Virus record (IMG/VR): IMGVR_UViG_3300020577_014021
Length of the DNA stretch: 64,000 bases
From: a virus
Taxonomy: Duplodnaviria; Caudoviricetes
Reading direction: 5' to 3' (one strand)
Shown: piece after piece, positions 1-64,000 of the stretch
Layout of the letters: every line of letters begins with the position of its first letter
Position numbering within the stretch: the stretch's first letter is position 1
Translations under genes and position numbers: made by a program
The notes under the pieces: model-generated
Seen by the model: the letters and a program-made list of their open reading frames with translations, nothing else
Database searches by the model: none
What the model was told of the DNA's origin: nothing

Positions 1-1772
1 CCGCCGCCGCCGCCTCCGCCGCCGCCATAAATTGTACCCGCTCCGCCGGCTCCAGCTGCTGCACCACCACTATTTGCACCACCGCCGCCGCCAGCTCCAC
101 CTGTTAAGAAAAGATCTGCACTTCCGGCTCCAGTCCAAGGAGTACCAGCCCCACCAATAGAAGAAGAACCAGCTTCGCCAGCAACTCCAGGGCCGCCACC
201 ATTGGCATACCAGCCATTAAAAAGATAAGCGTTAGACCCAATTCCGCCGTTACCAGGAACAACACCATTCCAAGACCCGCCGGCTCCGCCACCACATGCT
301 CCAATATAAACAGAGACAGAACCAGCTCCTCCGACCGCTCCTGCAGATGCACCTGGCCCACCAGCAAACATTCCAGCAACACCCCCTGCTCCGCCGGTGC
401 CTGTTGTAGCAGTTCCTTTTAACCCTTTGCTCCCACCGCCTGCCGAAAATACACCATTATTTGTTCCAACACTCATGGTGGTAGTTCCACCATTAACTCC
501 ATCGTTCCCATCCGTATCGTTTGTCGTAACTGCTGCACCTCCAGACCCACCGGCTCCGATTGTAACCGATTCAGTAGCGCTGAAAGATGATGCTCTGAGT
601 GTTATATCAACAACAGCTCCACCGCCACCACCTCCACCGCCATAGGCTGCCGCTGCCCTTCTAGCCCCTGATCCGCCACCTCCACCGCCGCCAATAAGGA
701 TCACTCTAACAAAATTTCCTGCTGGTTTAGTCCAAGTCCCTGTTGCAGTAATTACTTGCACAGTAGGAGCTGCTGTAGAAATAGTGGGATTCCCACTTAC
801 TCCGTCTCCGTTGGAAACTGAAATCCCTGTACTTGCTGTGATTGTTCTAGTACTCCAGCTACTTGTACCAGTTCTAGCAGCAATACCATTGGAGGCTAGG
901 GCTTCAAGAGCAGATAAATCATTTGCAAGTGCTAAAGTTGGATTGCCTGAAACGCCAGAACCATTCGTAACGGTGATACCGGCAGCAGGCCCTGTTAATG
1001 TACGAGCTGTATAAGTATTAGCAGCTGTACGAGTTACAGTTCCTGTTCCAATGGTGGAGGAATCCATTCCAGTTCCACCACGAGCTTCTGCTAAAGTGCC
1101 TGTGGTTATATTACTAGCGTTTAAAGATGTAAGGCCCGATCCAGATGTACTACTACTAGCAGCTGTTAATTGTCCTTGAGCATTAACAGTAAAAGTTGGT
1201 ATTTGCCCTGCTGTTGGATATGATGCCGCCGATACAGTTGTATTCGTAATAGAAACCGTTGGATTTCCTGATACTCCATCGCCATTTGCTACTGTAATAC
1301 CCGTAGATGCAGTAATTGTCCTATTAGTCCATGTATCTGTAGCAGTTCTAACACCAAAACCTGTTCCAGATAATGCTTCTAAGGCAGCTAAATCATTTCC
1401 TAGTGATAAAGTAGGATTTCCAGCAACACCAGAACCATTTGTAACTATAATTCCTTCTGCAGGTCCAGTTAATGTCCTTACGACATAAGTATTAGCAGCA
1501 GTTCTTATTATAGTTCCAGTACCTAGGGCAGAAAAATCAGCACCTGTCCCGCCACGAGCTTCTGCCAAAGTTCCTGTTGTTATTTTACTTGCATCTAAAC
1601 TAGGGATAGATCCAGCAGGTAAAGCCCCTATGCTAATGGCATTAGAAGCAACAAGAGCTACATGTCCATTAGTTAACCCAGTGCTAACATCTTGCTCAAA
1701 TCCCCCATTTTCTTTTTTTACATTGCTAACCGCTACAACGCCAGTACTTTCATGCGTTAAAACCTTCGTCAT
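1..1772 (-). CDS. Gly-rich tail fibre/virion protein, 3' end beyond window (not in ORF track)
   Basis: Read manually from ATG at 1772: [18 protein letters not shown]...; open to position 1; internal ~158-aa duplication ([11 protein letters not shown] twice); C-terminal '[21 protein letters not shown]' Gly-rich domain typical of phage fibre proteins. Confidence 0.8.
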
Positions 1773-1803
1773 GCTATATTACCCTCTTCTATAATAGTAA
1801 AAA

Positions 1804-3687
1804 TTATCGACTTAATTCTATATATTTCAATGTAGCATGTTCACTGGTTGGAGCAGCGGTAATTGGACGACACTGAACTGTACCAGCAGTGGTAGACCAC
1901 TGTAATTTTACAGTATGAGAACCAGCAGATAAAGAAGCCATATGTTCAATAGCACCACAACAAAATTGATTAGCAATTGCTGGTGTAGAAAATGTTGCAT
2001 TTTTAACTACAGAACCATCAATTAACAAAGCAACTCTATTATTAGACCCTACAGCTGAAGTATTAGACATTGCAAAAGAAGCACTAATGCTTAATTTACT
2101 ACCAATAGATGTAGTAATAGTAAAAGTAGATCCGCTTAAATCAACTAAACTTGCTGAAGTAGTCGTTTGATCAGCAACTAAATCAACAGCACCTGCTTGT
2201 AAAATATTTGCTGTAACTCTACTAATAATTGGGCCTTCTGAAAAAATACCAGGATTACCTACAGATAATCCTGTTCCAACATTCAGATTTCCCTGAACAT
2301 CTGCATCTTCATAAACTTTCAATCTGCCCATTTGAGCATGAGCAGTTTTCAAATTAGCTGTTTCTAATCCACCCAAATCAGTAATAGTGATTTTATCAGG
2401 GTTGGTTGAATAAGTAAGATAAGCATATCGTCCAGCAACATATACCGCTGCAGGTGATGCTGCAGTGGTAATTGTAGCTACTTGTGCTGGATTAGCAGGA
2501 TCAGAAACATCAATTGCTCGTAAAGCAGTAAAACTGCTAGATACCATATAAAGGTATCTGCCAGATAAAAAGATAAAACCATTACCATTAAATGAAGTAG
2601 TAGCTGTTAGCAAGCTAGGTGTTGTGGGATTAGATACATCAACAACTGCTATTCTACCACTTGTATTAACTGCATATAAATAACGACCAGATACTTCAAG
2701 ACTAAAACAACCACCTGTATTAAATCGACCACTTACTAAAGTGGGATTAAGAGGATTAGAAATATCATATATAGAAATAGTACTGTTTGTACTAGCGCAA
2801 GTATAAAGATATTTACCTTGAATAACCATTTTTCCACAAACACCATTATCCATTGCAGCCGTAGCAACAATAGTAGGTGAAGATGGAACAGATACGTCAA
2901 TTACTTTAATTGAGCTAGAAGCACCATTATTTAAGAATGCATAAGCGTATTTCCCAGAAACAACTATTGAACGCGCATCACTAACTGCTACAGATCCAAC
3001 AGATACAGGCACAGCGGGATTAGAAATATCAACAACATAAACTAAATTACCAGGACTTGCCGAAGCAACATAAGCGTAATTTCCTTGAACTGCTAAACCT
3101 CGTAATTGACCAGTTAAAGTAACATTTCCAACGTTTGCAGGCGCTAAAGGATTTGTGATATCAATTACACTTAATACTGCAGCAGACAAATCTGTAACAT
3201 AAGCATATTTACCTTGAACTTGTATGGTAAATCCATTATTGCCACCAAGATTAACAGAGCTTACAGTAGAAAAAAAACTGTTGGTGCCATAAATATTTTG
3301 CATTGCGCCATAAACATCTAAAGCATAAGCTGGTGTAGCAGTTCCAATGCCTAATCGATGATTTGTGGCATCATAAAAAAATCTACTATTATCTTGGCTA
3401 TAAACTCCCGAAGCTCCTGCAAAAATAACAGAACCTTGTGTAAAAACAGTGCTTGTGCCTGTTCCACCAACTGCAATGGTCAAAGTACCAGCTGTAATTT
3501 TTGATGCATTCAAACTAGGAACTGCAGCAGCCGTTAAAGCACCAATAGTGATAGCATTTGTAGCTACTATTGCTACGTGCCCATTGGTTAAACCAGTAGA
3601 AACATTTTGACCAAACCCACCATTTGCGGTAGCAACAGTATCAACTGCAACTACGCCAGTATTATCATGTGTAAGTATTTTTGCCAT
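1804..3687 (-). CDS. Tail fibre/receptor-binding protein with LVIVD-repeat beta-propeller
   Basis: About 7 repeats of 'V.G.YAYV....L.V.DISNP..P'; 'RLGIGTATPAYALDV' fibre motif; N-terminus paralogous to the 1-1772 ORF. Confidence 0.8.
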   Translation of the reverse strand: MAKILTHDNTGVVAVDTVATANGGFGQNVSTGLTNGHVAIVATNAITIGALTAAAVPSLNASKITAGTLTIAVGGTGTSTVFTQGSVIFAGASGVYSQDNSRFFYDATNHRLGIGTATPAYALDVYGAMQNIYGTNSFFSTVSSVNLGGNNGFTIQVQGKYAYVTDLSAAVLSVIDITNPLAPANVGNVTLTGQLRGLAVQGNYAYVASASPGNLVYVVDISNPAVPVSVGSVAVSDARSIVVSGKYAYAFLNNGASSSIKVIDVSVPSSPTIVATAAMDNGVCGKMVIQGKYLYTCASTNSTISIYDISNPLNPTLVSGRFNTGGCFSLEVSGRYLYAVNTSGRIAVVDVSNPTTPSLLTATTSFNGNGFIFLSGRYLYMVSSSFTALRAIDVSDPANPAQVATITTAASPAAVYVAGRYAYLTYSTNPDKITITDLGGLETANLKTAHAQMGRLKVYEDADVQGNLNVGTGLSVGNPGIFSEGPIISRVTANILQAGAVDLVADQTTTSASLVDLSGSTFTITTSIGSKLSISASFAMSNTSAVGSNNRVALLIDGSVVKNATFSTPAIANQFCCGAIEHMASLSAGSHTVKLQWSTTAGTVQCRPITAAPTSEHATLKYIELSR

Positions 3688-3708
3688 TTTAATTTAGATC
3701 CTTGTGAA

Positions 3709-4242
3709 TTAGACAATTATAGGAGTTTGTGGTTGCCAAGTGCAAAAAACAGTACCGCCTTCACCGATAATGTATGTTCCAATATCTAAAATTCTTCCGA
3801 GAATAAAACTAATTTGACCAGGTGTAGTTGGCTCAATATTTGTTGCATTGCCGGCAGTAATTGGAGATAAAAAAACTCGATCTCCGGCAGTAAGAGTCAT
3901 ACCAGGTCCAAAATACATGGTAACTTTTCCACCAACTGTAATTTGAGAAGCAACACCTTCATAAACACCTATTGCCCCTGATGTGGCCAAGACATTTGCT
4001 TGAGCTAAGTCTATAGTATTAAAACCTGTAATGTAATAAATGGCACCAACAAATGCTCCACCTGCAAAAGTTAATCCATCAATCACAAGTTTAGTACTAC
4101 CTCCACCACCACCTGGAGTTGTGGGTTCCCACTTTCCACTATCATTGTGATATTCTAACACCTGACCATCTGTGGGTGGGGTTGGATCTACAGGGACACC
4201 TTGAATTTTAACGGCATTTCCGCCAGAATTTATTTGACTCAT
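3709..4242 (-). CDS. Virion structural/fibre-associated protein
   Basis: 'PTDGQVLEY....KWEP' fibre motif; 'LTAGDRVFLS..AG..T..EPT..GQ' motif seen in phage decoration/fibre proteins. Confidence 0.6.
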   Translation of the reverse strand: MSQINSGGNAVKIQGVPVDPTPPTDGQVLEYHNDSGKWEPTTPGGGGGSTKLVIDGLTFAGGAFVGAIYYITGFNTIDLAQANVLATSGAIGVYEGVASQITVGGKVTMYFGPGMTLTAGDRVFLSPITAGNATNIEPTTPGQISFILGRILDIGTYIIGEGGTVFCTWQPQTPIIV

Positions 4243-4247
4243 GCAAT

Positions 4248-4257
4248 AAGATTAAGT
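4248..4257 (-). promoter_or_regulatory. ACTTAATCTT motif, candidate phage late promoter (one of about 7 copies)
   Basis: Same motif at 14482, 26558, 34248 (1 mismatch), 38898, 39165 and 44312, always just upstream of - strand genes of the structural cluster. Confidence 0.6.
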
Positions 4258-4304
4258 TCAAAAACAAGAATTATAAATTCTTTACTTCCCAAAACAAATT
4301 TTTA

Positions 4305-4313
4305 TGCTATAAT
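4305..4313 (+). promoter_or_regulatory. Extended -10 promoter (TGCTATAAT) for the glycosyltransferase operon
   Basis: TGnTATAAT about 30 nt upstream of ATG 4342. Confidence 0.5.
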
Positions 4314-4341
4314 ATGAAAAACCTTTCAATATGAATACATT

Positions 4342-5367
4342 ATGATTGATTTAGAATTAGTTAAACAAGATATCCTTGATATTGTTATAAAAACCAATAC
4401 ATTTAATACAATGGACATCAGTTGGATTACCTCTATTTTATATAGGTCTGATGGTAAAAATGGAGTAGATCAATTAAGACCATTGGCTTTGTTGTGTGAA
4501 AAATACAACAATGATAAAAAAAATCTAACGCCATTTCAAAGCTATATGGTTGAATTAGAAATTCAACACCATTTATATGCAGCTAAATCACTTTATAGTC
4601 GTCAAAAATCCATTTTAATTGGTGTACCACAAAGAAAAAAACATCATAAATTTTATGTTCCAAATCTTTATGGTTTTATTAATCCACAAGGTATAAAAGT
4701 TGAAATTGATACCTGTTTTGGTTTAGGTTATTGTGAATCAAGACATTATTTTGTAGAAAAAGCTTTACAAAAAGATAAAGATTATACACATGTTTTTTTT
4801 ATTGATGATGATATTCTAATCCCAATAAATGCTTTAGGTATTATGCTTGAATATAATGAACCAATCATTGGTGCAAATTATATGAAGCGAAATGTTTTAC
4901 TTGAAAGTGTTTGTACTGCTATAAATGAAGATGCTCAATTTATTTTTTCTAATAAAGAGGTCAAGTGCAAAAAAAATGATTTATCTTTAGTTCCTGTTAA
5001 TGCCATGGGACTTGGTTGTACTTTGGTTTCTATAGAAGTTTTCAAAAAACTTTCCAAACCATATTTTCAATTTGTGCATGATATTGATGCCCAGGGAAAT
5101 AAAAGAAATTTAATTTTAGGAGAAGACACATATTTTATTCATAAGGCAATTACTTGTGGATTCACTCCTAAAGTCATTCCTGGTTTAATACCTATCCATA
5201 CTGATTTACAAACTGGGCATCAATTTGGCCCTGAATGGTTAATTGATCCAAACACAAAACAAATTAAATCAGAATTATTTAATCATTATTGTCAGTTTGC
5301 ATGTAAACCGCAAGAGCTTTTTGCATCAGATGTTGACACTATTTTTTCGACACCTACAAGGAAATAA
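4342..5367 (+). CDS. GT-A fold (GT2-like) glycosyltransferase
   Basis: 'THVFFIDDD' DxD motif, 'MGLGCTLV..EVF', 'GEDTYF' catalytic region. Confidence 0.75.
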   Translation: MIDLELVKQDILDIVIKTNTFNTMDISWITSILYRSDGKNGVDQLRPLALLCEKYNNDKKNLTPFQSYMVELEIQHHLYAAKSLYSRQKSILIGVPQRKKHHKFYVPNLYGFINPQGIKVEIDTCFGLGYCESRHYFVEKALQKDKDYTHVFFIDDDILIPINALGIMLEYNEPIIGANYMKRNVLLESVCTAINEDAQFIFSNKEVKCKKNDLSLVPVNAMGLGCTLVSIEVFKKLSKPYFQFVHDIDAQGNKRNLILGEDTYFIHKAITCGFTPKVIPGLIPIHTDLQTGHQFGPEWLIDPNTKQIKSELFNHYCQFACKPQELFASDVDTIFSTPTRK

Positions 5368-5370
5368 AGC

Positions 5371-6435
5371 ATGAAAACTTTTCAGGAAGTTCTATCAGAC
5401 CGTCAACAAACATTAAAAACACGGAATATTCCAGCACTTGAAGAAAAAAATGAAATTTCTGTTATTGCAGAAAAAAATAAAACACTTGTTTCAGATTTTA
5501 AAAAACAAGTTTTATCTAAAGATTTACAAGAAATTCCTGCATTGAATGTTGATTTGATTCTGCACAACAATAGTATTAATCCAGAATTAAGAAATAAACT
5601 TTCTTTAATTAAAGATGAATTGGTACATGGTTATCATATTGTACCTAGAAGAAGAACTGATTGTGAGAAACGCATTTCCGTACTGCAAGATAATCGTTTC
5701 ACCACGCATGGTTCAAAATTTTTTCAAGCAAATTTAGAACAACAAGTACATCAACAAAATTTAGTTGGAGTCACATTAGAAATTGAAGAAATCAATATTG
5801 AACTAGAAAAATTATTATATGAATATAAAAAATTAGAAAATAAAATAGAAAAAAGTAAAGTAAACAAAAAATATAATGATGAAGCATCAGAAGTTTTAGA
5901 AAAAGGTTCAGACCAAGAAATTTATGCTTTTGACAAAAGCACTGATGAAATTTTTCTTCTAGAAAAAGATTTACAGATTTTGTCAATAAAAATAAGAAAA
6001 AAACTTGTTCAACTCAAAGAACAAAAAATGAATGCTGAAAATGAATCTCTAGAATTACTTGAATGGAGTAAAATTAAAGAAGAAGAATTTGCTTTGGCCT
6101 TGTTTGCAAATGAAGCTTTTGATCCTAACGATGTTAATTATGGGCAATACGTACATTTGGCTAAACGATTTTTTTACAATTATTTGAACACACATACTAC
6201 TAATGCTGATGCTACAACAAGCGATGTTTTGAACATTGATGGGCTGTGTCTTACTGCTTTAAATGTTGGCATCAAACATAATTTACTTGGACAAATGTTT
6301 GATGGATTTTCTGAAGATCAAATTAAATTTATTTGGAATGGAATTTTTGGACAAGAATTAGATTTTTTTAAAGATGAGGAAGGTTTAACTAGATTTAAAG
6401 TCAGACAAACATCAATTACCACTTCTCAAAATTAG
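5371..6435 (+). CDS. Coiled-coil hypothetical protein
   Basis: Long E/K/L heptad-like region; 3 nt after the glycosyltransferase stop; 3' end overlaps the convergent gene. Confidence 0.65.
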   Translation: MKTFQEVLSDRQQTLKTRNIPALEEKNEISVIAEKNKTLVSDFKKQVLSKDLQEIPALNVDLILHNNSINPELRNKLSLIKDELVHGYHIVPRRRTDCEKRISVLQDNRFTTHGSKFFQANLEQQVHQQNLVGVTLEIEEINIELEKLLYEYKKLENKIEKSKVNKKYNDEASEVLEKGSDQEIYAFDKSTDEIFLLEKDLQILSIKIRKKLVQLKEQKMNAENESLELLEWSKIKEEEFALALFANEAFDPNDVNYGQYVHLAKRFFYNYLNTHTTNADATTSDVLNIDGLCLTALNVGIKHNLLGQMFDGFSEDQIKFIWNGIFGQELDFFKDEEGLTRFKVRQTSITTSQN

Positions 6436-8380
6436 CATCATTACTTGAATTTGTAATTAAATTCATTCTTCCGTTAAATCCTAAAACATAATCCTCAGCT
6501 TCTGAAACACTTTTGGCCAAAGTATGATTTAAAATTTCTACTGTGGTACAAGCAATTGTTTCAGTAGCGTGCTGAGAATGAATTGCACTACATGTAATAG
6601 TATTAGTACTCACAGAATTTACCACATAAGTACCAAAATTAAATTGACTACCAGCAGGACCACTAGTGGGTGCACATGGTACATAAATAACAGAATTCAC
6701 TATAGCTAATTTAGCTAATGTGCTAGCTGAAATTGTACCAGTCAAATTAAATGTAAAAATAACATTTGGTGCAGTATAAGTAATATTTGTAGTAGGTAAA
6801 CCAATAATTCTATTGCCCCATACTAAAGCAGCATCGCCGCTTGCTCCTTGATTTGCTGCATTTGGATTTTTTATAGTAACAGATGTGCCACCACTAAAAT
6901 TTACAACTGGGAAAAGACCATTGTTAACAGTTGTTGCTGAACCAGTAATATTTAACAACATACCCTTTGTTATTTCAGTATTACTTGTTCCTAAAATGAC
7001 TGTAGCCGTGCCATCTACATTTGCTGTAATAGAAGTAATTGATCTAATAGATTCTAAAAAATAAGTTGATGGATAATGAACAAATTTTTCAAGACCAAAA
7101 TATCGTCTATAAGGAATACGATGTGTTACAATATCACCAGACATCACATTCGCTATATATGAAGCATTTACCACATTAGTAGCAATGCCAATTTTCATAG
7201 CACCCATGGCATTAGCAAAATTCAACTTGCGATAAATGCTCTGAGTATAAATTTCTGTAGTATTTAATTTTGTAGTTCCATTAGTAGTTCCAGCAGCTAC
7301 AATCATTTTATTTCTACTACCTGCATTTGCTGCAGCAGCACGTACACCAAGACTTAAAAAACTACCACTGCCCCATGTTATACCATTAAAAAATTCAGAT
7401 AAAGAATAACATGTAATAGAAGAACTTACTGCACTAGAACCACCTGAAACAGTTGCATTAATAGCATTCCCAGCAATTTGGTGAGAACTTCGTGAAAAAT
7501 TTAAATTCGATCCTACAGTATAGTTGTAGCCATTAAAAAAAGCAGTACCAGAATAACGGATGCTACCAACAGGACTATCGAGTCCACCACAAATAAAATG
7601 AGAATTATCTGAACCAATACCTTTTGCTGCAGTTACACCTACATTCGCAGTTAATGCACCCAGTGGTAATTCAACCCATACAGCACCATTAAAATATTCT
7701 CCATCGCCATCAGAATTATACCAAGCTGAGTAAAATGTACCGCCGCTTGCTCCCCAAGCATTAGAGTTTTTTCCTGTTGAAGTTAAAGCCCAGGTATCAC
7801 CATTAAAAGCTTGTGTAAAACTATACCCAACCAATCCACCAAAAATCCTCCCGCCTCTTGCCCATGCGGCAGTTTGAGATCCTCCGCCATTTAAAGCATA
7901 TAATTCACCTGTGCCAGGAGTTGCAGGTGCAGTCAATAAAGAGTTGGCTGACATGGCCCAAGTAGAACCATTAAATGTTTCAGTAGAGCTTAAAGCAGCA
8001 ACTGCTGTTTGGCCACCAGCTAACCAAGCTGAAAATTCAGATCCGCCTGATGCTGGATACTCGCGCGCCGTATTAATATTGGCGCTGGCATTTGCCCAAG
8101 TTCCTGGGCCATAAATACCAACAAAATCACCTTCTTGAACATCGGTATCAATTGTAACACTTGAAGCAATTTGTGAATAAAATGGTTTCCATCCACTCAC
8201 ATTATTAGCAATAGTACAAATCCAAATAGTGCCACCAATATAATCTACATATATAGCTCCAATATTTGGTGAGCTTTTTTGACCAATTGGGGAACCCTCC
8301 CCACGATATAACATGCGTTGAATCTGATGAATACCAGGAGGAGTCCTAAAGTCTTCTGCTCTTACTATTTGTTGACTCAT
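6416..8380 (-). CDS. Kelch-like beta-propeller virion/fibre protein (paralog 3)
   Basis: Repeats 'GG...TE.FNG.TW' with ~45-aa spacing. Confidence 0.7.
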   Translation of the reverse strand: MSQQIVRAEDFRTPPGIHQIQRMLYRGEGSPIGQKSSPNIGAIYVDYIGGTIWICTIANNVSGWKPFYSQIASSVTIDTDVQEGDFVGIYGPGTWANASANINTAREYPASGGSEFSAWLAGGQTAVAALSSTETFNGSTWAMSANSLLTAPATPGTGELYALNGGGSQTAAWARGGRIFGGLVGYSFTQAFNGDTWALTSTGKNSNAWGASGGTFYSAWYNSDGDGEYFNGAVWVELPLGALTANVGVTAAKGIGSDNSHFICGGLDSPVGSIRYSGTAFFNGYNYTVGSNLNFSRSSHQIAGNAINATVSGGSSAVSSSITCYSLSEFFNGITWGSGSFLSLGVRAAAANAGSRNKMIVAAGTTNGTTKLNTTEIYTQSIYRKLNFANAMGAMKIGIATNVVNASYIANVMSGDIVTHRIPYRRYFGLEKFVHYPSTYFLESIRSITSITANVDGTATVILGTSNTEITKGMLLNITGSATTVNNGLFPVVNFSGGTSVTIKNPNAANQGASGDAALVWGNRIIGLPTTNITYTAPNVIFTFNLTGTISASTLAKLAIVNSVIYVPCAPTSGPAGSQFNFGTYVVNSVSTNTITCSAIHSQHATETIACTTVEILNHTLAKSVSEAEDYVLGFNGRMNLITNSSNDANFEKW

Positions 8381-8382
8381 TA

Positions 8383-10161
8383 TTACATCCCTGTTCTAGA
8401 AAAATAAGCACTTGTTTGAAACATTTTATCTATATTCAAAATACCATTACCGTCTGTTTGTCCAATTACAATATCATCAGCATCTATACAATCTACACAC
8501 AACATAGTCGTAATCAATTGCATGGTACCAGTTCCAGGATTTTGACTGGTGCCTGCTGCATTAGTTACAGCAATAGTATTAGATGAAATAATAATATTTT
8601 TAACAATAAAAATACCAGTATTATTTGCACTTAAAGGATTAGCCCCACTGGCTGCTACAATAGCAATATTTCCAGGAACAATTTGTAAAGATGGAGTAGC
8701 GCTTATAGAATAAGTAGCTAAAGTACCAGTTACACCAACTTGCAATACATTATATCCAGCAGAAATATCTGCTTGATTTCCTATTGCTGTTAACATTTGT
8801 CTATTGACTACTAAATATTTATTAGCTGGATATTTTGTTGGAGACTGATACCCTCTCATTAAAGCAGAACTTGATCCATAATAAATAGATGCTTTATTAA
8901 AACTTTTGGCATACTGTGGATATAATTTTTTATATGTAATAGTTTCCGTATATGTTTCTGTGGAACGCAAACCAACTGGGGCCAAACCCGTTGCAGAACG
9001 ACCACCCATCGCAATACAATCCGTTGCACTTCCAGGTGCTTTTGTTTGTGTCCCAATACGTGCAACATTCATGTTTATATGTGTATTAAAAGTTACCCCA
9101 TTGAAAATTTCTGTAGAACTATAAGCTGCAGCAGTTGGGGATACTTGATCACTTCCGCCCATTTTATAAGCCATTAATGGATTCCCACTTAAATAACAAT
9201 TAATAGCTGTTGCATTATTAAAAGTAGAAGTTAAATATAAAGCATTAACCCCATTATATGAAAATGCCACGGGACGAAAAATACTACCAGGAAAATAAGA
9301 ACTTAAAAATATAGCTGCATTTACGCTACCTGATGCAGATGCATCATTGTCTCCATTGAATCCATTATTATTAATTAATATTCCATCAGAAAACCAGGTA
9401 GCCCCATTAAATTTAGTTACAAAATGAAAACCTGTTGAGCTATAGTTACCATATATTAGCCCAGAATACGAAGTGCCAGTTGCTGCGTGTCCTTCAATAG
9501 CACCTATTCCTGGTACGTTGCCACTTCCAGCTACCCAAGTAGAACCATTATATAATTCACAACTACTTAACGTTGTAGACCCATCACTGTTACCTCCAAC
9601 ACAAACAGCCCCATTTGTACTGCCAAAAATATTGGCACCAAAACCTCGTGGATTATCATCACTATATCTTTGACTATTCAGAGAACCGGTTGACGCCCAA
9701 GTAGATCCATTAAATATTTCAACTAAATTATAATTGGTACCATCACCACCTGCATTTAATGCTTGATTTCGAGTGCCACAGCCATTATTCAATGTATAAG
9801 TAATACTTAGATTATTTCCATTTGTCCAAGCACCTAAACCAAAAGTTCCTACTAAATCACCTGCAGTTGGAGTATAAGCACCTGATCCAGTAATACTTAA
9901 ACTACCTTCTGTTGACGTTCTGTGATGTCCACCTTGAATGTTATTAGAAGCATTACTTAATTCTAACCATGTTGTCCCAGGAGTTGGGCTGGAAATATTT
10001 AAAAAAAAGCTACCACTAGTTGTGTTTACATATATAGAACCAGTAGGGGCACTGAAACTTGGATTAATAGTACCAGTTGAAAAATAAACAGGACTAACCA
10101 GAAATTTCTCTGGCGCCATTTCATCATTAAATACATCTTGAAAAGTTAATTTAGCAGCCAT
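8383..10161 (-). CDS. Kelch-like beta-propeller virion/fibre protein (paralog 2)
   Basis: 'EIFNGSTW', 'ELYNGSTW', 'KFNGATW', 'EIFNGVTF' repeats. Confidence 0.7.
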   Translation of the reverse strand: MAAKLTFQDVFNDEMAPEKFLVSPVYFSTGTINPSFSAPTGSIYVNTTSGSFFLNISSPTPGTTWLELSNASNNIQGGHHRTSTEGSLSITGSGAYTPTAGDLVGTFGLGAWTNGNNLSITYTLNNGCGTRNQALNAGGDGTNYNLVEIFNGSTWASTGSLNSQRYSDDNPRGFGANIFGSTNGAVCVGGNSDGSTTLSSCELYNGSTWVAGSGNVPGIGAIEGHAATGTSYSGLIYGNYSSTGFHFVTKFNGATWFSDGILINNNGFNGDNDASASGSVNAAIFLSSYFPGSIFRPVAFSYNGVNALYLTSTFNNATAINCYLSGNPLMAYKMGGSDQVSPTAAAYSSTEIFNGVTFNTHINMNVARIGTQTKAPGSATDCIAMGGRSATGLAPVGLRSTETYTETITYKKLYPQYAKSFNKASIYYGSSSALMRGYQSPTKYPANKYLVVNRQMLTAIGNQADISAGYNVLQVGVTGTLATYSISATPSLQIVPGNIAIVAASGANPLSANNTGIFIVKNIIISSNTIAVTNAAGTSQNPGTGTMQLITTMLCVDCIDADDIVIGQTDGNGILNIDKMFQTSAYFSRTGM

Positions 10162-10164
10162 CCA

Positions 10165-11670
10165 TTAACCCCATCTTTTTAAAACATTATAAGGTTTAGG
10201 CAAATTTGAAAATACATGTAATTTTGTATTTACACTATCATATTTACCAATTAAATAGTCTTCAGAACACGGTTTAGGAGTAGATACTTGATAATTATAA
10301 TTTGTACCTGCATCTAAAGAATTATTTTTTAAAACTATGTAATTTCCTGCAGTATCAGCAGATAATCCTTTAATAAAACCACTTACTTTAATACTGCATC
10401 TATTGGCTGCTACTACGTCTTTATTAAAAAACACACCTAAATTACCTGCGGTATTAATATTTTCAGGAACTATTTTTCTATATGTAGATTGATTAAATGC
10501 TTCACATCTATTTGGAGCAGCAGTATTTTCATTACCGTGAGTAGTAAAATTAATTGCTGAACCACCAGAAGTATGAAAAGACTTAGAAATAGATGAATTT
10601 GCTGCTGATACCCACATATGCCCATTATATAATTGTGTAATGGTAACAGCAACACCATTATATCCACCATTTAATATTGCTGATGTACCTACCCCAGAAA
10701 CACTACTTTTACTTGCACTAATATTTAAATTAGTCCCAGCAGTGTACACAGTACCATTCCAAGTAAAACTTACACTTAAATAATTTCCTGTGTCATCTAA
10801 GCCACCAACCATTACAGCATTATTATGACTACCTGCACTGGCTACATAAGCAGCTAAAAAACCTACCGGTGCACTTAATCCAGGAGCAGCAGCCCAAACA
10901 GAACCATTAAAATTATAATGACCACCTATATAAGTACCACCAGAATTTACCCCGCCCCTTAAATAACCTGCATGGAAGCTACCTAACCCTATAGAGCCTG
11001 CAGTTGCAAATGCTGCTGGGACATTCACGTTAGCAGTCCAGCTACTACCATTAAAAAAGGAAGTAGTAGTTACATAGTTACCGCCACCATCAATTCCAGC
11101 ACCATAAAGCATTGCAAAATATGAACCAATAGAAATACCTTCAGCTTTAGAAACATTTAAATTTGTTGATGTTGTAAAAGACAGACCATTAAAAATCTCT
11201 GTAGAAGAAATCCTGTTGGCTGCTGCGTTATAACCACCAACTAAAGCTTTGGCATTTTGTGATCCTGATGCACCATGACCATAACGATTAGTATTCAATG
11301 CACTGGCTGCACCTAAATCTGTCCATACACCAGGGCCGCCCCAAATACCTACTAAATTTCCATTAGATACCGGAATAGTAACAGTGGTACTTTTAAATAC
11401 ATTTCCTGAAACACCATAAAATGGTGAATTGCTTTCTGCATAAACCTGATTGTGAAAAGAAATATCTTGTTCATCTGTCCAATTAATATTGGAACCGGGA
11501 TCAGTTTCTTTTATTTGTAAAGGAGAAGTTGGACCTAAACCAAAACCTAGGGCATAAGGGTCTGCGGTAGTAGCGCCATGTAATTCATTACCAGGGTTGA
11601 TTTTATAAGTATCAACCAAATCCTTATTCATTGTACCATCAACAATATCTTCTTGTCTGATAAAAGGCAT
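10165..11670 (-). CDS. Kelch-like beta-propeller virion/fibre protein (paralog 1)
   Basis: 'EIFNGLSF', 'FFNGSSW', 'NFNGSVW', 'LYNGHMW' repeats. Confidence 0.7.
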   Translation of the reverse strand: MPFIRQEDIVDGTMNKDLVDTYKINPGNELHGATTADPYALGFGLGPTSPLQIKETDPGSNINWTDEQDISFHNQVYAESNSPFYGVSGNVFKSTTVTIPVSNGNLVGIWGGPGVWTDLGAASALNTNRYGHGASGSQNAKALVGGYNAAANRISSTEIFNGLSFTTSTNLNVSKAEGISIGSYFAMLYGAGIDGGGNYVTTTSFFNGSSWTANVNVPAAFATAGSIGLGSFHAGYLRGGVNSGGTYIGGHYNFNGSVWAAAPGLSAPVGFLAAYVASAGSHNNAVMVGGLDDTGNYLSVSFTWNGTVYTAGTNLNISASKSSVSGVGTSAILNGGYNGVAVTITQLYNGHMWVSAANSSISKSFHTSGGSAINFTTHGNENTAAPNRCEAFNQSTYRKIVPENINTAGNLGVFFNKDVVAANRCSIKVSGFIKGLSADTAGNYIVLKNNSLDAGTNYNYQVSTPKPCSEDYLIGKYDSVNTKLHVFSNLPKPYNVLKRWG

Positions 11671-14444
11671 TATCTACCCCATGCATAAACAAAAGCACCT
11701 GAAGAAGGTACTTGGTAAGTTTTAATACCATTGCCACCCACCCAGTAATAATCATATGGGCCAGTATATCCAGTATTGGTCAATGTATTCATAATTGGAA
11801 ATTGTGCTACACCGTCAATTGCTATAAAAGCACCATTTAAATGTTGAATGTCATAAAAATATCTAAAAAATTCACGTGATCCATTAGGTGCAGGTGTACA
11901 TTCAGCTTGGTCACCAAATAAATTATCATTGCTAGTAGTATAAAAAAATGTAATGATAGATCCAATAGAAGGTGAAAATGTAAAAGTCACATTAACACCT
12001 AAAATTGTAAAATCTGTACCATAGCGACGTAACAAACCATTAATAAAAACAGCAACTCCTCTAACATTTCCCGGTGCTACTGCTAAAGTATAATTAGGAG
12101 TAAGCATAACTACTGGCACATTTTGCTGAGTATAATCGTAAGGAATTGTTTTCCCAACCGGAATTTGCGCTACAATTTCTGAACCAACTAGTGGAGCTGT
12201 TTTAAACGTAACCACATTGCCAGCAATTGAATAATCAACGGTTGGATCCTGAATCTGAAATAATCCATTTTTAAATAAACAAAATCCACCTGGACTATAA
12301 GGAGTAGATGCAAAGGTAAATACTTTATTTATGCCATCAATAGCACCACTGGCAGGTAATTCTTGCCTCCAGTTATGCATATTTGAACCACCACTTGTGG
12401 CAGTTGATGCTGAATTAAAACCAGTACTATTATTAGTACCATCAGCTATAAGATGTGCAAAACCATCTAAACCAACCCATACATCAGCAGTACCAAGTCT
12501 ACGTGCAAATACATAAACATTTTCTGCTAGGGGCAGTGCAGCAAAAGTAGATGTCAATGGTGTTAATGCTGTTACGTTGTTTCGATCAATAACAACATAA
12601 GCACAACCATTCATTGGTATAGTAACATTACCTGCAAGCATGGTATTTGTAATACCAACACCAGGGCCATTGATTACAAAAGTTGCAGTAGCAGTCCAAG
12701 AAATATTACCGGCGGCATTTGCAACCGTACCACCGCCTAATAAAGTAATATTTTTGTTTTGTGCCTGATCGGCAACTGCTGTACTTAATAAAGATGCTCT
12801 AATCGTTAAATCATTACTAACACTGCCTGGATAATTTGTCTGAGAGGGACTAGTAACACCACCAACAATGGTAGATGCATATGTTGGTACACCAGTAGCT
12901 TCTGTTGGTGAACCAATATAATTTAATATATTAAATGTGGTGTTATCAGAAATATATCTAATTTCACCCTGTTCCATTTCCCCCATGTGTTTAATATATA
13001 TTAAACTTCCTTGGCGCAAAGCAATCCAATAAACATTTTCAATATTGGTCAAACCCAATACAGCATTTTTATTAGCAACTGTTACATCAGTTAAAGCAGA
13101 GTAAAAAGTTTTATTGTATAAAGTGGATTGTGCACCTACGCTACCTGTATACGCAGCATCTATAACTAAATAAGTAGCATTTGCGGCAGTGGTAATAACA
13201 CCAGCAGCATCATAAAACTCTTCAATTTGCCTAAAATAGCGATTATCATCATTTTGAGAACGAATAAAATCGCCACCACCTGGAATGGCTGAATTAGCAA
13301 CCAATGGGCTAAATTGGCCAACTGCAGTAACTTGCATAATTCTTGCAAGATTACCGCCAGCTGCTGCTAAAACAGAAGCAGGAGCTGTCAATGGCATAAT
13401 AATAATGTTACCACCAATAACCCGATAACGAATTAATGGTACATATAAAACTTGGCCATCATTTAAAAGCTTAGTAAATTGTTCGATCCTAAAATATGAA
13501 TCTGTAACAACATTACGAATATAAATATCTGAACTAACAAACAATTGACCCATGATCGCATCATCATGAGTAAAAAATCCGGTTCCTGTTAATTCTGATA
13601 AATTTGCATCATCATTGACTGATAATAAGGATAAACCGGTAGCTCCACCACCGCCGCCAACACTAAACCAATAAGGAGTACCTTTAATTTCCTTGATGGA
13701 TGTCATTACGGCATCCATCCATTCCTTCATGGTGGCGATTTGTTTATCTGCGCCAAAAAATGGATTTTGCGCAGAACTTGTAGAAATAACTGGTGGTTCT
13801 GTACGACCACCGGGCCATCCATATGAATAAAGAGGATTTGGCACAGCCCCACCAGTGCCAAGTCTAAAAATCATATTCCTAGCATCAACAATACTTGTAG
13901 GAATATTACCAGCATTTGTGGCTACAGTAGCAATGGGGAGATTTGTACCAAAACCTGCTGTACTAATGTTAATACGATAATCTAAAATTGTAGCAGTAGG
14001 GATTAATTTTGGTCGTTCTGTGCTTGAATTAACATCCCACAAAACAACAGTATCAACACTATTGGGGTCTGCTGTTCTAACTAAACTTAAAGATATATAA
14101 TTTGTAGCACCAGCAACAAAAGCACCTTTGACTTTTGAATTGGTAGTGGAAAGAGCCTCTGCAGTGCTACCGTTAACAATTAAAATGGTACCAGATTCAG
14201 TACCTCTAACATGTAAAATTCCACTATTTTGGGCATTTAAGGTTAAATTATCGGCCGTTTGAGTAAATGAATTACCTAAAATGTTTATAAAAAAACCGCG
14301 AATTACATATGGGGTGCTATATCCAGCTACAAAACCACGCAATAAATCATCAAAATCGGATGAAACACCCGATTCTATGGCTTTCATCAGAGGCACAGTC
14401 AATCGCTGTTGTGATAATATACGATTTTGTCTTTTTATTGCCAT
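11670..14444 (-). CDS. Baseplate-attached tail fibre/adaptor protein
   Basis: 924 aa downstream of the wedge genes; C-terminal repeats 'IDG.NK.FT...LF.NGL.Q...DY.I.G..VTF..AP'. Confidence 0.65.
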   Translation of the reverse strand: MAIKRQNRILSQQRLTVPLMKAIESGVSSDFDDLLRGFVAGYSTPYVIRGFFINILGNSFTQTADNLTLNAQNSGILHVRGTESGTILIVNGSTAEALSTTNSKVKGAFVAGATNYISLSLVRTADPNSVDTVVLWDVNSSTERPKLIPTATILDYRINISTAGFGTNLPIATVATNAGNIPTSIVDARNMIFRLGTGGAVPNPLYSYGWPGGRTEPPVISTSSAQNPFFGADKQIATMKEWMDAVMTSIKEIKGTPYWFSVGGGGGATGLSLLSVNDDANLSELTGTGFFTHDDAIMGQLFVSSDIYIRNVVTDSYFRIEQFTKLLNDGQVLYVPLIRYRVIGGNIIIMPLTAPASVLAAAGGNLARIMQVTAVGQFSPLVANSAIPGGGDFIRSQNDDNRYFRQIEEFYDAAGVITTAANATYLVIDAAYTGSVGAQSTLYNKTFYSALTDVTVANKNAVLGLTNIENVYWIALRQGSLIYIKHMGEMEQGEIRYISDNTTFNILNYIGSPTEATGVPTYASTIVGGVTSPSQTNYPGSVSNDLTIRASLLSTAVADQAQNKNITLLGGGTVANAAGNISWTATATFVINGPGVGITNTMLAGNVTIPMNGCAYVVIDRNNVTALTPLTSTFAALPLAENVYVFARRLGTADVWVGLDGFAHLIADGTNNSTGFNSASTATSGGSNMHNWRQELPASGAIDGINKVFTFASTPYSPGGFCLFKNGLFQIQDPTVDYSIAGNVVTFKTAPLVGSEIVAQIPVGKTIPYDYTQQNVPVVMLTPNYTLAVAPGNVRGVAVFINGLLRRYGTDFTILGVNVTFTFSPSIGSIITFFYTTSNDNLFGDQAECTPAPNGSREFFRYFYDIQHLNGAFIAIDGVAQFPIMNTLTNTGYTGPYDYYWVGGNGIKTYQVPSSGAFVYAWGR

Positions 14445-14570
14445 GTGTTACTCAAATTATAAGATTAATAACGACTCTAGAAAGATTAAGTTTAAAATTT
14501 ACTCTAAAATCCTTTGACAAATATTACCGTTTAGTGTATTTATGTTTAATAAAGTTTAAAACAAAATAAG

Positions 14571-14723
14571 GGTGGAGCGCAGGGGAATCAAACTCCTCAG
14601 GTAAAGTGTCAAGTCCAGTTAAGAACGTCAGTTTGCGCCCCATTTCTTATTTGTTTTAATGTCGGACCTACCACACCAGCGCTTTTCCGTCCAAAGTCAA
14701 ACGCTGGTGTGGTGTCTTTTTTT
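14571..14723. ncRNA. Candidate structured RNA, copy 1: tRNA-Ala-like domain (14573-14641, - strand) plus 11-bp hairpin (14671-14712) with U-tract on + strand
   Basis: GGGGCGC/GCGCTCC-A acceptor-like stem with G3.U70; T-loop-like TTTGATT; CCACACCAGCG/CGCTGGTGTGG; covarying homolog at 53010-53142. Confidence 0.65.
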
Positions 14724-14737
14724 GTGCATAAAAATAA

Positions 14738-15502
14738 ATGAAAATCATTAGTTATAGCGATTTACATCTTGAATTTGGTATTCACATACAACCATCTAAT
14801 AACGCTGATCTGCTGATTTTAGCAGGTGATATAATCACTTTTAAAAATTTTCTTCCACTGAAAAATTTTTTATGTAAGTGGAAAAAACCAGTATTGTATG
14901 TCACTGGCAATCACGAATACTATACCTCTCAATCTATGAAAAAAGGAGATATAGCATTTAAGAACTGGCTTTCAGAATTTATTCCAAATGTAATTTTATT
15001 ACAAAATGAATCAATTAGTATTGATGGAATTCATTTTTTTGGTGGTACAATGTGGACAGATTTTTTTGATAGTAATAATCAAATGATGACTGCCGCTAAA
15101 CAACAAATGAATGATTACCGTTTAATTATGAAAACAGATAAAGATTTTTTACAACCAGATGATACTGTTTGTTTTCATGATGATTTTAAAAAGAAATTAT
15201 TAAAATGGCTTAATAAGCCTTTAAATGGCCCTCGTGTTATTATTACACATCATGCACCAGTAATAAACCCCAATACACGTTATAAAAATAGTATATTAGA
15301 AGGTGCTTTTAATTCGTCAGATATGTTTGCCATTATTGAAAAATATCAACCACAATTATGGGTATATGGTCATACTCACGAATGTGATAATCACATGATT
15401 GGAAAAACACAAATTATTTCTAATCAACTTGGATATTATAGATATAATGGAAATTATGAATGTATAAATTTTGATCCATTGGGAATACCTATTGATTTAT
15501 AA
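14738..15502 (+). CDS. Calcineurin-like metallophosphoesterase
   Basis: SDLH, AGD, GNHEYY, HHAP and GHTH motifs. Confidence 0.9.
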   Translation: MKIISYSDLHLEFGIHIQPSNNADLLILAGDIITFKNFLPLKNFLCKWKKPVLYVTGNHEYYTSQSMKKGDIAFKNWLSEFIPNVILLQNESISIDGIHFFGGTMWTDFFDSNNQMMTAAKQQMNDYRLIMKTDKDFLQPDDTVCFHDDFKKKLLKWLNKPLNGPRVIITHHAPVINPNTRYKNSILEGAFNSSDMFAIIEKYQPQLWVYGHTHECDNHMIGKTQIISNQLGYYRYNGNYECINFDPLGIPIDL

Positions 15503-15982
15503 TTATCTCTGAACCATTGTAGGTGGAGATCCTGAATATCTTGAATCAACCAAATTGCTACCATTTAAAGCAGTAAAGCCCATTCCATTTAAATTAAAGC
15601 TCATAATACCTTTTGAAGAAATACTCTGTTGCATGGAATCAATCATAGCAGAACGAATATTTAACAAAGGTTCATTGGTTATTCGATCTAATATAGCCAC
15701 TGAAATATATGGTAATACATAATTTAAACCAGGATTGGCAATCAACCGCAAATCTTCAAAATATTCTTTAATAATCCTTAAACCACTTAAAGAAAACTTA
15801 ACGGAATATGTACCAGGGGCAAATTCTCTTGGAGTGACTCGATCAATTTCGTAGATGGGTCTAATACCATAATCGATATTCCAGCTAGCATTATTTACAA
15901 AACCAGAAATACGATTATTTAAAATTACCTTAACATTGGCACTTACAACTGATTTTGAACCACCAAATATTGAATCAGGCAT
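15503..15982 (-). CDS. Tail tube-like protein (baseplate tube initiator?)
   Basis: Aligns by eye with 35492-35980 (KV....R..G...N.S....G...I.......E.....Y). Confidence 0.6.
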   Translation of the reverse strand: MPDSIFGGSKSVVSANVKVILNNRISGFVNNASWNIDYGIRPIYEIDRVTPREFAPGTYSVKFSLSGLRIIKEYFEDLRLIANPGLNYVLPYISVAILDRITNEPLLNIRSAMIDSMQQSISSKGIMSFNLNGMGFTALNGSNLVDSRYSGSPPTMVQR

Positions 15983-15984
15983 AA

Positions 15985-17796
15985 TTACACCTCACCTGCA
16001 AAATCAGGACCCCAAACTCTATATTTATCAGAATATGGTGTGCCATAATTGCCTAATCCTAAATCACTTGGATACAAAACGGTAATGTTTGCTCTAATGC
16101 CTGTAGCTGTAGCACTTTTAAAATAATCAATGGCTGACTGTCTAGCATTTGCTACGTCAGTTGCATAAGAACCAAAATCAGTTCCATCACCAGGTGATTC
16201 ATATTTCATTCTACCTGCTAAAACAGTTACATCAGTTCCTACCCCATGTGTATATTTCCATACATAAGAAGAATCAATGATGATTTCTGTACTATTCAAA
16301 ACTTTTACAAATGGTACTAAGGTTTCCTCTATGTCATAACCCAAATCAAAAACTAAAACCCCCTTTTCTGGAAAATTGGCAGTTGAAACTAATTTAATAC
16401 TAACACCATTGGTACCTTGCAAAATGACTTGGTTTAATGATGTATATACTGCAGTATATACATAGGAATTGAAATCAACTAGATAATTTCCTTGTACCGT
16501 ATTATCCAATTTTTTAGTAAAACTGGTCAAAGCTAAGATTGTACCACTTTGTTCACCTACTAAATTTTCAGTGGCAACAAAAGTACCATAAACTAAACCT
16601 AAAACAGTTGTTCCACTAACAGATGTAACAACAATACCTGTTGCTCCTGATGTTGCACCATATATTGTTTCACCTACTGTAAATGTACCAGCGGCATGTA
16701 TCAAAGTATAAAAAACTTCAGCAATATAAGCACCGCCAGTATAGGGAGTTCTATCTATAATGGTGGTAGAAACAGGTACAATAACATCTAATTCTTTTGG
16801 CTTAACTTCATATAAAGTAGCATATTGCTGATTTGATGTAACCGTTTTTCTAACAGGCCTAAAAAACATTAAATCAGTAGCGGCAACCAAATTAACTACT
16901 TGCGCAAATCCTTGAGTGTTTTGTATTTCAAAATAAGCATTGGTTACAGTACCATCTACCACTTTTGTGATGGTATATGTACCTTTGTTTACAGCAGCAA
17001 AATTAATACCAAAAATATTTACATAATCTTTTTCACGAACAATACCTAAACTTGGATTAGTACCAGCTGTCCATGTAAAACGAAAAGTGTTATCTACAGA
17101 ATTGGTAATTGTAAACTGAGTACCAGTAGTTTGAGTTGTATTTAATAAAGTAGAGAATTTTAAAACATTATTAGCTTTACCGCCCAATACTTTTACTGCA
17201 CTTCTTGGTCCTTTGGTATCTGATAAAATTCTAACTTTTTTGCTACTACTATTAACATCATAATAAGAAACAGCGTAACCTTTACTATTCAAATCATGTA
17301 ATTTTTGAGTAATTACATCTGCTACTTCTTCTGCAGTAGCATTTCCAATATTGGTAAAATTATTGTTTAAGAAAGTGAATTCATAAACGTCATCTGTATC
17401 AAAAGAAACTATTAAATTGTCACCATCTGCCAAAACATAATTTTCAGATGCTTCTGTTTCAATCCAGGCTTTAGTTTGAAATTGAGAAAAATATATATCT
17501 AAAATAGTTAAAAGTGTATTAGATATTGTTTGATCATTTAAAGTTTCACAAATAATACGTTTGATGACTTCATCACGTACACCAATATTATTTGGTCTAA
17601 CAACACCATAATTTCCTGCTAAAGTATCTAAATAAGGTCCTGATGCAGTTTTGACAAACATGTTAAGAAACATGGCATCAGAATTACGAATATTATATTC
17701 GTCACCTTGAGCAATAGCATACAATAATCCATCAACATATTGGCCTGAGATGGCTGGATTAAAGTATTGTTTTATTGTGTCATAGGCTGAAACCAT
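15985..17796 (-). CDS. Baseplate wedge subunit (P2 gpI/T4 gp7-like)
   Basis: 'TASGPYLDTLAGNYGVVRP' motif; follows the baseplate J-like gene. Confidence 0.65.
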   Translation of the reverse strand: MVSAYDTIKQYFNPAISGQYVDGLLYAIAQGDEYNIRNSDAMFLNMFVKTASGPYLDTLAGNYGVVRPNNIGVRDEVIKRIICETLNDQTISNTLLTILDIYFSQFQTKAWIETEASENYVLADGDNLIVSFDTDDVYEFTFLNNNFTNIGNATAEEVADVITQKLHDLNSKGYAVSYYDVNSSSKKVRILSDTKGPRSAVKVLGGKANNVLKFSTLLNTTQTTGTQFTITNSVDNTFRFTWTAGTNPSLGIVREKDYVNIFGINFAAVNKGTYTITKVVDGTVTNAYFEIQNTQGFAQVVNLVAATDLMFFRPVRKTVTSNQQYATLYEVKPKELDVIVPVSTTIIDRTPYTGGAYIAEVFYTLIHAAGTFTVGETIYGATSGATGIVVTSVSGTTVLGLVYGTFVATENLVGEQSGTILALTSFTKKLDNTVQGNYLVDFNSYVYTAVYTSLNQVILQGTNGVSIKLVSTANFPEKGVLVFDLGYDIEETLVPFVKVLNSTEIIIDSSYVWKYTHGVGTDVTVLAGRMKYESPGDGTDFGSYATDVANARQSAIDYFKSATATGIRANITVLYPSDLGLGNYGTPYSDKYRVWGPDFAGEV

Positions 17797-17807
17797 AATT
17801 TCCTACA

Positions 17808-20800
17808 TTATAAAAATGTAACAGAGACATCATTTTCGCTAATTACAATTGGTTTTTCATTTGGATTTACAACAATCACATCACTTGCAGATGTATAAGT
17901 TGGGAAAATCACACTTACAGCATACACACCATCAATCTGCGAAACTGCACGTACAATTTCTGAGAGACTAATACTTTGCCCAATTTTTGTAGCATTAATA
18001 ATACCAGCTGCCGTAGAACGAATATTATTAAGCACCGTTGAAAACGGAACACCAGTTCTCAAACGTATACCTAAAGAAATCTTGATACGTTTTGGTAGTG
18101 GGGGTAAAATATCTAAATATGTACCAGCTGCTTTAACGCCAGGATATAATGTCGGACTTCTTGGATCTCCATAAACTACCTTAGTTGCTTCTCCAATTAA
18201 TCCTTTGTAAGTTGAATAAGCATCAATACCAAAAGTAGTGGTTTCATCAAAATCAAATTTATTCAATGCAACAAAAGTAAACCCATACACATCACTAATT
18301 TTACCTAATAATTGAGAAATTGAATCTGTAAATATAATATCAGATAAATCAGGCGAAATTGGGCTTTTTTGTGTAATAGACCTAATTTGTTTATAAAAAG
18401 TAGCAACGTTTTTATCGTATGACTTAATGTTATCAAATCCAGCGCCTAAGTTTGTAGAACCAACAGCATTGGCAAAAATTTCATTAATCACAATAGTGGT
18501 AGAAGTAGAACTAAATACTGTATAAGTCCCATCATTTGCAGTACCCAAAATACTACCGCTTAGAATTAATGTGTCATTTGGCAAAACGGAATTAGCACTA
18601 AAAAACTGTAAATCAGCATTACCTGACAAAACTTTTGTTTCTTCTACTGCGAGAGGATTCTCAACCCAAAACATATTAGACAATGCACGTACCACTCTAA
18701 AAGTACCTTGATTTTGTGCACTAAAAGTACTGGTAGTAGGAATGATTACAAAATCACCTTGAATCACATTGACAAAATTTGGGTTAGTGCCAGCAGTATT
18801 GTAGACATAAGCTACAAAATCACCATGCTTTTCAACTTGAATACCAGTGGTATTATTACCTGAATGTGTACGTGCAGTTTTAAAAGAACCTGCACCTGCT
18901 GTAATGGTTAAAGTTTGAACAGGTGTACCAGATATGCTAACAAATGTAGTATTATCAAAAGATAAATTTTTCTTTAATACAGTAGCAGATGTTAATTTTA
19001 CCCACTGATTTTTATGTAATCCTAAAGTTGAACCATAATTAGTTCTAATCAAAGAATAATTCGTGGGTGTCCCAACAATAATATCGTTATTAATGACAGA
19101 ACCACCTGCTAAATTTCCTTTTCCACCAGATACCTTAACGGCTCCAGTTGTACCTGTATTTTGAGAATTGATTTCAATTTTACCACCATTATCAGAAATC
19201 AAAATCCCACTTAAATTAGCCAAACTAGAAACAGCTGGCTCATTTAAAAATGAAGCAACTTGCTGAGATGTATGAGGGATTAAAACTGCTTCTTCCCCAA
19301 CTAAAGTATACAAAGGTCCTAAACTAGTAAAATTCTTTTCTGTGGTAAATTGAGGTGCAGCGGTTAAATCTGCAAAATAAACCCAATTTTCTCCATCTAT
19401 TAAAGTTAAATATAAACTAGTTGAACCTGTGAAATCATTAGTCGATCGATCAATTAAACCGCCACCAGTCTCACCAACCCCTAATTCTGCAGTAATATAA
19501 TCGCCAAGATTTGCATTGATGTATGCAATAATATTAGTGGCAGTTGAACTTACATCAATAGGATAAATTGTGATATCATTGGCTGAATTTAATGTAACCG
19601 TTTCTGCTGTTGGTACACCATTATAAGCATTATTGGTAACTACGATATCATCAGCAGTAACACTAGTAATTCTAAACGTTCCTTCATTGGTAGTATCAAA
19701 AGCTGAAGTAGAAGGAATTGTTACTATATCACCGACAGTAACACCATTTGCTAACCAAGCAGGATCTGATCCAACACCCGTCCAATGGTAAGTTACATCA
19801 TAAGGACCAGCGCCAGCTACTTGCACATCAATTTCAGTTGTGTTGTCATGTGTTTTGGTGCGCGGTGCTCCAGAAGGCAAAAACACATTCACATCTACAC
19901 CACCGCTGGCATTTCCAGACACAACAACAGCAGAAATAGGTAAATTAGGTGCAGTGGGATATTGTAAAGAAAATCTATACATTTCTCCTGTTGGACCATA
20001 ATGAATACTTTTAACTATAAAAGCATTGTTAGCCCCATCAGGATTAACTAAAGTCTTAGCTTTGAACCACAAACGATAATTTGTAAAATTAAAATCACCA
20101 CCAAAAGTAGCAACTAAGCTTGCGCCACCACCATCAAAATCTGTTGCAGAAAATGTATTAATGGTAGGCGCTGGACTACTGGAAATCGTAATAGTACGAA
20201 ATAAAGGAATTGATAATGTTTTATTGGTCGGATCATCATCAATAACTGCACTGATTTTGTCATCATAAGAAAAATCAAATGAGTTGGCAATATATGCCCT
20301 ATCATTTGTTAAACGTTCTTTAATGGTATTTTTTGCCAATAAATTAATGGTAGTTGAGGCCACTACTAAATGAGCAACACCATCATAATTGTAACGATTA
20401 CTTGAATATCTATTGGAAGCAAAAGGTTTTAAAAACCCCAACATCATGTCAGGATTAATGTTTTGTGCCACTGTGGATATAAAAACTGGTGGTACAGCAT
20501 TATTATTAGCATTTTGTATTACTTGATTAACAAATGCTGGCGTGCCTAATTCAGAATTCTTACTTTGTACAGAAGCAATATGAGGTGCTTCATTAGTTAA
20601 GATAGTAGGTATTATAAAACCTAATAAAATACCTGCCAAATCAGCGGCTACAAGCGCAATTTGTCCTTCTGTTTCAATGAAATCATTAGTGGTAAGGCGA
20701 ATTTTATTTGCGCCAAAAACACTAGCTGTAGCTCCAATTAAAACATTATTGAAAGCTGCAGCCAAAGCATCCATAGAATATGTACCAGCCGGGATCGTAA

Positions 20801-23069
20801 TCTGCTGAACAATACCTAAAGTATGGATTATAGTTACGCTATTTGGGTTAACTAAATTAACAGTTTGTATAGTACCAGTGCTTTTTTCAACTTCAAAATA
20901 AGCAAAATTTGTTGGATCAACACTACTTATACGCCAATATCCACGATTATTAGCATTAAAAGCAGTATCCCAAATAACGACCCAATCACCAACTTTTACA
21001 TTAACAAAAGTATTATTTGGTCCTGTATATCTCCAAATATTGGTTGCTGGATTGGTTACAGCAATGGAAACACCTGGAAATGCATTGTGTGCTACAATAG
21101 ATGTTGGGGAATCAACTACTAACCAAATAGTTGAATTACTGGCTAATACTAAAGTACCACCAGTAATAGCGGCACTCTGAGCATAAGCTCTAAAATTGGT
21201 TGTCCCAGCTTTATAATTATCCCCTGCTATAGCAGCACTACTTAATTTAATTTGTCCTGTGCCTCTGATTAAAGAATATTGGCTAGTTTTGCCAACATAA
21301 GTACCAGCTGCAAAAACACTAGCCAAAGAAATTAAAGTACCACCTGTCCCTAGAGTCAAAGCCGCTAAATCATTTTGCCCCTTATTAGAAGTCAACACCA
21401 ATCTATTACCATTAATTGTAGCTGTTAAACCTGGAATGGTTGCATTAATTGCATCTCTCCAAGTTTCAATAGGTGCTGTAGCGGGTGTATAAGGCGCTAA
21501 ATTAATACTATTAAATGTATATACAGATGAAGGAGTATTATCTATTCCAACTTGCAAAGTATAAGAAGAAAGAGGTAAAACCCAAGGGAAAGCAATACTA
21601 GTTACAGACGCAAATTGTCCATCTTTCAATAATTCCCTATCGTTTTTATATAAACGTAAAGAATATACCCTATTTAGAGAAAATCCCAAACCTTCATTTG
21701 CATCAATTGCATTAATGGGAGTAACAATTTGTAAATCTTCATTACTATCTGATTTTGCAAAAATCACTACGCGCGAACCACCAGCAGAAGTACGAGCAGA
21801 AAAAAGCAGCAATGGATTTGAATTAATGCTAGAAATTACTTCATAAGCTGTAGCAGCACCATCTGATTGAAAATCACCAGCTGCAAAAGTGTGTTCTGAT
21901 AAAACACCGCCAACCATAACCGCTAATTTATACTGCGGAAAAATATCAAAAGGTTGTGTGTTTTGCGTAGTTAATTGTGCTTTAACTAATCCAACATTGG
22001 CTAATTGTAAATATAATTCTCCACCAATAGCTTCATCAATAATAGATTCTTGACCTACAGAAGTAAAAATAGGTTCATAAGAAGTACCATCATCTACACG
22101 CAAAATGGTAGGTGTTAAATCCGTACTTTCTTCTACTGAAGCAGAAATAATACGTTTCTGTTCATCTGTAGCAACTAAACCAGTAACAGCATTAATTAAA
22201 GCAGTATTGGTACCTTTTGCCCTGGATTGTCGTGCACGTTTAATACGATCACGCAATTCGAAATCAGTTTCAACATCACGACCATTAGAAAATGGTACTT
22301 CATTCTTAACTGTAAGATTTGGCAGTGGTGATGCAGCAAATTGAGTTAAACTATTTGCTGCAATATTTCCAATTGTACCTTTTTCATTACATAAAACAGA
22401 AATGCCCTGTAAAGTAGTATCACCATCAGGGATTGTAACAGAATTTATAATTGAAAAAGCAATAGAAGAAGCTGCACCAATTGTTGCAGTTTGAACTATT
22501 GTACCAGCAGGTAAAACCCTATTCCCACCTTGTGCCAATACAACAAAATCACCTGTACTATGCTTTTTAGCCAAAGCAGATGCTAAATTAATCTGGTAGT
22601 ATGTACCTACTGCAACAATAGAAGTATAGTTTATTGGCCCTTCAACATTAGATGTTCCACGTGAAATATATAAAGAACCAGATGTGGGCCATGTTGCAGC
22701 ATCATTTACATAAATAACCGTAGCACCTACGATAGGTGGAGGCTGGTTAGGATAAATATTGGTGGCTTTTTTAGCAAAAGAATTATCAATAACAGTGACC
22801 GCACCACTTGTTTTTGAAGCGGGATACCGCGATAATCCTTCTTCTGCAGCTAATAAATCTAAAGCTGTACCACTGGCACGATCTACTGATTTTTCATCTA
22901 AAGCAGCAAAAATATTATTGCTGATATTAAAATCTTGTTGGGCAGATGCTTCCAAAATATCAAGAATTACAGAGCCAGGGTTTAAATCGTTCAACCCCAT
23001 GCGCGATTGCAAGGATGCAATTAATTCACCTAAAATTTGCTCATAAGATTTGATTTCTAAATCTGCCAT
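17808..23069 (-). CDS. Giant baseplate J/gp6-like wedge protein
   Basis: N-terminal 'LNPGSV..ILEA...ASG.ALD.LA...GL.R', 'G.IGNI', 'NG.D.ETD.ELR.R' and C-terminal 'KIGQSI.LSEIV..V..IDGV' baseplate J motifs flanking a >1000-aa insertion. Confidence 0.85.
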   Translation of the reverse strand: MADLEIKSYEQILGELIASLQSRMGLNDLNPGSVILDILEASAQQDFNISNNIFAALDEKSVDRASGTALDLLAAEEGLSRYPASKTSGAVTVIDNSFAKKATNIYPNQPPPIVGATVIYVNDAATWPTSGSLYISRGTSNVEGPINYTSIVAVGTYYQINLASALAKKHSTGDFVVLAQGGNRVLPAGTIVQTATIGAASSIAFSIINSVTIPDGDTTLQGISVLCNEKGTIGNIAANSLTQFAASPLPNLTVKNEVPFSNGRDVETDFELRDRIKRARQSRAKGTNTALINAVTGLVATDEQKRIISASVEESTDLTPTILRVDDGTSYEPIFTSVGQESIIDEAIGGELYLQLANVGLVKAQLTTQNTQPFDIFPQYKLAVMVGGVLSEHTFAAGDFQSDGAATAYEVISSINSNPLLLFSARTSAGGSRVVIFAKSDSNEDLQIVTPINAIDANEGLGFSLNRVYSLRLYKNDRELLKDGQFASVTSIAFPWVLPLSSYTLQVGIDNTPSSVYTFNSINLAPYTPATAPIETWRDAINATIPGLTATINGNRLVLTSNKGQNDLAALTLGTGGTLISLASVFAAGTYVGKTSQYSLIRGTGQIKLSSAAIAGDNYKAGTTNFRAYAQSAAITGGTLVLASNSTIWLVVDSPTSIVAHNAFPGVSIAVTNPATNIWRYTGPNNTFVNVKVGDWVVIWDTAFNANNRGYWRISSVDPTNFAYFEVEKSTGTIQTVNLVNPNSVTIIHTLGIVQQITIPAGTYSMDALAAAFNNVLIGATASVFGANKIRLTTNDFIETEGQIALVAADLAGILLGFIIPTILTNEAPHIASVQSKNSELGTPAFVNQVIQNANNNAVPPVFISTVAQNINPDMMLGFLKPFASNRYSSNRYNYDGVAHLVVASTTINLLAKNTIKERLTNDRAYIANSFDFSYDDKISAVIDDDPTNKTLSIPLFRTITISSSPAPTINTFSATDFDGGGASLVATFGGDFNFTNYRLWFKAKTLVNPDGANNAFIVKSIHYGPTGEMYRFSLQYPTAPNLPISAVVVSGNASGGVDVNVFLPSGAPRTKTHDNTTEIDVQVAGAGPYDVTYHWTGVGSDPAWLANGVTVGDIVTIPSTSAFDTTNEGTFRITSVTADDIVVTNNAYNGVPTAETVTLNSANDITIYPIDVSSTATNIIAYINANLGDYITAELGVGETGGGLIDRSTNDFTGSTSLYLTLIDGENWVYFADLTAAPQFTTEKNFTSLGPLYTLVGEEAVLIPHTSQQVASFLNEPAVSSLANLSGILISDNGGKIEINSQNTGTTGAVKVSGGKGNLAGGSVINNDIIVGTPTNYSLIRTNYGSTLGLHKNQWVKLTSATVLKKNLSFDNTTFVSISGTPVQTLTITAGAGSFKTARTHSGNNTTGIQVEKHGDFVAYVYNTAGTNPNFVNVIQGDFVIIPTTSTFSAQNQGTFRVVRALSNMFWVENPLAVEETKVLSGNADLQFFSANSVLPNDTLILSGSILGTANDGTYTVFSSTSTTIVINEIFANAVGSTNLGAGFDNIKSYDKNVATFYKQIRSITQKSPISPDLSDIIFTDSISQLLGKISDVYGFTFVALNKFDFDETTTFGIDAYSTYKGLIGEATKVVYGDPRSPTLYPGVKAAGTYLDILPPLPKRIKISLGIRLRTGVPFSTVLNNIRSTAAGIINATKIGQSISLSEIVRAVSQIDGVYAVSVIFPTYTSASDVIVVNPNEKPIVISENDVSVTFL

Positions 23070-23220
23070 GAATTACCTAATTCTAAGGTTTTCTAAGAGG
23101 TTAAGTCTAAAGGTAGTATAAAAAAATAAGGGGTACCATTGACTAAAAATATTTTTTATATTAAAAACACTTTTAGTAACACAAGTTGTTAAAGTGTAGT
23201 ATAATGTAGTATAGTAGCTT

Positions 23221-23269
23221 GCCCAAATATTAGGTTTTACCCTCCACCTAGTATTTGGGCACTTTTTTT
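23221..23269 (+). terminator. Intrinsic terminator-like hairpin in the leader of the HNH gene
   Basis: GCCCAAATATTAGG...CCTAGTATTTGGGC followed by ACTTTTTTT; TATAAT at 23200 upstream. Confidence 0.55.
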
Positions 23270-23293
23270 GCTAAATTAAAAATGAGATAATTT

Positions 23294-23803
23294 ATGGTAT
23301 CATGGGTCACTAGGAAATTAGAGAAAAAGAAAAAAGTATGGTGGAATAAAAGCAATGGTGGACAACTCATGTCTTATGAAGAGTATAAGACTTTAAAACG
23401 CCCCATGCGTTCTTTAAACAAAAAAATTAAAAAATTACATCCTGAAGAATTTGAAAAACTTGGTTTAAAAAGTAAAGCTTTAAATATTTGTAAAATTTGC
23501 AATAAAATTGGACAAATGACAAAACATCATTTAATTCCAACTAGCGTATCATATAAATATCCACGTTATACAACAAAAAATACAATATTTTTATGCGTAG
23601 CATGTCATTCTGATATTCATCGTTTATTTACAAATGAAGAATTGGCTAAAAATTTTGGTAATAAAAAAAGTTTTTTAAATATTGTCAATGAATTAATTTT
23701 TGATGATGAACGTGCTGATTATGTTAAGTTAATCGAAAAAGGCAATATTCCGTCTAACCCTCTCACATTCACAGAACCATTAATGGTAGCCACAGGTCCT
23801 TGA
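23294..23803 (+). CDS. HNH endonuclease (freestanding, antisense to cluster)
   Basis: CKIC...HHLIP...N...LCVACHSDIH. Confidence 0.85.
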   Translation: MVSWVTRKLEKKKKVWWNKSNGGQLMSYEEYKTLKRPMRSLNKKIKKLHPEEFEKLGLKSKALNICKICNKIGQMTKHHLIPTSVSYKYPRYTTKNTIFLCVACHSDIHRLFTNEELAKNFGNKKSFLNIVNELIFDDERADYVKLIEKGNIPSNPLTFTEPLMVATGP

Positions 23804-26334
23804 ATTGATACATGCAAATTATTTGCGCTTGTAAAACGATTATCACTTACAATGGTATCAAACATTCGTTCTTTTATTAAATCTGCTGTAATATCACTTG
23901 TGTTTACACCTATAGGTACCGCGAAACCATAACTTGGATGTTTAATTAAACTACCTATGGGCGTAATAATCTTTAACTTCAGAGCTTGAACTAAGTTAGC
24001 CATACCTGCAGATAACACTGCATTGCCAGATTTATCTAAAATGATATCATTATTGGTGCTAAGAGCCAAATCAATCTTACTGATTTCAATCAATTTATCA
24101 TCATCAGGTGTGAATCTAGGAATAGGTTTTAACCTTTGAGGTACATCAGACGGTGGAATCGCAGATGGAATATAAATTAAATCCCTAGAAGAAACAGTAT
24201 TAGGCTTAAAATACTGAATTTGAGCATTATCAATAGTACGTAAACGATTTAAATCAGGATTACCATCAACAGTTATTAGATAACTTGTGACAGATAAAGT
24301 TTTAATATCCAAAATTCTACGAGAAAATTGTGGTACTGTAGAACTAGATAAAATAATTTTTTGATTTATATATAAATCTTCAATACTTGACACAACAATA
24401 GAATTATTTAAGCCATTATTATTAATTTTTTGAAACATGCCGTCTTCATCAATAAAAGGCGGTTCTAAACGATTTAAAGTAATGATTTCTGCAGCGCGTT
24501 TTTCATCACCAAGATACTGAAAAGCCAATTGATCTATAGTAATACCATAAATAACAGGTACAGCAGTTTTTCCTGGACTCGTATTGAATTCAATATTTGC
24601 ACTTGCTGCCAAACGTCCAACGAAATTAAACGAATCTAAGATTGTATCTCGTTGATAAACGTCTTGTGCAGCGAATTGATCAAGCACTTGTGCTAATTTT
24701 CTAAAACCAAATAGAATATCTAGTTCAAATCTACCGGGTTGTTTCTTAATTCTGGGTGTAGGTACACCAACAGAGCCCATTGTTCTATCGTAAACAGGAC
24801 TTCCTAAGCCAAAATAAGTAGCCATATCACGGCTAACCTGATTTATATAATTACGATAATCTTCAAAATCTTGTCTAGTCAATAAAGAAACTCGATCTTT
24901 TTCTTGCTGAATGCGAAGTTGCACATTATCAGGTAAAGATAACTTGTCTAAAGTAATTTGGTTAAAAAAGTCAGGAAATTTATCTGGATTAGCCACAGCA
25001 TAAGCCGTAATAGAGCCTGGACCTGTATTAGGCACTTCTGTAGCACCGCCTGATGGAGGCGGTGAATTGTCATTAGACAGACCACCTGCTTTAATTTCTA
25101 CGTTACCAGCATTGGTTTGCAGGTTTGCTGTTTCAGACGTTAAATTAGTCTGATTAAGTTTAGAAAATTCATCATTAATTGAGCTGAATAAGGTGTCATA
25201 TGTTCTTTGATAGTTCTGAATTTTATCTTCAACAGTTTTAAATTCCTGTACTGTATCATGCAAAGGAGAAATCAAAGAAGAAACAGCATCCTTAATGATA
25301 GCAGAAGGCAAATCTAAAAGACTATTGACTAATCCCAAAGACTGTTTGGCAATAATCAAGCAACTTTTTACCACACCAAAAACACGATTAATATCACCTC
25401 TTACTGCAGTGATCACATCAGAAGAAGCAGCAATAACTCTTGAAACATTAACTAAAGTATCAAGAACATTTTGCATCAAATTTTTATTCTGAAAAGGATT
25501 TGCAGCCAATTCTTCTTGAAATTTTTGATTTTGGTTGCCTTCAACCTTAATTCTTTTCCAAGCTTCTAAAAAAATAGTATATCTATATTCTAAAGGAGCA
25601 TCTGCTACTTTAATCAAAGAAAAATTCTTGGGTGTAACCAGATATGTAATGTTATCTTTGGCTAAATCTAAAGCCAATCGCAGATCTTTGTTTTCTGGCT
25701 GTTTAGCTAAAAACGCATAATATTGCAAGAATTCTGATAACTTATGAAACTGTTCATATCCAGTGTTGTCAAAAAATTGATCTGATTGCTGAAAATTATT
25801 TGTTTGATTTTGAGCAAAAGATTTAAAAGTAGCAACCAAGTTACGAGCAGCTTGCACAGTTGTAAAAATAGAACCTATATCTGTAGCATCATAGCTGGCT
25901 TCATTTAGTTCACGATATGGTAAAACGCCAGTTGTGCCATTGATTACAACTTGTTTTAAAGGAATACCGTTGCTTTCAACCAAAATACCGTCTGCCAAAA
26001 CAGTAGTGCGCATTGCAAATGGCATATTAATTGAAAGATTGTGTGGCCCAATTGGTAAAACATACGCCATTAATTTTCCGGCATTGTTTTTAACAACTTC
26101 ATATGATTTGATGTTATTATTGCGATCAATATTAGCACGTACAACCATCAAGCTATAAGGTAAAATTAAATTCCAGCGACGAGGTGTTTTATTAAAAGTA
26201 GTAATTGGAAAAAAGTCATTTTTATCATCACTTTTAATATTGGCAACAGTTAAAGGCTCTGTGATTCTGAAATTATTCAGAGCATCTAAATTATTTTTGT
26301 TGTCAACTGTTGGCAATATTTTTGGTGATACCAT
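23719..26334 (-). CDS. Multidomain baseplate protein (hub/tube-like N-terminus, LysM-like middle, gp25-like C-terminus)
   Basis: 'TIDQLAFQYLGD.....EIITLNRL' LysM-like; 'G.ANLVQALKLKI.TP.GSLIKHP.YG' gp25-like. Confidence 0.7.
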   Translation of the reverse strand: MVSPKILPTVDNKNNLDALNNFRITEPLTVANIKSDDKNDFFPITTFNKTPRRWNLILPYSLMVVRANIDRNNNIKSYEVVKNNAGKLMAYVLPIGPHNLSINMPFAMRTTVLADGILVESNGIPLKQVVINGTTGVLPYRELNEASYDATDIGSIFTTVQAARNLVATFKSFAQNQTNNFQQSDQFFDNTGYEQFHKLSEFLQYYAFLAKQPENKDLRLALDLAKDNITYLVTPKNFSLIKVADAPLEYRYTIFLEAWKRIKVEGNQNQKFQEELAANPFQNKNLMQNVLDTLVNVSRVIAASSDVITAVRGDINRVFGVVKSCLIIAKQSLGLVNSLLDLPSAIIKDAVSSLISPLHDTVQEFKTVEDKIQNYQRTYDTLFSSINDEFSKLNQTNLTSETANLQTNAGNVEIKAGGLSNDNSPPPSGGATEVPNTGPGSITAYAVANPDKFPDFFNQITLDKLSLPDNVQLRIQQEKDRVSLLTRQDFEDYRNYINQVSRDMATYFGLGSPVYDRTMGSVGVPTPRIKKQPGRFELDILFGFRKLAQVLDQFAAQDVYQRDTILDSFNFVGRLAASANIEFNTSPGKTAVPVIYGITIDQLAFQYLGDEKRAAEIITLNRLEPPFIDEDGMFQKINNNGLNNSIVVSSIEDLYINQKIILSSSTVPQFSRRILDIKTLSVTSYLITVDGNPDLNRLRTIDNAQIQYFKPNTVSSRDLIYIPSAIPPSDVPQRLKPIPRFTPDDDKLIEISKIDLALSTNNDIILDKSGNAVLSAGMANLVQALKLKIITPIGSLIKHPSYGFAVPIGVNTSDITADLIKERMFDTIVSDNRFTSANNLHVSIQGPVATINGSVNVRGLDGILPFSINLT

Positions 26335-26337
26335 CGC

Positions 26338-26547
26338 TTATTCCTTAATATCTTGCCAATGAGTTACATCGTCAATTAAATATCCATCATTCCAAAATCT
26401 AAATTCAAAATCAATATTTTTTGCTATAATTTTATGATTTTCCATTTTTGGAAAAAAGATTGCCTTGTATTCTTTTTGTTGCTTTGTTTTAACCCTAACT
26501 GGTTTACATTTGTCAGGTAAAATTTTATTTACACTATTCCAAGCCAT
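26338..26547 (-). CDS. Small DUF551-like phage protein
   Basis: 'WNSV...LP' ... 'VTHWQ'. Confidence 0.55.
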   Translation of the reverse strand: MAWNSVNKILPDKCKPVRVKTKQQKEYKAIFFPKMENHKIIAKNIDFEFRFWNDGYLIDDVTHWQDIKE

Positions 26548-26567
26548 ATCATTATATAAGATTAAGC

Positions 26568-27047
26568 TTAAGTGATAGGCACAGGGGGAGGAGAAATTAT
26601 AATAGCAGTACCCCCCAAATTTAGAAGATGAAGAGCTGTTGCAATAGTATTAGCTGCATCTACTTTGGATAAGTTACCAGAAGTATTTGCAGCAAAAACT
26701 GGCGTTAAAGCAGCAGCTAAACCAGCCAATCCCGGTGGTGGTGTAACAGTTATTGCTGTTGGATAAACTGTAGTTGCTAATGCAGCAACACTGCCCCAAA
26801 AAGCCAGAATCCCTGCTTGCAAACACCCAGCTCCTGCACTTGGTGCAGACATACCAGTCAATGCACCTAACATTGCTGCTCTAGGTGCAGTTTGTAAAAC
26901 TGGAGCAACACATGGTACAGGTCCAGCGTTAGAAGTGCCAAAGTATGTAATCCAAGCATCTACCCATGCAACAGCGCAAACTGATTCCGTCATTGATAGA
27001 GGTATGGTAGCAATTTGAGCTGCCAATACACTTTGTAACATTGGCAT
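26568..27047 (-). CDS. Small Ala/Pro-rich baseplate/spike-associated protein
   Basis: Directly downstream of the spike gene, 2-nt gap. Confidence 0.5.
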   Translation of the reverse strand: MPMLQSVLAAQIATIPLSMTESVCAVAWVDAWITYFGTSNAGPVPCVAPVLQTAPRAAMLGALTGMSAPSAGAGCLQAGILAFWGSVAALATTVYPTAITVTPPPGLAGLAAALTPVFAANTSGNLSKVDAANTIATALHLLNLGGTAIIISPPPVPIT

Positions 27048-27049
27048 AA

Positions 27050-28150
27050 TTAACCATCCGGAAATTTTAGTTTATTTGATTCAATTTTAGGATCCCATGC
27101 AGGACATTGCATCATGGGTGTCGGTGGACCTGATGGACCCATGCCAGTAGAATGCGTATGAGCATCAAAGGCATCTGCTTTGCCTTTGAGTTGATTCCAA
27201 AGTGTTTTCATATGATCAGCAATTGCTGCTTTAACTGCTGCGTTGCCCAACAAAGTAGTAGTATTGCCTTCTTTATCGGTAATTTTTAAACCAGCACCTC
27301 CATCTAGTTTCATTTCAATCTGTTTTTCTTTAAACTCAATGGTATTTTTTTCATCTATATTAATAATAATTTTACCATCTTTTTGAATCTTAATAAAACG
27401 ATTGGGTTTCTCCGGATCATTGGTATTACTAGAAGAAACAGTTATATCCCCTGTTTTATCAATCTTTAAAAAAGAATTACTAGCTTTCTTATCTCCCACA
27501 ATATTTGAATTAGGATTATTAGGGTCAGAAGCTCCTTTTTCAATATCGTTTTCAGAGCCTCTCAGAACTCCTTGACTATTTGTAGGGCCAAGAAAATTTA
27601 GAAATAATTCACCAAATTTATTAATATTAAAAGTAATACCATTGAAACTAAAGTTCAGAAAATGACCATTTTCTTTTTTATCCTTAATTTTGGTCTTATA
27701 ATCAGGATTTTTATTTAAAAGAGCATTCTTAATTCCACCAATAATAATAGGATTAGCTGCTGTTCCGCCAAGACACAAAATAAGAACCATGCTACCTAAA
27801 AGTTTGTTTAATTGAGCATCCTTTAATGGACCCTGAGGTAGCTTAAAACTCAATAAATCTTGTACATTTGGTCTATATGTATACTCAAAAAAGTCAGCAA
27901 CACCACCAAATTGATCTATAATTGTGCAATTATAATAAACAGTTGTATGCTTGGTATCATTAATCTGTTCTTGAACTAACACATCATAAGTAATGGTGTT
28001 GGTTTTATCAGGATTTTGCGTTTCATCTGGGTAATTTATTTTTAATATTTGTCCAACTTTAAGGTTAAAGTTATTATACATAACATCCTTAAAGGACACT
28101 TGCTGTTCAGGTGTTAGCCAACTTGGTGCTACAAATCCACAATCATACAT
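27050..28150 (-). CDS. Baseplate central spike (gpV/gp138-like)
   Basis: N-terminal OB-like region, beta-strand repeats, C-terminal 'AHTH...GPSGPP' HxH metal-binding tip. Confidence 0.75.
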   Translation of the reverse strand: MYDCGFVAPSWLTPEQQVSFKDVMYNNFNLKVGQILKINYPDETQNPDKTNTITYDVLVQEQINDTKHTTVYYNCTIIDQFGGVADFFEYTYRPNVQDLLSFKLPQGPLKDAQLNKLLGSMVLILCLGGTAANPIIIGGIKNALLNKNPDYKTKIKDKKENGHFLNFSFNGITFNINKFGELFLNFLGPTNSQGVLRGSENDIEKGASDPNNPNSNIVGDKKASNSFLKIDKTGDITVSSSNTNDPEKPNRFIKIQKDGKIIINIDEKNTIEFKEKQIEMKLDGGAGLKITDKEGNTTTLLGNAAVKAAIADHMKTLWNQLKGKADAFDAHTHSTGMGPSGPPTPMMQCPAWDPKIESNKLKFPDG

Positions 28151-28154
28151 ATTG

Positions 28155-30080
28155 TTAACCTAACTCGTCAAAATCTGTAATGATTCTTTTATTTGAAAAA
28201 ATACTATTAGCCGGTTCAGAAGGAACTTCTTGTGTGTAGCCCCCAGTATCTTTATAAAGTTTTGATGTCTTAGAATTTTTTGATGCATTGCTACGAAAAT
28301 ATCCATCAACATTATCAATTGCCTGTAAATCACCACTTTTATGAACACCATGAGATAAGAATAAAGAAGTAAAAAAACTAGCAATACCCGTTGGTTGTTC
28401 AATATTATATTGATGATCTACACCTTCAATATGAAAAACAAAATCATTGTATTCTAAATTTTCACCTATACATATAGGATCTACAATACCTACACACCTT
28501 AAAGCACCAGTTAATCTAAGATGCATATTAGCCATGAAATCACTAATCAAAAAATTATATGTATCTAATTTCTTAACATTTTCTTGTTGTTGGTCTGCAA
28601 GATTAAAATAATCTTGGTCAATTTTGGCTTGATAAAATTTTAAACCATTTCTTTTTACATCATTGACATCATATACCCAACCAGCAGCACTAATGGCCAA
28701 TGTGTCAACAACAATACTATACTCAGGAAACTGCAAGTTTACATCATTTCTTACTGTAACACAATTTGTACGCAATGCCTCTGAACGACCTATCTCATAA
28801 CCTAAAACCAAAGAATTATGGATCTCAAATCGTGGTAAATCTAAATATAAAGTATAAGGTATATTATCTTGGCTAATATTAATTGTGGTGATGACACCTT
28901 GATTCGACTTAGAGAATTCTGTTGTAGTTGTAAAAGGAATTTGTCTACACACAAGAGTAGGAACAATGGGAGCTAAAGGTGAAGGCTCAGGCCTTAGGCA
29001 AAAATACATCTCATTCAATAAAGGATTGCTATGTTGTTGTAAAATACTATATACATTGGCATTTAACGTAGGAGTAATATTAATTAATTTTTTACCAGCC
29101 AATTTAAATTTTTCGTTAGCTGGTTCCCAATACATTCCATATTTTCTACCATCTGTGGCTCTTACAGAATCCCTAATAATAAAATCGGGTCCTAAAACTC
29201 CATTGCCACCTTGATCAAATTTCTGTACACCAATCATTACATTAATTAAATCAGCATAAGTATGAAATTCTCTACTGTTTAATTGGACATCACGGCTGAA
29301 TAATTGTGCAATCAATTTTGGAATACCAAACGTTCCATTGACACTACGAATAGGGGTATCCTTACCACCTGAAGCACCTTGACCAGCTCCTAGTAAACAT
29401 TTATGCCAAAATATAAATTGATCATGAATACTAAAACGCTCTTTTGCTAAAACAGAAGCAAAATTTCTCTTGTCTTTATTGACACTACTAAAAAATGCAT
29501 CAGTAAAAAGCTGATTAGAAACAATTCCTTGTTCACCAAGATTTAAGAATGGACTAAAATAAATCTGAGAATTATATTGATCAAAGCCTACGCCATTTAA
29601 ACGATATCGTAATTCTTTAATGCCACCTACAACTTGAAAAACTTCTTGTATTGTATATACTTTGCCAAAGAATTTTAAACCACTATCATAATCATTCACT
29701 GATTTTGATGTTTTAATACGACTAATAATGTCTTCTGCCTTAGTATGATTATTAACAATCCAGGCCATCATATAATCACCTGGACATGCTAATGACAAAA
29801 AATTTCTACCACTAGTTAAAACAGCAGAAAGATTATGTGAAACCCCCTGTTTGCGCGTGCTTACAGTCAAATTTAAAACTTCACTGGTAATAATAACTGG
29901 TTCAGACCGAAGATCCAAGTAACCATTTAATTCATTTATTTTGTCTTTGTTTTGAATAGCCCCTAAAGAATTAATGGCGCGTTGCTTATATGGAAAAATA
30001 GCAATAATGGCTCTAGGATTTTGATAGTGGGCATCACTAGAATTAGCTCTTAAAACAATATTTTTATATTTGTTAGACAT
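28155..30080 (-). CDS. Baseplate hub protein (gp27-like)
   Basis: Between tape measure and spike; C-terminal 'I.IG..L...D..FHIEGVDH.Y...T.L.L.HG'. Confidence 0.7.
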   Translation of the reverse strand: MSNKYKNIVLRANSSDAHYQNPRAIIAIFPYKQRAINSLGAIQNKDKINELNGYLDLRSEPVIITSEVLNLTVSTRKQGVSHNLSAVLTSGRNFLSLACPGDYMMAWIVNNHTKAEDIISRIKTSKSVNDYDSGLKFFGKVYTIQEVFQVVGGIKELRYRLNGVGFDQYNSQIYFSPFLNLGEQGIVSNQLFTDAFFSSVNKDKRNFASVLAKERFSIHDQFIFWHKCLLGAGQGASGGKDTPIRSVNGTFGIPKLIAQLFSRDVQLNSREFHTYADLINVMIGVQKFDQGGNGVLGPDFIIRDSVRATDGRKYGMYWEPANEKFKLAGKKLINITPTLNANVYSILQQHSNPLLNEMYFCLRPEPSPLAPIVPTLVCRQIPFTTTTEFSKSNQGVITTINISQDNIPYTLYLDLPRFEIHNSLVLGYEIGRSEALRTNCVTVRNDVNLQFPEYSIVVDTLAISAAGWVYDVNDVKRNGLKFYQAKIDQDYFNLADQQQENVKKLDTYNFLISDFMANMHLRLTGALRCVGIVDPICIGENLEYNDFVFHIEGVDHQYNIEQPTGIASFFTSLFLSHGVHKSGDLQAIDNVDGYFRSNASKNSKTSKLYKDTGGYTQEVPSEPANSIFSNKRIITDFDELG

Positions 30081-32491
30081 TATGGCCCCTTCATCTGGCC
30101 AGAAGTAGGCATGGTCAACGGCTTAAATGAAGGTCTATTTGGTAAATATTCATTGACTTTATCTAAAATAGTTTCTGGAACAGTTTTTTCATCTGGTGTA
30201 TTATAACCTTCAGGGCTATTAGGAGTACGATATCCTTGTCTACGTTCCATAGCTTCAGTATTTTCCCGAATAGCTGCTTCTAATTTACCCATAGAAACAA
30301 CTAAAGGTGCTCCTTCATCAAATAAAGATTGTCCACCTTTCTTGGTCCAATCTGATTCTGCTGTCATCTGTTCACTTTTAGCTTTATCAATCATGGTAGA
30401 AAATTCTTTTTTACCACGTAATGTTTCTCTTTGTGCTTCTACAGCAGTAGTAAATTTTACATCACCATAAGCTTGCAAACCAGCAACAGAATTATCAATC
30501 TTTCTACCTTGATCTAAACTTAAGCCCTGACCGCCAAATTGATTGATAAATTTTTCTGCTTCATTATAAGGAACACCTTTTGACACTTGATAACTTAAAA
30601 TTAATTTATCTCTAATACCCTGTGAACGGGCTTTTTCTTCAGCAGAAGCCCCTTTGCCTAATCCAGCTTGATATCTTTTCAAACCCTCAGTAGTAGAAAT
30701 TTCATCAGCATTGCTAATACCTTCCATCTGTTTAGCAACACCAAGATTTTTATATAATTCAATATTATTTAAACCAGTTGTTAATTTACTTTTATCACCC
30801 TCTGCTGCTGCAGCTAATTCTCTCATCAAAGAAGGATTATTAGTCACTTCCTCAATACTTTTTGCAGAAGTAATAGCCATCAATGCAGCGGAAGGTAATT
30901 TTCCTACATCAATACCAGCATTCTTTAATCCTTCTTGGACACTTAAGCTTTGAATGGCCATGCCCATGGCATTATTTGCACCACCACGCATAGACCTAAA
31001 TTGGCTCAAAGCATTTTGAGATTCTAAAATATCCTGACGACCAATTTGAGATGCACTCATACTTCCCAAAGAAGTACGCAAATCTCTCATGATGCTATCT
31101 AAATTATCAATTCTGGCTGTACCACCTTCGGCTAAATTTTCAGCTACAGAAACTAAATCCTTAACTAAGGATTTTTCAATACCTGTCTGAACACCACGAG
31201 TCATGGCTTGTTCAAACATTTTCATAATGTTTTGTTGATTATTAACAATACCACCCATACGACGGGCCATATCGGCAGTTTCACCTGGAGAAGACAAACC
31301 TGCGCGTTCCATGAGTGCCATTGGACCTAAATTACTACGTTCTGATCCAATTAAACCAGCACCACTGTTCATCTGTAATAAAGAAGCTGTTTCTGGAATA
31401 GAATAACCATATTTCCATCCAGTAGAAATAGCGCCAGATAATCTTTTAGATAAAGCTCCTGCTTTATCATATCCAGTAATAGCCTGTGCACCAGCTAACT
31501 TTGCTGGTGCTAGACCAATACGTTCATTAGCTAGATCAATAGCAAAAGCATATTTTGAACGTAAATTTTCCAACTCTTCAGAAGTTAAATTGCTTTTTTC
31601 AGCAGTAATAGCTGATTTTCTCAAAGCTGGATCTAATAAATCTTTATTATTACCAATAGCAGTTATTACCCCGCTAGCTCCACCTAAAAGTGCGCCTCCT
31701 GTTGTACCAATACCAGGTGCCAAAACGGTACCACCTACTGCACCAGCTAAACTATGCTCTCCTACCGTTTTTAAAGCATCACCTGCGCGCGCAATCCAAC
31801 CACCCTTTTGCATTTTTTCTGTACTATTAAAGGCACGATTCAAACTACCTGTGGCTGCTAAAACACCATAATCTAAGTTCTTGCTAAACATCATGTTTGC
31901 AAGCTTATTGGGGGCGTTTTGTCCTTGCGCTTCATATGATATACGACGATAATCAGCACCAGAAACATGAGTAACAGCTTCTTTTACAATAGCCCCTACC
32001 ATACGAATAATGCCAGCTGTTTTTAAAACTGATTCAGTATTACGATCATCAACAACTTTCTGAAGCTTTCTTCTTTGATCAACATTTTCATTAATATCGC
32101 CCATTAAGGAACGAGTATTTGCAGCATGTTGATCTCTTTTTTGGATTAAAATTTCTTTTTGTTTAGCGTCTGTAGTTTTAGCAATAGCCGCAGCTAAAGC
32201 TTCTTGTTCCGAAACAGCATCTTTTAAAAGCTTTGTCTGTTCTTTTAAGGAATTGTTTAGACTTTTTAACTGATCATTAGCTTCTCTTTTTGACAACTTA
32301 TCAAAAAATCTACTAGCGTCCTTATCCAAATTCTTTAAAATATTTGTGGTTTTTTTAAATTCATCATTCATCTTCCCAAAAGAAGTTTTTTCTACTTTGG
32401 AAAGAGACTTAGAAATTTCATTTAAAGATTTTTGCGCCTGACTTGTATCGAAATTTATTAGGCCTTTAATTGTAATATTTTTATCTGCCAT
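30080..32491 (-). CDS. Tail tape measure protein
   Basis: 803 aa helical A/G/S-rich with coiled-coil N-terminus; follows chaperone pair. Confidence 0.75.
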   Translation of the reverse strand: MADKNITIKGLINFDTSQAQKSLNEISKSLSKVEKTSFGKMNDEFKKTTNILKNLDKDASRFFDKLSKREANDQLKSLNNSLKEQTKLLKDAVSEQEALAAAIAKTTDAKQKEILIQKRDQHAANTRSLMGDINENVDQRRKLQKVVDDRNTESVLKTAGIIRMVGAIVKEAVTHVSGADYRRISYEAQGQNAPNKLANMMFSKNLDYGVLAATGSLNRAFNSTEKMQKGGWIARAGDALKTVGEHSLAGAVGGTVLAPGIGTTGGALLGGASGVITAIGNNKDLLDPALRKSAITAEKSNLTSEELENLRSKYAFAIDLANERIGLAPAKLAGAQAITGYDKAGALSKRLSGAISTGWKYGYSIPETASLLQMNSGAGLIGSERSNLGPMALMERAGLSSPGETADMARRMGGIVNNQQNIMKMFEQAMTRGVQTGIEKSLVKDLVSVAENLAEGGTARIDNLDSIMRDLRTSLGSMSASQIGRQDILESQNALSQFRSMRGGANNAMGMAIQSLSVQEGLKNAGIDVGKLPSAALMAITSAKSIEEVTNNPSLMRELAAAAEGDKSKLTTGLNNIELYKNLGVAKQMEGISNADEISTTEGLKRYQAGLGKGASAEEKARSQGIRDKLILSYQVSKGVPYNEAEKFINQFGGQGLSLDQGRKIDNSVAGLQAYGDVKFTTAVEAQRETLRGKKEFSTMIDKAKSEQMTAESDWTKKGGQSLFDEGAPLVVSMGKLEAAIRENTEAMERRQGYRTPNSPEGYNTPDEKTVPETILDKVNEYLPNRPSFKPLTMPTSGQMKGP

Positions 32492-32500
32492 TATTTGTCC

Positions 32501-32905
32501 TTAAAATTTCAATTCAATATCAGGTGGAGATGGTTGTTTTGGTTTTTTATTTTGTTCGTCTAATCTTTTTTGTTCTTTCTGAAGTTCCTCATATTCTAAT
32601 TGATTGAACCATTCCTCATCTTCTTTTTCCATATCGTGATTGACATTATTTAAGAGATTATGTTTAGCTTTTTTGATTTGCTCATCTGATAAAGAAAAAT
32701 AATGATGCTCACGCAAATGTAATAATATATATGCTATATTTAATTTTTCTACTTCTGTAATTGGTATATGAAATGTAATTGAAAATTGTCTATATAAATA
32801 TCTCAGATGAGTAGAAAAATCTGGATCGATTCTATTTTTTAAAGCAATTAAATCTGTTTGAGTATATAGCTCTGATATACTTTTAACAAATTCAGAACCC
32901 AACAT
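32501..32905 (-). CDS. Tail assembly chaperone (T-like)
   Basis: Position before tape measure; charged small protein. Confidence 0.5.
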   Translation of the reverse strand: MLGSEFVKSISELYTQTDLIALKNRIDPDFSTHLRYLYRQFSITFHIPITEVEKLNIAYILLHLREHHYFSLSDEQIKKAKHNLLNNVNHDMEKEDEEWFNQLEYEELQKEQKRLDEQNKKPKQPSPPDIELKF

Positions 32906-32906
32906 A

Positions 32907-33302
32907 TTAAACTTTTTCTAAATTATTTTTTGCCTTATCGGCTTCAGAAGCAATATTATCACGCCATTTTTTTGCTTCTTCTTGAATTCGTTGATTTAAC
33001 AACAAAGGAATATTAAAATCATAACAATTTTTTAAATTATCACTTTCAGTAAACCAATTAGGAGAACTAACGACATGTGCTTTTAATTGTGCCAAAAGCA
33101 GAGCTGCTCCATATGACTCAGAATCAATTGTCTCATTTTCTTTTGGATGATTTAACAGTTCTCTTTGTTCATTATTTAATGAAATATATTCCATTAAATT
33201 AAGAGCAGGTTTAATTTGAAAAACACCTTGATAAACAGTGCCAGTCAATTCACCTTTGGCTTCAAATGTAAATTTGATTTTTTCGAAAGGATTAATATTC
33301 AT
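32907..33302 (-). CDS. Tail assembly chaperone (G-like)
   Basis: 'Y.G.F.IK....L...VVSSPNWF' pattern and position. Confidence 0.55.
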   Translation of the reverse strand: MNINPFEKIKFTFEAKGELTGTVYQGVFQIKPALNLMEYISLNNEQRELLNHPKENETIDSESYGAALLLAQLKAHVVSSPNWFTESDNLKNCYDFNIPLLLNQRIQEEAKKWRDNIASEADKAKNNLEKV

Positions 33303-33343
33303 ACTTCATAGTATAAGTACAAATATTATAAATGAGAGGAAAA

Positions 33344-34213
33344 TTAAACACCAAGATTTGGTCTAAATACGAAATTAAAAGCTAAATCAATACCACTAAT
33401 ATCAACGCCACCTGTTTCAGGAATTTGGAATTTAAATCCAAAGGTATCACCAGCATAAACCGGCATACCAGGCGAAGCGCGCGACAATCTAAATCCACCT
33501 TCATCTGCACTGATTGCAGCAACAGCAGATACTGCAACAGGATTGGTACGTCCTTGTTTAATTGCTGTAATCACAGTACTACCAGTGACTGCTGTAACCA
33601 AGTATACGCCAACATTAACCAAGTTTGCAGCACGGAAATTTGTTGACGTTTCTCTAATATAAATCAAATCACCAACATTTGGCAAATTAGCAAATGTCGT
33701 TGTAGCTGTCATGGTAATTGTTTTTGTACTAACAGCAATAGCATAAGTATTAGTGGCAGTTACCAATGGAACATCTTCACTTAAAGCTATTGGAGCAAAA
33801 GAATTATTTTCCATGCCGGTAATTAAACTAACAGGTGTACCAACATATCCATTATGTGTGCTGTAAAACACATAAGGAAAAACCAAATAATTTTGAATTG
33901 CGGTAGTTCCAGCAGTCCAAAGATCAAAACTATCATAACAATATACATTGCCTGAAATCACATAACCATCACATGGCGCTTGAAAAATAGGTAACTCACG
34001 AACTACTAAACCGCCAGCATCAGGAGCAGGCATATTCCCAGTCCATGTAAAATATTTATCACGCAAAGCATTTACCATTCCATCGCCAGAGATCATGTCA
34101 CCTAATTTGATATCATCAGCATATTTTCCAGTAAGTTGCGCATAAGATTTTAACGCTGGTTGAGAATCAGCATAAGCATTTAAAGTTTGTTTTTGAAGTA
34201 AAGTCATTGCCAT
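33344..34213 (-). CDS. Virion structural protein
   Basis: Contains the repeated 'PNVGDLIYI...N.GVY.VTAV' module shared with sheath and baseplate proteins. Confidence 0.55.
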   Translation of the reverse strand: MAMTLLQKQTLNAYADSQPALKSYAQLTGKYADDIKLGDMISGDGMVNALRDKYFTWTGNMPAPDAGGLVVRELPIFQAPCDGYVISGNVYCYDSFDLWTAGTTAIQNYLVFPYVFYSTHNGYVGTPVSLITGMENNSFAPIALSEDVPLVTATNTYAIAVSTKTITMTATTTFANLPNVGDLIYIRETSTNFRAANLVNVGVYLVTAVTGSTVITAIKQGRTNPVAVSAVAAISADEGGFRLSRASPGMPVYAGDTFGFKFQIPETGGVDISGIDLAFNFVFRPNLGV

Positions 34214-34251
34214 ATGAAAAAGCTCCTATTAAGTGTATTAGTACCAATAGA

Positions 34252-34686
34252 TTAAGTTTGTGCTTTAGTTTCTTCTTTTTTCTTAAAATTCATATAATCA
34301 ACAATTTTTTGCCAATAATCTAATCCTGTTATGTAATACAAATTTTCTAGATTAGATTTTAGCTCTGTCACAGCAATCAACCCAGCAATTAATCTTACAA
34401 CAGGCACACCAAGCTGAAATACTGTTTCAACCGTATAACTTAACACAACAGCAATTTCGTAAGCTAAAATTTTATTGATTGTTTTCCTGAGTCCAACTGA
34501 TGTGACTTTTTCTTGTTTCTTAATAACTACCCATAAAGCTGTTATAAGATCTGTAACCGCCAAAAACATAATAGCAGTCATCACAGCACGTACAGGGCTA
34601 ATAAAAACAATAAGCCAACCAAACAATTGACTCATGGCAAGAAAAAAATCTTCATATTTGATTGTATGAAACAAATTCTTAACCAT
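34252..34686 (-). CDS. Phage holin
   Basis: Several TM segments; 'TS.GLRKTI.K...Y', 'ELKSNLENL' holin-4-like motifs; start chosen at MVKNL. Confidence 0.75.
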   Translation of the reverse strand: MVKNLFHTIKYEDFFLAMSQLFGWLIVFISPVRAVMTAIMFLAVTDLITALWVVIKKQEKVTSVGLRKTINKILAYEIAVVLSYTVETVFQLGVPVVRLIAGLIAVTELKSNLENLYYITGLDYWQKIVDYMNFKKKEETKAQT

Positions 34687-34705
34687 GATATTATTCTCCA
34701 CGTAA

Positions 34706-35452
34706 TTATGTTGCAGTAGCGTTGATTGTTCCACCGGTAGGGGCTCCCACAAGATAAAAAACACCAATCACTGCAGCACTATCCATTTTCAAACCATTTG
34801 TTGCAAAATCCAATACAAAAGAAGAATAAGAAGGCAGTTCCCATTTCTGTACCCCCTTATAAGTAATACCAACATTTGCATCTAAATTATTTATTACTTG
34901 TAGTATTGATCTATCAGCATTAAGCGTTAAAATGGTATTTGCTGTACCTGCTGAGGTTCCAGTCACAGCACCAAAAGCCAAAGAAGCAAACTGTGGATCA
35001 ATTGATACTAAACTTGTAACTGGCGTAGGAACAATAGTAATATTATTGGAAAAATTTCCTTGAGGGTCAACATTCATAACCCTAAAAGCTGCTACTGGTG
35101 CTGTTTCATAAGCACCTAAGGCAACATTGACTTTTTCTGGAAAATCCCTTGTTACCATTATTGTTTTAATAGCAGCTGCATTTGCTGTGGTATAAGCAGA
35201 ACAATTTTGCGTTACATATCCACTTTGATTAGTGATAGGCCATGGGCCAACAGAAAACTGTGTAGTAGACAATACTTCTAAAACTTGTAAAAACAATTTT
35301 GGAGTTGTCGTATTATCACTTAAAGTAAGTGGCTGCCCAACATGTAAACCATTAGTGCTAGCAACAGTCAAAACACCATTTGACCCACCATTAGCAGTTA
35401 AGGTTTTTGCAACTTCAGGATAAATCATTGTATCTCTAATCAAAGAACCCAT
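34706..35452 (-). CDS. Virion structural protein
   Basis: T/V/G-rich beta protein downstream of tube; 'TVASTNGLHVGQ' motif. Confidence 0.5.
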   Translation of the reverse strand: MGSLIRDTMIYPEVAKTLTANGGSNGVLTVASTNGLHVGQPLTLSDNTTTPKLFLQVLEVLSTTQFSVGPWPITNQSGYVTQNCSAYTTANAAAIKTIMVTRDFPEKVNVALGAYETAPVAAFRVMNVDPQGNFSNNITIVPTPVTSLVSIDPQFASLAFGAVTGTSAGTANTILTLNADRSILQVINNLDANVGITYKGVQKWELPSYSSFVLDFATNGLKMDSAAVIGVFYLVGAPTGGTINATAT

Positions 35453-35491
35453 ATGTAGTGCCTAATTCCTTTTGTTAATAGTTATTGAAGA

Positions 35492-35980
35492 TTACTGAAA
35501 TTTAGCTGGATCGCCTGGATCATCAAACAAAACACCCTCTTCAATAGCCTCATCCTGCATAATTATACCCAAGAACGTCGCAGTATAACTATTCGTAGCT
35601 TTGGCACTCATGTCACTAGATAAGCCAGTATTACGACAACGAGTAACACGCATGACAACTTTTTTGGTCTCACGATCTTCAACGTGAATATCGAATTCTA
35701 CGTTTTTAAATAATTCACCAGGAGGTGTAGCAATAGATTTACCGTTTTCTTTATGATATGGGCCTTTGCCAATTACCTTAAAACCAGTAAGTGTTAAAGA
35801 CACGGCTTCATAAGAAGTCAGCACAATTTCTTGTGCTTCAAAACGACCCAATGTATGAATAGCCTCAGCACCATGACTAACAGTAAAACTGATATTTGAT
35901 GCCACTCCAACTAATCTATTGGCCACGTACACTTTAGCACGTGCACCTTGCATTGTTTCTGCAATACCATTAACAGCCAT
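35492..35980 (-). CDS. Tail tube protein
   Basis: Directly after sheath; resembles SPO1/K-type tube (V.....VG.A.......G...I..LG....QE.V...YE). Confidence 0.8.
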   Translation of the reverse strand: MAVNGIAETMQGARAKVYVANRLVGVASNISFTVSHGAEAIHTLGRFEAQEIVLTSYEAVSLTLTGFKVIGKGPYHKENGKSIATPPGELFKNVEFDIHVEDRETKKVVMRVTRCRNTGLSSDMSAKATNSYTATFLGIIMQDEAIEEGVLFDDPGDPAKFQ

Positions 35981-36005
35981 GTGATTTATCCTCTTCTAAA
36001 AAAAA

Positions 36006-38873
36006 TTAAGCAGTTTGAGTCACTTGTGAAACGTTCAAGGTAATCGGCACGAAGTTAATTGCATTGGTAATGTACACATTGACATTAACCTTCATCACAG
36101 GTCCAACAATCTGGATGGACGCTGAATCAAACCCGGCCGGTGCACCGTCACTTTGTGTAATCAGTTTATTCTGTAAATACTGATCCATCTTTGCTTTTAG
36201 GAAAACCAAAGCATTTGCCGCAGACAAATCAGAAATAGCCTGACCAACCGCAAAGTTATCAAATGACCGCAAAAGATCCAAAGCCATAAAATCAGCAGTG
36301 TACATAACTTGTAGACTGTTGAAGACAAAGTTATTGTCTTTACCGTAGGTAGTTTGATCACTGACCCAACGGAAACCACCAGTGGGTGGGTTTTCTAAAA
36401 CCAACAGACCAGACAACAAAGCATCTTCAAGCTGCCCATTGTTTCTTGGATTGAAATCATTAAATGGAGTCACTACACCTGAAACGTTGGCATATTTATG
36501 CTCAATTGATTTATACAAACCAATTGATTGCATGGAAGCCGCAATGACAGCGCCATACCAAGGTTGAAATTGTACAATGTTTCCGCTAATACTCACAGCT
36601 TTGATGTCTTGGAAAGTCAAAGCCACCCTAGCTGAAGCTAAATTCTGCGCTTGAGTTTTAACATTAGTAAACGTATTTCGATAAGAAACAACAGCCAATC
36701 TATTCTTTCTCATCTTGATTTGAGACATTGCTAAAACATGACTCTTTGTATATGCATTGATTGCATCAATGGTATACGTAGAAGTCGGATCCGTTAAACC
36801 AGCAGCAATATCCAAAGTGGCATCACGACTAAACAAAGGAACCACAAAATTACAATCAATGTCAGCTAATTTATCAATAGCTGCAATAACAGATGCTCCA
36901 GTGGTACCACCCTTAGCGCCACCACTGAAAAACACAGGTAAAATAGTCGATTCTGGCAAACCAGCTACTGCAGTACTAGCAAACAAAACATTGGGAGATA
37001 AAGCTAATTTAGACTTAAAGTCATATAAATCTTTTTTAAGTTTCAAAGGAAATGCTGTACCAGCAGTCGAAGTAGCAAAATTAAATGTGCCTTGGTCTAA
37101 GATGGTGGGTGACAATTGACCCACTGCAGTCGTACCAACTGCAGCCATATAACCAGTTTGAGAATTAATGTAACCAACCAAATCAGACAATGTTGGATAA
37201 CTTGAGAAATTCAAAGTTAAATTAGCACCAGAACCACCAGTGACAGTAGTCGTTAAAGAAGTTCCAGTTACAACTACCGAAGCTGTTGTGCCAATATAAG
37301 ATAACTTAAGAGCAATCACACCACCAATAGCTGTGTAAGATTCTTGCAAATTATCATTAGAACGACTAATTAAGAAATTGGTTTGATAATCTACACCTTC
37401 TACAATATAGGGTATACCTGCTGTTGAAATCCAAGTAGCTGCAGTAGTAGTAGCCAAGTTATAAAAAACTTGATTAATATTTCTGCCGCCACCACCATCA
37501 GTTACTTCAAAGCCAAGTCTAATACCATCAATCCATGGTCTAAAAACCTGAGCATCATTATTTGGCGTAGCACTGAAGGTTGTAGCCGCAACGTTTGCGG
37601 GTGTACCATTTGAAACACGTGCAGCAACAAAATAAGCGCTACTCGTTACATTATTAACTGTGGTAATCGTATAATACCCAACGTTGGCATTACCACCACC
37701 AGCAACTGCAGATCCAAGAGGAATATAAAAAGTATCACCAACTCTAGGTCCATTAGCGCCCTGAGCAAAAGCCGTAGCGCCAGTCAAATTCAACTGTAAA
37801 TTAGAACCTGAGGCTGTAATCGAAACGCCAGCACTTGCAAGTGCAGCAAAAGAACTACGATTTGTTCCGGACTTATCAGTTACAGTCACAGGACTGTAAA
37901 CTTGCATATCGTTAGTAACCGTAGCACTAAATGCAGTAGCAGCCACACTAACAGGTGCAGTAACCGTAGCATTTACATGATCAGCAACCTTAGTTGCTGT
38001 AATAAATGCAGAAGAAGTTGTATTCGAAACTGCTGTAACGACATACGTACCTAAGTTTGCATTACCTGCACCAGCAAAAGCTGAATTAGCACTAGCACCA
38101 TACAAAGTATTAGCAGGCAAAATTAACAAATCACCAGGAATAGGTGTTGCAGCAAATACAGAACCAGCAGCTAAAGTAAATGTAACTGAGCTACCAGAAG
38201 CAACAGTCGTTAAATTAATTGTTGCCAAACCAGTAAAAGCACTTCTGTTAATACCACCAGTGGCCAATAAAGAACCATTAGTTAAAGTAGTCACTAAAGT
38301 TGTGGGTGACATATTCGCAGTAACAGTCAATGTCGTAACTGCGCTACCACGTAAACGATAATTAAACAAAGCAGAAGTTGCAGCACTAGGAACAGGAATA
38401 TAAGTAAAACTACCAGTTGTTGGAGCAACTGCAGCAGTATAGACTGTATCTTCCCATTTTAAATTACTGCCATTGGCACCAGCCTTGATAGCTGTTAAAG
38501 TTCCATAGTTAAGACCAATGGTGGGAATAATACTTGTTGCAGCAGTACTAGGATTAGTTTTATATAAATAAATTCTAGTTACGCTACCAGGCAAATTAGG
38601 ATCATTGGCAGGTGCCACTGCAGCCTTAAATGCATCAACTAAAGGCCCAGAAGTATATTTGCTAATTACATCACCCATTTGTGCAGGAGTAAAGTAATTC
38701 AGTGTCAAATCTTCTGTGGTATCACTGGTAGCCAAACCTTCATCTGCTTCACCAATCAAAGCCAAAAATCCAGCTACACCAATACCAGAAGCAGGAGTTT
38801 GTACATTGATTCTGGTATATGCACCAGGTATAATTAATGTACCAAAATCTGTGGATGAGTAAGTTAATGCCAT
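36006..38873 (-). CDS. Contractile tail sheath protein with insertions
   Basis: 'PGAYTRI...LALIGEADEG' N-terminus; C-terminal sheath domain ('GFRWVSDQTTY', 'INFVPITL'). Confidence 0.9.
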   Translation of the reverse strand: MALTYSSTDFGTLIIPGAYTRINVQTPASGIGVAGFLALIGEADEGLATSDTTEDLTLNYFTPAQMGDVISKYTSGPLVDAFKAAVAPANDPNLPGSVTRIYLYKTNPSTAATSIIPTIGLNYGTLTAIKAGANGSNLKWEDTVYTAAVAPTTGSFTYIPVPSAATSALFNYRLRGSAVTTLTVTANMSPTTLVTTLTNGSLLATGGINRSAFTGLATINLTTVASGSSVTFTLAAGSVFAATPIPGDLLILPANTLYGASANSAFAGAGNANLGTYVVTAVSNTTSSAFITATKVADHVNATVTAPVSVAATAFSATVTNDMQVYSPVTVTDKSGTNRSSFAALASAGVSITASGSNLQLNLTGATAFAQGANGPRVGDTFYIPLGSAVAGGGNANVGYYTITTVNNVTSSAYFVAARVSNGTPANVAATTFSATPNNDAQVFRPWIDGIRLGFEVTDGGGGRNINQVFYNLATTTAATWISTAGIPYIVEGVDYQTNFLISRSNDNLQESYTAIGGVIALKLSYIGTTASVVVTGTSLTTTVTGGSGANLTLNFSSYPTLSDLVGYINSQTGYMAAVGTTAVGQLSPTILDQGTFNFATSTAGTAFPLKLKKDLYDFKSKLALSPNVLFASTAVAGLPESTILPVFFSGGAKGGTTGASVIAAIDKLADIDCNFVVPLFSRDATLDIAAGLTDPTSTYTIDAINAYTKSHVLAMSQIKMRKNRLAVVSYRNTFTNVKTQAQNLASARVALTFQDIKAVSISGNIVQFQPWYGAVIAASMQSIGLYKSIEHKYANVSGVVTPFNDFNPRNNGQLEDALLSGLLVLENPPTGGFRWVSDQTTYGKDNNFVFNSLQVMYTADFMALDLLRSFDNFAVGQAISDLSAANALVFLKAKMDQYLQNKLITQSDGAPAGFDSASIQIVGPVMKVNVNVYITNAINFVPITLNVSQVTQTA

Positions 38874-38907
38874 TTATTTAATCCTATAAATAATAAAAAG
38901 ATTAAGT

Positions 38908-39141
38908 TTAAATCCCAAAATGTTTACAACACATTTCCCATTTTGTTGCGTCTTCGAACATCTTCATAGATTTAGCATGCAACACAACAGGTTCTTTCCA
39001 TTTCAAATCAATGTTGTTACGCTTGGCATAATCCATAAAAAATTCATCAAAATTTTTGAAAAAATAAGTAGGTACAACATTTTCTACATTTTGATTAATT
39101 GGTTCTTCTGTCATAATGTCATCTTTTTTCTTAGCAACCAT
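38908..39141 (-). CDS. Hypothetical protein
   Basis: 77-aa ORF with RBS, preceded by the late motif. Confidence 0.5.
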   Translation of the reverse strand: MVAKKKDDIMTEEPINQNVENVVPTYFFKNFDEFFMDYAKRNNIDLKWKEPVVLHAKSMKMFEDATKWEMCCKHFGI

Positions 39142-39168
39142 TTGTGCTTCCTTTATGTATAAATAAGA

Positions 39169-40107
39169 TTAAGTTTTAATTATTGTGGCATAAATTGTCT
39201 TTGTAGGATCATTTACTTGAACTAAATTTATACCAGATGTAATACCTTCAAAAGATTGAGAAAATTCTTGTACCCATCTACTTTGAACAAGAGCTTCCAA
39301 ATTAATACTTTTCAAATAAATAATGTTTCCACCATGAGCATCATCAATTTCCTGAGAAACTCCAGAAGAAGTAATTGTTGTGATTCCAAAGCTGTTTTGT
39401 TCTAACAACATTCTATTTTTCAATAAAACATATAAAGCAATCGTGTGAAGCCAACTAATTGCTGCTGTTTCACCATTTACACGACATTCAATATTAAAAT
39501 TCTCATTAAAATGAGCAATGCGACGAATAACTTTTAATTTATTGAAATGAGGTCTTACATAAGTCTCAGTAAAATCATCGTGTAGATTAGCTTCAATTCT
39601 AAATTGGCTTTCTGATAAAATTTCAGTAATAGGGTATGATGTATTAGATTTTTTACTTACCAAACTTTGTCCTTTAAAAATTAAAGGATACTCAATAAAA
39701 GTATTTGGTAAAGTAACAATACCCGTAGTTAAATCATAAGATACATTGATTGGCCCAACAATATATCTTGGTTCTGTAATAATATTTCTTTCTTCAATAT
39801 ATTCTTCATCTGGCATATCATAATCACCTAATGCCGCCAGAGGTTTACTTTCTGCTGAAGAAGGATGCGTAATTAATATAGATGGATAGCGTGCTTGGTC
39901 AAAAGACCATTCAAAACCAATTTCAATATAGTTCTGTAAAAACCATGTTTTGGCACGTTCAATTTCTTTTTGGCCATATGCTTTTTCTACTAAGGGCAAA
40001 TTGGCATATTCAAAAAGAAAATCTAAATAAAAGGGATATTTCCTCAATTCAGAAATACCTTCTTTTAGAACATTTAAAATTAAAATATCACTTTGAGGTA
40101 TTGACAC
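39169..40107 (-). CDS. Tail terminator/neck protein
   Basis: Position upstream of sheath; 'YPSI.I....E' pattern. Confidence 0.5.
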   Translation of the reverse strand: MSIPQSDILILNVLKEGISELRKYPFYLDFLFEYANLPLVEKAYGQKEIERAKTWFLQNYIEIGFEWSFDQARYPSILITHPSSAESKPLAALGDYDMPDEEYIEERNIITEPRYIVGPINVSYDLTTGIVTLPNTFIEYPLIFKGQSLVSKKSNTSYPITEILSESQFRIEANLHDDFTETYVRPHFNKLKVIRRIAHFNENFNIECRVNGETAAISWLHTIALYVLLKNRMLLEQNSFGITTITSSGVSQEIDDAHGGNIIYLKSINLEALVQSRWVQEFSQSFEGITSGINLVQVNDPTKTIYATIIKT

Positions 40108-40878
40108 TTATACAAGGTTAATTTTCCCTAATTGTTCTGTAACAATTCTTAGATAATTTTCTAATATCCATTGATAAACTTGATCAAAAATCTTGGCACC
40201 TTTTAATTCTGGTACATTCCAACCAGTAGACTGTTTATTTAAAGTCCTAAAAGTCATAATGGTTTTTTGTACTTTGGTGCTTTTTGCAGTTTTTATTTCA
40301 TTTTGATATATAGTTAAATTATTTAAAATACTTTGACCAGTAGCTTTGCTTTTAAATTGGGAAGGCACATTAGTTATAATAGCTGCTGGTGTAATCTTTT
40401 TCACTGTACTGATAACAGGCACACCTTTGGAATTCGTTATAGGTTTAGCCAAACTTATTTTTTCTTGCTTTAAAATTGATTTGATTTCTTTATATATATT
40501 ATATTGCTTATTACTCATTAAGCTTGGAATATTTTTATTATGTTGAAATGGAATAACAACATGATCTTTATTTTTTAGATGAGTCTTTTTCATATTATGA
40601 GCTGCTACGCCTTCTTCAACCCATAATGCTTTTTCTCTTAAAACAATTATATAAGTAGGATTTTTTATATCATTTGATTTTTCTAAAGCTAAATTTTCTA
40701 AATACAAATTTCGAGTAGACCGCAATTTTTCTTGCGCTAAGCGTATAGCTTCACCATAAGCTTGTGTGGCAACTAAATCTAATGCTTGTTTAAAAATATC
40801 ACCAGCATTAGAAATTTTTGCAACTTGTTGTTTAAATTGATCGAAATTTATTTCTAGATTAAAATTATTACCAGCCAT
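40108..40878 (-). CDS. Tail completion/neck protein (basic)
   Basis: 'A.WVEEG....MK', 'TFRT.....GW..P...G' pattern; position. Confidence 0.5.
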   Translation of the reverse strand: MAGNNFNLEINFDQFKQQVAKISNAGDIFKQALDLVATQAYGEAIRLAQEKLRSTRNLYLENLALEKSNDIKNPTYIIVLREKALWVEEGVAAHNMKKTHLKNKDHVVIPFQHNKNIPSLMSNKQYNIYKEIKSILKQEKISLAKPITNSKGVPVISTVKKITPAAIITNVPSQFKSKATGQSILNNLTIYQNEIKTAKSTKVQKTIMTFRTLNKQSTGWNVPELKGAKIFDQVYQWILENYLRIVTEQLGKINLV

Positions 40879-40887
40879 ATACAGCTA

Positions 40888-41247
40888 TTATGGTATATTT
40901 ATATCATCTTTGTTTTCAACAGGTGCAATAATATTAGCAGAATCTGCTGCAATTGCATTATCCATCGCTACTTTTTGATCAGTTTGTAAAATATTATGCT
41001 GTAACAAAGTAGAAGCCAAAGTCATAACAACATTAACAATATCAATAATAGCTTCATAAGCTTTTGGATTGGTTGCCTGCATCATTTCAAATAAAGGCAA
41101 ATAATTTTTAAAATTTCCAACAGCATTTTCAACACTTGAAATCAAATCTTGAAATAAAGCAGGATCCAATTGTTGAGTTTTTTCTTCATTCTGTGCACCT
41201 AATTGAGGTTCAATTGGTTCTTTGTATTCGGTATTTACACTATCCAT
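40888..41247 (-). CDS. Hypothetical protein
   Basis: ORF in operon. Confidence 0.5.
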   Translation of the reverse strand: MDSVNTEYKEPIEPQLGAQNEEKTQQLDPALFQDLISSVENAVGNFKNYLPLFEMMQATNPKAYEAIIDIVNVVMTLASTLLQHNILQTDQKVAMDNAIAADSANIIAPVENKDDINIP

Positions 41248-41950
41248 GTGATTCCTCTGTTTGCTTCTGAAAAGCTTTTAGCAACAAAGCAATATTATCT
41301 TTATCCCAACGAGAACCAAATACTACTTTCAAGGTATCATTTTTGTCTTGATAAATATGTAAACTGTTTTTACCTAAAAATTTATAACATATACATAATT
41401 TTTTATGTTCAGGTGTTAACTTAATAATTTCTTGGCAATCAGGACATGCTACTGTATGATGATTTTTTTGTAATTTGATTTCTGAAACATCATGTTTAAA
41501 AAAATGATTATCTACAAGCAAGTTAACAATTCTTTGTAAAGATTTATTAATAGCTTTATCATATTGAATATGATTTTCATCAAATAGATTATGAGCAGCT
41601 AAACACAATGCAATAACACGTGGTAAATCTTGTTCTTGGAATTCTAAAATTTGTTCTGATTTTTCAAGTAAAATACCACTGAATTTATTGTTTACATTTC
41701 TATTGACAGTTAATGTTAATTCAGTAGTAGGAATCTTAAGTGAAATATTATTGCCATTAGGCAATAAATTCAAACTCTTTGATAACCAAAAAGAAACTCC
41801 GCGTGGAATGATTTGTAACTGTTTTAAATAATCATTGATACAATCAGTATTCATATCAGGTAATGCAACTATAGCTTTGCTTAAAGCAACAAAGCCTTTT
41901 GCTCCTACCAATTCACGAATTTTTTGATTATAATTTGCAGTATCTGACAT
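41240..41950 (-). CDS. Hypothetical protein with C-terminal CxxC...CxC
   Basis: CPDC...CIC. Confidence 0.5.
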   Translation of the reverse strand: MSDTANYNQKIRELVGAKGFVALSKAIVALPDMNTDCINDYLKQLQIIPRGVSFWLSKSLNLLPNGNNISLKIPTTELTLTVNRNVNNKFSGILLEKSEQILEFQEQDLPRVIALCLAAHNLFDENHIQYDKAINKSLQRIVNLLVDNHFFKHDVSEIKLQKNHHTVACPDCQEIIKLTPEHKKLCICYKFLGKNSLHIYQDKNDTLKVVFGSRWDKDNIALLLKAFQKQTEESHG

Positions 41951-41990
41951 TACAATAGCTCCATTGGATATACTAAGTATAAGTTTTAAT

Positions 41991-42818
41991 TTATTTTATT
42001 GATAAATTCATGCCAGAGCTGGGAGCCAATGCCTCTCTTGGCTCATCATTTTCTTCATTTCGCAACTGATTTAAGTAATAAATTTCTCTTTGTAGCATCA
42101 GCAATTGAGGATATCGAATTTGTTTTTTAGTTCCATCAGCAGGGTCATAAGTATTCACTAAACGAATTTCATGCAAAACAACACCTATATACCAAGATGG
42201 TCTATATAAATAACGAGCAGCATATACACCGCCAGTACCCAGTTCTTGAAAAAATTGTGGTCTGTGTTGGCTGATCCAATGAATATTGCCATTTACAATT
42301 TCAAAATCAGTTCCTTCTACGTACTCTTCACCATTCATTCCTATTACGTATTCAATTTTTACAATAGGAAACATTGGCCTATCAGTGCCAGTGGGAGAAC
42401 AAATCATTTTTTCCCATTTTGGGACTACTATACTCTCATCCACTAAGTCTAAACGATCACTAATACCAAAAAATATTTGGCATTCATTGCCTTTATAAAA
42501 TCTTGGCACATGCAACATAGTAATCGCAGAATCAATAATGCCTTCTGCGCGATAATGTTTCTTAGCAGTATTATTATCAAATACACCTAAAAAACACTTA
42601 CCGCCCTTGTAAAAAAAACCATTGCTGCAATCATGATTTAAATGTGTTGAACGCGGGCTGCCCCGATCATTATCGCCGCCCGTACAAGGAACTGCCTTCC
42701 AATGCTTAAATTCAATCCCATGTGCTTCTACAAAATTATCAAAAGCATTAGCATCAAAAGATACTTGGTCTTGAGAAAAAATTAATGGATCTTCAACGTA
42801 TCCACCACGACTAGCCAT
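41991..42818 (-). CDS. Head-tail connector/neck protein
   Basis: 'W.A.PC......C.NGFFY', 'G.SDRL' pattern; position. Confidence 0.55.
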   Translation of the reverse strand: MASRGGYVEDPLIFSQDQVSFDANAFDNFVEAHGIEFKHWKAVPCTGGDNDRGSPRSTHLNHDCSNGFFYKGGKCFLGVFDNNTAKKHYRAEGIIDSAITMLHVPRFYKGNECQIFFGISDRLDLVDESIVVPKWEKMICSPTGTDRPMFPIVKIEYVIGMNGEEYVEGTDFEIVNGNIHWISQHRPQFFQELGTGGVYAARYLYRPSWYIGVVLHEIRLVNTYDPADGTKKQIRYPQLLMLQREIYYLNQLRNEENDEPREALAPSSGMNLSIK

Positions 42819-43032
42819 TATTATCTATCCATTTTATATTTTTATATTTTTGCCCAGCAACAAATTTTGCTATGGCCAAATGAGGGCCAGCGCCCAAAAT
42901 TTCACTACCTTTTTTGGTTGGATAAATTAATACCTTAAGCCCACCAAAGGTAACCAATAAATCCACTGGAATATCACCTTCTAAGTATCCAATGGTTTCT
43001 TTTGTTTTTATATATTTTGGAGAAATATCCAT
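42811..43032 (-). CDS. Hypothetical protein
   Basis: ORF in operon. Confidence 0.45.
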   Translation of the reverse strand: MDISPKYIKTKETIGYLEGDIPVDLLVTFGGLKVLIYPTKKGSEILGAGPHLAIAKFVAGQKYKNIKWIDNNG

Positions 43033-43034
43033 AA

Positions 43035-43868
43035 TTACACCGTAGACATAAAAACTGAGTTGTAATACATCATTTTTATATTTTTATATAACTCATCACG
43101 TTTTTCTTTTAAATCATCAATTCTTAAAGCATAAATATTAGGACCAGGACTGCCCACTGACTGTTGCATGCCATCCAAACTCAAACTAGAACTTGTCATT
43201 CTAATTAAAGGCCCTAAACGTGACAGAATATCTATAGCTGCCTCAATCCCAATCAAATCATTAAGAATTTCTGGTATTTTATTTTCTGGAAACCCCGTAG
43301 TACATTTGATAGAAAAAAACGCAGGCATAAACCGGGGTTGAACGGTAGATAAAATATAACTACTAAAAGAAGATGTAGCACCGGCAGTATTAAAAATAGT
43401 AGAAGAAAATATATTAGTAGAATAACCTAATGTAATTAAACCTGTTTGAAAATTACCTGTTTCAATTAATTCAGGCGGAAAAATGAAAAATGAATTACCA
43501 CTTGCATCCTCTATGGCCAATTCTTCCACGGACATAATAGGTCTATAAGGCATTTCTAAATGGCAATATGCTTGATATAGGTTTTTATCATATTCCTTAC
43601 GAATTTTTCTTTGTACAGGCGCAATATTAATTTTTATTTTCGTTTCAACCAAATTCATTGCGCGGTCTAATGCACGTTTTAAATCATTATTGTTTAATAC
43701 TTGACCAGTAAGTGGACTTTTAAGTGGTATACCAAACAAATAATCTGTTCGAAAAATTTCTGGTGAAATTAATGGCTCATAACGATTTACGTTAGCACCA
43801 GCATCAATAGCATATAAGGGATATACACATCCCATTGATCTTCTGCTATTGCTGTAGTCTGCACACAT
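43035..43868 (-). CDS. Head-tail adaptor protein
   Basis: 'YLFGIPL', 'RPI.SV..L', 'TGFP...P..L..LIG..AA...L', 'S.SLSLDG.QQS' adaptor pattern. Confidence 0.6.
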   Translation of the reverse strand: MCADYSNSRRSMGCVYPLYAIDAGANVNRYEPLISPEIFRTDYLFGIPLKSPLTGQVLNNNDLKRALDRAMNLVETKIKINIAPVQRKIRKEYDKNLYQAYCHLEMPYRPIMSVEELAIEDASGNSFFIFPPELIETGNFQTGLITLGYSTNIFSSTIFNTAGATSSFSSYILSTVQPRFMPAFFSIKCTTGFPENKIPEILNDLIGIEAAIDILSRLGPLIRMTSSSLSLDGMQQSVGSPGPNIYALRIDDLKEKRDELYKNIKMMYYNSVFMSTV

Positions 43869-43869
43869 A

Positions 43870-44274
43870 TTAACACAAACTCGGGTTTAAGGATTGTAAA
43901 GCAATAGCTCGTGAAATTACACCAGTTTTGGCTACTCCAAGTTCCGTTAATGTAAATGTCAAATTGCCTTGTGCAATTTTATCAGTAGCCAAAATACTAA
44001 ACTGCCAAATACTAGTATCTAGTGGAAAAGGCTGTGTTGCTATCCTGGTTATAACATTGGCACTGTTTATACTTGAAATAGTGATAGTCATAGTAGAACC
44101 AGCTGCAGGCATATACCTCAAACCTTGTTCATCATTGATATCAGATGCTTGTTCTACATCCATGATCTGAAAATATACAGTAGTGGCATTCCCCTCTCTC
44201 AATAAAAGCGTAGTAGCTACTTGCCAGCTATTGACATTTTGCACATTTTTTAGCATTCTACCGCCAAGAAGCAT
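43870..44274 (-). CDS. Virion structural protein (Ig-like?)
   Basis: Beta-rich; first gene of the - strand cluster, preceded by the late motif. Confidence 0.45.
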   Translation of the reverse strand: MLLGGRMLKNVQNVNSWQVATTLLLREGNATTVYFQIMDVEQASDINDEQGLRYMPAAGSTMTITISSINSANVITRIATQPFPLDTSIWQFSILATDKIAQGNLTFTLTELGVAKTGVISRAIALQSLNPSLC

Positions 44275-44346
44275 TGATAAATCCTTAGAAAAATTATAAT
44301 TTTATTATTAAAAGATTAAGTATATTAGTAATATAAGGTTAAATTT

Positions 44347-45048
44347 ATGAAAAACTCGTGGTTTATTATCATCGATGGGTTAGATAAAATTGGAAAAACC
44401 ACTCAAATTGGACTTTTAAAACAACATTTTATTAAACAAAAGAAAAAAATATTTACTACAAGATGTATAGGTGGTCCTGCTGACCCTAATACAATTCCTT
44501 ATATGCAAAAAATTAGAGATATTGTTTTTAATGATCAATTGCCCCCAGAAACAGAAGAAATGTTTTTAGATTTTGCTTCTACCCTAAATCTACGCATGAT
44601 TTATAAATTACAAAAAAAGAAACAATACGATTTTTTAATTCAAGATCGTGGGCCATTAAGTCACGTAAGTTATGGTTTGGCCAAAAAACATAATAGAATT
44701 ACAATTGATACCCTATATAGTCGTACATTAGACTACTTTCAATATTACATTAATAATTATATTAATATTTGTTTAATGCCTGATAAATTTTCATGGTTAG
44801 AAAACAGATTAAAAACAAATAATGTTCATGAAGATAGTTCAAAAAGGCATGATGAACTTGAAAAAATTGCTTTTCAAAAAAAAGTTTACAAGAATATGTT
44901 AAAAGAATTTGAAATTGCTTCTACGAAATATACAAGTGATTTTATTGATATTAATACTAGTCATCTTGTAAAAATATCAGAAAAACAAACTCCTCTTGAA
45001 GTTCATCAAGAGATTTTAAAAATCATTAATGAAAGGATTTCTCAATAA
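44347..45048 (+). CDS. tmk: Thymidylate kinase
   Basis: 'IIDGLDKIGKTTQ' P-loop; 'QDRG..S..SYG'. Confidence 0.8.
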   Translation: MKNSWFIIIDGLDKIGKTTQIGLLKQHFIKQKKKIFTTRCIGGPADPNTIPYMQKIRDIVFNDQLPPETEEMFLDFASTLNLRMIYKLQKKKQYDFLIQDRGPLSHVSYGLAKKHNRITIDTLYSRTLDYFQYYINNYINICLMPDKFSWLENRLKTNNVHEDSSKRHDELEKIAFQKKVYKNMLKEFEIASTKYTSDFIDINTSHLVKISEKQTPLEVHQEILKIINERISQ

Positions 45049-45593
45049 TGCCGCAATATCATGATGCTGACCTACAAAAACTTAATTCCAGAATTTCTGA
45101 ATTAGAAAATAATATTCAGAAAATTAACAAAAAATTTGAATATGACTTTTTTAATTTAACTCAAGAAGTTAAATATGTGAAACTAAACTCAAATGCAAAA
45201 GAACCTTTCAAAAAACATGATGGTGATGCAGGTTATGATTTGTATGCTTGTTTTACAGAAAAAGATTCTTATGAATTAAAACCTTTAGAACAAATAAAAA
45301 TTCCAACTGGCATTGCTATTTCTCTAAATGAATATACCGTAGGTCTGATTAATGATCGTTCTAGTATGGCGTCAAAACAACTAGTAATAAGTGGTGGTGT
45401 TATTGATGAACCCTACACTGGAGAAATTTCAATTTTACTAATGAATTTATCTAATACACCATATGAAATAAAAAATGGCGATAAAATTGCTCAAATTTTG
45501 ATTCAAGCTATAGTGAAAGTTAATTTTATAGAAGTAAAAGAATTAAAAGCAACTGAAAGAGGCAATAAAGGTTTTGGAAGTACAGGCAAATAG
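45048..45593 (+). CDS. dut: Trimeric dUTPase
   Basis: All five motifs: AGYDL, RSS, GVID..YTGE, GDKIAQ, RG.KGFGSTG. Confidence 0.95.
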   Translation: MPQYHDADLQKLNSRISELENNIQKINKKFEYDFFNLTQEVKYVKLNSNAKEPFKKHDGDAGYDLYACFTEKDSYELKPLEQIKIPTGIAISLNEYTVGLINDRSSMASKQLVISGGVIDEPYTGEISILLMNLSNTPYEIKNGDKIAQILIQAIVKVNFIEVKELKATERGNKGFGSTGK

Positions 45594-45606
45594 ATAATCT
45601 TTATAT

Positions 45607-45834
45607 ATGTGTTTTTTGTTTAAAAGAGATTTGTTAAAAAAATTCTATGGCAGATTTGTACATATAACTTTGCAAAATAATCAAGTTTTCTTTGGTTTAT
45701 TAGAAAAAAGTTGTAATCAACAATTATTGTTATGCTATGCTGGATTTTTTAAAACCAATGGAGAATTATTTCAAACTGATGTTTTATATATTAATAACAA
45801 AAAAGAAATTAAACATATATATACTTTAGATTAA
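45607..45834 (+). CDS. Small Sm/LSm-like protein
   Basis: 'L....G..V.I.L.N...F.G.L......L.L' Sm1-like pattern. Confidence 0.4.
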   Translation: MCFLFKRDLLKKFYGRFVHITLQNNQVFFGLLEKSCNQQLLLCYAGFFKTNGELFQTDVLYINNKKEIKHIYTLD

Positions 45835-45837
45835 ATT

Positions 45838-46347
45838 ATGGAAATTCTTGCTACTTCCCCAAATGCTATACATAGCGCCACTGGTTTAGATATCAGAACC
45901 AATAATGAAATGTTAAAAACAGCAGGACAAATATTAAGTGGAACACTTATTTATTGTCATGGACCTACCTTGATTAAACTTGAAAAAAATTATTCTCATG
46001 ATGATTTATGGAGTGAATGGGCAAGAGAAAGTAGACAAAATTATAGATGGTTATGTCAATATTTCAAAACTCTTTGTGCTGTTTTTTTAAAACACAGGAA
46101 AAAAAATCATCAATATGAAAAATTTTATGATGATTTTTATCATAAATATATTCATTTTATTCCTCCTGGATATCAGACTCCTTTTAAAAATAGCACCAAG
46201 TACCAAGACTTACCGACGCATGAAGCATATCAAAGAGCTTTAAAGGATAAATCTGTGTATAATGGGATAAATTTCGAAAATAATGATTTTTTTACAGATG
46301 AAGAATTGCTTTATGTAAACGAAATATATAAAGATTCTCATTTGTAA
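45838..46347 (+). CDS. Pyrimidine-dimer glycosylase/endonuclease V-like protein
   Basis: 'M.I....P...A..LD....M.....Q.LS', 'WARES.QNY.WL..Y...LC...R.K.H'. Confidence 0.6.
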   Translation: MEILATSPNAIHSATGLDIRTNNEMLKTAGQILSGTLIYCHGPTLIKLEKNYSHDDLWSEWARESRQNYRWLCQYFKTLCAVFLKHRKKNHQYEKFYDDFYHKYIHFIPPGYQTPFKNSTKYQDLPTHEAYQRALKDKSVYNGINFENNDFFTDEELLYVNEIYKDSHL

Positions 46348-46399
46348 ATACAAAAATTTTTGTTGCATAAAATGAAATGTATGGTAAATAAAACTTACC

Positions 46400-47188
46400 A
46401 TGAAATATCGTTTTGATTGTAAAATTTTATCACCAGAAGAAGAAGAAGAAACATTAATTGAATATTATCAAACTAAAAATAAAAAATTAGCTGAAAAATT
46501 ACTTCTCTCTAACTACAAGCTCATTGTACAAACAGCTATGAAATTTCAAAATTATGGCTTGCCATTAGAAGATCTTATACAAGAGGGATGCGTAGGTTTT
46601 TCTTTAGCCTTAGAAAAATTTGATATTAATAGAAAACTTCGTTTAAATACTTATGCTTTATATTGGATTAAAGCTTATATTATGTTTTATATTTATAAAA
46701 ACTTTTTTATATGTCGGTATAATTCAACGCCCACCAATGTAAAACTTTTTTATAAATTTAGGAAACTTAAACAAGAATTTAGTGAATTGGGAAACTTCGA
46801 TATCAGTAATGATGAAGTTTTAGAAAAAATAAGCAAACATTTGAATATTGGAAAAGAGCACGTTGAACAAATCAACAATCTTTTAATGAATAAAGAATCA
46901 TCCAATATTGATTCAAAAAAATCACTTATTGATCCAGAAAATTCACCAGAAGAAAAACTTATTGAAAAAAACAAATATGAATACATAATGAAAAAATTTC
47001 AAGACTTAAAATTAAATGATACAAAAAAAACTGTTTTTATGAAATATTTTATAAATCCCAAACAAGAAACTTTTGAGACACTTGGCAAGGAACTGAATTT
47101 ATCCAAAACAAAAACACGACAAATTTATAATAATATTGTCAAACAAATTTCTAAAATAAACCATAAAGAAAATCTGGCTTTGCAATAA
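46400..47188 (+). CDS. Sigma-70 family (RpoH-like) sigma factor
   Basis: 'LLLSNYKLIV..A..F.NYGLPLEDLIQEG..G...A.EKFD....RL.TYA.YWIKA.I'; C-terminal HTH. Confidence 0.9.
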   Translation: MKYRFDCKILSPEEEEETLIEYYQTKNKKLAEKLLLSNYKLIVQTAMKFQNYGLPLEDLIQEGCVGFSLALEKFDINRKLRLNTYALYWIKAYIMFYIYKNFFICRYNSTPTNVKLFYKFRKLKQEFSELGNFDISNDEVLEKISKHLNIGKEHVEQINNLLMNKESSNIDSKKSLIDPENSPEEKLIEKNKYEYIMKKFQDLKLNDTKKTVFMKYFINPKQETFETLGKELNLSKTKTRQIYNNIVKQISKINHKENLALQ

Positions 47189-47191
47189 AGG

Positions 47192-47428
47192 ATGTATATG
47201 AAATATTTAATCAAAATTACTTTTAACGTTTTAATTGATCAAAAACATCAAACAGTAGAGCATTATTGCTCTTCTTATATAAATGATGATAATGAACTTA
47301 AATTATTTGACGACAACAAACAAATTTTGTGCTGTTTCAAAAAATCACATTTGCTTAATGTTGAAATTGAAGATTTAAATCCTAATGAACCTGAGTCCAC
47401 ACCAAAGAAAAAGAAAAAAGCCGCTTAA
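47192..47428 (+). CDS. Hypothetical protein
   Basis: ORF directly after sigma. Confidence 0.45.
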   Translation: MYMKYLIKITFNVLIDQKHQTVEHYCSSYINDDNELKLFDDNKQILCCFKKSHLLNVEIEDLNPNEPESTPKKKKKAA

Positions 47429-47880
47429 TTATTACCGTTTAATTTCCTCAATTGTTTAACCAAAATAGTTACTTGATTTAAAACATAATTAATATCTTTA
47501 TACTGCCCATATTTTTGTGAGCCAAAAGAAGATAAATCCTCGTTTTCAAACCAATGTTTTTTATCAGGTATTTTATCCCAAAAGCCACAACAATGAAATC
47601 CTATCCACCATAACTTTGCTTCTTTTTTATTAAACAATGGATTAATGTGACTCACATAATTAATACCATGATGCACTTTCACATTATCAAAGCATTCCTG
47701 ATGACGTTCAAACAGAGGATGTTCTTTATCAACAGCACTATACCCACTATAAGTTTTTGTACCCTCATCTTTTAATATGATGCATAGATATTTATCGATG
47801 TTATAATACAAAAAAGAGGGGCCGACATCATATTTTTTAAAATTATCAGGATCATAAATAAAGTACAAATTATTCTTCAT
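47425..47880 (-). CDS. Conserved phage hypothetical protein
   Basis: 'GY.AV...HPL', 'VH.GI.Y', 'WWIGF.C....D', 'YKD..YV' pattern. Confidence 0.6.
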   Translation of the reverse strand: MKNNLYFIYDPDNFKKYDVGPSFLYYNIDKYLCIILKDEGTKTYSGYSAVDKEHPLFERHQECFDNVKVHHGINYVSHINPLFNKKEAKLWWIGFHCCGFWDKIPDKKHWFENEDLSSFGSQKYGQYKDINYVLNQVTILVKQLRKLNGNN

Positions 47881-47887
47881 AAAAATT

Positions 47888-48667
47888 ATGCCAAAAATAA
47901 CTGATATTACTTCATACTTTATATATTGTTCCCAAAAACAAAATCATTTTTTAAATGTCAATAAACTACAATTTTTTTTGTACTATAGTCAGATGTATCA
48001 CTTAGCTTATAACCAATCCCTGTTATTCAATGAGCCTATTATTACACAGCAAAATGGTGTCATAATAGAACCTGTTTTTTATGACTATTTACAATATCGT
48101 TACAAGTCTATAGACATACAAAAAAACTATCCAACACTCAATCCCAAAACCGAAAAGATTCTTTCTTTGGTTAATAATATATATACACATTTTGATTCAT
48201 TTGAATTAGAAAAGTACATTAAGTCCGAACTCCCTTTTATAGAAGCTTACGCTACTAATAATCCTATTGATGTTAAAAAGTATAAATCCTATTACCGCAC
48301 AAACGCTTTAACTTCACCTGAGAAAGAGCAGTTAAAACAAACTATCCTTAAACATCATGAACATGCTTTGTCATCTTACAATAAAAACCCGCAAGAACTC
48401 TTACCATTATTTAACCTGCTCGATTTCATCGAGCAACTACCATTAAATATCCTCGTGCCTCAATACCATCACGCTGATCATTGGCATAAACCGCATCTTC
48501 ATTTTAATGTGCACCATGATATATTAGATATATACTTTACACTTGATAGAATCTATTACAAAGGATTAATAAGTTTCAAACAAATTAATAACTCGCACAA
48601 ATGGAAAAAGTCCATACCAAAGAAACTTTTAAACTTACTTACCCATTATCCTTTTTCGCAAGATTAA
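47888..48667 (+). CDS. Panacea (SocA/DUF4065) antitoxin-domain protein with C-terminal extension
   Basis: 'KLQ..LYY.Q..HL......LF.E.I....NG.....VF..Y'. Confidence 0.7.
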   Translation: MPKITDITSYFIYCSQKQNHFLNVNKLQFFLYYSQMYHLAYNQSLLFNEPIITQQNGVIIEPVFYDYLQYRYKSIDIQKNYPTLNPKTEKILSLVNNIYTHFDSFELEKYIKSELPFIEAYATNNPIDVKKYKSYYRTNALTSPEKEQLKQTILKHHEHALSSYNKNPQELLPLFNLLDFIEQLPLNILVPQYHHADHWHKPHLHFNVHHDILDIYFTLDRIYYKGLISFKQINNSHKWKKSIPKKLLNLLTHYPFSQD

Positions 48668-50194
48668 AGCCATGCCAATTATATTACCAAAAATAAACTC
48701 GATTGGAAACGAAGCACCAGTGTTATTGCAAGAATGTACAGGAGAATTGTTGCTTGGAGTTGGTTTACTGTCTCCTGTATCTGGCTGCTCAACCTTAATA
48801 CACATCCTGGCTGTAGTATCACAAGTATAACCTGAAAAACACTGTACCTGCGCGCGGCAACCGCCCTGTGTCAATGGAACGCACTTCTGCTGCTCAGCAT
48901 TACAATAAGCATTTAAAGAGCATCCTGAATCATCAGTACACTTAATGTAAGACGGATCGTAATCTTGACACTTATGCTCTAAATTACAAATCTGACCAGT
49001 TTTGCAATCAGTATTAACTGTACATTCTGGTTTTTTTAACTCACATTTGTTTACACTGGTATTGCATACATATTCAGATGTAGACCAAGAATATTTACAA
49101 TCCGAATCTTGAGTGCATTCAGGTGGCCGAGGAACACACTTATTGGTATTTGTATCACACATATTTCCTAGCGTACACGTGCTGTCATTGATGCACTCAG
49201 CACATGCACCTTGTTCTGTGCATACATCCTTTTCATTTGCGCACGGACTACAAGTCGTACCGCACATTTTATTGCTCCGACATACAACTTTTGTATCTTG
49301 ACATAATCCACTTATGCACTGAAAACCTTGATTACAATCTTTAGTTTCATCACACATCTGACATGAAGTGCCATCATATCCATCAATGGTATTGAATAAT
49401 AACCATTTATTCAAAATTGACATTTTATATGGGTTGCCTTTGTCATCCAAATATTTATTATTTTCAAGGTCACTAATATTAATATTGGTATAACCAAAAC
49501 TAAAACCTGCATTGGTAGGGCTACCACTCAATGCACTCAATTCTATTAGAGCATTATCATTATTTTGATAATAAATAATTTCAAAAGGATATAAGCCCTC
49601 ACCTTCAAACTGGACTTGCCGAGTTACTTTATTAAACGGAGATTTATAATCTATATATAAAACAGGCTTACCGGCAATCAAAAGCAGCCCGCCATCATTT
49701 GCATTTAAACCAATAGTTTCAGTGAAGCCTGAAAAAACATTCAAGTATCCTCTAAAGTGAGTGATTACCTTTCTTCCATCAAAAGGTGTTTTTGTATAAT
49801 CCAAATAATCATAACTATCACTAAAATCACCTCTTGATGTTGTGTCAAATAAAAAACTTTGCATGTCCAATGTTCTACGAATACTATAAAGTTCATTGCT
49901 ATTTTTAAAAACATTACCTTTTATAGTAACAGCACCATTTAAACCATTATTTGATAATATGTAGGCATCTAAGGGTGTTTGTAAGTCAACTGAAGAATCA
50001 AATTTATGACTCCTGGAACATAACCCTGAATTGTAGTAATAATAAGGACGCGAAGGAGCTGCTCTTTCCGTTTGTTTAACCACTACTAAATCATTATAAT
50101 TTATGGTTTCTAGTGTCTTTTCATCAAAAGGCAATGGACTTGACATTAAACTTATAGGAAATAATAATACTAAGGCACAAATTATATTTATCAT
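48635..50194 (-). CDS. TraA-like surface protein (signal peptide, PA14-like domain, Cys-rich repeats, MYXO-CTERM-like tail)
   Basis: Start MINIICALVLL with GGAG RBS; 'GLC', 'FRGYLNV', 'GLYPFEIIYYQ...A.IE', 'CGTTCSPC', several C..DSDC-type repeats, 'SC..TG....hydrophobic..LRKR' end. Confidence 0.75.
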   Translation of the reverse strand: MINIICALVLLFPISLMSSPLPFDEKTLETINYNDLVVVKQTERAAPSRPYYYYNSGLCSRSHKFDSSVDLQTPLDAYILSNNGLNGAVTIKGNVFKNSNELYSIRRTLDMQSFLFDTTSRGDFSDSYDYLDYTKTPFDGRKVITHFRGYLNVFSGFTETIGLNANDGGLLLIAGKPVLYIDYKSPFNKVTRQVQFEGEGLYPFEIIYYQNNDNALIELSALSGSPTNAGFSFGYTNINISDLENNKYLDDKGNPYKMSILNKWLLFNTIDGYDGTSCQMCDETKDCNQGFQCISGLCQDTKVVCRSNKMCGTTCSPCANEKDVCTEQGACAECINDSTCTLGNMCDTNTNKCVPRPPECTQDSDCKYSWSTSEYVCNTSVNKCELKKPECTVNTDCKTGQICNLEHKCQDYDPSYIKCTDDSGCSLNAYCNAEQQKCVPLTQGGCRAQVQCFSGYTCDTTARMCIKVEQPDTGDSKPTPSNNSPVHSCNNTGASFPIEFIFGNIIGMALILRKRIMGK

Positions 50195-50361
50195 AAATTT
50201 TCTCCAAGGTAAATTCAGCAAAATTTCATCAATTACGATTTTAATAATCTAAAAAAAAAATATTGTCAAATATTTTACAAAAAAATAAAAATTAGATTTT
50301 ATATGTCTTAAATTGATTATAATACTTTTATTATAAATAACACTTATTTATTGTTTAAATA

Positions 50362-50868
50362 CTATATGATTGATGAAGAAAGAAATGAATTGGTTGGCAA
50401 AATTGGCTCAGAAATTTGTTTAAAACAAACTAGAAGACGATAATCTTTAAAAAAATTATTCAAATAAAAATCAGCTCTTGCCAAACAACTTGTAAAAAAA
50501 GCATGGGAAACAGTAAGATTATTGATTTCTTTCCAATTTTTCTCACCCTTTTTTAAATCAGAAATCATATAGAGCTGATGATTTATATAATCATTTTGGT
50601 TAAAATCTAACTCATATTTTTCTTTTAGATCTGCAATAAGCATATTATCAAATTCCATTTCAGGATGTACAGTGACAGGAATACGATTTAATCTTAAAAG
50701 AAAATTATAAAAAAATTCATCTAAATTAGTACAAACTCTATTTTCAATAGTCAAATCTGGAGTGATTTTTTTTATTTTAGAAATAAAAGCAGGCACAATT
50801 ACAGGAATAGCCCATACATGTTGCTCTGTTAAAACCTGCTCAACCACTTTAATCTGTACTTTTAGCAT
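50362..50868 (-). CDS. Hypothetical protein
   Basis: ORF overlapping the end of the HU gene. Confidence 0.5.
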   Translation of the reverse strand: MLKVQIKVVEQVLTEQHVWAIPVIVPAFISKIKKITPDLTIENRVCTNLDEFFYNFLLRLNRIPVTVHPEMEFDNMLIADLKEKYELDFNQNDYINHQLYMISDLKKGEKNWKEINNLTVSHAFFTSCLARADFYLNNFFKDYRLLVCFKQISEPILPTNSFLSSSII

Positions 50869-51274
50869 TCTTTTTACGCCTTTTTAATCTAAATTCTTGT
50901 TTGTTTTTTTGTAGTTCTTTATACGCTACTTGAAGTTTAGGTTGCATATTTAATAATTCTTGTTTAAAGAATGGAGAAAGAGTGAACCTTAAAGTAATTA
51001 TTTCAGGATACGATTCCATTGACCCATGTTCACCATCCCGTATAGTATATTTTTCAATTTTTGGTCTTTTCTTTAAAGAAAAAGTACCAAATCTATATAC
51101 CTTTACTCTTTTACCTTCAAATAAAGCTTCTCGAATATTATTCCAAATAGAATCATAAAAAAATTCTATTTGCTCATTGGTTAAAACCAAATTATCGTAC
51201 TTTAAAGAACGCATCAAATCTGCTTTATTGTAGTCAAATGGATTATGTGGACGTTCTTTGAAATCTATGTACAT
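50849..51274 (-). CDS. HU/IHF-like DNA-binding protein
   Basis: 'I.EAL.EG.RV....FGTFS.K.R.....R.......F..S...K'. Confidence 0.8.
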   Translation of the reverse strand: MYIDFKERPHNPFDYNKADLMRSLKYDNLVLTNEQIEFFYDSIWNNIREALFEGKRVKVYRFGTFSLKKRPKIEKYTIRDGEHGSMESYPEIITLRFTLSPFFKQELLNMQPKLQVAYKELQKNKQEFRLKRRKKNAKSTD

Positions 51275-51279
51275 AAATT

Positions 51280-51663
51280 TTATTTTTCAGTTAAAAAGGG
51301 AATTAAAGTTTTTACAATAGATGAATATAAATAATCTTTAGATTGCTGAACTCTTGGTAATTCATTATATGGAACCATGCAAGGATGTTCTTTTTTATCT
51401 ATATCTTTAACAGGTCCATAGATCCATCCATCTTGTTCTTTATATTTTAACCACGATTTGTGTGAATCTTCAGGTATAGCTTGTGGGTTTTTAATATGAT
51501 ATTTAACACCTTCAATGGCAGATTGTTTTTGCCATTCTGGAGCCATATCCCATAATGATTGAGAAAAATCTAACTGAGTTTCACACAAAGCCCGATTGGC
51601 TTCATGACAAATTTTAGCAATGTCTTCAATTTTCATTTCATTTCCTATTTTTCTTATAAACAA
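51280..51663 (-). CDS. RyR-domain phage protein
   Basis: 'H.SW...K..DGW.YG..KD...K.HPCMVPY.ELP....KD'. Confidence 0.8.
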   Translation of the reverse strand: MFIRKIGNEMKIEDIAKICHEANRALCETQLDFSQSLWDMAPEWQKQSAIEGVKYHIKNPQAIPEDSHKSWLKYKEQDGWIYGPVKDIDKKEHPCMVPYNELPRVQQSKDYLYSSIVKTLIPFLTEK

Positions 51664-51931
51664 CTAAACGATTGTCTAAAGAATCTGGAACCAGTGAATA
51701 TGATTCTTCAGCAATTTCATGATTATCTTTTTGAGTAAAATATTTAGCCACTTGTTTTAACTCATCTACAGCACCTTGACACGTAATCTCTGTTCTTACT
51801 TCATCTAAGAAATTAAATTTAATAGAACATTTCTCAGGATTACAACCAATTTCCTTAAGTAGATTATTTTCCAAATCTTTAATTTTAACAAATCTTACTT
51901 TATCGTCTTTATCAAAATCATTTTCATTCAT
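51638..51931 (-). CDS. Hypothetical protein
   Basis: ORF with RBS. Confidence 0.5.
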   Translation of the reverse strand: MNENDFDKDDKVRFVKIKDLENNLLKEIGCNPEKCSIKFNFLDEVRTEITCQGAVDELKQVAKYFTQKDNHEIAEESYSLVPDSLDNRLVVYKKNRK

Positions 51932-51946
51932 AATATACCCTCTTTC

Positions 51947-52243
51947 TCAATTAAAAACTGTCGCTATAACAGTATAAATATCTCCAAGCACACTGTGTAT
52001 TGATAAAATGGCCATTTTATTATCATCAATATTAATTTTAATTGTTGGCTCAAGAATAGACCATTTCATCTGAGTGGCTTTAAGCATAATAAAATCATCT
52101 GTGGAGTCAAAATGAATCTTAATGATTTTGTCCTTATCATCACACAATTTCAAAAATGCCACATAATGGTCATTAAAATTTTCTTCTGGGTGAATAGAAC
52201 AATTACTTTCTTGCACATGATAAACAAAAACTTCTTCTGACAT
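51947..52243 (-). CDS. Hypothetical protein
   Basis: ORF with AAGGAG RBS. Confidence 0.5.
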   Translation of the reverse strand: MSEEVFVYHVQESNCSIHPEENFNDHYVAFLKLCDDKDKIIKIHFDSTDDFIMLKATQMKWSILEPTIKINIDDNKMAILSIHSVLGDIYTVIATVFN

Positions 52244-52314
52244 AATTTATCTCCTTATTCATTTCAGCGTTATAAAACACATAACTAAAAAAACAAAACA
52301 TGTCAATATTAAAA

Positions 52315-52665
52315 CTAATTTTCTTTTTCTTCCCATTTTTCACATTGCAAACATGTAATACCTTCAGAACGCCAAAAATCCACAACACGTTGTCTATCTT
52401 CTATAGCAAGACTAGGATTCCCATATTTATTACGTATGTAATTTAACATATCACGTTTAACTTCAACATCATTTCGTCTATCTTCTGATTTACGCATGAG
52501 CAGTTCAATATAATAAACCTCATGCCTATCTAACCATTCAATGGTTTCTTTTTTACAAATATCATTTCTACCACTACAAATAATTACAGTATCATGTTTA
52601 AAAAGACGATTCAAATAAATCATTTCATTCTTTGGCTTATCTAACAAAACACAAGAATGAAATTT
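52315..52665 (-). pseudogene. 5'-truncated T4 PseT-like polynucleotide 3'-phosphatase (HAD) domain
   Basis: 'SGR......T..WL', 'LLMR...D.R.D..VK', 'EDR..VV..WR..GI.C.Q' present; catalytic DxDGT N-terminus absent; in-frame stop just upstream. Confidence 0.7.
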
Positions 52666-52667
52666 AA

Positions 52668-52910
52668 GTGTTGGACCTTATTAAAGAAGGCGAAACGCTA
52701 TCTTCCGATGAGATACAAAAAAGGGTAAAAGATGCAGGTATAGATGTGGAAGAGACAACTGTTACTGCTACCTTATCCACTTTAGTGAATACTAAAAAAG
52801 TTCTAACAAAACCTGATAGAGGAATTTTCCATCGGCCTGTTATTAATTCAGACGTGACAGTCGATAATGATGAGAATATATTTACAATAAAGGAGAATCA
52901 AGATGATTAA
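52668..52910 (+). CDS. Winged-helix-like protein of element A (5'-truncated paralog of 57406-57804)
   Basis: LDLIKEGETLS..EI..R.K..G...RGIFHRP versus LELIQEGETIS..EI..R.K..G...RGLFHRP. Confidence 0.6.
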   Translation: MLDLIKEGETLSSDEIQKRVKDAGIDVEETTVTATLSTLVNTKKVLTKPDRGIFHRPVINSDVTVDNDENIFTIKENQDD

Positions 52911-52956
52911 AATTAAAAGAAGAATTGCATTGCGCCAAACCAGCAGAAGAATATAG
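52903..52956 (+). CDS. Candidate basic micropeptide MIKIKRRIALRQTSRRI
   Basis: AAGGAGAATCAAGATG start context conserved with element B (AAGGAGAATCACGATG). Confidence 0.4.
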   Translation: MIKIKRRIALRQTSRRI

Positions 52957-53009
52957 CGCAGAATAGGAATCGGATTGACCTTGAGCTGCGCTACAACATA
53001 AATAAAATA

Positions 53010-53142
53010 CCACACTTGCGCTTAACTTTGCAGGGAAAACGCAAGTGTGGAAAGTCCAGTCATAAAAATAAAAAGGGGCGTGGTTAGGTGCCGGCGTTGA
53101 ACTTGAGACTCTACTCCAGGGTTTCGATACCCCTACGCTCCA
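53010..53142. ncRNA. Candidate structured RNA, copy 2: hairpin (53010-53050) plus tRNA-Ala-like domain (53075-53142, + strand)
   Basis: CCACACTTGCG/CGCAAGTGTGG; GGGGCGT/ACGCTCC-A with G3.U70; AGGG-TTTCGATAC-CCCT T-arm-like. Confidence 0.65.
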
Positions 53143-53158
53143 TATTTTATTTTTCTAG

Positions 53159-53187
53159 ATTATACTTCAACATTTAACAAGTGTCAA
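53159..53187 (-). promoter_or_regulatory. Perfect sigma-70 promoter TTGACA-17-TATAAT firing into the RNA element
   Basis: Reverse complement reads TTGACA CTTGTTAAATGTTGAAG TATAAT. Confidence 0.8.
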
Positions 53188-53282
53188 TTAAATTAGTTAA
53201 CATTCGTTATATTGAATCAAAAAACAATATAAAAATTATAGGATAATGATAGTTGATATCAAATGCTATCATGATAAGTAGC

Positions 53283-54029
53283 ATGGCAAATGTATTAAAT
53301 ACTGATAAGCAAATCTTAATTATTCATTTATTGGTTGAAGGTGTGAGCACTCGAGCTATTGAACGGATAACAGGTGTTCATCACGATACTGTTATAAAGT
53401 TAGGTCTAAGAATAGGTCAGCAATGCCATTTAATGCTCGACAAAAAAATGATGAATATTGAAAGCAACAAAATTCAGGTTGATGAGATTTGGGGCTTTAT
53501 CAAAAAGAAGCAAAAGAACGTTAATCCTAATGAAGAAAAAGTTGGAGACGCGTGGACATTTGTAGCAATGGACGCTGAATCTAAATTAGTACCTTGTTTT
53601 AGGGTTGGTAAACGCGATGCTGAGACAGCAAACGCATTCATTGGTGATTTAGCAGCCCGTTTGAAAAACCGTGTTCAAATTTCCAGTGATGGTCTTAAGG
53701 CCTATATTGAGGCTGTTGAAAAAGCTTTTGGTACTGAAGTAGACTATGCTCAAACTGTCAAAACGCATCCTGCTTCTAAAAAATCATTAACAGAAACTTC
53801 GCCCGATATTGCTGAGCAGAACAATAAAGAAACTAAAATAGAAAAAGCTATTATTATTGGTAATCCTGTTTTTGGTGATATTTCAACGTCTTTAATTGAA
53901 CGGCAAAATTTAACAATGCGAATGCATTCTAGGCGTTTGACTCGACTAACAAATGCCTTTAGTAAAAAACTTGAGAACTTTGAGGCCGCTATGGCTCTTC
54001 ACTTCGCTTATTATAATTTTGTAAGAATT
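53283..54029 (+). pseudogene. IS1-family DDE transposase of element A, 5' part (interrupted)
   Basis: N-terminal HTH, 'QVDEIWGF.KKK', 'SSDG..AY', 'IERQNLTMR...RRLTR.TNAFSKK'; reading frame resumes at 58570. Confidence 0.85.
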
Positions 54030-54079
54030 GGTCATGTCCTAATTTGAACATATATAATATTTGACAAGTCCACATTTTT

Positions 54080-54763
54080 ATGCATGTATCGCTGAAGGCA
54101 GGTAATCTTGATCTTTATCGATCAACTTCCAATTCTCAAATTCTTAATCTATACTATAATATGACATTACAAGGAAATGCATCACCCGCTCAATTGCTCG
54201 CAGAAGTTGATAAGATTGATGAAGATCCTAATTGCAAAGATAAAGATAAAATAGATGACGGAAAAGCGTCTTTTGTATTTGAAGAAATTAAAGAACGCTT
54301 AAAAAGTATCCTTGAATCTTCAGATACTATTGACAAAAAGATCCATAATTTCATCCTTTTAAAAGTAGCAATAATAGGATTGTTTACAGGTGCTTTATTC
54401 AAGCCAATTCCTAATAGCGCAAGCATAATGCCAGAGATGAACGAGCTTAATATAAGTATCATTGTGTTTATTGGAATATTAACGGTTGGTTTAATACAAT
54501 TGGTCTTGGCTCTTTCCCCTAAAAAATATTTTGTAACAGGAAGCTCTCCGCAAGAAATCTACAAAAAATCCATTTTAGAAAAAAATCTTAAAGCTATTAA
54601 AATATCTCTTGGAGCATCTTATCAAGAAAGAATAGATTTGGCTGAAGAAAATCAAAGATATAAAGTCAAAAAACTCAAATTTTCACTATATGTATTAATA
54701 ATTGATTTCGTGTTTCTGGCTTTGTCTCCACTTTTATTTTTTCTTAAGAGTCGATTTTTCTAG
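54080..54763 (+). CDS. 3-TM membrane protein (Pycsar-effector-like topology), cargo
   Basis: 'D.K....I' before TM1, 'LALSP' after TM2, 'K.K.LK.S' before TM3; real start may be MTLQ. Confidence 0.55.
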   Translation: MHVSLKAGNLDLYRSTSNSQILNLYYNMTLQGNASPAQLLAEVDKIDEDPNCKDKDKIDDGKASFVFEEIKERLKSILESSDTIDKKIHNFILLKVAIIGLFTGALFKPIPNSASIMPEMNELNISIIVFIGILTVGLIQLVLALSPKKYFVTGSSPQEIYKKSILEKNLKAIKISLGASYQERIDLAEENQRYKVKKLKFSLYVLIIDFVFLALSPLLFFLKSRFF

Positions 54764-54916
54764 ATGAGAGATATTTTCTATAACTTTATAATTAGATCCC
54801 ACTTGTGCCAACGTGTTAGGGTCTAGTTCCTGAAGTTTTTCGATTATGAAATCCAATTTATTATTGATTTGCTCTTGAAAATCTTTATTTCCTTTTTCTT
54901 TACAAGAGTCGCTCAT
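54734..54916 (-). CDS. Small hypothetical protein
   Basis: 60-aa ORF downstream of the secreted protein. Confidence 0.3.
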   Translation of the reverse strand: MSDSCKEKGNKDFQEQINNKLDFIIEKLQELDPNTLAQVGSNYKVIENISHLEKSTLKKK

Positions 54917-54969
54917 AAGTTAAGTCAGAATATCGTTCATTAGTTTTTCTGTAAAGACAAAAAATCAAA

Positions 54970-55578
54970 TTATTTCTCTGCTGCAATCTGTGCCTGACAC
55001 TCCCTGATAACTCTTTCCTTGCCGAGGTTCTGTTTGATGATGTTGCAAATGTTGACCACATGTTGTTTTCTTTCATCGTAATCATACCATTTATCCAACT
55101 TGTGTTTTTCATTGGCACTACTGCCATACAAGGTTCTAGCAAATTCAACTTGCATATCTTTCGGGGAAGTTCCTGTATAAGTAATGACTTGGCGCGCTAT
55201 CCATGAATCGCGCCACCAATTAGATTTTTTTAACAAGGAAAAATATTGGTCACCTAAATGACATACTCCTACAGCTTCGTACTCCATCACATTTTTAAAG
55301 GCTTTTTTCATGTAAGAAGCCATTTTGTTCTGCATGGCTTGGATGAATTTGTCTTCATTGGCATTTTTTCCAGGGTTCCCGATTTTTATAGTAATCCTGT
55401 CGATATCTTCACAATTGCCGGCGTCATACGCAAATACATCAACAATTCCTTGAATGTCTTTTGTCCATAATGGATCTGCATTAATTATATTTACATAAGA
55501 AGCGTAATCTATTTCTTTTTCTTCAGCAAACAGCTGAAATGCCAAAGTTAAATTTAAAACAAAGATCACCTTTCTCAT
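54970..55578 (-). CDS. Secreted protein (element B core)
   Basis: Signal peptide MRKVIFVLNLTLAFQLFA; paralog of 59356-59967. Confidence 0.7.
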   Translation of the reverse strand: MRKVIFVLNLTLAFQLFAEEKEIDYASYVNIINADPLWTKDIQGIVDVFAYDAGNCEDIDRITIKIGNPGKNANEDKFIQAMQNKMASYMKKAFKNVMEYEAVGVCHLGDQYFSLLKKSNWWRDSWIARQVITYTGTSPKDMQVEFARTLYGSSANEKHKLDKWYDYDERKQHVVNICNIIKQNLGKERVIRECQAQIAAEK

Positions 55579-55699
55579 TATATATCTCCTTTTTGGGTTT
55601 AAATGGAGGTCTTAGTAGCAAGTTATGCGGCCGATTACAACAAAGGGGTCAAATTGGAGGTTTAATTAATAGGTGATTTTCTTGAAGTCATAACACTTC

Positions 55700-55978
55700 A
55701 TGAAACCATCAGCTAAACGTTTTGCTCAACAACTCCAATGTTTGGCTGCCAATATTAAAAGGCTGCGAAAAAAATCTAACTTAACCCAGATGCAATTGGC
55801 TGAAGTGGTTGATATTGAATTAAAATACCTTCAAAAACTGGAGTCTGGCAGAAAAAACCCAAGTATAGCCATTGTCTTAGCTATAGCTGAGGCCTTTAAA
55901 GTAGACTTGGGTGAACTATTTCTAGATATACCACTGGTTAAGCAAAAAACTGGTAGACCTAAAAAATTAACTCTTTGA
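55700..55978 (+). CDS. XRE-family HTH regulator (element B)
   Basis: 'NIKRLR...LTQ.QLAE......Y...LESG..NPS'. Confidence 0.9.
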   Translation: MKPSAKRFAQQLQCLAANIKRLRKKSNLTQMQLAEVVDIELKYLQKLESGRKNPSIAIVLAIAEAFKVDLGELFLDIPLVKQKTGRPKKLTL

Positions 55979-56257
55979 TTTATCTTTATTTTGACTTACA
56001 ATAGCAGCTTGAACTGCCCTTAAGGGGCTATTAATAGGTGGGATATCTAAGACAGTTACAAACTGTTGATCACCTTCATCATCTATATACTGCCAAGCAT
56101 AACATTTATTTGTTTTAGGGTGGTCAATTAATGTAAAAACCTCTACTTTACCTTCCCAGACAGTTTGGCCTTTGAAAGTTTCTTTGACTGTTACAGTTTT
56201 TAAATAGGTAGCTTTGCAATGATGAAGCTCTTCAATGATTTCTTTAATTTCATCCAC
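55967..56257 (-). CDS. Conserved 96-aa protein downstream of transposase (element B)
   Basis: Highly similar to 58672-58962 ('HHC..TYLK.V.VKE.F..Q.VWEG.VEVF.L..HPKT.KCY.W'). Confidence 0.75.
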   Translation of the reverse strand: MDEIKEIIEELHHCKATYLKTVTVKETFKGQTVWEGKVEVFTLIDHPKTNKCYAWQYIDDEGDQQFVTVLDIPPINSPLRAVQAAIVSQNKDKSKS

Positions 56258-56272
56258 AACAGCTATTTTATA

Positions 56273-57103
56273 TCATAATTCTAACAAATCTCCAATTTCC
56301 CATAAACGATCTGTAATCCCAGCCTCCATAGCAGGGGTCACTCGTAAAGTATAATGTATATTTACAAAATTATAACAGGCAAAATATAAACCAATGGACG
56401 CTTCAAAATTCTCATACTTTTTGCTGAAGCCATTGGTCTTACGCGTTAAACGCCTATTGTTTATGCGCATCGTCAGGTTTTGACGTTCAATCAAAGAAGT
56501 CGAAATGTCTTTCTCAATAGGGTTGCCAATGACAATCGTCTTTTCAACGTTAACTTTTTTATCGTCCTGTTTTTCGACTCCGGCTTCTAAAGCATCAACA
56601 CCTTTTTTCTTCTTGGCATAGGTTTTAACAACTTGCGCATACTCTACTTCTTCGCCAAATCCATTTTCAACAGCTTCAATATATGCAGGAAGCCCGTCAC
56701 TGGAAAGTTGTACTCGGCTCGTTAAACGGCCTACCAAGTCGGCAATAAAAGCGTTAGCATTTTCTCCATCTCGTTTGCCAATTCTATAGCAGGGTACCAG
56801 CTTAGTCTCCGGATCCATGGCCACAAACGTCCAAACACTGCCGACTTTTTCTTCGCCCGGTTTAACGTTTTTCTCTTTTTTCTTAACAAAACCCCAAATC
56901 TCATCGACTTGAATTTTATTGCTTTTGATGTTTTTCATGGTCTTATCGAGCATTTGCTGGCATTTTTGACCAACCTTGACCCCTAATCGCATAATGGTAT
57001 CACGATGAATATGTAGTGTTCCTTCAATAGCGCGAATACTTGCGCCCTTAGCTAATAAATGGATAACTTTGATTTGTTTATCTTTATTTAAAACATAGAC
57101 CAT
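56273..57103 (-). CDS. IS1-family DDE transposase (intact, element B)
   Basis: QVDEIWGF, SSDGLPAY, IERQNLTMR, 'H.TLRVTPAMEAGITD..W'; start set by alignment with the element A copy. Confidence 0.88.
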   Translation of the reverse strand: MVYVLNKDKQIKVIHLLAKGASIRAIEGTLHIHRDTIMRLGVKVGQKCQQMLDKTMKNIKSNKIQVDEIWGFVKKKEKNVKPGEEKVGSVWTFVAMDPETKLVPCYRIGKRDGENANAFIADLVGRLTSRVQLSSDGLPAYIEAVENGFGEEVEYAQVVKTYAKKKKGVDALEAGVEKQDDKKVNVEKTIVIGNPIEKDISTSLIERQNLTMRINNRRLTRKTNGFSKKYENFEASIGLYFACYNFVNIHYTLRVTPAMEAGITDRLWEIGDLLEL

Positions 57104-57203
57104 AATAGTTATTATGATAGATGAACAATTACCTATCATTCTTTTCTTGCTATAATTTTGATGTAATTCTACCGTTTAGTGAAAGAAATATTCACTAATG
57201 GGG

Positions 57204-57232
57204 TTGACAAGGGGATGTAATGAGGATATAAA
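57204..57232 (+). promoter_or_regulatory. Sigma-70 promoter TTGACA-17-TATAAA divergent from transposase B
   Basis: Syntenic with the promoter at 53159-53187. Confidence 0.7.
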
Positions 57233-57236
57233 AAAT

Positions 57237-57313
57237 GCCGGATCTACCAATATGCCTCTGCCACGATTTATATTGGGATTTCTAATGCGCTTAATAACTT
57301 GAAGTGCTCCGGC
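57237..57313 (+). ncRNA. Candidate 77-nt three-way-junction small RNA
   Basis: GCCGGA/TCCGGC closing stem; CCAATAT/ATATTGG and GCGCTT/AAGTGC (G.U on + strand) hairpins; begins at the expected +1. Confidence 0.5.
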
Positions 57314-57321
57314 GGTAAAAA

Positions 57322-57390
57322 TCAAGGCGCACAGGTTATTGTTTGCATCCTCATTGAATAAGTTATTATTTTATTTCTTATCATAGTCAT
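57322..57390 (-). CDS. Candidate micropeptide MTMIRNKIITYSMRMQTITCAP
   Basis: Strong RBS, start context conserved with 52903. Confidence 0.4.
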   Translation of the reverse strand: MTMIRNKIITYSMRMQTITCAP

Positions 57391-57405
57391 CGTGATTCTC
57401 CTTTT

Positions 57406-57804
57406 TTAAATTTGTTCCTTAGTATCAACCACTTGCTCAGAACTCAATGGTCGATGAAAAAGACCTCGGCCAGCCTTTTGAATAGCTCCTTTATTTCTAA
57501 ACAGAGAGGATAAAGCTGAGATAATCACTCCTTTTTCAAGTTCTAAACCTTTAACTTTTGCTCTACTTTCAATCTCTGCCAGAGAAATAGTTTCTCCTTC
57601 TTGTATGAGCTCTAAAATTTCATTTTGTATGCTTCCTGTGCGTTTTTTAAAATTATCTCTGTTATGAGAAGAAATATAATCTGTGTTTTTTTTATGTCCG
57701 GAAGAATCATTGGATTCATAAGCCAGCAAAGCTGCTCTCACTTTCTTTAGCTCTGCTTCAAGTTCCATTTCAGTTTGCTTCAGTAAATCATGAATGTTTT
57801 TCAT
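57406..57804 (-). CDS. Coiled-coil plus winged-helix-like protein (element B)
   Basis: N-terminal heptads, C-terminal wHTH-like region; paralog at 52668. Confidence 0.6.
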   Translation of the reverse strand: MKNIHDLLKQTEMELEAELKKVRAALLAYESNDSSGHKKNTDYISSHNRDNFKKRTGSIQNEILELIQEGETISLAEIESRAKVKGLELEKGVIISALSSLFRNKGAIQKAGRGLFHRPLSSEQVVDTKEQI

Positions 57805-58006
57805 ATTATGAGAGATTGTATATTTTATCTGTAATTTTAAATCAAGATGTTTTCATGAAAATTACATTTTATCTATGATTTTACGGCAACACTGCGAGAT
57901 CTATGTTGATTATTGCGTGCTGGTGATATATATTGATGAGTATTCCATGTGGAGGAGATCTATCAAACTTAAAGGCCTTAAGATTGATACTCATTAAAGG
58001 AACCTA

Positions 58007-58336
58007 ATGTACAAGAAAATTTTTATCGATGCGATATTTAATAAGAAGCTGATTGAGCTATCGTTTTTTTCAAAAGAAGATGGATGCGTTATCACACGCA
58101 AATGCGCGCCCATGGATTTTGGACAAAGCAGAAGATTTAAAGACAATATTGAACGCTATCACGTATGGGACTATTTCCCTGACGGAGGAAGAAAACCTCA
58201 TCCAATTCTTATTGAGCCTGAAAACGTTAAATCAATGAAAATTCTAGACCAATTATTTGATCCAAAAGATTTCGTTACCTGGAATTTAAATATAAATCCT
58301 TGGCACGTGCGTAGAGATTGGGGTCAATATTCATAA
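58007..58336 (+). CDS. Stand-alone WYL-like domain protein, cargo
   Basis: 'AI..K..I.L.F....G...TR...P.D.G.....Y..WD' WYL-like pattern. Confidence 0.5.
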   Translation: MYKKIFIDAIFNKKLIELSFFSKEDGCVITRKCAPMDFGQSRRFKDNIERYHVWDYFPDGGRKPHPILIEPENVKSMKILDQLFDPKDFVTWNLNINPWHVRRDWGQYS

Positions 58337-58569
58337 TTTTGTCATATAACCACGATGCCTGCTCGTATGATAATTCAATACTGTCTTCAGGTTCTGGGTT
58401 GGGGCCACCAAAAGAAAGTAACCATGCCACTCTGTCTTTAAGGTGGACTTCAACCAATATCGGAGGAGAAACTAATGTGTTTTTCATGCATATATTATAA
58501 GTTGCAATGCATAAAAAATAAACCTGTCAAGCGTTTTTTATAGTTAAATTAGGACATGACCTAAGAATT

Positions 58570-58665
58570 CATATGTCCTTACGCGTTACACCAGCCATGG
58601 AAGCAGGTTTAACAAACCATGTGTGGAAAGTTGTAGATTTAATAGAACATTATGATAAAACATAA
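58570..58665 (+). pseudogene. 3' remainder of transposase A
   Basis: HMSLRVTPAMEAGLTNHVWKVVDLIEHYDKT*, in frame with ...YNFVRI once element B and one target duplication copy are removed. Confidence 0.9.
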
Positions 58666-58671
58666 AATGTA

Positions 58672-58962
58672 ATGGATCATCTTAAAGAAATAGTTAAAAA
58701 ACTTCATCATTGTGAATCAACATACTTAAAATCTGTTCTAGTAAAAGAAGTCTTTCAAAATCAAATAGTTTGGGAAGGACAAGTTGAAGTATTTTCATTA
58801 ATTAATCACCCTAAAACAGATAAATGTTATGTTTGGGAGTATATTGATGACGAAGGCGATCAACAATTTGTAACAGTTTTAGGGATTCCGCCCGTAGATT
58901 CCGCCCAAAAAGCAGTTCAAGTGGCTATTGCTAATCAATTTAAGAATAAATTAAAGGCTTAA
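58672..58962 (+). CDS. Conserved 96-aa protein downstream of transposase (element A)
   Basis: Paralog of 55967-56257. Confidence 0.75.
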   Translation: MDHLKEIVKKLHHCESTYLKSVLVKEVFQNQIVWEGQVEVFSLINHPKTDKCYVWEYIDDEGDQQFVTVLGIPPVDSAQKAVQVAIANQFKNKLKA

Positions 58963-59234
58963 CTGTTTTTCTTAGGCCTGCCCCTCTTCTGTCTTATAAG
59001 TGGAATATCAACGAATAAATCGTCTAATTTTATTTTAAAATAATCTGCTACTGCCAACGCAACAGCTATGCTTGGATTTACTTGCCCTGATTCTAGCTTC
59101 TGTAAGTATTTGAATTCTATATCAACTTTTTCAGACAACTGCATTTGAGTAAGTTTAGCTTCTAATCTCAGTTTCCTTATATTGGCTGATAGTAATTTCA
59201 AATGTTGAGAATAACGGCTGGCAGAAGGTTTCAT
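58959..59234 (-). CDS. XRE-family HTH regulator (element A)
   Basis: Paralog of 55700-55978; ends in basic 'KRGRPKK'. Confidence 0.9.
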   Translation of the reverse strand: MKPSASRYSQHLKLLSANIRKLRLEAKLTQMQLSEKVDIEFKYLQKLESGQVNPSIAVALAVADYFKIKLDDLFVDIPLIRQKRGRPKKNS

Positions 59235-59355
59235 TAAGCATGATCAGTCTTAAAGAATCCGATCACAAATAAAACCTCGAATTCGGTCCATTACATTGAA
59301 ATCGACTGAAAGCTTTGCTAGTCAGTATAAAATTGGACCTATTTGGAGGCTTTTA

Positions 59356-59967
59356 ATGAAAAAAATAATATTTATTTTAAATTTAATTTTGGTATTTCAG
59401 CTTTTTGCTGAGGAAAAAGAAGAAGATTATTCAAAATATCTAGAATTTATAAAATCAGATTTTGATTGGGAAGGAGTTAACAGATTTTCAGATATATTTG
59501 AATACGAATTCAATAAATGTAATAGAATGCTGCGAATTACTTATCTCGTTAAGTATCGTTTTGACGTAAAAGATGAACAAGCTTTAGTAAATAAACTTCA
59601 AGAATTTCATCAGAAAACAACTAAACAAATGGCAATTGATCATTATAAAAATTCTCCTTCCGGAGAATTAGTAGGGCAATGTTTAGTTGATAATGAAAAA
59701 TTCTTTCTACATAAAATTAGCGGAAATACAGCTGTTAAATGGAAAATTTTTCAGTGGATTGCATATCATTCGACTGATCCTGCCAATTTTACAATATTTC
59801 AATCTAGTGTCCAATTTCCTTGGGGAAAACAAAAATTAGAAATTAATCAGATGAGAAACTACGCAGAAAGAGGCGAACAAGCCAAAATCATCTGTAAAAA
59901 AACAAGTAGGGCTCTTGATTTAGAAGATATTATTCAAATTTGTCGCCGACAACTTAATGCAAATTAA
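59356..59967 (+). CDS. Secreted protein (element A core)
   Basis: GGAGG RBS; MKKIIFILNLILVFQLFAEEKE; four Cys positionally conserved with 54970-55578. Confidence 0.7.
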   Translation: MKKIIFILNLILVFQLFAEEKEEDYSKYLEFIKSDFDWEGVNRFSDIFEYEFNKCNRMLRITYLVKYRFDVKDEQALVNKLQEFHQKTTKQMAIDHYKNSPSGELVGQCLVDNEKFFLHKISGNTAVKWKIFQWIAYHSTDPANFTIFQSSVQFPWGKQKLEINQMRNYAERGEQAKIICKKTSRALDLEDIIQICRRQLNAN

Positions 59968-59995
59968 TAGATGGAAGAGGGATATTTAAACATTC

Positions 59996-62644
59996 CTATG
60001 AAGACAGAGTGCTTAAATCGCTGACCTTAGAGACTTGTTTATATATAATATCTTTAAAATTCTTAAAATGTTCTTTGCCACATTTGATTTTCATTTTTTC
60101 ACTACTTCTTAACTCTTGATCTTCTCCTTTGGTCTCAGCGACAAAGTATATTTTCCTTTCTCCTTTAAATACTAATGCCCAATCAGGATTATAATTACCT
60201 ATAGGCGTTTCAATTTTAAACCAAAAAGGAAGCTTAAAATAAAATTCAATATTCTCACTGCTTTCACAGTCTTTGGCAAAATTGCTTTCTACTCTTGAAT
60301 CAAGAGGAATGTAATTTTCATAAATGGTTTTTTCCGGCGCATTTATAGTATGCGTAAATTGATCAAGGTATATTTCTAATTCGTTATCCTCAAACAGTTT
60401 CATCTCATATATTTTGTCGCCAATTTTTTCATATTTAATGCCATCAATCATCAATTCGTATAATACTGATTTAATGGCACCCGCAGCATTATCCAAAAAC
60501 AATTGTGGATTCAAAAGCAATTCATTTATTCTGCCTGACTTTTTTAATATTTTTAAAATCGTACTTCTCGTCAATTCCGTTTTATTTTGAATGTACGAAA
60601 GGACATCTGGTACTTCAAACTTAAAATTATAATTGTCATTCCCATTGTTGCTTATTAATTGTCCGTCAATACCTTCATCGGTTATTAACATTTTTTTCTT
60701 TGTTGATTTGATAACGGGCTTTGTTGTCTCTGGCATTTCTCTTAATGACTTAGCCGCAGAAGCAATAAGCTCATCTGTTTTATATTCTACACTATATTGA
60801 GTGTGAAATTTTATCTTGTTCCAAATTTCAAGAAATTTAGGATCAGCTTCAAACCCTTTTCGTAAGTTAACTTTTTTTCTTTTATCTTTGTCTTTTATTC
60901 TGCCTGAAAATTGCACACCGCAATCCTGTTCAATTTCCTGTTGCAGTGTCTTAGCAAAATCTTCATATCGTTCATTGGCAATTACAGTTAGTTTATTTAT
61001 ATTCCGGTCAAAGATTCGCTGACCTGACTGATTTACAGCTAATCGCAAACCTCGGCCAATTTCTTGTCTTTTTTTAATTTCAGATTTGGTTTCATTTAAA
61101 GTACATATTTGGAACACATTGGGATTGTCCCAACCTTCACGCAGGGCTGAATGGCTGAATATGAAACGCAATGGTGTATTTAGATCAAGTAACTTTTCTT
61201 TTTCTTGCATGATAAGTTTATATGTATCATCATCCAATAGCGTTTCACCCCCTGTATCCTTTACTCTACCTTTGTTGTCTTGCGAGAAATAGCCGTTATG
61301 CACTTCTTCTTTGGTGTGAGGATTTAAGCCGCTAAATATGGGCTTTTCTAATTCCTGTTTGTAGATTTCTTCAAACCATTGCGCAAATTTCCCTTTTGTA
61401 GAATTACCATTTGCATCGTATTCTCTGTAATTTTTTACTTTGTCGATAAAAAACAAGGAAAGCACTTTAATGCCTTTTTCTTTATATGCTTTCTCTTTTT
61501 TAAGATGCTCTTCTACAGTTTTACGAATCATGAATTTCATTAATTCATCATTCATTCCGCCTTGTGATTCACCGACCTTAAGGACAATGCCATTAGATAG
61601 TTCTATTTGTTCATTTCCAAAATCAATTTCATATACTTTCAAACCGTCATATTTCGGATGTTGCTCAGATAAAATAAACAAATCTAGATTTTTTTTGTTT
61701 ACCTGTACTGACTTTCGCTTAACTCCCTCTGGTGTATTTACATCAATCTTTATCTTGGCTTTAATGTTGTTTCCAGTTCTGGTTATTGCTTCTAGTTCAA
61801 TAAAAGAAGAATTGAGATTGTTTTCACTGACTACAGAGTCAACTTCTATTTGTTTTACCAATCCTAAATCATAGGCACTAACAGGATTTAATGAATACAT
61901 TAAGTTGTATAGGTTGGTATGGGTTGCAGAATAACGCAAAGTACAAAGCGGATTTAGGTTTTGAATCGCCTTTTTTCGGATATCGGTTTCCATGTTTTGC
62001 GGTTCATCCACAATTACAATAGGATTACAGCTTTGAATAAATTCAATCGGTTTTTTACCTGTTAATTTATCATTTGCCTTGTTGATAACATTTTCATCTT
62101 TAGCAAAAGCATCAATATTGATTACTAAGATTTGTATTGCATTGCTGCCAGAAAATCCCCTAATACTGGAAATTTTTTTACTGTCATATATTTCAAAATT
62201 AATGGCCGTTTTGTCATATAAAGATTGAAAATGCTCGTGCGTAATTTGTAGATTTTTCAATACGCCTTCTCTAATAGCTACAGATGGAACTACGATGACA
62301 AACTTCTTAAATCCATAAAGTTTTTGCAACTCATAAATTGTTCTAAGATATACGTAGGTTTTGCCTGTGCCGGTTTCCATTTCCACCGAAAAATTCATGC
62401 CATGAAATTCATTGTTATCTGTTTTTATTTTATTGTGTTGTTGAATTATTTGTATGTTTGCCCAAATCTGTTCTTCGGACAAAGCAAGCTTATTTCCCAA
62501 ACCATTTTCAGAAAGAAGAGATCCGTATGAAGTCATTGAAAATTCAAAATCACCGCCTTTTAAAGGCTGTCCTTCAAATATATCAGTGATAGATTTTATC
62601 GCTTCTATCTGGTAATCTTGGTTGCTGTCGAAGTGTAGTTTCAT
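59996..62644 (-). CDS. res: Type III restriction endonuclease Res subunit
   Basis: 'EMETGTGKTYVY', 'IVDEPQ', 'LREGWDNPNVFQICTL', 'QEIGRGLRL', 'YNPDWA...AETKG'. Confidence 0.95.
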   Translation of the reverse strand: MKLHFDSNQDYQIEAIKSITDIFEGQPLKGGDFEFSMTSYGSLLSENGLGNKLALSEEQIWANIQIIQQHNKIKTDNNEFHGMNFSVEMETGTGKTYVYLRTIYELQKLYGFKKFVIVVPSVAIREGVLKNLQITHEHFQSLYDKTAINFEIYDSKKISSIRGFSGSNAIQILVINIDAFAKDENVINKANDKLTGKKPIEFIQSCNPIVIVDEPQNMETDIRKKAIQNLNPLCTLRYSATHTNLYNLMYSLNPVSAYDLGLVKQIEVDSVVSENNLNSSFIELEAITRTGNNIKAKIKIDVNTPEGVKRKSVQVNKKNLDLFILSEQHPKYDGLKVYEIDFGNEQIELSNGIVLKVGESQGGMNDELMKFMIRKTVEEHLKKEKAYKEKGIKVLSLFFIDKVKNYREYDANGNSTKGKFAQWFEEIYKQELEKPIFSGLNPHTKEEVHNGYFSQDNKGRVKDTGGETLLDDDTYKLIMQEKEKLLDLNTPLRFIFSHSALREGWDNPNVFQICTLNETKSEIKKRQEIGRGLRLAVNQSGQRIFDRNINKLTVIANERYEDFAKTLQQEIEQDCGVQFSGRIKDKDKRKKVNLRKGFEADPKFLEIWNKIKFHTQYSVEYKTDELIASAAKSLREMPETTKPVIKSTKKKMLITDEGIDGQLISNNGNDNYNFKFEVPDVLSYIQNKTELTRSTILKILKKSGRINELLLNPQLFLDNAAGAIKSVLYELMIDGIKYEKIGDKIYEMKLFEDNELEIYLDQFTHTINAPEKTIYENYIPLDSRVESNFAKDCESSENIEFYFKLPFWFKIETPIGNYNPDWALVFKGERKIYFVAETKGEDQELRSSEKMKIKCGKEHFKNFKDIIYKQVSKVSDLSTLSS

Positions 62645-64000
62645 TTATATTGTTTTAAAATCAATTTCTGCACGTTTCATCTGTAATACTATATTTGTTT
62701 TAAGCTGATCATCACCCGCAAAAAGGTTGTCTAGAATTATTACTTTCCGAGGTTTGGATTCAATAATTTCATTGATAATAGACTGACTTATTTTTTCTAA
62801 ACTAATTATCAGTTCATTATTAACAGAATAAAAATGGTTTTTCTTCTCTACTTTATCTGTCAGTTGATAACCAGCCTTAATCATTAGTTCATAAAGAATG
62901 TTTTTTTCTTGAGCCCCTTTATTCAATGGGTTTGGAAAAGCATCTAATTGTTGCAATAAGTTTTCCTCACTAATTTCATTGCTTTTCCAAATTTTAAAAT
63001 TTGATGAAGAAAGCTTGAATACTTTGAATCCTAAATCAAGGTTATCATTGTTAAATAAATTAGGATTTTCGCCTTTTTCTTTTTTTATCTTATTAATTAC
63101 TTTTCTGATACGATCTTTGCCAATTTCTGCAATCGTTGTGTATCCTGCTTTGAGCGCCTCGCTGCTTTCATCACAAATTTCAGGAAGTTGTACTAAAATG
63201 AATTTTATTTTTTTTGACCCTGTTATTACACCTTGATTATTTAGTTCTAAAACTGCCTGACCTAAAGTTCCTGAACCACTAAAAAAGTCGAGAGCGATAA
63301 ATTCGTCTCCATCGTTCATTGAAAGAAGGTATTTTATAAGAGGGAGAGGTTTAGGATAATCAAAATGTATGTTTTCTTTTTTAAGATTTGCACTTGTAGT
63401 TTGTGTATTCCCAAGGTTAGTTATGACAGAAACAACATGACTTTGGTTTTCTTTTCTCTTTTTAATTATCTCTAAAGAACCTATTTTAGATAAAAGGAAA
63501 GTTGTTTCTTGTCCTTTGCCGTCAAGGATAGGTTTGAAATTATTATTTATAAATTCAAGAGCTAAATCTTTAGAACTCCATCCACTTTCTATAACAGTTT
63601 CGTTAACCAGTTTGAAGTTCTCTACTAAAGCATTATTCAAATAATGAGGCCAAACATTGTCTCGTTTATCAATTATTCCTTTTTCAAAATCAGTAGGAAA
63701 TCCAATTGGTAAAACAATTTCACTAACAGGATTCGCCGGACCATTTTTGACGACTGTATTTTTAATTTGTTCATTGTGTAGTTTACTGTTTGAATTTATA
63801 TTCGGATCTATAACCGGGGGATGAGGAAATAAGTCCAAATTTTTACAATAGGCAAATATATATTCATGACAATTTTTAATTTTTGCTTGATTGTCAAAAT
63901 TTCCATCTGTGCGCCAAATAAAATTAGCTAAAAAATTCTCCTCTCCAAAAATTTCATTCATTATTAACCGGAGGTTATGAACTTCATTGTCATCTATATG
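62645..64000 (-). CDS. mod: Type III R-M methyltransferase Mod (5' end beyond window)
   Basis: 'IDDNEVHNLR..MNEIFGEENF', 'FDYPKP', 'LDFFSGSGT', 'DLGFKVFKL'. Confidence 0.92.
   Translation of the reverse strand, partial: HIDDNEVHNLRLIMNEIFGEENFLANFIWRTDGNFDNQAKIKNCHEYIFAYCKNLDLFPHPPVIDPNINSNSKLHNEQIKNTVVKNGPANPVSEIVLPIGFPTDFEKGIIDKRDNVWPHYLNNALVENFKLVNETVIESGWSSKDLALEFINNNFKPILDGKGQETTFLLSKIGSLEIIKKRKENQSHVVSVITNLGNTQTTSANLKKENIHFDYPKPLPLIKYLLSMNDGDEFIALDFFSGSGTLGQAVLELNNQGVITGSKKIKFILVQLPEICDESSEALKAGYTTIAEIGKDRIRKVINKIKKEKGENPNLFNNDNLDLGFKVFKLSSSNFKIWKSNEISEENLLQQLDAFPNPLNKGAQEKNILYELMIKAGYQLTDKVEKKNHFYSVNNELIISLEKISQSIINEIIESKPRKVIILDNLFAGDDQLKTNIVLQMKRAEIDFKTI

Follow-up and report, generated by a model that had tools for sequence, protein, structure and literature searches.

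Does the open reading frame at positions 48635–50194 (minus strand) of this viral DNA encode a TraA, the kin-recognition receptor of myxobacteria, and what would such a protein do for a phage? TraA/TraB is the best-understood bacterial system of self-recognition and membrane exchange, and all descriptions of it concern a two-gene locus on Myxococcota chromosomes. Toxins exchanged between cells are known to be carried by prophages, while our literature search found no paper describing a phage-encoded TraA-family protein. We analyzed a stretch of 64 kb (hereafter the window) of a contig of ~148 kb, in which a preliminary description had proposed a phage-borne TraA homolog without traB. The analysis shows that the frame is an accessory gene conserved within an uncultured clade of myoviruses related to Myxococcus phage Mx1, and that its product is a divergent, shortened member of the Myxo_TraA_N superfamily without a TraB partner gene.

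The frame is intact from its ATG and was confirmed as a genuine gene of 519 codons plus stop (protein P0001). A GGAG (50202–50205) lies 8 nt before the ATG. A TTG at 50221 would give a 528-residue version, but the ATG is preferred since the aligned starts of seven relatives agree with it. The 167-nt AT-rich spacer upstream (50195–50361, minus strand) holds this GGAG and promoter-like hexamers, including TTGACA at 50264–50269. Since such sites are as frequent in shuffled sequence (12 found near the gene, 12.0 expected), a promoter of its own is only a possibility. Neither promoter-like nor terminator-like sites around the gene are enriched over shuffled sequence. The GC content of the gene (34%) is inside the range of the phage itself.

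The contig belongs to a myovirus with 33.7% GC. PHROG virion families, including tail sheath, baseplate, and other virion genes, mark the window as phage DNA, and the gene is phage-borne, as had been proposed. The closest cultured relative is Mx1, whose tail sheath is 40% identical over the full length; ~17 genes of the window have Mx1 homologs (18 ORFs were matched, one of them an antisense frame). We found the TraA-like gene in related phages from different samples, six genomes in all, and the copies on the five genomes other than this one are 39–46% identical to P0001. It occupies two different loci, among early-type genes in four genomes and beside a tail-fiber-like cluster in the two others, and one genome carries a tandem pair. 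Structural genes of the same phages are ~50–78% identical, compared with 39–44% for the TraA-like gene; an arms race would explain this faster divergence, and so would relaxed constraint. A tblastn search with the protein against 50,697 phage records gave no match, and the family profile found no match in Mx1. In species-representative genomes, the patterns used did not find the close family and returned only two weak PA14-core matches, one in a Deltaproteobacteria metagenome-assembled genome (MAG) and one in an Eisenbacteria MAG.

All four parts that the preliminary description listed (signal peptide, PA14-like head, Cys-rich stalk, and tail) are present in the translation or in the AlphaFold2 (AF2) model, whose mean pLDDT is 88; every feature is on the minus strand. 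The hydrophobic leader (residues 1–19, 50138–50194), a putative Sec signal peptide judged by eye from the sequence, is modeled as a helix at residues 2–10 with low pLDDT, and all eight family members have a leader of the same type. The adhesin head, of the TraA N-terminal or PA14 type (residues ~30–275, 49370–50107), is assigned from TIGR04566, PF27866, AF2, Foldseek, and motif alignment. It is predicted to be a β-sandwich (pLDDT ~97) and contains the motifs GLC, RGYLNV, and GLYP.E..YYQN. The stalk (residues 278–467, 48794–49363) is modeled as six β-hairpins and holds most of the 34 Cys residues of the protein; the model, the Cys count, the Myxo_Cys_RPT profile TIGR04201 (E = 1e-3, under its cut-off), and hhalign agree on this assignment. 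A weakly conserved spacer follows (residues 468–488, 48731–48793; mean pairwise identity 14%), in a region where pLDDT falls below 50 (472–495).

The C-terminal tail (residues 489–519, 48638–48730) consists of Cys-Asn, a hydrophobic helix (predicted at residues 498–518), and basic residues. C489 is invariant in all eight family members, and C489 and N490 are both invariant in the first four relatives. By inspection, this is the tripartite layout of a MYXO-CTERM tail, as had been noticed before, but the MYXO-CTERM model TIGR03901 matches none of the eight members at E up to 10. That model is a short one and is sensitive to lineage (Haft preprint 10.1101/2023.06.07.544157).

Profile comparison gives solid sequence-level grounds for regarding the protein as a true TraA-superfamily homolog over head and shaft, with the same overall layout. 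Aligned by hhalign, the phage family and genuine TraA match with 99.9% probability (E = 7.7e-34) over 418 columns, from query columns 9–466 to template columns 20–550 of 672. The NCBIfam TraA model (NF033759, exchanger_TraA) matches all eight family members, P0001 at 40.6 bits (E = 1.3e-10). The TraA N-terminal model TIGR04566 matches seven of the eight (best E = 1e-11); for P0001, the match covers profile positions 18–196 of 240 (29.6 bits, E = 5e-7). Stored Pfam annotation assigns PF27866 (Myxo_TraA_N) to P0001, P0004, P0005, P0006, P0007, and P0008, faintly to P0003, and not to P0002; our local Pfam scan gave no match to PF27866. A TraA cluster is also the top ESM Atlas feature match (cosine 0.96). 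The TraA motifs named in the preliminary description were borne out, since GLC, RGYLNV, GLYP.E..Y.Q, and CG..C..C align with their counterparts in genuine TraA in a 52-sequence alignment.

However, the protein is outside the canonical TraA clade and is not a TraA orthologue. The TraA, N-terminal, and Cys-rich repeat models all match below their cut-offs: P0001 stays far from the curated 750 bits of NF033759, the best family member reaches 67.9 bits while a genuine TraA (P0063) scores 1096 bits, and the TIGR04566 cut-off is 80 bits. In a head-domain tree from a quick search, 16 canonical TraA proteins form a clade (SH-aLRT 100) that excludes the phage family, which forms a separate long-stemmed clade (SH-aLRT 98); fusions and short TraA-like proteins fall with it into a group whose branching order is not resolved. 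As a TraA shaft we took one with >70 Cys, at least eight hairpins, and a distal second head docking on TraB; the phage protein has six hairpins and 34 Cys, against 80 Cys in P0063. In an AlphaFold model, the distal shaft end of TraA sits atop TraB (PMC12045341), and hhalign indicates that the counterpart of this modeled docking part is missing, with ~100 TraA columns left unpaired within the shaft and ~120 more beyond it. The unmatched MYXO-CTERM model and the lack of head-focused polymorphism in close variants point the same way. The description of the head as a variable domain is not supported by these variants: among 11 full-length proteins with ≥90% identity to P0004, variation affects 30 of 219 positions in the head and 44 of 189 in the stalk. 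In the deeper family, conservation among the structured parts is lowest at residues 60–145 (29% mean identity, compared with 45–48% elsewhere). The homology first proposed is therefore upheld, but not membership of the canonical TraA clade.

The best non-phage matches of the family profile are P0009–P0020 (E = 1e-34 to 1e-25), which comprise short TraA-like proteins (~385–480 residues) and TraA-TraB fusions (~1000 residues) on high-GC, Myxococcota-type metagenome contigs. Since the best cellular relatives are 25–28% identical, we rejected the idea that the gene was captured recently from a known cellular traA. The nearest cellular relatives include short TraA-like proteins of ~450 residues, and on the two contigs that we read, no traB is adjacent to the short TraA-like gene. 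A cellular contig of 40% GC from a similar metagenome series (L010) carries a traA-like gene beside a traB-like gene (347 bits with the TraB model), which suggests from sequence that TraAB-type systems exist in low-GC organisms. Its leucyl-tRNA synthetase (LeuRS) is at most 51% identical to any match, the named matches being mostly Myxococcota/'Deltaproteobacteria' MAGs with Geobacter at a similar level; the ESM Atlas yielded no usable taxon. The TraB of L010 reaches at most 38–39% full-length identity across 401 genomes from the phylum to which MAG G002 belongs, a set with one unpublished genome (G199) on which no claim is based. Copies of the IS1 transposase of the phage at ≥85% identity were found only on contigs of 7–92 kb, the two longest of which are related phage contigs. 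A Myxococcota-related host, as suggested earlier, is plausible since the nearest cultured phage is Mx1.

What, then, might the phage gain from this protein? We consider that it probably re-dresses the surface of the infected cell. Our preferred reading, to which we assign a probability of about 0.6, is that it acts as an accessory surface adhesin or decoy of an orphan TraA-like class, which alters what the infected cell adheres to or is recognized by. The protein would be made in the infected cell and exported via Sec. A C-terminal membrane helix, a signal peptide, and 34 Cys that need an oxidizing compartment do not suit a virion part assembled in the cytoplasm. The C-terminal helix would hold the protein during folding, and the Cys-tag sorting machinery of the host (a myxosortase-like protease plus type II secretion) could then deliver it to the cell surface, in the way that MrtX and type II secretion sort TraA (PMC11980579). 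No myxosortase core was found in a 135 kb phage relative that was searched in full. The head would be displayed on a stiff stalk of six hairpins, about half the length of the TraA shaft. Since the distal shaft modeled to dock on TraB is missing, binding of a surface ligand seems likelier than driving membrane fusion. The ligand may be the head of a host TraA-like protein or some other envelope component; several ligand classes are conceivable, since the family does not conserve the Asp-Asp calcium/sugar site seen in PA14 lectins. Such an orphan adhesin or decoy would change the adhesion or recognition of the infected cell, and the pay-off may be that infected cells are kept in contact with susceptible neighbors, or that contact-dependent exchange or superinfection is blocked.

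In the first of the competing explanations, the protein serves superinfection exclusion by covering or binding the phage receptor, possibly a host TraA-like protein, and thereby blocks later adsorption. T5 and phi80, for example, make the envelope proteins Llp and Cor, respectively, which block the receptor of the phage that encodes them. An exported surface protein that is predicted throughout the phage clade, diverges fast relative to the structural genes, and is encoded among early-type genes or beside tail-fiber-like clusters would suit this role. However, the exclusion proteins known so far are either small lipoproteins or proteins of the inner membrane, and a stalked adhesin of 519 residues would be unusual among them. 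We consider exclusion as the main role unlikely.

A working TraA, which pairs with the TraB of the host and either changes the kin-recognition specificity of the infected cell or sets off outer-membrane exchange with its neighbors, is also an unlikely explanation. The homology spans head and shaft, the low-GC L010 contig has adjacent traA-like and traB-like genes, and the two tandem copies in one phage are diverged, which recalls dual specificity. Against this, the canonical clade excludes the protein, its 40.6 bits compare poorly with the cut-off, and its half-length shaft has no counterpart of the end modeled on TraB. The denser variation in the stalk is also the opposite of the head polymorphism of TraA. 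Moreover, traB was found for all 90 published traA loci (PMC6372800), but no traB was found near the phage gene, in line with the preliminary description: four TraB-type queries in tblastn had no match below E = 0.2 in the window and the fetched phage loci, and the TraB model has no match in the whole of the 135 kb phage relative.

A captured and remodeled kin-recognition receptor, which engages the TraA-type receptors of neighboring cells, seems doubtful to us. Such a receptor might tether cells or open exchange, so that susceptible kin would be held to the infected cell or exchange would spread the phage receptor or phage-made envelope proteins. Alternatively, it might be a dominant-negative decoy, with the result that the infected cell no longer takes part in toxin and repair exchange. 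Reprogramming of kin recognition by the phage protein is speculative, as are the recruitment of neighboring cells and the jamming of exchange that the preliminary description raised.

The protein could also be an ordinary PA14 lectin adhesin whose ligand is a glycan of prey, matrix, or particles, with a likeness to TraA that reflects shared domains only. The top solved-structure matches of the head are the sugar-binding PA14 adhesin domains of Epa6A, Epa1A, MpPA14, and Flo5 (Foldseek E ~1e-7), and Pfam finds PA14 in five of the eight family members (E up to 0.01, best 6.8e-7) and GLEYA in two; for P0001 itself, PA14 (PF07691) scores 18.7 bits, under the gathering score of 24 bits. However, the TraA match exceeds the PA14 core, with an N-terminal extension that bears a near-invariant G.GLC and with the Cys pattern after the head, while ordinary PA14 proteins match profile positions ~110–181 only. 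The Asp-Asp calcium/sugar site, moreover, varies among ND, DD, ST, and DT in the family. We regard this explanation as very unlikely. The least probable explanation is a virion component (a receptor-binding or decoration protein) or a host-phage assembly artifact, since the proximity to tail-fiber-like genes in two relatives is offset by a convergent orientation to the tail genes there, the export signals and Cys content led us to reject a virion protein, and the same gene and neighborhood recur in independent assemblies from different samples with a GC content typical of the phage.

The finding that is new is a conserved, fast-diverging, TraB-less relative of TraA across a clade of Mx1-like phages, and a candidate for how viruses might manipulate contacts between cells in social or gliding bacteria. 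With a head, half a shaft, and an anchor, it is a natural 'minimal TraA' that may help to separate the recognition parts of TraA from its fusion parts. As a clue to the host, Mx1-type phages and TraA-family proteins with Cys-tag tails seem to extend to low-GC uncultured organisms. If manipulation of a kin receptor were true, this would be the first virus-encoded homolog of a bacterial self-recognition receptor that steers multicellular behavior.

Among known systems, TraA shares with the phage protein the order of signal peptide, PA14-like head, Cys-rich hairpin shaft, and C-terminal Cys/transmembrane/basic tail, and the motifs G.GLC, RGYLNV, GLYP.E, and CG..C..C are common to both. In contrast to TraA, with its ~700 residues and 80 Cys, the phage protein has 519 residues and 34 Cys, a shaft half as long without the distal part modeled on TraB, a tail unmatched by the MYXO-CTERM model, close variants without head-focused polymorphism, and no traB partner gene, and it is carried by a phage of ~34% GC. 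The PA14/GLEYA adhesins (Candida Epa1/Epa6, yeast Flo1/Flo5, and Marinomonas MpIBP) share the fold of the head at E ~1e-7 and, like the phage head, are tip domains of stalked surface adhesins. However, they are only 9–15% identical to it, have neither a Cys-rich shaft nor a Cys-tag tail, and bind sugar via a calcium ion held by the Asp-Asp pair that the phage family does not conserve.

The 'moron' envelope proteins of phages, such as lambda Lom and Bor and T5 Llp, are dispensable for the particle, are exported, and alter adhesion or exclude phages. They are unrelated to the TraA-like protein in sequence and fold and are much smaller, and none is known to descend from a family of kin-recognition receptors. 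The short TraA-like and fusion proteins differ from the phage family in being cellular and high-GC, at 25–28% identity. The short ones, whose genes have no adjacent traB in the two contigs read, carry a Myxo_TraA_N head and MYXO-CTERM-type tails, and they share with the phage protein both the short architecture and the YYQN form of the core motif.

The TraA-like gene of the window lies at 48635-50194 on the minus strand as an open frame, and from its ATG, with a GGAG 8 nt on the 5' side, it encodes 519 residues. An in-frame TTG at 50221, used by one public gene call, would add nine residues; since the starts of seven relatives align at the ATG, we favour the ATG as the probable start. A hydrophobic leader is present at the N-terminus. 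The AlphaFold2 model, built from an input alignment of 52 sequences (mean pLDDT 88), shows a beta-sandwich head (residues ~30-275, pLDDT ~97), a stalk of six short beta-hairpins (residues 278-467), a low-confidence spacer, and a terminal helix (residues 498-518). The protein contains 34 Cys residues in total. C59 in the head is near-invariant throughout the wider family, and Cys489, directly before the terminal helix, is kept in 8/8 relatives, with basic residues following the helix. The layout proposed in the preliminary description, a leader, a PA14-like head, a Cys-rich stalk, and a tripartite tail, is therefore present in full in the sequence and the AlphaFold2 model. The head has the fold of the adhesin tips Epa, Flo, and MpPA14, and the Asp-Asp calcium/sugar site of lectins of this type is not conserved across the phage family, i.e., the window protein and its seven phage relatives.

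The NCBIfam TraA model matches residues 53-467 of the window protein (E 1.3e-10) and the TraA N-terminal model also matches it (E 5e-7); across the phage family, these models match eight and seven of the eight members, respectively. The stored Pfam annotation of the collection is PF27866 (Myxo_TraA_N). When the phage-family profile was run against 1.84 billion representatives, E was 1e-34 to 1e-20 for short TraA-like proteins and for TraA-TraB fusions, and ~1e-10 for genuine TraA. Profile-profile comparison with the genuine-TraA alignment gives 99.9% probability (E 7.7e-34) over 418 columns of head and shaft. In the alignment of 52 sequences, the TraA motifs recognized at first reading line up with the same motifs of genuine TraA. 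The TraA cluster ranks first in the ESM Atlas feature search (cosine 0.96) and is listed first in the shape search too; for generic PA14 proteins, the match is confined to the head core. The homology between the phage protein and TraA is thus real. The proteins P0011, P0018, P0020, P0026, P0031, P0042, P0043, P0046, and P0049 are single fusions of ~1000 residues, in which a TraA-like head and shaft are joined to a TraB-like barrel and an OmpA domain; in the phylum sample of genomes, TraB-like C-terminal parts also occur within open frames of 2000-2900 residues.

The TraA-like gene stands in a phage context: the large ORFs of the window match PHROG families of tail sheath, baseplate hub, tail fibre, and structural proteins, and the genes around it encode a sigma factor, dUTPase, thymidylate kinase, and an HU-like protein. 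Among cultured phages, Myxococcus phage Mx1 is the nearest relative, with 40% identity across the entire tail sheath and ~32-36% in the baseplate protein; 18 window ORFs, one of which is an antisense frame within the baseplate J-like gene, have Mx1 counterparts (25-40% identity) in a largely syntenic structural block. GC is 47% at positions 1-2000, against ~33% in the remainder of the window; a 590-aa structural protein with a match to phrog_697 has its C-terminal part there. A 259-aa ORF (47888-48667, plus strand) runs towards the TraA-like gene in convergent orientation and shares 33 nt with its 3' end; the match of this ORF to the SocA/Panacea antitoxin domain is weak and below threshold (E 8e-4).

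Five other related phage genomes, drawn from different samples, carry TraA-like homologues with 39-46% identity; the gene is a stable feature of this phage clade and not an assembly accident. It resides in the early-type region (HU-like protein, dUTPase, thymidylate kinase) in the window and three relatives, and in two others it adjoins, convergently, a 655-aa tail-fibre-like gene. The two proteins from the latter loci group together (SH-aLRT 99), in keeping with a single relocation. One related phage carries two diverged copies in tandem (L001:4965-6341 and L001:6420-7982; 458 and 520 aa), and the shorter product (P0008) is only ~35% identical to the window protein. Between the same genome pairs, the TraA-like gene shows 39-44% identity against ~50-78% for structural genes, a divergence similar to that of other accessory genes.

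Two diverged IS1-family transposase genes lie within the phage at 53253-54047 (plus strand) and 56273-57139 (minus strand). All copies of the second with 85-87% identity sit on contigs of 7-92 kb, of which the two longest belong to related phages; the next tier, spread over various bacterial phyla, reaches no more than 64% identity. This transposase looks like a phage-resident IS lineage. At 59996-63961 (minus strand), an 882-aa helicase/restriction-type protein (ResIII, RE_endonuc) adjoins a 438-aa DNA methyltransferase, a pair that looks like a phage-carried type III-like restriction-modification system. Stored Pfam matches indicate an intein in the DNA polymerase III alpha gene (L007:200-3955) carried by a related phage, and Mx1 encodes a Pol III alpha as well.

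Four TraB-type queries gave no match in the 64 kb window or the fetched phage loci, and neither a TraB match nor a myxosortase core was found in a whole 135 kb IMG/VR relative (estimated 84% complete), which has a single TraA-like copy. This agrees with the first reading, which noted no adjacent TraB-like gene. Every published traA was found with a traB (PMC6372800). On the contigs read for two short TraA-like genes of cells, however, no traB lies next to the gene; cells therefore do have an orphan TraA-like class, and the phage protein fits into it.

Kinship with Mx1, the TraA-family gene, and the Cys-tag tail together point to a Myxococcota-related host, as had been proposed despite the low GC. 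The nearest cellular relatives of the gene look like high-GC Myxococcota proteins with MYXO-CTERM tails. GC is 33.7% in the window against 55.5% in Mx1 and ~69% in M. xanthus; since Mx1 itself is far below M. xanthus, a phage with the GC of the window could infect a host of somewhat higher GC. Tails of the Cys-tag kind have so far been tied to Myxococcota, including Bradymonadales (10.1101/2023.06.07.544157). On a cellular metagenome contig of 115 kb and 40% GC (L010), a TraA-like gene (748 aa) precedes a TraB-like gene (536 aa; L010:608-4543 for the pair); the former product ends in a Cys/TM/basic tail and the latter scores 347 bits with the TraB model. The LeuRS of this organism shares no more than 51% identity with any other, the named matches being mostly Myxococcota or 'Deltaproteobacteria' MAGs, and the contig seems to come from a deep-branching lineage of low GC that has a traAB-type operon. 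TraAB-type systems therefore do occur in low-GC organisms. No link between this organism and the phage was found, and the resemblance of its TraA-like protein to the phage protein (24-29% identity) lies mostly in the Cys-rich stretch.

In the literature searched, SitA toxins carried by prophages and a traAB allele swap, probably by transduction, have been reported, and no description of a phage-encoded TraA-family protein was found. We consider the finding solid on homology and context, with a role that is conjectural. Of the readings considered, only export fits the leader, the C-terminal membrane helix, and the disulfide-rich stalk. TraA reaches the surface by way of MrtX and the type II secretion system (PMC11980579); since the 135 kb relative lacks a myxosortase core, the host would have to supply such an enzyme. 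A protein is as likely a ligand of the head as a glycan, because of the unconserved Asp-Asp site, and the missing distal shaft makes an adhesin or decoy more likely than a fusogen. Infection by the virulent Mx1-like phages has a latent period of 120-150 min (PMC6070905), which would give a surface protein time to act before lysis. Possible pay-offs may be to tether neighbours, to block exchange, or to exclude other phages.

Judged from the sequences, the phage protein is not a TraA orthologue. The homology first described holds over head and shaft, and profiles place the protein in the TraA superfamily, but the phage family widely misses all curated TraA cut-offs, the shaft is about half as long as that of TraA, and the protein falls outside the canonical clade. 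In the head-domain tree, a quick search in which the phage rows are deviant in composition, 16 canonical TraA proteins form a clade (SH-aLRT 100) to which the phage family does not belong; the latter makes up a separate clade with a long stem (98), placed without resolution together with the short TraA-like proteins and the fusions. The YYQN form of the core motif is common to the phage family and this short/fusion group, whereas canonical TraA has YAQ or YAE. The tail has the tripartite Cys/helix/basic layout that had been called MYXO-CTERM-like, but the MYXO-CTERM model matches none of the eight members. TraA has >70 Cys and a shaft that turns back into a second head, modelled atop the TraB barrel (PMC12045341); in contrast, the phage protein has 34 Cys and six hairpins, and it offers no equivalent for ~100 columns within the TraA shaft or for the final ~120 columns of TraA. 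One relative has eleven near-identical variants, and among these the stalk carries a higher density of substitutions than the head, unlike in TraA, where polymorphism sits in the head (PMC6372800).
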